From positions 4,156,001-4,220,000 of the forward strand of contig NC_087252.1 in NCBI RefSeq assembly GCF_037042905.1: a stretch of DNA of 64,000 bases, in the 5' to 3' direction. Each line of letters begins with the position of its first letter. Within the stretch, counting starts at the first letter, position 1. Made by a program: the position numbers and the translations under genes. The notes under the pieces were generated by a model. The model searched no databases, was not told the DNA's origin, and worked only from the letters and a program-made list of their open reading frames with translations. Positions 1 to 64,000 of the stretch are shown piece after piece. Source of the DNA: Lytechinus pictus (taxonomy: Eukaryota).

Positions 1-353
1 AATAAGCAAAAACTGAAAGACACTATTTTAAAAATGTGGCCCAAAGCGTCCCATATCTGTCCTTTAGGCAGACAAACAATCGTCCTTTACAGAAATTCAA
101 TTTCATGTCTAATTTTGATGTAGTTGTATTTCTGCAAAATCCATTAAATGTGTAAATGATGAAAGTGTTTACTATCTTAAGACATGTTTGTCAAACTTTT
201 GCTTACAAATTACACAGAGTAAATATATAAATCGAAAGATAAAAACATTGAATTCAAATCTTGAAATTAATGTTTTCAACTGAATGTTTGGTCTTTTTTA
301 AATTAATGTATGAATTATGAGTTATTTAACAACGTATATTGCATGGTTCTCAG

Positions 354-488
354 TTCCTCCTCAGTTTGTTGTTCATCCTGTTGACATTACTGTTGACCCC
401 GGGTCAAAGGTCAGATTAGACTGTGAAGCATCAGGTGACCCGATGCCGTCAATTCAATGGCAGAAGGATGGTAGCCCTCTAGTTCTTG
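354..488 (+). CDS. receptor exon, Ig domain N-half
   Basis: PPQFVVHPVDITVDPGSKVRLDCEASGDPMPSIQWQKDG; cag acceptor, gtaagt donor. Confidence 0.88.
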
Positions 489-3400
489 GTAAGTAATAAT
501 GATAATATTAGATTGTTGTATAGTGCATATATCATATACCATTTTACTTCTCTATGCACTTGCAAAGGGACTTGGATATCATTACCCAGGTTGTAAAGCA
601 GATACGATTCAATAGTGCCATCTCGAGTCTTCAACTACTCATACCTGGCCAGTTTCCTGACCCATAATGCCAGTATAGTTTAGTAATATAGACCCACTCG
701 AATGATAACATACTAATTAAACCACTCAATACATTTATACCGCAATAATTATGTTACCAAGTAGCAACACAATTACTTTTCCTCTCAAAACATTTTAGTT
801 TCTCTATACAAATTCAATTATAGGTCAATTTATTCTCTGTAGTATTAGTAGATATCTGACTTTCTATTCATAACACACAGCCAATGATAGACCACACACA
901 GCTCACTCCCCCTTTAATCTGGCAAGCATTTCACAATGCGCAAGCATTTTAATGAATGAATTCCTTCCAGGTACCCATTTTATAGCTCACCTGGGTTGGG
1001 TGCAACACAATACAGATAAATTTCATACTGCAGGAAGTTTAGGTCTAGAGTAGGATTTGAACCCACAACTCTGTGATTACGAAACAAGGTGTTTTTTTTA
1101 GTCTTATACTCATATAGGTAATATATTTTTTATGATTTGAATGCCAAACGTGATGATACATTGATCCATCAAATTATAGAGATTGATGTCACATTGGCTA
1201 CTGATATTTAAACCACATATTTAGCGCATGGTTTAAATTGAATCGGAGTTGAGAATACGCGCCAGTGTCTTTATATGAGATATCCGTTTTTAGATCAAGC
1301 TAAGCATCTGATATTTTCTGGTTTCAATCCAGAGAATAAAGAGTAACAAAATGAACATTTTTGTTAACAATGATGTCTATTTTCCATCCATTTCTTTTCA
1401 GAAACCAACATTGAGGTGCTTAGTAACTCTAGTATTGTAATTGATGGCTTACTGGAAACCAATACAGGGGAGTATACATGTATAGCTACCAACGCAGCAG
1501 GGAGTATTCAGGTCACTGCAACACTCTCCACTCCCGGTGAGATGTTGGAATAACTTTGTAAAATTTTTTTTTTTTGGGCTAAATTATATAGAGAAATTGA
1601 ATCTTATTAAAATTAATTGAAATTTTTATGACATGGGTCCGACAAGTACTAGTTACACTTAATTTTGCAAATGATAGAGCCTTTTCTTGCGGAGCCACGG
1701 CTCTATTTGAATTGCATTATTACTAACATTAGAATAATGGTTATTTTCATGATTTTTATTATTCTGATCATTACTACCATCATAATGATGATAACAAACA
1801 TCATCATCATCATCATTTCATCATCATCCTCATCATCATCATAGTAATCAACATTATTATCATCATCTTCATCATCATAGTCATTATCATCCTCAATGTT
1901 ATCAATATTATCCCAGTGTATGCTATTTTGTTATTGTACTATTATTCATCATCATCATTAATATTATGTTTAAATGCCTTGTTTCAGATGTCCCCAAATT
2001 CACCACTGCTCCTTCCAACACCACCGGCAACGAGTCTTACCCAATCAGCATTCGATGCCGAGCCGACGCCCGCGAGACACCGATCATCTCCTGGTACCTG
2101 AGTGATGCAGACGGTAACCAAGGCGATCGCATCGGTCTCGGCATCAATCCTCCAGCGACAAGAGCATCGCTGAGCTTTGTCTCGGTGAATGGTGACCTCG
2201 AGCTGAACCAGGTTACAAAGAGAGACGAGGGATGGTATCTTTGTTTAGCAGAGAACAGTGCGGGTAGCATCAGTGAGGTCGCCTTTCTCTCAGTCAATGG
2301 TAGGGAGAAAGAAAGACCTGCCAAGTTTTCCTTTTAAATATGAAAATTTTAATCTTTTATTATAATCTCTGTTTTTCCTATTTCTATGGAAATAGTTTAT
2401 GTAATATTAAATACATAATTTAAGAATGTTCTAGCAATTTCTTAGTAATTTGTTCATATTTCTTGGATATTAGGAACGGCAGGTATGCTGTTGTCATCTG
2501 TTATCATGTCAAATTTGCCATCGAGTGGTAGCTATCATGGTAAAAGAATCAAGGATTTCAGGGAAGATACAGTCGCATGGTTAAGTTACAATTATATCAG
2601 TCTTTCTGGAACAGGACCCCATACTTATATCACAATTTGACAAAAACCTCTACCTCTGTCTGAATTGATTAGTTTGGAATCTCCCAGATGACTTTGTTGG
2701 ATGCCATCAAATTTTGGCCTGGTAAAGATCAAATTGAACGCACAGGAAGAATTGTATTGTACAAAGTACTTTAGGAGCTTATGATTAACATATCTTAGTT
2801 TTCTTATATTGTTGAGTTGTCAGTTTTATTTTCTGTGTGCTTGTGAAATGCAGTGTTCCAACAACTGGCCAAATTAATACATTTAATATTGATGGAAGAA
2901 TGTATTAAAATATGAACATTGATACCTTGAAATTAAAGTTTTTCCGACTGTTGTATAGGACTCCCCCATCACCCTCTTCTATTTCCTTCCTTTTGAGGCT
3001 CAGTTGCTTTGATCACTTACCAAGACATCTCTATTCCTCTTTTTCCCCCAAACTTCTTTTCAGTCCCTCCTCGGGTAACCAGCACCAACACCCCTGTGAG
3101 TGCAATGGAAGGGTCTGACTATACTCTGCTCAGTTGTGAAATTGAAGGACAACCCACCCCTGACATCACATGGTTCCTTCCTAGTGATGGGCCTGTTCCC
3201 ACGGATGCCACTAGCTACACCAGTAGCATACAGGGTAACACTGCCTACTTGGTGGTGTACAGCCCCAATGTGTCCCATCACGATGGTGACTTTGTGTGTG
3301 TCTTGTCCAACTTTCTTGGCAGTGCGAATGCAACCGTCCGGGTTACTGTACAAGGTGAACAACTTTTCTTGATATATTGACTATTTGCATGAAGTAGAGT

Positions 3401-6400
3401 AATGTTTTCTCTTGGTAGTATGTTAGCATAAAGGATATACACGGTTTTGTAGAACTTCCTATTACTGTAAGAAAAAGGGATCAAGCACACCAATGGTGTA
3501 GGATGATGATCTGTAGGATCACTTTGGCATGTGTGTGTCTGTTAAGGTTACAAAATGTTGAATATCTGTTCTAAATGCTTCAATTTCACTGAAAGGTTGA
3601 TTTTATAGACTAAAGTTTACAAGTATGTGAAAATTGCAATGATGTCCAAGGTAAATACATGTACCAGAGGTCAACCATATTTTTAAGGAAAGAAATGTGC
3701 CCTTATTTGCTCGATGGTGTTTGAAGCTGAATGTTATAAAAAAAAACTGTCAAAGGTCATCAATAGGGGTTAATAGCTTTTCTTACACCCAATTTTGAGG
3801 TCTTTAACCAAGTTCTATTAGTGATTTCTATGGAAGCAATGAATCGCTAGCAAATAAAGCAACCAGATAGTGAGTTATTACACAAGTAATTATCTATGAA
3901 ACATGCAAAAAATGAATGTATTTTTACTTTGAGTCATGTCAAGATCATCATCATCATCATTGATATTCCAAATGGGAAGAGCTCAGGTTATCAATTTTTC
4001 AATGAAGAGGAATCATGCGCTTTCATTTTTGCCTTCAGTTTCAATCCCATAATCATTCTGACTTTTATGTGTATATCTAGGTGGTCCTGTGCTTACTGCT
4101 GTAGAAGCATTCCGATCAGGTCTTAACAGCATCACCCTCCGATGTCAAACCAAGGGAGCCCCCACCCCTACCACCACCTGGCAGATGGGGACCACACCCT
4201 TGCCACACCCATCAGTGACCGGTCATTCAGTATCCCCTGATTGGTCATTGGTCATTACTGGTCAGAGTGTTGGGGTGGATGACGTGTATTCCTGTGTAGC
4301 TACCAATCGTTATGGTTCTGTGACGGCAACACTTCAAGGTATGCATAAGATTTGTTTCTGAATCGAACTTTCCCATTCCTCCTGCATTCTGTAATATACA
4401 GTCATTCATTGTCCCCTGATTGGTCATTAATAATCTTGGGTCAATTTGTTAGGGGAAGGGGGGGGGGGAGTTATTTGTACTTGTATTCCTGTGTGGCAAC
4501 TGACCCCTATGGTTCTGTAACAATAACACTTCTAAGGTATGTGTAGGAATTCTTCTTGCCCCTCTTGCACCCAGTAATTACTGTTATTTCAATATGTCCT
4601 AAGGGGTCATTGGTCATTTGCGATCAGAGTATATGATGTGTATTCCTGTATAGCTACCAAATCTCTCTGGTTCTGTGACGGCGACACTTTAAGGTATGCG
4701 TAAGATATGTTTGTATTCTGAACCTACCCTACCCATTCCTCCTGTAGTACATAATAATTATAATACAAATACATGGATAAAAGAAATAAAATGAAAGTAC
4801 TGATAAAGGGGAAAAAGATATATGGTTTTAGGAGTTTCTTGAATTTATTTGTAGAGTTGATGATTTAAATAAGGATGTGATGTTTTCCATTATTTAGGGG
4901 CAGTTAGAATGAATGTGCGATCACCAGGTTTTGTACGAGCCTTTCGAATGGCAAGCAAAAAAAAAGTAAATAAATGAATAATTAGAGTGATGATGTGTAT
5001 GTTGTTGATGATGATGATGATGTTTGATGTTGACAAATTGTAGAAGGGAGATAATCTCTGAAAGCCAATTGTAATTGGCAATCTAACAGTGTAAAAATCT
5101 CTGTTCTTCATTTTATCTCCTACAGTTCCTGGACAGGTAGCCACACCCACAATCTCTGACATCACATCAACCAGTCTGAATCTCAGCTGGGCCACGCCCA
5201 CCCCCACCAGCGACCTGCCAATCACAGCCTACAATGTCCAATACCAGGCAGAGTCAAGTAATGAATATTCATTAGCTGGAGAGACAGGTGACCCTTTTTA
5301 CACAGTAGAAGGTCTGCAGCCCTATACAGGGTATTGGTTCAGGGTGCAAGCAGTGAATGGACTTGGAGTGGGTCCGTTTAGTCCAGCTACCAGTCTTGTG
5401 TCTACAGCACAGGGAGGTAAGGTAGCTTGTAAAAGTTCAGTTGCATCTAAATTGAAAAAACCCTTAACATTCTCTGATTTATTTCAAGGAAAAGGAGAAT
5501 AAAAGTAAATAACATTAGAGAAGTCTTGTTTAAAAAAATATTGTGAACTATGATGTGTGTTTTATTTAGGATTGTTCATATGGATTAAAAAAAAAATCAT
5601 CCAAGAAAATATATGCAATTAAAATTGTGTACACACTTTCAAGATGGCTCATTTAAATGCTCTGGTGGGGACAATAATTCTAACACATATAGTATAATAA
5701 AGTAAGTGCAATTACATGTATGCGCATAATCTACAGTGTAAATCCCTCCCAGTTCAAGCCCCTGTTATGAATTTTGTGCCTTTATATAGCTCACTTGCAT
5801 GAATCTACTTACAAATTGTTTAACTTTGATGATACTTAGCCTCGTAGATGGCAATTGTGATTTAGAAAAAACATCAAAATCAACAATGATTCAATGTCCG
5901 ATTAATCGTTTGAATATACTTTCATAAATACCTTCTTGTTTCTATTAACTATTGCCCAATCTGTAGAGAGGAGCTTATTGAAGCTTATAAAGTTATGGTA
6001 ATGTGGGCTATGCTGTGAACAATTGAATACCCCCCCCTCTCTATCTTTCTGTCTCCTATTTTAGGTTAATTCACTTTTTTTTTCCTACAAGTGCAGAGCA
6101 GAAGCCTTTTAAAGCCATTTTATAAGTCTCTTCACTGCACAAACTGCAGTTTGTTTACTGTCAAGTGTTTTTGAAGTGAAGATATGATTTCCCTGTGCAA
6201 AATTTGTTTGATTTCATTCAGTTACTTAGTATGGAGATTCAGTTTAAAAAGGAAAATGTCATTAAGAGACAATATAAAGAGATCTGTATGGAATTCACAT
6301 ACATTTTATATGAATGAATCTCAAATTTTGGTTGAAGTTTGTGCTGTGTTTTCTTCTTCATCCATAATTGTCTGATTAAAGATCCTTATTTTTGAAAGTT

Positions 6401-9400
6401 TAAAAGGAGAATTTCATTGTATATGCTTGACAAATGACAATCTTTTCACCTTTTCTGTTCTGATTTTATTTTATCATTTTTTTCAAATACATGTATATTA
6501 CACAATAATATATCAGTTTGATTACCCATTTTATTTGCTTTGTTCCAGTGAATGTTGTAAACCCAGGGGAAAAAACTAGTTTGTGAACAGGGCTGCTTTT
6601 CCTGTCTCTCTTCATTCCATATTACCGTTTTGAATTGAACCTGATGAAAATGTTGGGGTTATTTTGCAACTTTTGAAGCATTTTTTGGCATTTTTTGATG
6701 TTTTGGGGCATTTTTGATTGCTTAGGGGCTAAATCACCTTCAGCCCCTCTGTATGCTTTAGCCGTGGACAGCTCTTGATGAGAAATAACGTATCAGGTTA
6801 TGCTACATGTATATGTCTTCGCTTTCTACGTCCTATTCACATTCCCCTTTCTTTTTAGCTCCAAGCAGACCTCGAAGCGTTGAAGTGGCAGCGGTGGGAA
6901 ACGTCATCACAGTAACATGGTCAGCGCCATCTAGGCTCAATGGCAACACAGGTAATATCAAAATAACCAATTTTATTTTTATTCATTCATTATTGTCAAA
7001 AGGTATGCATTTGGTCTTTGATTAAAAAAAAAAGCCAAAATCATTTTTGAAGTCAAAAAGTATATAAGAGTCTTGTCTTGTAAGTTATCCTATCATTTAT
7101 TTTGCTCTGACTTGTATATGACATGCTAGATGCGCAGTAAGCGCAGTTTAGGTTGAATGTTAGTGCATTCAGTGGACATTCTCCGACAATGAATATGATA
7201 GGTGGTTATGGTCAATGTTATGACATTGAATCTTCTTGGAGTGTTGGTTCTGACTAACCCCAAATCCCTGATAATAAAGTTCAATTCAATTCAATTCAAT
7301 TCAATTCATTTATTCTTTTCCATTAAAAAACAACAAAATATGTACATTTGAAATACACATGTACAGTATATACAAAAATAGATAAATTAATATTGTAAGT
7401 AATAGAAATAAATGGAAAATGGAACACCTGTAGAAAGCTTTTTTAAAAAAGCTTGTAAATGGCAGGAGTCCAAAAGTTAACAAAATACAAATATAATAAT
7501 GATAACAATATTAGATGGCGCATGTATTTGAATTCAACGTCTTGCCCCCTATCCCCACCTGCCCCCTGTCCCCACCCCCCTATCCCCACCTGCCCCCATC
7601 CCCCCTATCCCCACCTGCCCCCTGTCCCACCCCCCTACCCCCATCTCTCTCTCAGGTAGAATTCAAAATTAATATAGGTTAAAATCTAAATTGAAATAAA
7701 ATTAATATGACAACAAATAAACTTTAAGATTTTTTTTGAAAGTATTCAAAAAGACATTCTCCGTAATCGAAGTTGGTAATGAGTTCCATACTGTGGGCCC
7801 TGTATATCTAACTGTTTTTTGCATATACTGCTTATCAATATTCCAGATATGTAATTTTTTACTATTTCGAGTGTTATATTTGTGAATCATAGAATTAGTT
7901 TCAAACATATTGGCAAGAGGAGGCAAAACGGTTCCTTTGATACACTTGAATACAAAAATGGCAATTTGATAAAGTACATGGCCTATGGGAAAGTTGTCCT
8001 TGCCCCTTGTCATAATTTACTTACCCAGTTGCCAATTTGAAATCTACATACTATTAGTGATCTCAATTTTAAAGTAGCTATAACTTTCTTATTGCTTGTC
8101 CGATTTCTGTCAAACTTTTACCATTCTGTTTAAATTATTTTTATCCTTCCCAACACAACATTTTATGGCCAAGGCTGGATTCCCCTTTAACTATAGTGTA
8201 AATTTCCTTCTGCAAAGAAGTCACCCATATTGTACTGCACTCTACCCAGGGGGTGTGTCTTAAAGATGTTCATAAGTTATGCACAGTTTGAACATGATCT
8301 CTTAAAGGTGTTGCTTCAGCTTCTGTACATAGGGATATATCATTTTGTGACAGTGGGAATAGGAGTCATGCATAAATTCATGCTTAATTCACAAACACCT
8401 TGATAATGAGCCCTGGGGGCCGTTTCATAAAGCTGTTCATAAGTTAATTAAGAGCGACTTTAAGAACGACTGGTGAACCTTTCTTACACGCTCAACCATC
8501 GCCAATGGTGTATAGCATTTACCAAAAGAAAGGATCACCAGTCGTTCTTAAAGTTGCTCTTATCTTACGAACAGCTTTATGAAACACACACCAGGTAGGT
8601 GTCCCATTTAAAGCTAATTGTAAAGTTATAAATGACTTTATGCTTGACTGGAACAGGTTCTTAGTTGGTAAGTCAGTTACATAAATAGGGATATCACATG
8701 TAGCGCAAGGAAGGTTGTGGTAAAAGGGTATCTTGCAGGAATATACCTTACAACCCAGGGTGTTGTTTCATAAGGATCTTCATAAATTATGCATCACTTT
8801 ATGCATGTGTGCCAAGTTGGCAGCTGGCATTAGGCTACATGTAGGAAAAAAGTGACTACAGTAGCCTCTGCCTAAATAAAGTTTTCTTTTTTCATACAAG
8901 AAAATGCAAATATATGTTATTTTTGTAAGTGGAATTTTCGAACAGATCTCTGAGACCCCAAATTTGAATATTTGATTTAGGCAGATTCATGTGTGTGTGT
9001 GTGTGTGTGTGTCTCGAGCACTTTGCAGCATGGATGTGAGTGCTTCGTGAAGTGCATTGTCATCATTATGAATTCTCTTTTTCCATTGCAGATGATATCA
9101 TATATGAGGTTCTCACCTATCCATTGGAGAACGAGTCAGATATCACCATGGTAACCGTATCCCACAATGCCAACGAGTTCGGTGCCCTCATCGATAGCCT
9201 GGAGTACGTGATGGACTATGAGGTCAAAGTTCGTGCCGGGAACAGTGCTTTAAGAGAGTGGAGTCCCTACGTAACCGCTCAGATTACAACGGGATACCAA
9301 GGTGTGTATAGTTGATCCCTTCCCATCAAATACTGCACACTCAAACTCTGTTAATTACATGTACATGAGAAGAGAATGAGAAATAAAAATATACGGATAC

Positions 9401-12400
9401 TTATACCTCTTAACCATTTTGAAATTAAAGTAAAGAATATTATTATTTTACTTTTTTATCTTGTTTTGATATGATTTTTTTAATTTTCCAAATAACATTA
9501 CTAAAGAAGCCTATGGAAAATGATGTCTTTTCCTATTTTTATAAATCAAAATCATCTCTATTTTCCACTTTACCTGGGTTGGGAGGTCTGCATACTGTAT
9601 CCGTTTTTAAAGTTGCTATCGAAAATGCAAGTCGGGGTGTATTTGAGTGAGCTTAATCATTCAAAATAGCAAAAGAAAAGATACCTCGTTTCCCAGAAAC
9701 ATGAAGTAGTTAATATTTAAGTATATTTCTTCATTTCTTACCAATACTTGTCACCTTCTTCTATTTATCTGTGTATTTGTTCATCCAGCTCCAACATCAG
9801 CCGTGGAAAACTTCAGTGCGAAAGCAAACAGCTCATCCTCAATATGGCTTGTGTGGCAGGTATGTATTGGATCTGCATAGTATTTCATTAAACAGATCTT
9901 CAGTGACAACTGTTGTAAGCTTCTGAAATCCTTGCATCTGATTGGCTCAGAGCAAATTTCTGAGTGAAAATTACCAACAAGATGCTTCATGACGTACTTC
10001 CCTAATATCTATTATTTGATCTATGATTTGATTACAATCTACCTCTTTTCATATCAAAATATACAGAGCAAAGCGACTGATCAAACAGTGAATTTTTCAT
10101 TTGATTGATTGTATATTGTGGTCAATGCAATCAATTATGAAAATGTCATTCTATGCTGAATTGCTATGCTTTTTAGCAATGTGTTAGAGATTCCTGATCA
10201 TTCTTTTGACACTAATTATTTTAGGATGTTGTCTTTCAGGGTTCCCAGCCCATCTGGGAATTTTTTTTTTTCTAGTCAGGGAATTTGATAAAAATGCCTC
10301 AAGGGAAAAGTATAAATAGAGTTTTGATTGGCTTCAAAACAGTGCTGAAGAAGGCGCAAGCTTATGTGCAGCAAATTCATTATTCAAATTCAAATTCAAT
10401 ATATTCTTGATAATAATTAAAACATCAAATTGTACATTCGTATATGGAAATATCAATACAAGAAAATGAGGGCAACCAAAAGTTTACACTTGAAATATGA
10501 CAGGATAGTGAGGCAATTCTGAGAATTGCTTGGACAGCTTCAGCTTCAGTTCAGGAAAATGGGTGAAACTGGTAATTAGTAGAAATAATCATGGAATTTT
10601 GAGAGTTCTTCAGGAAAAAATCAGGGAATTCTATTTTATTGAAATGCAGTCCTGTCTTTTCACTCTGAAACATACTGTTGTAGTGTGCAGGGACAACACC
10701 GCATCACAATATTTTTTCAATAAATTTTCGCTTGCAGCCGATCATCGATGAAACCTTTGAAGCGTACCTCATCTCCTTCCGGATCCTCAACTCATCTGAT
10801 ATGGCCCCAGACGTTGCCCTGACGGCCCGGGAGGCGTCCTCCTATCTCATCATTGGTCTCCCTAGCGGCACACCACATGGAGTACGCATGGCTTATCAGA
10901 ACGCCGGAGGGCTGAGCCCGTTCACACGGGAGATTATTGTTACTACACTATCAGGTGAGATAGTCTGGAGGAATTTGAAAGATCTATTTACGTTAAGACA
11001 ATTAGGGACAATCCCACAAGGGCAAAGGGTGATTTTCCCTTTAGTTTAGCTAACTTCTCATACATGTATTTTAAAGGACTTAAGAGCTAGAGAGAGAGAG
11101 AGAGAAGAAAAAAAAAAGAAAAGAGAGAAACTAAAAAACACCTCATCATTTTCAAGAATATTCTGACTTGTACATCCTACATTTAGAAATCTTGTTAAAA
11201 TGCTTCCCAGGGAGTGGAGAAAGTGCATACATTGTGTGCGGGCATACCTGAATCCGATGACCAATTACAATGTTAAGCGCTGAGAAACAAAGTATTTAGC
11301 TCAATGTAAAAGTTACTATTATTATTATCATTACATTTTCATCACTTTGATTTTATCTTATATATCTACTTGGTCATTTTAGCAGATGAAACTACCGCAG
11401 ACCGACTCCAAGGCGGGGGTATAAACGGTGGTATCATAGCAGCTATTGTGTGTGGTATCTTAGCTGTTCTTCTTATCCTAGCTTTACTTTCATTTGGAAT
11501 GTTATACTGGAAGAGAAAGAATGATGATTGGTCGGGACAAAGTCACTTCAATGTGGATTCACTCTGGATCAACAGACGGTCAGTATATATAATGATATAT
11601 TGAATGTGTAGGTGCCATTAAATGTGTACTGTACATCATGTTCAGTTGGGTAGTATTACTATCCCACTGTGAGTTGATAGATATAGTACAATGTATTAAC
11701 AAAAGGGTAATATTTTGTATATTTCACCTCTTCGAATATCTCTGTTGTTTTGCTTTCATGATTAGAAGGCATAATTTATTTATATGATTATAAAAAAAGA
11801 GATAGTTTTTGCATTTTTTTGGCAATTAGATAATTGTATTGACACTTCACAACCTCTGGGATTGAATTGGAAGAGGGAATTATAAATCAAGACTTATCTC
11901 ATCTGAAATGGACTTCTAAGATTTTGTTTTTTTGGGGGGTGGGGGAGGGGGTGCAACATCAGTGTTATGAAAACAAGACTTGTAGAAATGAAATGTCTAG
12001 AAGATTTCTTGTCTAGGCTTATTATTTCCAGCATATATGACTTTTGCATGAAAATTGTTCTATCGTGTGTAAAAGAAAAAATAACAATCCACATTTCTTT
12101 TTTACTGTTATGTGCCCATTAAATGTATCATAATGGGGGTGTTTGTTATAGCTGTACATACACTGTTTGTCAGTTTATGCCTGACTTTGCCAACCACTAG
12201 AATAAGTAGGACCAAAATTGGAGCCCAAACTTTTCCTGGGCCCCATCTTACAAAGAGTTTGCGATTGATCCAATCAGTCACAACTATGGAAAGCCAGCAA
12301 CCTCAACATCTATCATGCATGTTTGTTCAAAATATTTTCTAACTATGATATGTATATATTCATGCATTCAATGTTTTCTTGAAATTTTGCTGTGCTTCTC

Positions 12401-15400
12401 TTTGTTTACAAAGGAAAAAAATTATGACACTGATGGATTTTCATAGAGTTACGATCGATTGGATCAATCGTAAATCTTTGTAAGACGGGGCCCTGGAGCT
12501 ATAGCAAATTATGACTTATATATGAAATATTATAACAACGGTTGTGGCAAGATAGACTTGAAATGTTCTCCAATAGGCTTGTATATAACCTTAATAGATG
12601 ATGTGATTATAATGCCTTAGAAACGGCTTTTGGCTTGTTGTATTTTAATTGTTTGTAAAGTCTAGCATAACTCTGTAAACAGGTTTTATGAAATACTCCC
12701 TGGTTACACTCAATCTCTTTCTCACAGATAACACCTTCTACTGTGTGGATGATTCTGTTCTATATTCTGGTATACTGGGCACTTCTGTAATCTATATTAT
12801 ATTAATCTCTGCTGGAGCAACAAAACTACCTTGACAAAAAAAGTTGCATGTTCAGGTTAGAGAGAGGGAAACCAAATCTGCCTTAAAACAGCTTGCGGTG
12901 TCCAAACTTTTTAATCAGTTGCAAATTTCTGTCACAGTTTTACAATTGTTAGATAAGTTTTAGCTGTAGCAAATCAGTTTACACTCCTTGTAGCAAAAAT
13001 ACATGTATATCAGCAATCAATTGCAAATGAACAATTAATTGCAAGACATAGATATATGATTGATATTGCCCCTCCCCCCAAAAAATAAAAATAAATAAAT
13101 AAAAAAGAAAAAAAAGCAATTGATAGCTAGTTTCTTGTGACCCCTGATTAGTGGCTTGGGTTAGGACATCCTGATTACACTTCAACTAATACATGTCCCT
13201 CAAAATTAAATTTGGAGATGTTTTGTTGCTCCAGTGAGAATATCTTCATAACTGACCTCTTTTTGTTTATTATGTTGTGTGAATTCCATTTCTTTAGATT
13301 CTTTGTCATTTTAAAATACCTCTTTCTACTTTTATTTCCATCCTTTGTTTGATTTGCTTGTTGCATGAATCCCTTCTTATTCTTATGGCTTTCACCTCTT
13401 CAAACTTAAAATGCATGCATACAAAATACACTCCTATTTATTAATACTCGTATCTAAAAAAATGTGTTAATAATGCCATTCTGTATTTCCTGCTTTCATT
13501 TGGACCTATTATTTTCATTTTTATTTTTTTCTTGCTGCCATTTCAAAATTGTACTCTCATCCGTTTAACTTTCTCATGAATTACTTCAACAAAAAATAAA
13601 AAATAAATAAACCTACTTATATCATTGTGCTTTATAACATTTCCAATGTTCTTGTACTATATTATGCCTTTCAACCTTTCTTCACCTTGTTAAAATCCTT
13701 TACACTTCTATTACTTCTTTCTGCATATTCCCATATTTATCTGTTTATCATTGCTTACATGCCCATTATACTGTCGTCAAATCCCATTTTTGAAATACCA
13801 TGCTGCAAATGTTTTCATGTGAATGAATGGTTATTTTCTTATATAATACCTTCCCTGGTATGCCTGTTTATATTGACCTTTGAATCATATGACCCCTTGC
13901 CCACTTTATAAATGACCCTTGAATTGTATGACCCTTGTCCCAATTTATAATGACCCTTGAAACTTATGCTCCCTTGCTCTATTCAAAAATGACCCTTGAA
14001 CTATGACGTCTTGGTCTATTGATGATTGAACGTTGAACTGTATGGCCCCTCCTCCATTTTTAAATGGCATTTGCACCATCCGACCCCTTGCCACATTCAT
14101 TGATGACATTTGATCCATGTGACCCTCATCCTCTTGCCCCACATGACCTTTTAAATCGTACAATCTCTTACCCCGTTCATGGATGAACTTTGACCCTTGC
14201 GACCTTTGCCCTCCTGCATGACATGACCCTTGAACTAATATCAGATTTTCCTACGGTGATTCCATTTCCGTTGCCACCACTGTGGACGACAGCGGCGGCT
14301 CACAGAAAGGTGTCTACGACCTCTCCATGGTCAACGAGAACTTTTCGCCGGACGAAACTGGGATGTCGTCCGACTCTGCGTACGATCTGGGTGGGGCTGG
14401 AGGAGGGAGGAGAGGAGATTCTCTAGAGGTGTCACCAAGGTCAGAAGCATCAGAAGGAGACGAGAAGGGGAAGAAGAAGAAAAGGAGATGGAAGGGCTTC
14501 CCTGATGTCATCTATAAAAAGTAAATTCTGATTATCATGTCCTAACTTTTTTTTTGTTGCTTTTTGTAATTTGTGTTTAGGTGTGAGGATTATTGATGAA
14601 AAGATGCTTGTGGGATTCTTGCAGGAAATACTTGGTTCTGAGCTTTGATAAAGCTTAGAGCCTGAGGCCCATATTCTGAAGTCGGGTTTAACTTAAACTC
14701 GGGTTTATAGTTGTGGTTTAAGTATGGGAAGCCAATTGTTACATAAATCACTAACGGTAGAGATATCATATTTCAGCTCATTTGGCTCTCAAATCATTCA
14801 TAATTGTCTAAGAAGTATATGTAGATTATTGTCTTCACCATAGATGAATCAGGAAAGAGCACAGTAAACATAAGAAACGTACAACTTAAAATAAAGATTT
14901 GATACTTTTGGCTTCCCATACTTAAACCACAAATTTAAACCTGAGTTTAAGTTAAACCTGACTTCAGAATACGGGCCTGAGAGTATGAAAGAGAGGGGGA
15001 GATAAAAGTAGTAGGGGAGTATCAGAGAAAAGGAGAGAGAATGGGATTGAAGGAAGAAAAGAGAAATTACCAGCTGCACTAACAACTCAGCCATTACAAC
15101 ACCACTCTGTAACAATCCGTTGAATGAATACATTTATTAATTCGGCATTCATGAATAATTCATGACAAATGTTTCTTCTCTTCTTTGTCTATTAGCCCTG
15201 ATAATCCTGGTGTAGTGTTGGTCAGTCAAGCAGTGATAGGAGATGTGTCCCCACCTCCGGTACAAGTCAATAAAGAAGAAGTCCTTTCAGAAGGTAACAT
15301 ACTCTACATGTATATGAAGTTTCTTCTTTTGTGTTTTTTTTTATGGGAGCCATGTCTGTTTTTCTTATATTTCAGTGAATGAGCGTTATCTTTGTATTTC

Positions 15401-16888
15401 ACTCCTTCTCTATACAGAACATGTACAGTACATGATGTTCTATCTCCTTCCTCCACTTTCTACTCCTTGCTCCTGTTTCTCTTCTTCTCTTCTTCTTCCC
15501 CTTCACCCTCTTCTCCTTCCCCCTCTTTTCCTTCCTCCTCTTCTGACTCTTCCTCCCTTTCTTCTCTTTCCTCTCCATCTACTTCACCTTCTCCTTATTC
15601 ACTTTCTCTATATTTATCTCATTTTCTCTGTCTTCTTCTTTCCTTTGAATTTTCTGATGCCTTCTGAATTTAATGAATATTAACCAGGTAAAAGGAGACT
15701 AAGTTGTAACTGGAATACACAAATTTTCCAGAACTATATTTTAAGCTATCATTATAAATATTTATTATCAATTATTATTGTGATTATTATTTTATGTCAA
15801 AGTGGCAAGAGGTTTGCCAAACGATATGTCCAAGTCCATAGCATTGATTTGCAATTATTTTATTGCACATCAATAGTCAGTTTTCTAGATTCTACACCAA
15901 GTAAATAATGGAAGCTCGAGAACACAAAAGTTGCTGTTTATTGACTATAAAAAAGATGATTTAATAAATTAAATTTAATATATGAACAAAGTTTAAATTT
16001 ACCTGTCAGATTGATAATGAAAATAAAATCACTGTGTTTAATATATCATATGATATCCAGAGATGTTGCTAATCAGTGGAGAATTTTTGGACGTTGAACC
16101 TGAAGGTCCAGGGTTCAAATCCCACTGCAATACTCAAGTCTTCCTGCAAGGCTTTTATCTATGTTTGCCACTTTTCACTTTGGTGAAGAAAATGTGTAAC
16201 TGGTAGGAAAAATTTACTTAAGGAAATCCCTTGAATGCTGCAGCATCCAGTAATAATATGCAGTGCTAAGAACATTCATGTATGAAAGTGTTGTTATATT
16301 ATTATTGTTATTGTCATATGAAATGTTAACATATTAAAAAAAATATCATTTATATATTCAGATGAGGCAGAGCAAAGCGAGCCAAGACCGTTAAGTTTGG
16401 CAGAGGACTCCCTTCCACTCAGTTTCGACTCTACATTCGATAGGTCAGTCGGAGTTGAGGAAAACATTTATGTTGAGGTTGGAGAAGCCGCTGCTGAGAG
16501 TCCTCCTCTCAACACAAATCCCCATGGCAACGAAGGAGACTCCAGAGGCCTGTCGCCCGAGTTCCCGGTCTTCCCGAACGCTGACGACAGCGTCAAGCTC
16601 TCTGACGATCTCCACGTTGACCGCAAGCTGATGAGAAAGATGGAGAGGAAAGCGGAGAGAGAACAGGAGAAGAAGGCGAGGAAGAAGGAGAGAGAGGAAG
16701 AGAGGAGGAAACAGAAGGAGACGGAGAGAGAAGAGAAGGAGAGGGATAAGATGTTTGGTGGAGGACGGAGGATGTCCGGTGGGATCGGGAAGATTTTCAA
16801 GAAAAAGAAATCAGATGAAATACCCTACCCCGAGACAAACTTTGGTATAACTACGGAGAGACAGGTCGAAAATGCTGGAATGTTTTAG
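354..16888 (+). CDS. Ig/FN3 type I transmembrane receptor or adhesion protein, 5'-incomplete (gene span, 14 exons)
   Basis: Exons 354-488, 1402-1536, 1988-2299, 3064-3354, 4081-4338, 5126-5416, 6859-6951, 9092-9301, 9789-9859, 10738-10954, 11386-11578, 14245-14520, 15196-15293 and 16362-16888 are all AG/GT bounded and phase-compatible (about 1035 codons). They encode 4 Ig domains (C...W...D.G.Y.C), 3 FN3 domains, a TM helix (IIAAIVCGILAVLLILALLSFGMLYW, then KRK) and a low-complexity tail. The architecture is Robo/CDON-like, but orthology is not established. Confidence 0.88.
1402..1536 (+). CDS. receptor exon, Ig domain C-half
   Basis: SNSSIVIDGLLETNTGEYTCIATNAAGS; cag acceptor, gtgaga donor. 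Confidence 0.88.
1988..2299 (+). CDS. receptor exon, Ig domain
   Basis: VPKFTTAPSN...IRCRADARETPIISWY...DEGWYLCLAENSAG. Confidence 0.9.
3064..3354 (+). CDS. receptor exon, Ig domain
   Basis: PPRVTS...LSCEIEGQPTPDITWF...HDGDFVCVLSNFLG. Confidence 0.9.
4081..4338 (+). CDS. receptor exon, Ig domain
   Basis: ITLRCQTKGAPTPTTTWQ...DVYSCVATNRYGS. Confidence 0.9.
5126..5416 (+). CDS. receptor exon, FN3 domain 1
   Basis: ITSTSLNLSWATP...YNVQYQ...VEGLQPYTGYWFRVQAVNGLGVGPFS (translated by hand; absent from the ORF track). Confidence 0.9.
6859..6951 (+). CDS. receptor exon, FN3 domain 2 N-part
   Basis: APSRPRSVEVAAVGNVITVTWSAPSRLNG. Confidence 0.85.
7255..8190 (-). mobile_element. partial Kolobok-type (TTAA) MITE interrupted by the LINE fragment
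   Basis: 7969-8190 and 7255-7280 are the reverse complement of about 39621-39860. Confidence 0.85.
7281..7968 (-). mobile_element. 5'-truncated CR1-group LINE fragment with (TTGAA)n tail
   Basis: ORF2 C-terminus (HKYNTRN...YTGPTVWNSLP...FKKNLK) homologous to 57403-57681; tail at 7281-7307; TSD ATAAAGT at 7274-7280 and 7969-7975. Confidence 0.9.
8412..8595. mobile_element. palindromic Harbinger-like MITE (CWG flanks) within a cluster of related copies at about 8245-8810
   Basis: GTTTCATAAAGCTGTTC...GAACAGCTTTATGAAAC arms, flanked by CCTGG/CCAGG. Confidence 0.75.
9092..9301 (+). CDS. receptor exon, FN3 domain 2 C-part
   Basis: IIYEVLTYP...IDSLEYVMDYEVKVRAGNSALREWS. Confidence 0.85.
9789..9859 (+). 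CDS. receptor exon, FN3 domain 3 N-part
   Basis: APTSAVENFSAKANSSSSIWLVWQ; cag acceptor, gtatgt donor. Confidence 0.85.
10738..10954 (+). CDS. receptor exon, FN3 domain 3 C-part
   Basis: YLISFR...YLIIGLPSGTPHGVRMAYQNAGGLSPFT. Confidence 0.85.
11386..11578 (+). CDS. receptor exon, transmembrane segment
   Basis: Hydrophobic helix followed by KRK. The acceptor is TAGCAG (NAGNAG), so the start could be 11383. Confidence 0.88.
12239..12492. mobile_element. Harbinger-like MITE, CTG TSD
   Basis: ctg-GGCCCCATCTTACAAAGA...TCTTTGTAAGACGGGGCC-ctg; a related degenerate element lies at about 41370-41522. Confidence 0.8.
13874..14235. repeat. degenerate minisatellite, about 10 x 39 bp (TGACCCTTGAA..TATGACCCCTTGCCC..)
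   Basis: Periodic TGACC(C/T)TTG motifs ending at the acceptor of exon 14245. Confidence 0.8.
14245..14520 (+). CDS. receptor exon, cytoplasmic
   Basis: Phase 2-2 exon FSYGDSISVATTVDDSGGSQKGVYDL...KKKKRRWKGFPDVIYK; GC-rich coding composition. Confidence 0.8.
14666..14977. mobile_element. Harbinger-like MITE, 3-bp TSD TGA
   Basis: About 70-bp TIR GGCCCATATTCTGAAGTCGGGTTTAACTTAAACTC.../...GAGTTTAAGTTAAACCTGACTTCAGAATACGGGCC. Confidence 0.85.
15196..15293 (+). CDS. receptor exon, cytoplasmic
   Basis: Phase 2-1 exon PDNPGVVLVSQAVIGDVSPPPVQVNKEEVLSE; needed to link the phases of its neighbours. Confidence 0.75.
16362..16888 (+). CDS. receptor terminal coding exon
   Basis: Contains ENIYVEV and an E/K/R-rich helix; ends ENAGMF then TAG. 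Candidate AATAAA near 19958. Confidence 0.85.
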
Positions 16889-18078
16889 AATGACACTGAA
16901 CTTTGAATACTTCATCATGCACCTAACATGTGTAGTCCAGTCTGGTTTGACTGATTATTAAGTATTAGAGACACCGCCAACGTATTATCATGGGATAATT
17001 CTTGTAGTATTGCGTGTGTACGAGTATTCATTTTAAACTTTTTACAAGTTACATTAAATATCATCTCAAATGTTCATTGCATTATATGCATATCTGTGAT
17101 ACTTATATCCTTTTATTATTATTGCATTCCTTTGTATTTGTAGTTTGGTGAATATATTGTGTGATTGTTTGTTGCCGTCCATGTAAATGTTGAAAGCCTT
17201 TTTTGAGATTGAAATTACAATGCAGATTTATCTTGCCTATTGATGGATGTCTCTTTTTCATGTACCTTGATCATGTCAAAAAACTTATGTGCCCTGTCTG
17301 TTAAATTGTTTTTTTCTCTCTCTTATTTAAAGTGCTTATGCCCACATTAGGTGGTTGCCAATAGTATAATACTAGTAATCTGTGAGCTTGTCTGCCTGTC
17401 AATCTTATTTCGTTTTCGCAAAAACTAAAAATCCATTTAGCAGATCAATTTCGAACTTGGCCCAAGTATAAAAATATGAGCGATTAGATTTTATGTATAT
17501 TTATTGTTGGATGAATGTGTGACACAAACAGTGTACACTTGTGAAGCGTTAATTCCATAAAAATATTATAATAATCAGAAAAATGTCAAAATTTAAGATG
17601 CTTTTGAAATGGCACTAATACACCAGTTGGGAACTGAACCCCGGGTCACTGAATTATAAGACCAATACTCTACCAACTGAGCTATCACACCTTCTTGTGT
17701 GTTTCATGAGGCTATAAAATTTGCATTTCCCCCATTTTTATCTGGCGATATTTTGCGACCTTGAACCTTGAAGAAGTTCTCTCCCAAAAAGCGTACACGC
17801 TGTCCTGGAGAGATGATGACCTACATAGATGATGCTTTGATTAGGGTTGTGTTTTATAAACTTTTCACTGACAGTGTACATGTAATCTCTAAAGTGTGAA
17901 ATGTGTAAAGGGATGGTATCAATTCTAGATTAGGTACTATTGAATTGTCACTATTTAAAACGAGGAAAGGGAAGAAGAGAAGAAAACCTTGATGTTATGA
18001 ATCACCTTGAATTTCTACCTGCAATGTATCTCAATATCTTATTCTTTCATTTCTGCCTTTTTTACACTGAGTATAAAT

Positions 18079-18307
18079 CGTCGCCTTCCCGCACAAAGGC
18101 CGTTAGAGTGCACTGCGCGTCGCCTTCCCGCACAAAGGCCGTTAGTGCGCACTGCACGTCACCTTCCCATGGAAGGGCTGTTATCGTGCAGTGAACAGTG
18201 CGCGCTAACGGCGTCGTGCGGGAAGGCGACACGCACTCTCGCTAATGGCCCTTTCGCGGGAAGGCGACGCCGGTGCGCACTAACAGCCCTTGTGCAGGAA
18301 GGCGACG
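18079..18307. mobile_element. GC-rich foldback MITE, 4-bp TSD AAAT (Sola-like by inference)
   Basis: Three direct units of about 39 bp (CGTCGCCTTCCCGCACAAAGGCCGTTAG...) followed by three inverted units; AAAT on both sides. Confidence 0.75.
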
Positions 18308-19340
18308 AAATGTTGTATGTCCACAAAATTAAAAGCCCAGTGTTAAGTAAGATCAAGCTTAATCGTTTTTCAGCCAGTCAAAATACTCAGTAATGTATTA
18401 GTTTTCTTGAGGGCTGAATGGAATACCAGCCCTGTGGTATATCTGTTTATCATCATTACATTGTACATACTTTTATAATGTATGTTTGTTGTGATTTGTT
18501 TTATCTTTTGGCTGTGTTAATCACTGTGGTTAGGTTTGTCTAGTACTCAGCTGAATTGTTTCATTGTTTTATAGTGTCGCATAAAGTTGTCTTGTTTTTA
18601 TTATTCATGCATGGAGTTTGAATGTGTATACTAGTGTATATTTATCATATATTGGCTGATACATGTAAACCACCTTGATCATCTTATATATGTAGTGTAT
18701 TAAAGCAAATGTGTGTGTGTATTTTGTATTCTCTAAAGTCTATGCAAGAAGGAATTGTTATTTGCTATTCATTATTTTGTGTCTGTGACATCATGATCTT
18801 AAAGATATCCTATGAGCTGTATATGACTGGCTAGAACCTCTTCAAAACGTGAAAGCACTGCAACATTTGTGTACAAACACAGTTCGAGGCAAAAGATAAC
18901 AATTACATGTACTTGTATTTTGTCACCTAAGTTAAAAACGTAATGTTTATCAATAAAATTGTTCATTAATCTAGCACAAAAACGTCCTTTCCAAAGTTGC
19001 TTGGACAATCGTTTGTCATCACTTTGTATTAATTTTGATGTAAATGAGAGGGGAGGGGGGATGACTTTTTCCAGAAAACCTTAGACAAAAAAAGTGCTTC
19101 TGAAGATGGTAATGACCCTATTTTGCTTGTCGGAAAAAATTATAGACTTGAAAGCGGCTTAAATTTTTTCCATATATATGGGAGTGGACTGACGTTTATG
19201 AACTCTACTATAAGATGTCATTGAAACTTTTGCTTCATGAGGTTTTAGCTCTTCACAAAACATTAAATTAGTATTTGCTTTTTTTTATGTAGCACCCATA
19301 ATCTGTGCTTTGTATTTGCTACACTATTGAGTACTTACAT

Positions 19341-19623
19341 CAGGGTTCCCACAGAAATTTGAAAACAGAATTCCATGACTTTTCCATGACTAAATTGCTG
19401 CTTTCCATGACTTCCCGTGACCTCCCGGGAGTTAAATAGAATTTGGGATGTCACAAAACTGGGAAAAATGGAAATCATGAACACCAATTATAATAGCAGA
19501 GTATATGAGAATTGCGAGACACGACAAACTGGAAAGCTGCCATAGCCAAGAGGTAAATGCAATTCCATGACTTTTCCATGACCACAAGTTTTTCAAGGAT
19601 TTTCCAAGACTGTGGGAACCCTG
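19341..19623. mobile_element. hAT-like MITE
   Basis: CAGGGTTCCCACAG / CTGTGGGAACCCTG TIR with TTCCATGAC subterminal repeats; a degenerate relative begins near 10237. Confidence 0.75.
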
Positions 19624-21039
19624 TTACAGGTTACAATATAAATTCCAAGAAACATGTAAAAAAAAATGTTTGATCCGTAAGTTAAAGGGGGGGGGGGGGG
19701 ACTCTCCCTGTTTTTTTTTTTTTGGGGGGGGAGGGGTGGTACCTCGACTTGTTTTCATCAACAGTAATTGTAAACAATCGATTCTGTGGATTGAACTTTA
19801 TGTACTTTGTCGTTCTAAGATGTCAATTCATTTTCCTAATATTTAAGTTTTATTTTCCAGTGTGTCCTTTTAATCTACTGCTGCATATAAATGTGAATGA
19901 TTATATGTATTCATTGTTACAAGTGAATGAAATGAATTTAGATACTATGCAAATAGTAATAAACATATTTTGTAATGTATAAGAATTTTAACGACTTGAT
20001 GCTCTTTCTGTTTGTCTCTCAAAGTCTTAGGGTGGTACATTTGTAAAGCATTGATTAAGTTAACCAATCATCTTAGACCACGCTTTAAAAATATTGTTAT
20101 TGATGTTCAGTTTCCAATTTATTTTCCAAATATGAATGATATAAATCCTCTCGTTTAAAAAATGGCAATATCATTGTAGAATGAGTTTTTAAAGTGATCA
20201 TTTAACTTTGTTCTGATTTAAAAAATTCTCCTTTTTGTTCCTGAAAATGGGCTAAACATTAGGCTTATAGTGTAAAAATACCATCCCAAAAGTTTCAAAG
20301 TATTATATTTACAGGATCAATTTTAAAACCTTGGAGATGTAAACCAAAGTTTGAAAATAATTGGGAGTTGGTTTCAATGACTAGTGTATAGGCCTATACA
20401 GGGAATCTAGCTGTACACCACAACACATTATTTCTAGATGCATGAACACAGCCTGACCTACATACAGTGTGTACAAGGTATACACTGAATGTACAGTGCA
20501 GCTATATAGCGTGTGTATAGGAGATACACACAACAGAAGGCAGTCAAAATAGCCAACGGACTTTTTGAATTGGAGAAAACTGGTCATAAGCTGAACCCGT
20601 CTACTAGACGGTTCTCAAAATCAGGCTAATAAATTGCTACTTGTATCTAAATCAGAGTTTTTCATCCTATATTGTGGTCTGTTTCAGGGTTTTTGAGGAC
20701 AAATACAGGCACTCATACGCACGTTTCAACTCAGTTTGAGAATTTTTTTAATCAGCTGCTCACAAAGTTAAACGATCCCTTTAAATGATTTCATTTGGGA
20801 TCTTACCTTTTTTTTCTTGAATACAGAGTAAGGAGGATTAAGCTAGCATTTCATGGACTAAAATTCTTGTTTAGTCAGGACCATTATATCCAAGTTTAAT
20901 GATCAGAATACCACCCTAAGATTTCAAACATTTGATAATGAAACTTACCGTGATGATGGCAAATGGGGAAAATTCACTGTGCTGTATTGAATTGAGGTTT
21001 CATGATGTTTGCCCTGGCAACAATTATGCTGCTATAAAT

Positions 21040-21548
21040 CATAATGATCATAGTGAAGAACTTGTATAGAGGATAATGATCATGCCTGAAGAAGATCTAT
21101 ATTAGTTGAGAATCATAATTATCATGATGGAGAAGAAATTAGATGAGAATCATAATTATCATGATGGAGAATATATGAGATGAGAATCATAATTATCATG
21201 ATGGAGAACATATGAGATGAGAATCATAATTATCATGATGGAGAAGATATTAGAGGAATCATAATTATGATGGTGAAGAAATATGAGTTGAGAATCATAA
21301 TTATCATGATGAAGAAGATATTAGAGGAGAATCATAATTATCATGATAAAGAATATATTAGAGGAGAATCATAATTATCATGATGGAGAAGATATTAGAG
21401 GAATCATAATTATGATGGTGAAGAAATATGAGATGAGAATCATAATTATCATGATGAAGAAGATAATATTAGAGGAATCATAATTATCATGATGGTGAAG
21501 AAATATGAGATGAGAATCATAATTATCATGATGAAGAAGATTATATTA
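21040..21548. repeat. minisatellite, about 12 x 37 bp (GAATCATAATTATCATGATGGAGAAGATATTAGAG)
   Basis: Direct tandem units about 250 bp upstream of the GK ATG. Confidence 0.9.
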
Positions 21549-21796
21549 GGGTGCAATCTTATTATGTATACCCTCTCCCGCCTCAAAATAAAACAATACT
21601 TGACTTGCCCAAAGCACATCTATTTGATTTACGAGCAAAATCGAGGGGCTGTGGAAACAGATTTTTTTTTCTCTCTCCCTCTCTCTTTTATATCGATCGA
21701 GCAATATTTTCTATCGCAATCATATCGAAAGAAGGCGTTTTGGAGGTGTGTCTCTTGTCACGGCTGCGCGATTTCGTCTGATAAAACTTGATCAAA

Positions 21797-43665
<21,869 letters not shown>

Positions 43666-46062
43666 CTCATTTTCATCTGTGTCAATGTTGCTCTAAATCA
43701 TGCCATGTTTAATCTTAACTTTCCTTGCCTCTATTCGACTTACATGTATGAATGTTTTGTATAATGGGTGTTTATTTCAGTGAAATTTTTTTCAATAACA
43801 CATATGCCTGAATTCAGAAAGGTGAGTTTGAATCCATGGTCAGTTTAAACCTTATTTTGATTCATTTAATTCAGTGCAATAGTTGAGAAAGCACTTTAGT
43901 GAAAGTGTGCTTTTTCACAATATGCTTAAACAATGTTAGCAATTTAGGGTGCAGGATTAATGAGCCAACTGTTTTGAAATAATGAGTCCACTGTCTATCT
44001 TAACCATTGTGGCTCATTAATATAGTAACCTTAGTAACTAATAGACCAGTGGTAGTTCTAGCCAGGTTGAACACAATACCATTTCAGGGTCATATTGTTT
44101 ATGCACAATAGCCTCTAAAATCTATTGTGTCTAATCCGGCTAGATCTTTGCCTGTGACAGACATCAATTCAGCTCCGTGTGGCAAAAGGGTGCATTCATT
44201 ATTGGACCCTATCCAGCATACACATTGAATTACTTGAAATCACTTTTACAAGCCATGGTTTCAAACTATGGAGTAAAAAATGCCTTTGTGAATTCAGGCC
44301 AAAATGACTTAGGGCCTTTTCACATGTAAATCTTGAATCATCATTGTAATAATGATTGCGATTGTATTCTTGGCTGTGATTAGCATTCGTGATGCTAATC
44401 ATGTTCTAGTTTGGTTTCATACGTGCTAAATGTTCGTCCAGGGCCTTATTTTTCACTGGAATCATCATTCAAATTACGATTTTGGATAGCCCACTTTTAG
44501 TTAAAATCTGGCTTCATTTGTTTCAGCTGCTTGCATGTGTCACAAAACAAACAAAACCCATAACACCAATTCAAAATAGATTTTTTTTCTCGAAATTGTC
44601 ACTGAAGTGTTTCTCTTTTATTTTCAAATTCTATCTTAATAAACTTTATGTTGGAATGATCTTTCCTTTAACAAGATCTCAGCTCTAAGATACACAATTT
44701 AAGAAATTTGATAGACAATGTGAAATATACACCTGTATTGAGATATATATGATTGAAATATATATGATAGGGGTTTTTTGTGTTTTAAATTTGATGTGTG
44801 ATTTCTACCATGTAGACTTGTTTGGTGCTAAATCGAAAAATATAATACATGTATTCTTGAATAGTCATGAAGTGTGATTATTGTATTCTAGAGATTGAAA
44901 CATGAAATGTGTCATATTTGAATATGAATGTTATTTTCGATTGGTATTTACATGTAGTTCAATACGATTGGCAGTGTTAGCATCTCAGAAAATCTGTGAA
45001 TATAATGAATTCAATTTTTGTTCCTCATTTTACATGAAATGTGCGGTAAATAGAAAAATAGAGATATTGCCTATTCACATGAGACATACATGTAATTACA
45101 ATAACAGATTTTGTAATATATTAATTAGTAAATAACTGGATGATTTCAAACTTTTCAGATTATTGATCAAATGTATATCTCAAAGGATTGGTACATTGTG
45201 CCTTTACATTTATTACACTTGGCAAGAGTACATTATGGCAATACATTTTTTCAACTTTTTAACAATTTGTGAATGGTCATTATTCAAAGCATACATGATA
45301 CTCTGGTGCTTTTATTTTTGAAAGGTACCATTAGTCAATAGATTTATAATTTTCATCATCTAGAAATCTTAAGACAATAAATTTTCTCCTTTTAATATTC
45401 TCATTATTGCTCAAGCAATCACATTATCTTAATACAATCAATCGCGTGAGATTATTTCATACTGGCCTGCCACAACTTCAGCTATCTTTCGACCACGGAT
45501 TCATCTAAGTTTAAGTATGGATAACTAAATCCGTTGATTTTTTAAATCTTGATACACAATCCGCATTGAATCACATTGATCACATTGATCACAATCCGCA
45601 TTGATACACAATCCGCATTCAGGGCCCCATGGAAGACCACTACTTATTGGTGAATGGGCTACCCTGTCAAAATATCAGAAATAAATAAATAAAATAAATA
45701 AAATTGTTCCCGAGTTATTATTAAAACCTGCTGGAAATGAGAATTATGATTATAGATATCCATTGGCTTATGTAAAAAAGGATGTACAATTTTAATAACT
45801 TTACTATTATTTCTGTCATGGAACCATGGTGACACAACATATGCTCCTGCGACATTTGCTCCGGTCTTAATATCTCAGAGGTTGTACTGTTAGAGTTAGA
45901 ATTGCATATTGTTTTTGGTTCAGAATAATGTAATGATTAGGAGTAGGGTCTATTACTCTAGGAGGTTAGGTTTATGTATTGCTTAACGTGCAGATTTTTC
46001 ATCGGAGCAATTGTCGCCAGAGCAAATGTCATGGAACCGGATATACCATGGTAGTTATCACA

Positions 46063-46360
46063 ATAATAATAATAATAATAGTCCTTGTATAGCTCATAAC
46101 ACTTTATGAATAACGTCTCAATGCACTTCCAAAGGACTTGGATATTATTACCCTGGCTGTAGCTCAAGCAGCCTTTACGCGCTCGGCATTTCAAGGAATA
46201 AATTCCTGCCAGGTACCCATTCACCTCAACTGGGTTGAGAGTGCAGCACATTGTGGATTAATTTCTTGCTGAAGGAAACTATGCCATCCATGGCTGGGAT
46301 TTGAACCCACGACCCTCTGTTTCAAAGTCCGGAGACTAATCCACTGGGCCACAACGCTCC
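46063..46360 (-). mobile_element. tRNA-derived SINE, near complete
   Basis: Head GGAGCGTTGTGGCCCAGTGG (A box)...GGTTCAAATCC (B box), core GAATGGGTACCTGGCAGG, (TTA)n tail. Decayed relatives lie at about 930-1085, 16075-16280, 29700-29885 and 36600-36785. Confidence 0.85.
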
Positions 46361-47609
46361 ACACAATGGCAATGTTACTAAGATCGTATTCCTTTAAGAA
46401 ACAGGTCCCGAACAGTCATTCATGTAACAGAACACAATAAGCAAAGTTTTGACATCTGATTATTAAATTTCCACCATTGTTGAATTATAACTGGAGTTCA
46501 TATTGATGGCCTATGTGTGTATTAATAATCATAAGGCTCTTTCAGTGATAAGTGTGTGTTTGATGTGAATATAGTTCTTCAGAAGAATCAGCGATATATA
46601 TATATTACATCATATTACTGCTTATTTGTAATGTACAGATGATATTGTCATGACGCACAAATATGTAAAGTCTCTTGAAGTGGATGTGTTTCATTAAAGA
46701 CACATTTAACCTTAGGTTTTACTTCATTTTCTTCTATTGAAATTTAGTAATAATAATTGGGAATCTATATTGTGCCATCTATTTATAAATAATCAATTCA
46801 GAGGTGCTTAATTCAATGTATTGATCACCAAATGGTATTCACAAAATATACAAATCACCTCGTAATTACTTTTGAAATATGAGAAATAACATTCTTATTA
46901 TGCATCAAATGTGTTATGCAGTTTTACTCTATTGTCTTTAAAATTATCAGATATTGGAACCCTTTTTTTACAATTTCACTAGTATTGGGGTTTGTTTTTT
47001 AACAGAAAAAAGTGTACAATGCAGTTCAAGCCATTTTAGTCTTTGAATGTCATTAGTATGGTTGCTTTGTCAGTAGTCATGAATGTTCCCTCAAAATGTA
47101 TTTGTTGGCAAAAATATTTATAATTCATATGGTATATATTTCATGTAGGAACCATTACCCCCCTCTAGTATTATGGATTATGCTTTTCAAAAAGAAGTGT
47201 AAGAAAAATATTTGTCCAACCTTCTTAATAGATTGTGTTCCTTTGGAGATATGAAAATGAATGAGATTGTGGCCTCTGTGTACTCAAACGATTGTGAAAT
47301 AAAATCTAAAGAACAATTGGAATATAAATTCCTTTATTTGATAAGCAAAATGTTGTGCATGTACACTCATGATACATGACGTCATAATTGTGTTCTTCAA
47401 TTGCATTTTACACTCATTTGAAAAAGCAATACTAGATACATGAAGTGTCTTCCTCTATTCAGTGGCAGATAGATTTGAAATTGGACCAAACAGGGTTTTA
47501 GTTTATATTTACAGATGATCAATATTATGTAGGAATAGTTTGTGATGGTTCATCTTGTCATATTCCTTACATTGTAGGTAATTTCATATTCAGTGTAAGT
47601 GCTGGTGTT

Positions 47610-47865
47610 GAGTGTTATTGTTGGTGTTGGAAGCACAATTTAGATTGCCTTCTAGACCTCTAACACCTAATCCAGTGTGGTGTTTGTGTTGGTGTTAGAA
47701 GCAAGATTTAGATCACCTTCCAAAACTTCAACACCTTATCAAGATGGTGTTCGTGTTGGTGTTAGAAGCACAATTCAGATTGAATTCAAGAGCTCCAACT
47801 TCTTATCAAGTTTGGTGGTGTTAGAACAATTCAGATTGCCTTCCAAAATTCCAACACCTAATCAG
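47610..47865. repeat. four tandem units of about 60-75 bp (GGTGTTAGAAGCACAATTCAGATTGCCTTCC...AACACC)
   Basis: Most units are bracketed by a GGTGTT...AACACC inverted hexamer. Confidence 0.75.
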
Positions 47866-50817
47866 AATTCATAAAAAAATTAAATAATTACACTATTGAT
47901 AGCTCTACACCAAATGAGACTTGTCCAAAGAGGCCGAGACCAGGCTTATTTTTATCTTGGTACTGTGCTGGTGTAAAAATCAAACCAACACAAACACTGA
48001 ACTTGAAATCACCCAGCTGGGTTGAATTAATTTCTGATGCATAGCCCTGAAAATCATACAAATTATAACACAAATATGTTTCTGCCTCTACAAAATCATT
48101 CAGATAGACATATTCCAACAGTTCAACTTATTCAATGGAATACTAGTGAGAAATTTATTGGTGTACAGATCAAATTGTGGTGGTGTTTGATCTAGTGTTG
48201 ACAATGACATGTATTTAGTAATGTTGTGAAAACTTGTATGCTATAGCATGTTTTTTTTTTTTGGGGGGGGTGGGGAGGGAATGAGATATGGATGCTGTGA
48301 AGCATCTATGTAGAAATGTAGGAATAGATAAATGTTTATAGACAATACATCTATAGTATATAAAATAAAGAAGGAAACTGTTTCTGAGGAAAAAAAAATC
48401 CCCTTTTTTGTTATCAGATGTCTTTGTTGAGAATGGTGTACAGAGAGTGAATCAATGGGAGATGTGGAAAAAGCGGTCAAGGAGAGAGAGAGGGGGGGGG
48501 GAGAAAGGCTGCAGATGTAAGAAGCATGCAAAAAGCACAGAAATGTGAAATATGACACTCTGTGATATAAAATATATTTTCAGATTTACTGCAGTTTCAC
48601 AAAATGAATTCTACATACATACTTATGTGTACTTCAAGAAAAAAAATGTATGAGTTTTCTTAAATTTCAAAATACAGAGTTTATTGATCAATTGCAGGTT
48701 CATGATATACCTTGTTCAATGATAATTCCATTACTTTGAATACAATTCATATAAATCATACACAATATTCAACATTAGCATAGATACATATATCACATCG
48801 AGACATTCAGTATACCCATACATTAACACATACATAATGTAAACATGCACACATCAAATTTAAAAACATTAATTGATTACAATTTATCAAGGTGATTTCA
48901 ACATCGTGATCTCGGCAGCTAGAAAAAGATATATGATACTCCAATTGTAATATATCATTCCTTGTGTTTTTTGCAAAGGTTTCAAAGGACTGTTTTTTTT
49001 AAAGATATTACTTAATTTCGCATACAACTACAAATATACATGTAGTGGCAGAATACAGATCCAGGATTTCATATTAAAAGTTGGAACAGAATTTTCCACA
49101 AGAAAAGGAACAAAAATTCACCACTTCAAAAGGAAGTTACTTTTAAAGGCAAATCATTTCTGGCCTATCTTATACGTTTGCTTTTAATAACATTGCATGA
49201 ATTATTATTTCAGGAAAATAGCTTTTAATCTAAGTAAGATTTTGAATATATTTAAACTATTCTAAAATCATTCATTTTGAAGAGGAACTGTTTCTTATGA
49301 ACAGACGAGAAAGAGAAGTACAGATATGCAATATAAATCAAATGTCTCAAGTATTCATCACAACTGGAAAGGGATCTGTTACAAAATATTAATGTCCGAA
49401 ATGTATAATACACAAAAGAAATGGCTAAATGAATATTGTTTGGTTACAATGATGACATACATTTAATTTCGCACTCTAATCATATTAATATTTGATCTTT
49501 TGCAGTGACTTTATTCTGGGCTGGTAAATATACTGGATAGTTTAAAGAGTTCAAAAGATTTGTATAAAAAAGATATAGAAAATTACTCTACATGATTTTC
49601 TTTGATTAAATATTCTTTACCTACACTGCAGTGACCATGAAATTCACATTGCATAAAATCCACGACAAAAAGTGGTATTTGATTAAAAAAGAGAAAAATA
49701 AAATAAACGTAACACTGACAGTAAATTCCATTCAAATCAGATGTAAATTAAGAAAGTATATTTTTTAGCTTTTGCATTTGAAACAGGTACGCACAACACA
49801 GAGTGATGTGGATGGGATCTTTGTTATCAAATATAAAAAATCAAATATGGGAAATTTCATATGAAAATAGACAAACAAAATGATATGTGGCTCTCTGATT
49901 TCACGTTAAAGTGTAACTTAAAAATATACTTTCAGTACTTTCCATCTGAATTTGATGACCATTCATGGTCATTGTCTTAAATAGCTAGAAAAGAAAAACA
50001 TTGCTGAAACAAATATGGGATGATTTGGAAAACAGGATATATTAATACAACACAGCTATGATCACAGATTTTGTTTAAAAAAGTATAGATAAAAATAATT
50101 TTAAAAAATGAAACAAACTTTGTTCATAGACAAAAAAACACACATCTAAAATGGCTCTTAATGCATCGATTGGAATCGTCTTGCATGATTTCTGGTGTTT
50201 ATGATCAAATAAAAGTCATAATAGACTTCCTTAAGATACATGTATATTTAAATATGAATACATGGGTAAAAGAAAGGGTGAATGGGAAGTTGGGGTCTAA
50301 ATGATTAAAGGCACTGTACAAAATAAATAAATCAATTCAGGGACAAAATAATACTGAAATATAGTAAATCACTCATCATTCAGCTTACTCTGCAAACATG
50401 GTACATGTACCTCTTAATACAGGAACACAAATTTGAGTTTAATTAATCTGGGAAACTTTTCATGAAAAGTTTTTTTATTTTCACTGACTTATTTGCTATC
50501 AGCCAATCAGATGCAAGGAATTCAGTAGCTTAAAACAACTGTCGGTGAAAATCACTAAACTTTTCATGAAACACTGATCCCTGGTCTGAAAAGTTCATAT
50601 AACTTGGGTGATGACATGTAGGTTGACGTTTTGTGAGTATAAAACCTTATTTGAACTGATGGTGCATTTGGCCTTGATGCTCATCATAGCTGTGTTCTGC
50701 AAATTAATTCATTTCTCATCTGCCCAGTCAAACATTTGATTCACAGTTTCCCATCAAATTATGAATAAGTTCAGTATATCCCAAAAAATATTCAGCATCT
50801 TAGTAAAATATGCATTC

Positions 50818-52204
50818 TCATTGGCTAGCTTCCACTTGACGAACAGGATTTCTCCTTATTTTTGGGTCGACGTACGACGCTCTTGATGTCGTCTCAAATG
50901 AATTATATCGTTCTTTCACCGTTGGTGGGTCTAATTCCGGCTGAGAGGCGGAGAAGGCTCTAGGTTCACGAGCTGTTTGAAAAAACAAATCAGTAAAGGA
51001 AAATAAAAGGTGAAATTCCCAAGAAATGAAGAAAAGAAAAGAAAATTAAAGTATGTCTACAGCATTGGCAAAGTAGACGTAAGTCAGGGTGACTTAATAT
51101 GAAATACAAGAGTATAATCTCCAATTCCAATCTTACGTGTGACTGCTGATTTTTTTATCTGTTGATTCAATCCTAAATTTCCCAGGCCATAAAGAACTAT
51201 CGCAAATTGCATTATCATTAATTTTTTCAAAACTTTTTGCACGCTGAATTAATTTTTTGGGGATAATGATAATTGTTTCCATATCATTTTCTTGAATTCA
51301 GGTTTTTGTTGTGCACATTTTCAGTGACAAAACGGAATTTCCATTTTCAGATCAAGTTGAAACGAAATTACAGATTTTCAGAAACGGAAAATACCATTTT
51401 TTGAAACGGAAAATCACTGTCTCTACATGAGTGTTCTTACCTGCTAAATGGAGGATATTTTGGGGGACTGGTTTTGGGTCACTGACGTAAGATGCCTTCT
51501 GGGTTGTATCAAAATAATGGTCATACTGCAAAGAGAAGAATTTTTAAAATATAAACAGGTATAAATCTTACACAAATTGCATTAAAGAAAAAAAAACAGT
51601 TGAGCAATAACCACACCCAGATCTGAACAATCAAAAAAATAATTGAACTGAATCTAGATAGAAATGAAAAATGACTTTAATGTCTCGATTAATTTGTACT
51701 TATCTAGCCTATTTATTTTAGAGAACTACTGTGCTTCGCCTATGATATGAAAGAAACTTTTTAGCATTCTTTTTTTTTTTCAAAGTTATATTTTTCTTAA
51801 GAGTAAACTATTTGTCAGGCAATCAGGCCAAACCAAATTTAGACATGTTCAGCCTTATTTGATTTTGAGACTTGAGACTTTGAGTTAAGTTAATTAGGCT
51901 TTGAAGTTTGACTTTGTCCGACTTGAGTTTCACTTTAGTTTCAGAATTCAGTTTCAGGCAGAATATAATGACAATGTATCCTCACCTGTGATGGCAAGCT
52001 CTTTGGTACTCGTCTTCTCTTGATATCAAATCTCTCTTCATTCCAGTTTCCTATCAGTGTATCAGGAGTATAACAATCCTCTTTATTGGTGGTCCTCCAA
52101 CCATACTGCTGGAACTTCTCCAGATCGGTGGTGTGGGTCCATACCTCCCCGAGACCCGAGGCGCGGACCATCGAGCGAAAAGCCACTTCGTCTTCGGAAG
52201 CCAT
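50818..52204 (-). CDS. CFAP68: cilia- and flagella-associated protein 68 (C11orf1/UPF0686 family), 3 exons, 152 aa
   Basis: Exons 52204-51986, 51525-51441 and 50972-50818. Motifs GEVWT..KFQQYGWR..TLIGNWNEERFD..PKSLPSQYDHYFDTT..REPRAFSASQPELDPP match the recalled human C11orf1 pattern (GEVWT, QYGWR, TLMGNWNQERYD, LPSQFGHYFETT, QPELDPP). Confidence 0.9.
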
Positions 52205-52477
52205 GATATCTCAATAATTTGTAAATTTACACTGGAAAATGAGATGATATCGAGACGGCCAACAAACAACGTCAATTTCGCTTTATTCAGGATATGGTAT
52301 AACGTAAAATACTAAACTAAGTTTTGTTATTGAGGTTTTCTTTATTGCAAACAAGGCGATATCTAGTAAAGTCAGGCTTAGCCTTGGTCGCTCGACAAAG
52401 TTGTTTACCTTCGCAATCATCACACAAATATATACACGTACACGTGTGTGTATACGGGAATGGCACTTCCGGGTTCA

Positions 52478-52491
52478 GTTGTTATGGCTAC
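52478..52491 (-). promoter_or_regulatory. candidate RFX X-box upstream of CFAP68
   Basis: GTAGCCATAACAAC on the minus strand is close to the X-box consensus. It lies in a CpG-containing region next to an Ets-like CACTTCCGG. Confidence 0.45.
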
Positions 52492-52676
52492 GTACAGCTG
52501 ACGCCTTGTTTGCTCAAGAGATGGCGCTAGAGCAGAAACGAACGACGGAAGGCCGCTGTGCACTGATGATCACAAGAAACTTGAACAAGTATATATTTTA
52601 TTTATTATTATTATTATTATTTTTTTTTTTTTTTGGGGGGGCACCAATTTACTTTCAGGACTTACAAGTCTTACAT

Positions 52677-53164
52677 CCCGGGGGGGGGGGGCACTCGACC
52701 AAAAAAGTAGTAGGTATGTGCCGCGGGCGAGACAAAAAACGGGGGCCTTGGAGCGGGCTTATTGTAAAAAGGAGGGTCCTCGGAACGGGCATCGGAACTA
52801 CAAATGTTTGTGAAAAAGGGGGTCCTTGGAACAGGTCGCCTGCGTGCGAGTGCGTATGCATCCCTATGGAACGTGCATGCAGCTAGCCCGGCGGCCCGAC
52901 TTCAGACAGCGAGCTGCGGCCGCTTTTCACCAAAATTGCGACCGAAACGGCGTAACGGAAAATATGCGAAGCCCTGGAGCGGATTTTTTTTTTTTTTCTC
53001 GAGAAGAAGAAAATGATATGCTTTGGAGCGGCTTTCTTTGTTCTTTTTCTCTATAAGACAAAAATGCTATGCCTCGGAACGGAAATTTGAGTGTAAAAAT
53101 GGGGGTCCCCTCCGCGGCACATACCCACTATGCATTATATACTGAGTGCCCCCCCCCCCCCGGG
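52677..53164. mobile_element. MITE with CCCGGG(G)n termini and 8-bp TSD
   Basis: CCCGGGGG..GCACTC / GAGTGCCCC..CCGGG; TSD TCTTACAT at 52669-52676 and 53165-53172; internal GGTCCTYGGAAC repeats. Confidence 0.85.
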
Positions 53165-53173
53165 TCTTACATG

Positions 53174-53426
53174 CATGGGCGGAAATCCCACGGGGACAGG
53201 GGGAATGCATCCCCCTACTCAAAATAGTAGGGGGACACAATATAAAATGTCCCCCTACTATTTTTGGTATTTTTTGATGGACAGAAATAAATCATTCAAG
53301 ATCGAAATAAGACGTGTATTTTTTTGGACAAGATGACCTTACTTTTTGGGTGATAACCTTTTTTTTTGCTTGTTAAATTTTCCAGCCCCTGGCCCCCCTA
53401 CCTTTTGGGAGAGATTTCTGCCCTTG
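53174..53426. mobile_element. hAT-like MITE
   Basis: CATGGGCGGAAATC...GATTTCTGCCCTTG; TSD CTTACATG/TTTACATG. Confidence 0.7.
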
Positions 53427-53769
53427 TTTACATGTATGTACTACAGGCACTATTGATTAAACATTTATTTTTTTGTAAAAAAAGAAAATGGAATCGATTT
53501 TGAATTTCATCCTTTAAACAAAATCATTCCAGAAAGTTCGCACAGTTGAGACCCGCTCCACTGCCCCCCTTTTTTTTTGGGGGGGGGGGGGAATTCTCCT
53601 TCTCGATCTCTTTCAAAGTAGTGCTTATAGTATTATATGTGTTTTTCGCATTTGTTTTTTAACCCACATGATCTACTGAGCCATGAGGCTGAAATATACA
53701 TGTGTACAAATAACAAATAGGGCTAGAAATAAAATCATAATATAGAACAAAAGATATTGAATTAAAAAT

Positions 53770-54469
53770 GGCATATTCTTCATGACGACGATCTACTATC
53801 AGCTATCAAAGAGGCTGTTCAAGAAGCAGTAGAATTAAAGGTTAAAGACCTTTTCTTGCGGCTTGAAAAACAAGAAGGCCAGCTGCTGGATCTTCAGTCC
53901 ATGCTTAGCAACTGTCAAATGGATGTAGCTGACCTAAAAAAGAAAAGAGAATGTGATTTGATCGAGATGAGTAACCTGAAAAACAAACGAACGATTCGGA
54001 ACAATATTCCCGACGGAACAATGTCCGATTCTTTGGAGTCCCTGAAGTGAATGGAGAAAAGACCGACGAAACAGTTGTTAGGATCGCCAAGGATTTACTC
54101 GGAATAGATCTTCCGCTCACTGCTATTGACAGGAGTCATCGCGTACGCCGTCAAAACCCTCCCCGAGAAAATGTTCGTCCAAAGCCAAGGCCAATCATTG
54201 TTAAGCTTACGTCTTACAGGTACCGTCAAGCTCTTTTGATGAATAGGAAGCGCCTGAAAGAGAAGAAGACAGGGATAAGCGTTTATGAGGACCTCACTGA
54301 TGCTAATAGAGTGCTTCTTTGGAATTCCCTCTCTGAATGTAGAAAGCAGGACAGCAAAATCTCCCACGCATGGTCCGCGGACGGAAGAATCTTCGTATCA
54401 GTGAAGACTTCTGGAAAAGAAAACTTGAAAAAACGAATCCACTCAAAGAGAGATCTAGAATATGTGTGA
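53770..54469 (+). pseudogene. LINE ORF1 (coiled coil plus RRM-like), frameshifted and apparently 5'-truncated
   Basis: ORFs 53856-54050 and 54047-54469 join through a frameshift near 53990. Confidence 0.8.
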
Positions 54470-54667
54470 TTTTATATTATAATGGAAGCAATATTCTTCA
54501 TGTGAAATAAATCACTCATGTTATAATACAATGTTTATCTCCATATGTATCTGATTTCAAACGGTATACAACTTCATTTTTTTCTTTCTTTTTATAAAGT
54601 TTTAATTTTGAATAAGTTACTTATTTGTTATTTATGTTAATGTTGTGTAATAACTTGTGTATTTTCG

Positions 54668-57600
54668 ATGTCTGTTAGTGTCAATGATGTGTTTGATCAA
54701 TTTGTTCAAAATGATGAATACAGGTTTGATTTGAACAGGTTACATGAATACCTATCTCCGGCTAATTGTCACGAAACTTTACTCCCCCAATCATATTTTT
54801 CAATTGATGGGTTTAATGAATATGTTAATGCAAATAACTCAGTCAATGACTTCAAAATTTTCTGTTTACATTTCAATTGCAGGAGTTTGATTAATAAATT
54901 CGATGAGTTCTCTTCTTTTTTGTCTTCTTTACAAATCCAATCAAGCATTATTGGGGTCACAGAAACATGGTTTACTGAGAATACTTCTGTTAATTTATAT
55001 AATATTGTTAACTACGATTTTATTAGTAACCCAAGAACGTCTAAACGGGGTGGTGGAGTAGGGCTTTACATAAAAAATGATTTGGAATTTAAGCGTAGGT
55101 GTGACTTAGAAATTAATGAGTCATATGTTGAAAGTATTTTTACTGAAATTAAGACGTGCAATAAAAGCATTTTAATAGGTATTGTATATAGACCTCCTTG
55201 TCAATCAATTACAGATTTCCTATCGTTTTTAGAAAATATATTGAATTTAGTTTGCAATGAAAATAAAATCTTATATTTAATTGGTGATTTTAATATCAAT
55301 CTTATGAATATAGGCAAATCTCAGAATGTAAATATGTATCTAGATCTTTTGCTGGCACATTCTATGTTTCCGTTAATTCAATCTCCTACACGTGTATATC
55401 ATCTACTTCAGTTACTTTGATCGACAACATTTTAACAAATGATTCTTGCCAATTCTCATCTGGTGTTTTTTTTAATGATCTGAGTGATCACTTTCCCATT
55501 TTTTGTATTAGTAATTTCAATTGCAATTTCAATCATACTAATGACTTTAACTTTAAAAGAGATTTCAATGATATTAATTTAAATCTTTTCATGCAATCAA
55601 TACAAGAAACTCAATGGCCATTGTCAGCGGAAGATCCTAATAAGTCTTATAATGAATTTTTAAATACATTTTTAACTTTATATAATAAACATTTTCAAAT
55701 TAAACGTACCAAATTACATAAAAAACAAAAAGACAAACCTTGGATTAATCAAGATATTCGGATATTGATCAAGAAAAAAAGTCGTTTATATAAACTTTTT
55801 GTAAAAAACCCTTCTGAGTACAGGAAAAATGTTTACAAAAAAGTACGTAATCTTTTAACTAATAAAATAAAGTCTCGTAAAAAAGAATATTATAAAAACG
55901 AATTTGACAATGCTCGTGGTAATATGAATAGTACATGGAAAGTAATAAATAATGCATTAGGAAAGGGTCACAAAAATACTATCATAAAACAAATTGTAGT
56001 TGATGACACTGAAATAACAGCAAATGAAATGATTACCGATAATTTCAATAATTACTTTGTTCATGTCGGTCTAGATTTAAATCGTAATTTTGATAATGTA
56101 AATAATAGTGATGCGGCTTCTTTTGTTGACAACAATATTCATTCTATATTTTTAAATCCCATAACATCATCTGAACTAATAAATATTACAAAGCAATTCA
56201 AAAACTCTTCTAGCACAGGGCATGATGACATCAGTATGAAGGTAATAAAAAAATGTATCTATTCTATTTGTCAACCATTATGTGCAATATTCAATTCTTG
56301 CCTTGACTCGGGCGTATTCCCAGATTCAATGAAGATTGCTAGAGTTATTCCTATTTTTAAAGGAGGAAATTCCGAAACGTTGTCCAATTACCGTCCCATT
56401 TCTATTTTACCCGTTTTTTCTAAATTATTTGAAAAATGTTTATATAATCGTATTTTAAATTTTATCAATAAGTGCAATATTTTTACCCATAGTCAATATG
56501 GGTTTAGAGCGGGGCACTCCACATCGTCAGCATTACTTGATTTTATTCAGAAAGTTACAAATGAAATTGATAACAAGAGTATATTGATAGGTTTATTTCT
56601 AGATTTGCGAAAAGCATTTGATACGTTAGATCATAATATTTTGTTGAAAAAACTATATGCATATGGAATAAGAGGAATTACTTTAGACTTATTAAAAGAT
56701 TATCTATCTAATCGCAAACAATATGTATTATGTAATGGAATTAAATCAGAATTGAAATCTATAAGATGTGGCGTGCCCCAAGGTTCGATACTTGGACCTC
56801 TTTTATTCCTTTTATATATTAATGACATGTGCAATGTATCCAGTAAACTTAAATTTATCTTATTCGCAGATGACACCAGTATATTCATGTCCCACAAAGA
56901 TTTACAGACGTTACAAACAGAATTTAATGAGGAATTACAGAAGGTTACCGATTGGTTATACTTGAACAAGTTATCCCTCAATGTTTCTAAAACTAACTTT
57001 ATGATATTTACAAATAAGAAAATAAACTCCAATGAAATTGATATAAAATTGTGTGGTTCAATGATAAAAGAAGTTTCATCTTTAAAATTTCTTGGTGTCA
57101 TAATCGATAATAAATTAACGTGGTTAAATCATATTGATGCCATCTGCAATAAGATATCTAAGAACATAGGCATAATGTACAAATTGCATAATTTTCCACC
57201 AAATATTTTAAAGATGCTGTATTATGCTATTATTTCACCATTTTAAAATTATGGCATTCTTGCCTGGGGAAGTGCTGCGAATATTTATTTAGACAGATTA
57301 CATAAACTTCAAAAACGTGCAGTCAGAATTATAAACAACTCCCCTTTTTACGCCCATTCTTATCCTATTTTTCATTCACTTAAAATTTTAAATATTTATG
57401 ATATGTACAAGTATGAAATGGGACTTTTTATGTATCTATGTTCTAAAGGACTTTTACCTTCTTTTTTATTGAACTGTTTTAAATTAAATTATAATATTCA
57501 TGCATACCCTACTAGAAATGCTGCAAACTTCCACCTTCCTAAAATAAGAACTTGCCTTTCTCATAAATCTATTTTCTTTCGTGGCCCACTACTTTGGAAT

Positions 57601-57681
57601 TCTTTGCCGGTTAATTTGAAAACATCTTGTTCATTTAATATTTTCAAACGTAACTTCAGAAACTTTATATTTGATAATTAA
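54668..57681 (+). pseudogene. LINE ORF2 (endonuclease plus reverse transcriptase)
   Basis: One frameshift near 55400 and an in-frame TAA at 57244-57246. The frame resumes as NYGILAWG...LQKRAVRII and runs to 57681. Confidence 0.92.
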
Positions 57682-58136
57682 ACCTGTTTGTAAATATTTA
57701 TACATATATATATAATCTAAATCTTACCATTTGTGTATCTATGCCTTTGTATTGTCTTCTAATTGTTTTTTTTTTTACTTTTGATATTGTCAATAATTAT
57801 TATTCTTTTTAAAGTAAGTTGGGTTGGCCTTTTTATAAGGATATTCTTTTCCTTTTTGGCTGCTTCCCTCTCAATGCTTTTTTATGTCTTTGATGTTATG
57901 TAAACTTTGTTCCTATGTATTTTACCACACTTGTGTTCATTTTTATGCAGAGAGCAAAATAAACTTGAATTGAATTGAATTGAATTGAATATTTCCAGGG
58001 GTCTGGGAACGAGCTTTAAAGAGGGGATGTCGGTTAAAAAAAAAAAAAAGCCCCCCCCCCCCAAAAAAAGGGTTTTCGTTGCAAAATGAAGGCGATTTTG
58101 GGGCAAATTCCTACGTTTTGACATACCAACCTGTGG

Positions 58137-60405
58137 CGACCGCACAGAAGCGTTGTTAGCATAACAGAACGCTAACATTAGGGCCAGTCACACCAAGGAG
58201 ATATCACTCTAGAGTGATATCTCCTTGGTCACACCTTTCACGGGTGACCACCGCCTTGACGCATTGTTTTCACTAACAGAGCACTAAAAGTAGGCCTACC
58301 GGTATCGATAAACTCACAGAAGCTTAGCCGAATTCCTAATAATCTAAGAATAAAAGGCTTAGCAGAAGCTAACAGTGGCTCTAATGTTAATACAAATCAC
58401 TAACAATGCCAAGGGCACCAATAGTGACGATGTTAGTGAATAATTTCTCTCTTTAAAACTTGTCTCCCTTTCTTATACTAAGTAATTTAAAATATACCTC
58501 GACCGAATTAAAGGGGTATTCTGGGCCCAACAATATATTAATAAATTGAGTATAATTAGATTAGCAAATTGCTGAAAGTTTCATCAAAATCTGATAAAAA
58601 TAACAAAATTCTTGAATATTAAAAATTAAACACTGTATTTTGCAACTGATATTTTATTTTATTTTTATTTTATTTATTTCATTTCCAGGCAAGAAAACAT
58701 GACAGCAATAGAAACATTACAAAAGAAATGTAAAATTTAGCACCAGCCAATGCCTGGGGATCACCTAAAAGAATTGAAAATTCTGTCGAGAGGTTCTCCA
58801 CATTGGCTGGTGTCTACATGGAATAACACAAAATAGCAATAAATTCAAACATGTAATTACAATACTTCTATATAAATTAACATTCATCGTAATATGAATG
58901 AAAAAAAAAAAAAAAACCAAGGTTTTCAAATTCATACTTTAAGAAAAAAAATGTAGATTGGGTCAAATCAGAAATTAGTCATTTATCAAATTAGAGACAG
59001 AGATGGTAGGTCAACTTATTGAATTTCGAGAGTCTGAGATGAATTGTTGTATTATGACATTTGTCACGGTTATGTGCGGGTTTAACAAAAAAAAGCAAAG
59101 TAAACGACTTCTTAGATATCAACTGAATTTAAGCTACCATATCAAGAAAAGTAAATAAATTTATGTGTAACAGAAAAAAATAAACAATATGAAGAATGGG
59201 AATGTATGGCAAAGCATTAGAAAATCAAATAATCAAATATTATATATATTATTGAGCAGCATGTGGCCATGAATATGCAATAAATGGAACGATAATGCCA
59301 TATCCTCTAGCTCTTTCCCCTTTTTCAGATTTTATTTAAATGAACTCGAAATTGTCTCAAATGTATGTATGTCGCCCGAGTAACAAAATGATGATCTTTG
59401 AAGCAATATTCTGTGCGGACAAAATTTAAATAAACCTAATTTTGCATCTAATACAACAGACCCTCATTGCATATTCCTGAAGACATGAATATAAATTTCA
59501 CCGAAATAGGGCCTAATGCAAAATTTTAAGATACCATATTTTTTTGTATTCATTTCCAATTTTTATTTATTTGTCAGTGTTTTGTTTGTCTCACTTTACT
59601 GTTCAAACCGTATTATTTTCTTTAGCCTGGAGTACCCCTTTAGGAATAGGTATATAGCGGGGGATGTTGATTAGTGCCAGGATATATGATCCTTTTCAAA
59701 GATTTTTTCTTCCAAGATCATTTATTTAGGTGTTTGAAGACTTTTTTATGAATAGACCCTACATTAGAAAGAAGAACAATAGCTGATAAAATTTATCGCA
59801 ATATAACCATCATTGGCAAATACTTTATCATGAGCATGATGAGTGAAGTCTGTGAAGAGCATTTTCAAACAAAAGGAACTGATGAAAAGTGGGATTGCAT
59901 TTCTTGTACAGAATCTCCATCGTGATATCATGAAAGGCAATTAAAAAAAATCTTTTTAAGCTTATTCGATATTTATTAAATCAAATTAGTAAATATATAT
60001 TTACTACCTGCTGCCATTTCATGTTTAAAATGTAATATTAATTCAAGTTTGTAGGCCTATATGATAATGAATTACATTCCTTTACCCTTTCCTATATAGA
60101 CAAGATTCTAAACTTGTAGGATGTGCAAATAATCATCACTAAATCTAAGTTAAATCTAGATCACTACCATGCCTAACTCTAATCCCCTAACAACAGCTTT
60201 CTCTGCCTTCTGTGCGGTAATTCAACCCATGTTGTTAGGAGCTGATTTGTTAATGGATAATACTATACAGATTGTGATGTTAAGCGTTGATATCAGATGT
60301 AAATAATGCATTATAGCCATCGCGGCGAGATTACCGGTTGTAACAGTGCCATTTGTTAGCGCAGTGTTAGTGAAATGTTACGCTAACAGCGTTTCTGTGC
60401 GGCCG
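58137..60405. mobile_element. TIR element hosting nested insertions
   Basis: Left CGACCGCACAGAAGCGTTGTTAGCATAACA versus right (reverse complement) CGGCCGCACAGAAACGCTGTTAGCGTAACA; no clear TSD. Confidence 0.65.
58512..59639. mobile_element. degenerate Kolobok/T2-type MITE with an internal insertion
   Basis: ttaa-AGGGGTATTC...GGAGTACCCCT-ttag; ends resemble 26229-26860. Confidence 0.65.
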
Positions 60406-62314
60406 ATACTGATTTACAGCGTATGCTTAAACAAATGCAACACCCCAATAATTTTTTTAAAAATATCATTATTATTATTATTTTCATCTGTCTATTATTA
60501 TTTTTTTAAGGGGGGGGGGTAAGAACCCCAGATCCCCCGCTTCCCAGAGCAATGTATCTCTTTCTCCTAAGTTTTGTCAATATTGAAGATCAATATAAAA
60601 AGTTGCATGTTCCTTGCACTGCAAAAACGCCATTGTTAATTTAACACAAGCCTGCAAGGTTTCGGTCCACACCAGAGAGGTGCTGAAACAACACCGGTTT
60701 GGCAGGGGGGTGTCCCCCTCCCACGGTAAGGAGCTTTTGCAATTTTGAACTTGAAATCGTGCAATCTGATGCATACTTAATGAGGTAAAATAAATAAATC
60801 AGGACGGAGCATCGGGCACTTGGTTGGATCTTTGCAGAGGCAAGGGTGGTTGCCGTGGAACTTGACATCAGCAATGAGCAGTTACCAACAGAAAGACCTT
60901 CGATCAGGTAGATCTTGGAAGCAGAGCATCAGTCAGTCGACCGGCCCGATTGGTCAACGGTGGCTTCAAAGTCTAGTGTGGAGAAGTCCTATTGGAGGAT
61001 GCACAGCTAGAGAGGAAGCAAGACATATTACTCTACAGGAAGTAGGAGTGTGACCAAGGTTGGAATGTAACCTGGCATGTGATGTTGTTCTTCAGATAGA
61101 TAGTTCGAAGGAATTGCGTTGGATGCACATCCGCTGATTGTTACGACAGGGTAACGCCTTGGCCTCCAAAGAAGTCTTTATAGAGAGAGATCGAGATGAT
61201 GAAAAGTAGTTCTAGACATGCGCCTTGAAGAAACCCCCAAGAAGAAATCCTCTAGCACTTCAATCCGCAGAATAGATATTGGACAGAACTTTCGCTATAA
61301 CTTTGTGCCAGAAACAGTAAAAGACTCTGATGCATTTGATTTTTGTATTCAAAATGTTGTTTTATGCCTTGATGTATGCTTTATTTTTTGTTGCTTCCAT
61401 GGTTTCCCTTTCCTATTTTCTAACCTTTCTTATGTAATTCTCATCTTGACATTTTCCTGATCTCAATGCTACTCTCTTTGCTCTTTCTATCTATTTCTGT
61501 ATATAGATTGTTTTGGTTGTTAATGTAAGAACGGTACTCCCTTTATGTACTATGCCAATGTATATACCTGTATACTTTTAACGATGTTTTAATGTTTTAT
61601 TTTCTTCTTTGGAAGAGCGAGATAACATTTGAAGAAATTCATTTTTATGTTTTGTTGTTAATACCTGGTCCGAGGACAGCCCAGACTTGGGGAGGGGCTG
61701 TGTAGCATAATGAGTTATACCTTTAACATGTATTTCATAGTTTAATCGTAGAGGGCGATATTTTAGTTGTGATATGCTTTGAGATTATTGGAGAAGTACG
61801 TCAGTTCGCTGGGAGCTGCGGTGGCGTGCGGTTTTAAGATGTAAGCTCCGAATAAATCAAGTTGAACTGTATACTGAATATCTCCCAAGTTGCTTCATTT
61901 GCATGATTTAGGGTGAGTGAGCGGGTGATTCGGTGTATTTCAGAGGAGCGAGAGAGTGTACCACGTTGCACAATATACTTTTGTGAGCGAACCTGCCCAA
62001 AAAGAGATATAAACGTGAGGAGAAGCGTGGACCGGGTTCTGGAGACTGCGAGACGGCAGAACGCTACCCCGACAGAGCTCGGTTACGCCACAATACTATG
62101 CTTTTTTTTACCTCAAAGAAACAGGCATAGTATCCATAGATGGATATTGGCTGGCGGCTCATTAACATACAGATACAAAAAACATAAACAGTATCACTAT
62201 GATCCATGGAGTAACAATACTGCTCTGTAAGTTTGTGAAGAAATCGGAACCATAACGGCATTGCATCGTTTCAAATTAGGGCATTATTTACTTCTATTTG
62301 ATCTCAGTCTTATA

Positions 62315-62363
<49 letters not shown>

Positions 62364-64000
62364 AAATAAAATATAATACTAATACAAATAATAATGCTAA
62401 TACTAATAGGTTCCTTTTATCTCGCATTTCAAGACAGGGTAAATTCACACTGCGCTTTACATGAAACAAAATAAATAAATAGTTAACAATACAGAAAAGA
62501 TGTAGCTGCTGCAAGCTTAACAACAAACTAATGTATACCAGTCAGTCCTGATATCAGTATTAGTGTAACAATAGTCATATAGTGGGAGCATGAAGTTGAA
62601 CAATTCATGATTATACATAATTATATATGTTTGTTTGAATAATACTTGTTATAAAGATAGTAGTATGGTACTCTCTGTCACGAATTATTATGTATACTGT
62701 TGTATCACATTCATTTTCTATTCTGTTTTAGATTGCGCTGATGCATTTTGCACACAATGTATAATGCCTATAACACGAGTGGGCCAGACCACACATGTAT
62801 TTCAATAAAAAACGACTTGAGAAAATAACGTGTATATAAATATATAAATAGATAAATAAATAAATGCATATAATGTATATATATATGTATAAATATCATA
62901 TACCTGTAATATAATCTGATATAAACTAATAAATAAATAAATAAATATAATACATATCATATATGAGAAGGTATTGCTAGTACTCGGTTCGTGCCTGAAA
63001 AGTAGTCTCGATGAAAAGAAAAAAGTTGTTGCTTCATTCCCATACCAAAAACAGCTTGATTAACAGTTGCTAATCAGATAATAGAGACATGCGGTAAGTT
63101 GGTAAACTTACTTAAGGAGCATTCATGGCTCAACAAACAAACATATCGGTCTCTTAGTCAGTTTTACTTTTGTAGTCTTGCAAATTTGTGTCTTAGAAAC
63201 CAAATATCTTGCGCCTCTTTTCGTTCCTGCCCAGTAAATACTTGTAAGATTTTCTTTTTTTTACCGTCTGAATTGGCTTTCACCGTGTGAATGCGGCTAA
63301 TAACAATAAACACAATTACAATAATGATGAGGATTATTATTATCATCATCATAATTATTATTATTATTAATATTATAATTGTTATCATTATTATTATTAC
63401 TATTATTATCATCATTATGACTTATTAAGTAACCAAATATCATTCCCCAAAACCTGGGGGGGGGGGGGGATGATTGTACATGCCATCCCCCTCACCCCCC
63501 CCCCCCCCCGTTGTCTACGCCCCTGAAGTGGACCGATATAGATCCCAGGCTGGACAGGTGTTAACTTAACACCGGCGTTTTTGCAGTGTGTGTGAGTTTC
63601 ACATCTCCTGCAGGTCGAGGGAAAAATGTGAAGTTTACATGCTAAAATACTTGTTGGCTAACAGCCCAAAGTCCAATTGGAACGGTCAATGTTTAGCGGC
63701 GAACCATTGGAAAATGCGCTCATGGGGGCGGGGGTGCAATAATCTTTCAATGTCTGGGCCTAGACTTTGAACGGATTACAAGTAATTTAATATTCAAGAT
63801 CTGAGTTAAGAACGTTTAAAGAGTAGAAGTAAATCCATATATATACCGGTGCACAATATCGGGAAAAGGTTGCAAACACAAGGCCTTCACTCTAGAAAAA
63901 AAAAACTTCGAGGGTTTTTCCCGCATTGACAAGAATATTCCAAATTGCCCTTTTTAAGGAGTGTTTAATAAAATTAGGTCTTCTATTTCGTATCATTAAC

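Follow-up and report, generated by a model that had tools for sequence, protein, structure and literature searches.

Introduction

The closest described counterparts of the locus reported here are the distant-branch-point exons of Gooding et al. 2006 (PMC1431707), for which the sections of that paper drawn on here give AG-exclusion zones of 381 nt (PTB exon 11), 438 nt (nPTB) and 590 nt (Fugu PTB), together with the count that, among 67,334 human introns, 838 have zones that reach 100 nt and 165 have zones that reach 150 nt. A second relevant system comes from Taggart et al. 2017 (PMC5378181), in the consulted parts of which the use of a downstream AG accompanies branch points that are located too close to, or past, an upstream AG. 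Regulation at the branch point itself is exemplified, in the excerpted text of a Fox-1 review (PMC2777236), by a UGCAUG element at position -34 that blocks SF1. No kilobase AG-free zones in echinoderms were found in the literature covered, which was that outside subscription journals; PMC10946897 and PMC2773006 include sea urchin introns and, in the portions available, do not treat zones of this length.

Here, the results for 64,000 nucleotides of the genome of Lytechinus pictus (the window; all positions are counted from its first letter) are reported, which contain a 945-nt zone without AG in front of two alternative acceptors of a receptor gene.

Results

A 945-nt zone without AG

The AG-free zone is a real feature that is under selection. 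On the plus strand, AG is completely lacking for 945 nt, between the AG at 13296-13297 and the AG of an acceptor at 14243-14244 (A1), and the next-longest AG gap on this strand of the 64-kb window is 286 nt. The absence of AG described in the original prediction is thereby confirmed. About 26 AG dinucleotides would be expected from the base composition (mean 25.9, minimum 10), and none of the 5000 shuffled sequences was free of AG. The depletion is found in the non-repetitive 5'-part (13298-13870, 573 nt; none versus 13.1 expected) as well as in the repeat part (13871-14242; none versus 12.4 expected). It is specific for AG and exceeds what composition can explain, with 35 GA dinucleotides in a zone that is G-poor (101 G in 945 nt) and that consists to 39% of repeat. 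Its length before a real acceptor is far above the 150 nt from which zones count as long in the manner of Gooding et al., and the AG-exclusion zones of 13 other scored acceptors of the same gene have lengths of 34-103 nt.

The dinucleotide count and length ranking that had been proposed as a check were performed with a genome sample (400 kb in 40 evenly spaced stretches of 10 kb each; 41,584 gaps on both strands), in which the longest AG gap was 640 nt, compared to 945 nt here. Each of the eight gaps of at least 280 nt in this sample consists of simple or G-poor sequence, in which no more than 4.8 AG dinucleotides are expected. The original prediction had further claimed that purifying selection has kept AG out of about 1 kb and that the zone is connected with splicing. 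The former agrees with the shuffles and with the absence of AG among 89 substitutions in the repeat (see below), the latter with the end of the zone at an acceptor and with the location of all complex zones examined on the sense strand of genes.

The in silico folding of the zone was no better than that of shuffled sequences (z -0.97; 5 of 20 shuffles folded as well), and the folding of the acceptor region was likewise unremarkable compared with shuffles (z 0.68), so that RNA structure does not account for the zone. The only match in Rfam was a sub-threshold one to sR52, located in the exon (26.5 bits versus a gathering score of 50). The features of the locus are compiled in Table 1.

Table 1. 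Features of the intron with the AG-exclusion zone and of the adjoining exons.
Feature	Position	Strand	Basis
Transmembrane exon 5' of the intron; alternative start 11383 via NAGNAG; donor GT 11579	11386..11578	+	P0001/P0005 sequences, contig piece ending 11578, acceptor scan
T-rich lead-in with CTGAC (A at 13255) and last upstream AG, 13296-97	13239..13297	+	Sequence; single AG across 13239-14242
945-nt AG-exclusion zone, T-rich at its 5' end and increasingly C-rich towards its 3' end	13298..14242	+	AG scan, shuffles; folding not unusual
Candidate distant branch adenosines 13308, 13313/14, 13334, 13352, 13368, 13379 with pyrimidine tracts; two TGCATG (13362, 13412)	13305..13420	+	Relaxed motif matches; putative
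Three AATAAA (13595, 13602, 13606), probable intronic polyadenylation site	13595..13630	+	Motif scan, X15 depth and pieces
Intronic block with homology to another urchin's intron	13648..13807	+	tblastn P0002/P0003, E 1e-4 and 3e-4, 1.7-kb subject, two frames
Minisatellite, 9 units of 37-40 nt and a half unit, two TGACC-like halves each	13874..14244	+	Manual split; triple pattern unique in genome
Conserved acceptor-proximal module: TGCATG (-30), TGAC (-24, -19), ACTAAT	14215..14239	+	Motif scan; comparison with organism B and read-through ORFs
Upstream acceptor A1, long isoform	14243..14244	+	Orthologous long models P0010, P0011, P0012, P0014, P0017; not seen in RNA examined
48-nt in-frame alternative extension, 16 residues including a tyrosine	14245..14292	+	AG-free up to A2 (14291-92)
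228-nt core exon, cytoplasmic tail, tyrosine motifs and basic cluster	14293..14520	+	Present in all models

Two acceptors of a receptor gene

The gene encodes a sea urchin receptor with about ten Ig domains, three FN3 domains, a transmembrane helix and a cytoplasmic tail, in agreement with the original prediction that the zone precedes a cytoplasmic exon of a receptor. The matching RefSeq proteins of L. pictus are named hemicentin-1-like, and protein searches retrieved orthologues in Diadema and Acanthaster and further gene models. Downstream of the transmembrane exon, the intron begins with its donor at 11579. The NAGNAG acceptor of this exon, at 11381-11385, leads to a difference of one residue between the RefSeq isoforms X1 and X2. 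The intron that follows the last Ig exon contains, within 4062-4700, two degenerate partial copies (about 4405-4545 and about 4590-4700) of the end of that exon and its donor.

A second acceptor, A2 (14291-14292), is located 48 nt downstream of A1; usage of A1 adds 16 residues and usage of A2 adds none. In both RefSeq proteins of L. pictus the transmembrane exon is joined to 14293 via A2, and both are thus short. Of ten gene models that span the junction, five are long (two of Diadema antillarum, Acanthaster X1 and X2, and P0017, the insert of which matches 14245-14292) and five are short (the two L. pictus proteins, D. setosum, and Acanthaster X3 and X4), these counts being annotations of gene models and not read counts. 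The RefSeq isoforms of Acanthaster differ at the identical position, and a NAGNAG-like variant of one residue also exists at A2 in this genus. No further junction-spanning urchin proteins were found in protein searches. As the 228-nt core is present in all ten models and the long and short forms are equally frequent, the alternative lies in the choice of 3' splice site, which adds 48 nt, and none of the models gives a sign that the whole exon is skipped. The 48-nt insert, which places a tyrosine just inside the membrane, is in these annotations common to sea urchins and sea stars. These two groups separated about 480 million years ago.

The original prediction had described a regulated, frame-preserving cassette exon of 276 nt that carries tyrosine motifs and a basic cluster. 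The motifs and the cluster are present, albeit within the 228-nt core, and gene models attest alternative splicing of the segment 3' of the zone, with only the short form seen in L. pictus; the 276-nt unit does not hold, because it is the 48-nt extension that varies. The second acceptor, which is used in the RNA data and in the RefSeq proteins of L. pictus, was lacking in that earlier reading. Its statement that A1 has no adjacent pyrimidine tract is correct, as only 8 of the 16 upstream positions are pyrimidines.

Motifs and conservation near the acceptors

The positions given in the original prediction for TGCATG (13362, 13412 and 14215) and for an ACTAAT in front of A1 were reproduced. Three TGCATG compare with 0.6 expected (p 0.015, uncorrected), and the copy at 14215 is of the Rbfox type, i.e., a conserved UGCAUG in the upstream intron that adjoins the branch region. 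YCAY, YGCY, TGC and ACTAA are not enriched in the zone beyond its dinucleotide content. CTRAY occurs once, at -7, versus 7.9 times in dinucleotide shuffles. The ACTAAT (ACTAA at 14234) would place its branch adenosine at 14238, at a distance of 7 nt from A1 and 55 nt from A2, and would thus be better suited to serve A2 than A1.

At the opposite end of the zone, the 5' 573 nt contain no TGAC and no CTRAY, and are nevertheless fully free of AG. No strict match to a branch motif plus pyrimidine tract is located at the 5' edge, the only one in the zone being at -728. The best-looking motif in this region is the CTGAC with the adenosine at 13255, but an AG follows 41 nt downstream of it.

The zone is shared with organism B, a close relative, over 13992-14244, and more distant species were compared via read-through ORFs; orthologous intron DNA was not found in metagenome scans. 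Thirteen of the 16 differences from organism B are listed, and all 13 are substitutions in 13992-14182, with none listed in 14183-14292 (P about 0.003). None of these 13 created an AG, compared to 1.85 expected (P 0.12), which is not significant alone. The TGAC motifs at -19 and -24 are conserved in another urchin. Peptides that TGCATG could encode, at most 14 codons away from A1, are found in P0002/P0003, P0016 and P0020 and not in P0018, i.e., in three of four lineages, where the chance of compatibility is 0.048 for each peptide and back-translation is ambiguous. The longer read-through ORFs have the amino acid composition of AG-free zones, a score that is also reached by 1.4-2% of background stretches. 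The evidence from these ORFs is indirect.

A minisatellite that grew without AG

Tandem Repeats Finder (TRF) detects 3.7 copies of a 39-bp unit, and manual splitting extends this to nine full units and a half unit that ends in A1, with ten TGACC at 13874-14224, so that the earlier count of about ten diverged units was right. Compared with their consensus, the units carry 89 substitutions, none of which has generated an AG, although about nine would be expected (P(0) 0.0002; 1 of 5000 simulations). Thus, selection against AG kept acting on DNA that was inserted later.

The array accounts for an insertion of 355 nt, and the zone without it would comprise about 590 nt. The read-through ORFs P0002/P0003 of another urchin match the last unit with the acceptor and also an intronic block (Table 1), and the spacing between the block and the last unit is about 75 nt in that urchin versus about 430 nt in L. 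pictus, which indicates that the array was amplified in the L. pictus lineage or lost in the other urchin. Unless it was lost there, the array would appear to be an amplification, in this lineage, of the module that adjoins A1. Organism B carries at least the 3' two thirds of it. A 20-nt intronic element at 13790-13810 occurs once here and apparently twice in tandem in P0002/P0003, in two frames.

A pattern search revealed that the triple TGACC pattern occurs a single time in the whole genome. The double pattern (a TGACCCTTG pair) has 12 genome matches, two of which are in this zone; eight of the ten other loci (two overlapping neighbours being omitted) lie in AG gaps of 29-143 nt. A general role of such arrays as an acceptor signal is thereby rejected. 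The window contains another minisatellite, with a 37-bp unit, at 21037-21541, in front of a gene that starts at 21798 and that we take, from its N-terminal motif, to be glycerol-kinase-like, and LINE-like ORFs are present at 53766-57681.

RNA evidence

Four RNA runs of low depth were available (X15, X19, X20 and X5; tissues not given), X5 being from organism B. Because intron repeats swamped the junction rows, splice usage was read from contig pieces and depth. In X15, one contig contains the pieces 14292-14520 and 16360-16600, and the depth in the bin 14132-14308 equals 17 bases at a depth of 10.4, i.e., usage of A2 only. X19 and X20 have a value of 0.19 each in this bin, equal to two reads each that start at 14292, and X5 has a piece that starts at 14292, in addition to an unspliced piece, 13992-14321, that is unbroken at A1. 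Usage of A1 was thus seen in none of the four runs, all of which fit A2 at low depth (about two reads each for X19 and X20, contigs for X15 and X5). No lariat reads were visible among the junction rows listed for the four runs.

X15 contains unspliced RNA from 11549 through 13587, with a depth of about 6 versus 10.4 for the spliced form. It ends at about 13630, as calculated from bin depths, just past three AATAAA motifs; the depth is zero at 13778-14290, and the downstream introns are without unspliced RNA. Translation of the read-through RNA would stop after seven more residues. These contigs, which by their nature cannot prove an RNA end, suggest intronic polyadenylation inside the AG-free zone. 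A read-through product of 11579-13630 would be a receptor with almost no cytoplasmic tail. X15 gives no sign of an alternative last exon that starts from the AG at 13296, as the piece 12467-13587 is continuous across it. In X5, the unspliced piece 13992-14321 has a depth of 10.9, compared to about 4 further upstream in the intron and zero in the downstream introns; this contig of the 3' intron could represent retention, a slow intermediate or an internal start.

Other kilobase zones in the genome

Long AG-free zones are present in further genes of this genome: 821 and 654 nt with one AG between them in the CaV-beta gene, 916 nt in the p190RhoGAP gene, 916 nt in a RapGAP gene and 939 nt in a PLC-beta gene, all four confirmed on the gene sequences, and 805 nt in a second RapGAP gene (near 21,655,000 of C7). 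The latter has its own C-rich minisatellite and precedes exon-like sequence. It is located on the minus strand (last 379 nt of L049 and first 426 nt of L050), downstream of the exons for the Rap_GAP domain, and a CTCAT with a strong pyrimidine tract is found 30 nt from its 5' edge; as it is G-poor, only seven AGs are expected there. The p190RhoGAP gene contains further AG-free runs on the plus strand, of 575 nt (L044:8794-9371) and of 261 and 718 nt (L045:8607-9590), so that one gene holds several long zones.

All kilobase zones examined are on the sense strand of their genes. The T content falls from the first to the last fifth in all six zones, and the C content rises clearly in four. In three of the five other zones, a strict match to branch motif plus tract is found no further than 60 nt from the 5' edge, and 6 of 11 matches have this location, compared to about 1.3 expected, although the matches are not independent of one another. 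A fourth zone has a CTRAY 14 nt from the edge; two of the five are without any strict match to branch motif plus tract. TGACC arrays are absent from these other zones.

Discussion

The reading that we favour, and to which we give about an even chance of being right, is that the locus is a very long AG-exclusion zone that serves an alternative 3' splice site, with a branch point about 860-990 nt upstream leading to A1 and one that lies past A1, or too close to it, leading to A2. Every branch point and every regulator named in the following is deduced from the layout of the locus. In a permissive cell type, U2AF and U2 would assemble on the T-rich 5' edge and a branch adenosine about 860-990 nt upstream would be selected. 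After the first step, the spliceosome would use the first downstream AG, which is A1, and 16 residues including a tyrosine would be added inside the membrane. An intervening new AG would be used instead and would break the frame, and therefore AG would have been purged over the whole distance, including the 355-nt insertion. By default, a proximal branch point, either the ACTAAT 7 nt before A1, which is too close to this acceptor, or a TGAT within the 48 nt, would lead to A2. The likeliest switch, by analogy with calcitonin exon 4, would be an Rbfox protein on TGCATG, two copies of which are near the distant site and one of which is at -30.

Scanning from a distant branch point to the first AG is thus proposed as the reason why the whole interval, the old and the inserted part alike, is AG-free. 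A branch point near A1 does not require an AG-free stretch over the 5' 573 nt, which counts in favour of a distant one. It should be noted that several observations point the other way: usage of A1 was not seen in the four runs and both RefSeq proteins of L. pictus are short, the 5' edge has no strict match and two of the five other zones have none at all, the CTGAC at 13255 is followed by an AG, the TGAC motifs at -19 and -24 look good, the distance exceeds that of the published zones quoted above, and the avoidance of AG among the substitutions of organism B is not significant by itself.

These motifs are the starting point of a different reading, which is possible but carries clearly less weight: A1 would be weak and would depend on the TGAC motifs at -19 and -24, the zone would be a field of weak branch, pyrimidine and regulator sites in which any AG would be switched on together with A1, and the array would have multiplied these sites. 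The motifs have a normal branch distance and are conserved in another urchin, TGAC occurs 13 times in the array versus 6.9 times in shuffles, and the poor pyrimidine tract at A1 and the missing strict match at the distant edge would fit as well. Long zones, UGC and CUAAY mark eMIC targets (PMC8797185), and longer zones are also found in front of exons repressed by U2AF35 and of alternative 3' sites (PMC4402522), as far as the sections of these papers drawn on here go. Against a field of this kind, the 5' 573 nt have neither TGAC nor CTRAY and yet lack AG throughout, TGC and YCAY are no more frequent than the dinucleotide content predicts, the other kilobase zones do not contain TGACC arrays, and other TGACCCTTG pairs are found in short gaps of 29-143 nt. 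The distant branch point could, moreover, have a different role and be a slow or reversible holding state that delays the intron, so that the cell can pick A1, A2 or polyadenylation at about 13625, which would yield the almost tail-less receptor. Distal branch points have been proposed as such in the consulted part of Taggart et al. 2017 (PMC5378181), and the unspliced RNAs of X15 (from 11549 to about 13630, about 6 versus 10.4, past the three AATAAA) and X5 (13992-14321, 10.9), neither of which has a counterpart in downstream introns, could be its traces. We consider this unlikely, since each of these observations comes from a single run, the library type of X15 is not recorded, contigs cannot show RNA ends, and the A-rich sequence at 13590-13611 could have caused internal priming; in addition, a holding state does not replace scanning as the reason for the loss of AG.

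The array could also be a DNA element, i.e., clustered direct repeats for nuclear receptors that act as an enhancer or an internal promoter. TGACCCTTGAACT presumably reads as a nuclear-receptor DR1 on the other strand, and three matches to it with at most one mismatch are all in the array (0.27 expected); the higher depth of unspliced X5 RNA in the 3' intron (10.9 versus about 4 upstream) would also be compatible with an internal start. This is very improbable, however, as it explains neither the loss of AG on one strand nor the AG-free 573 nt outside of the array, most units have decayed from the motif and are still AG-free, and the matches are copies of one repeat and thus not independent. 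Least probable is that the zone arose neutrally, from a low G content together with the tandem duplication of a unit that contained no AG. The zone is indeed G-poor and 39% repetitive, and microsatellites do give long AG gaps. But the shuffles without a single AG-free sequence in 5000, the 35 GA dinucleotides, the 89 substitutions without AG and the end of the zone exactly at a conserved acceptor are not reconciled with neutrality, and a neutral origin is rejected by the composition shuffles and by the simulation of repeat decay.

Returning to the scanning model with a distant branch point, a more general and more speculative version, which we hold tentatively and with somewhat less confidence than the model for this locus, would be that sea urchins make routine use of branch points 0.8-1.5 kb upstream to control alternative acceptors, that the spliceosome at the second step tracks about 1 kb of AG-free single-stranded RNA, and that zones grow freely by AG-free tandem duplication, with the 355 nt here and a second case before a RapGAP exon. 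At the present locus, the choice between distant and proximal branch points would switch a tyrosine-bearing insert of 16 residues that is conserved from urchins to sea stars, with intronic polyadenylation as a third outcome. The zone is of interest mainly as a member of a class. If branch points are routinely about 1 kb away from acceptors, 3' splice-site scanning would reach roughly twice as far as is accepted, and short-range predictors of branch points would miss a whole class of regulated events. If the branch point is instead proximal, another cause would have to be sought for the removal of AG from a kilobase of intron. The locus is a good test case, because the choice between the two acceptors shows which branch point was taken and the decayed repeat preserves a record of selection.

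The zone is most likely, judging from its layout, a long variant of the known distant-branch-point acceptor that recurs in this genome. In common with the exons of Gooding et al., as presented in the sections considered, it has an AG-specific gap that extends to the acceptor of an alternative segment, a pyrimidine-rich 5' end and regulator motifs in between. Its 945 nt are about 1.6 times the 590 nt of Fugu PTB, the longest of the zones quoted above, and the online list of that study may hold longer ones. In contrast, the event here is an alternative 3' site, for which Gooding et al. saw no enrichment at long zones in the part of their work used here. The likeness to Taggart et al. 2017 (PMC5378181), within the excerpts used, is that a branch motif is too near to the upstream AG and a downstream AG is used, with a distal site in addition to one in the expected zone; that work is based on lariat reads from human cells, whereas here the sites are deduced from layout and the distance is far longer. 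The Rbfox-repressed calcitonin exon 4 (UGCAUG at -34; PMC2777236) resembles the TGCATG at -30 beside branch-like motifs and a weak acceptor, but the available account of that exon includes no kilobase AG-free zone, and Rbfox is suggested here by its motif.

MBNL1 intron 4/exon 5 (PMC4176163) and the eMIC/SRRM4 exons (PMC8797185) are, in the sections drawn on, short cassettes, whereas here a constitutive exon is extended by 48 nt, and neither YGCY nor TGC is more frequent than the dinucleotide content predicts. A weak acceptor, a long zone, UGC and CUAAY are all present, but the nearest TGC is at -30 and the CTAAT at -7, and TGC is not enriched; the 48-nt extension is continuous with the 228-nt core and is not a very short cassette, so that this is not a microexon cassette of the eMIC type. 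To the known systems, the locus adds a conserved twin acceptor, a repeat in which continuing selection is recorded and, within the zone, a possible polyadenylation site.
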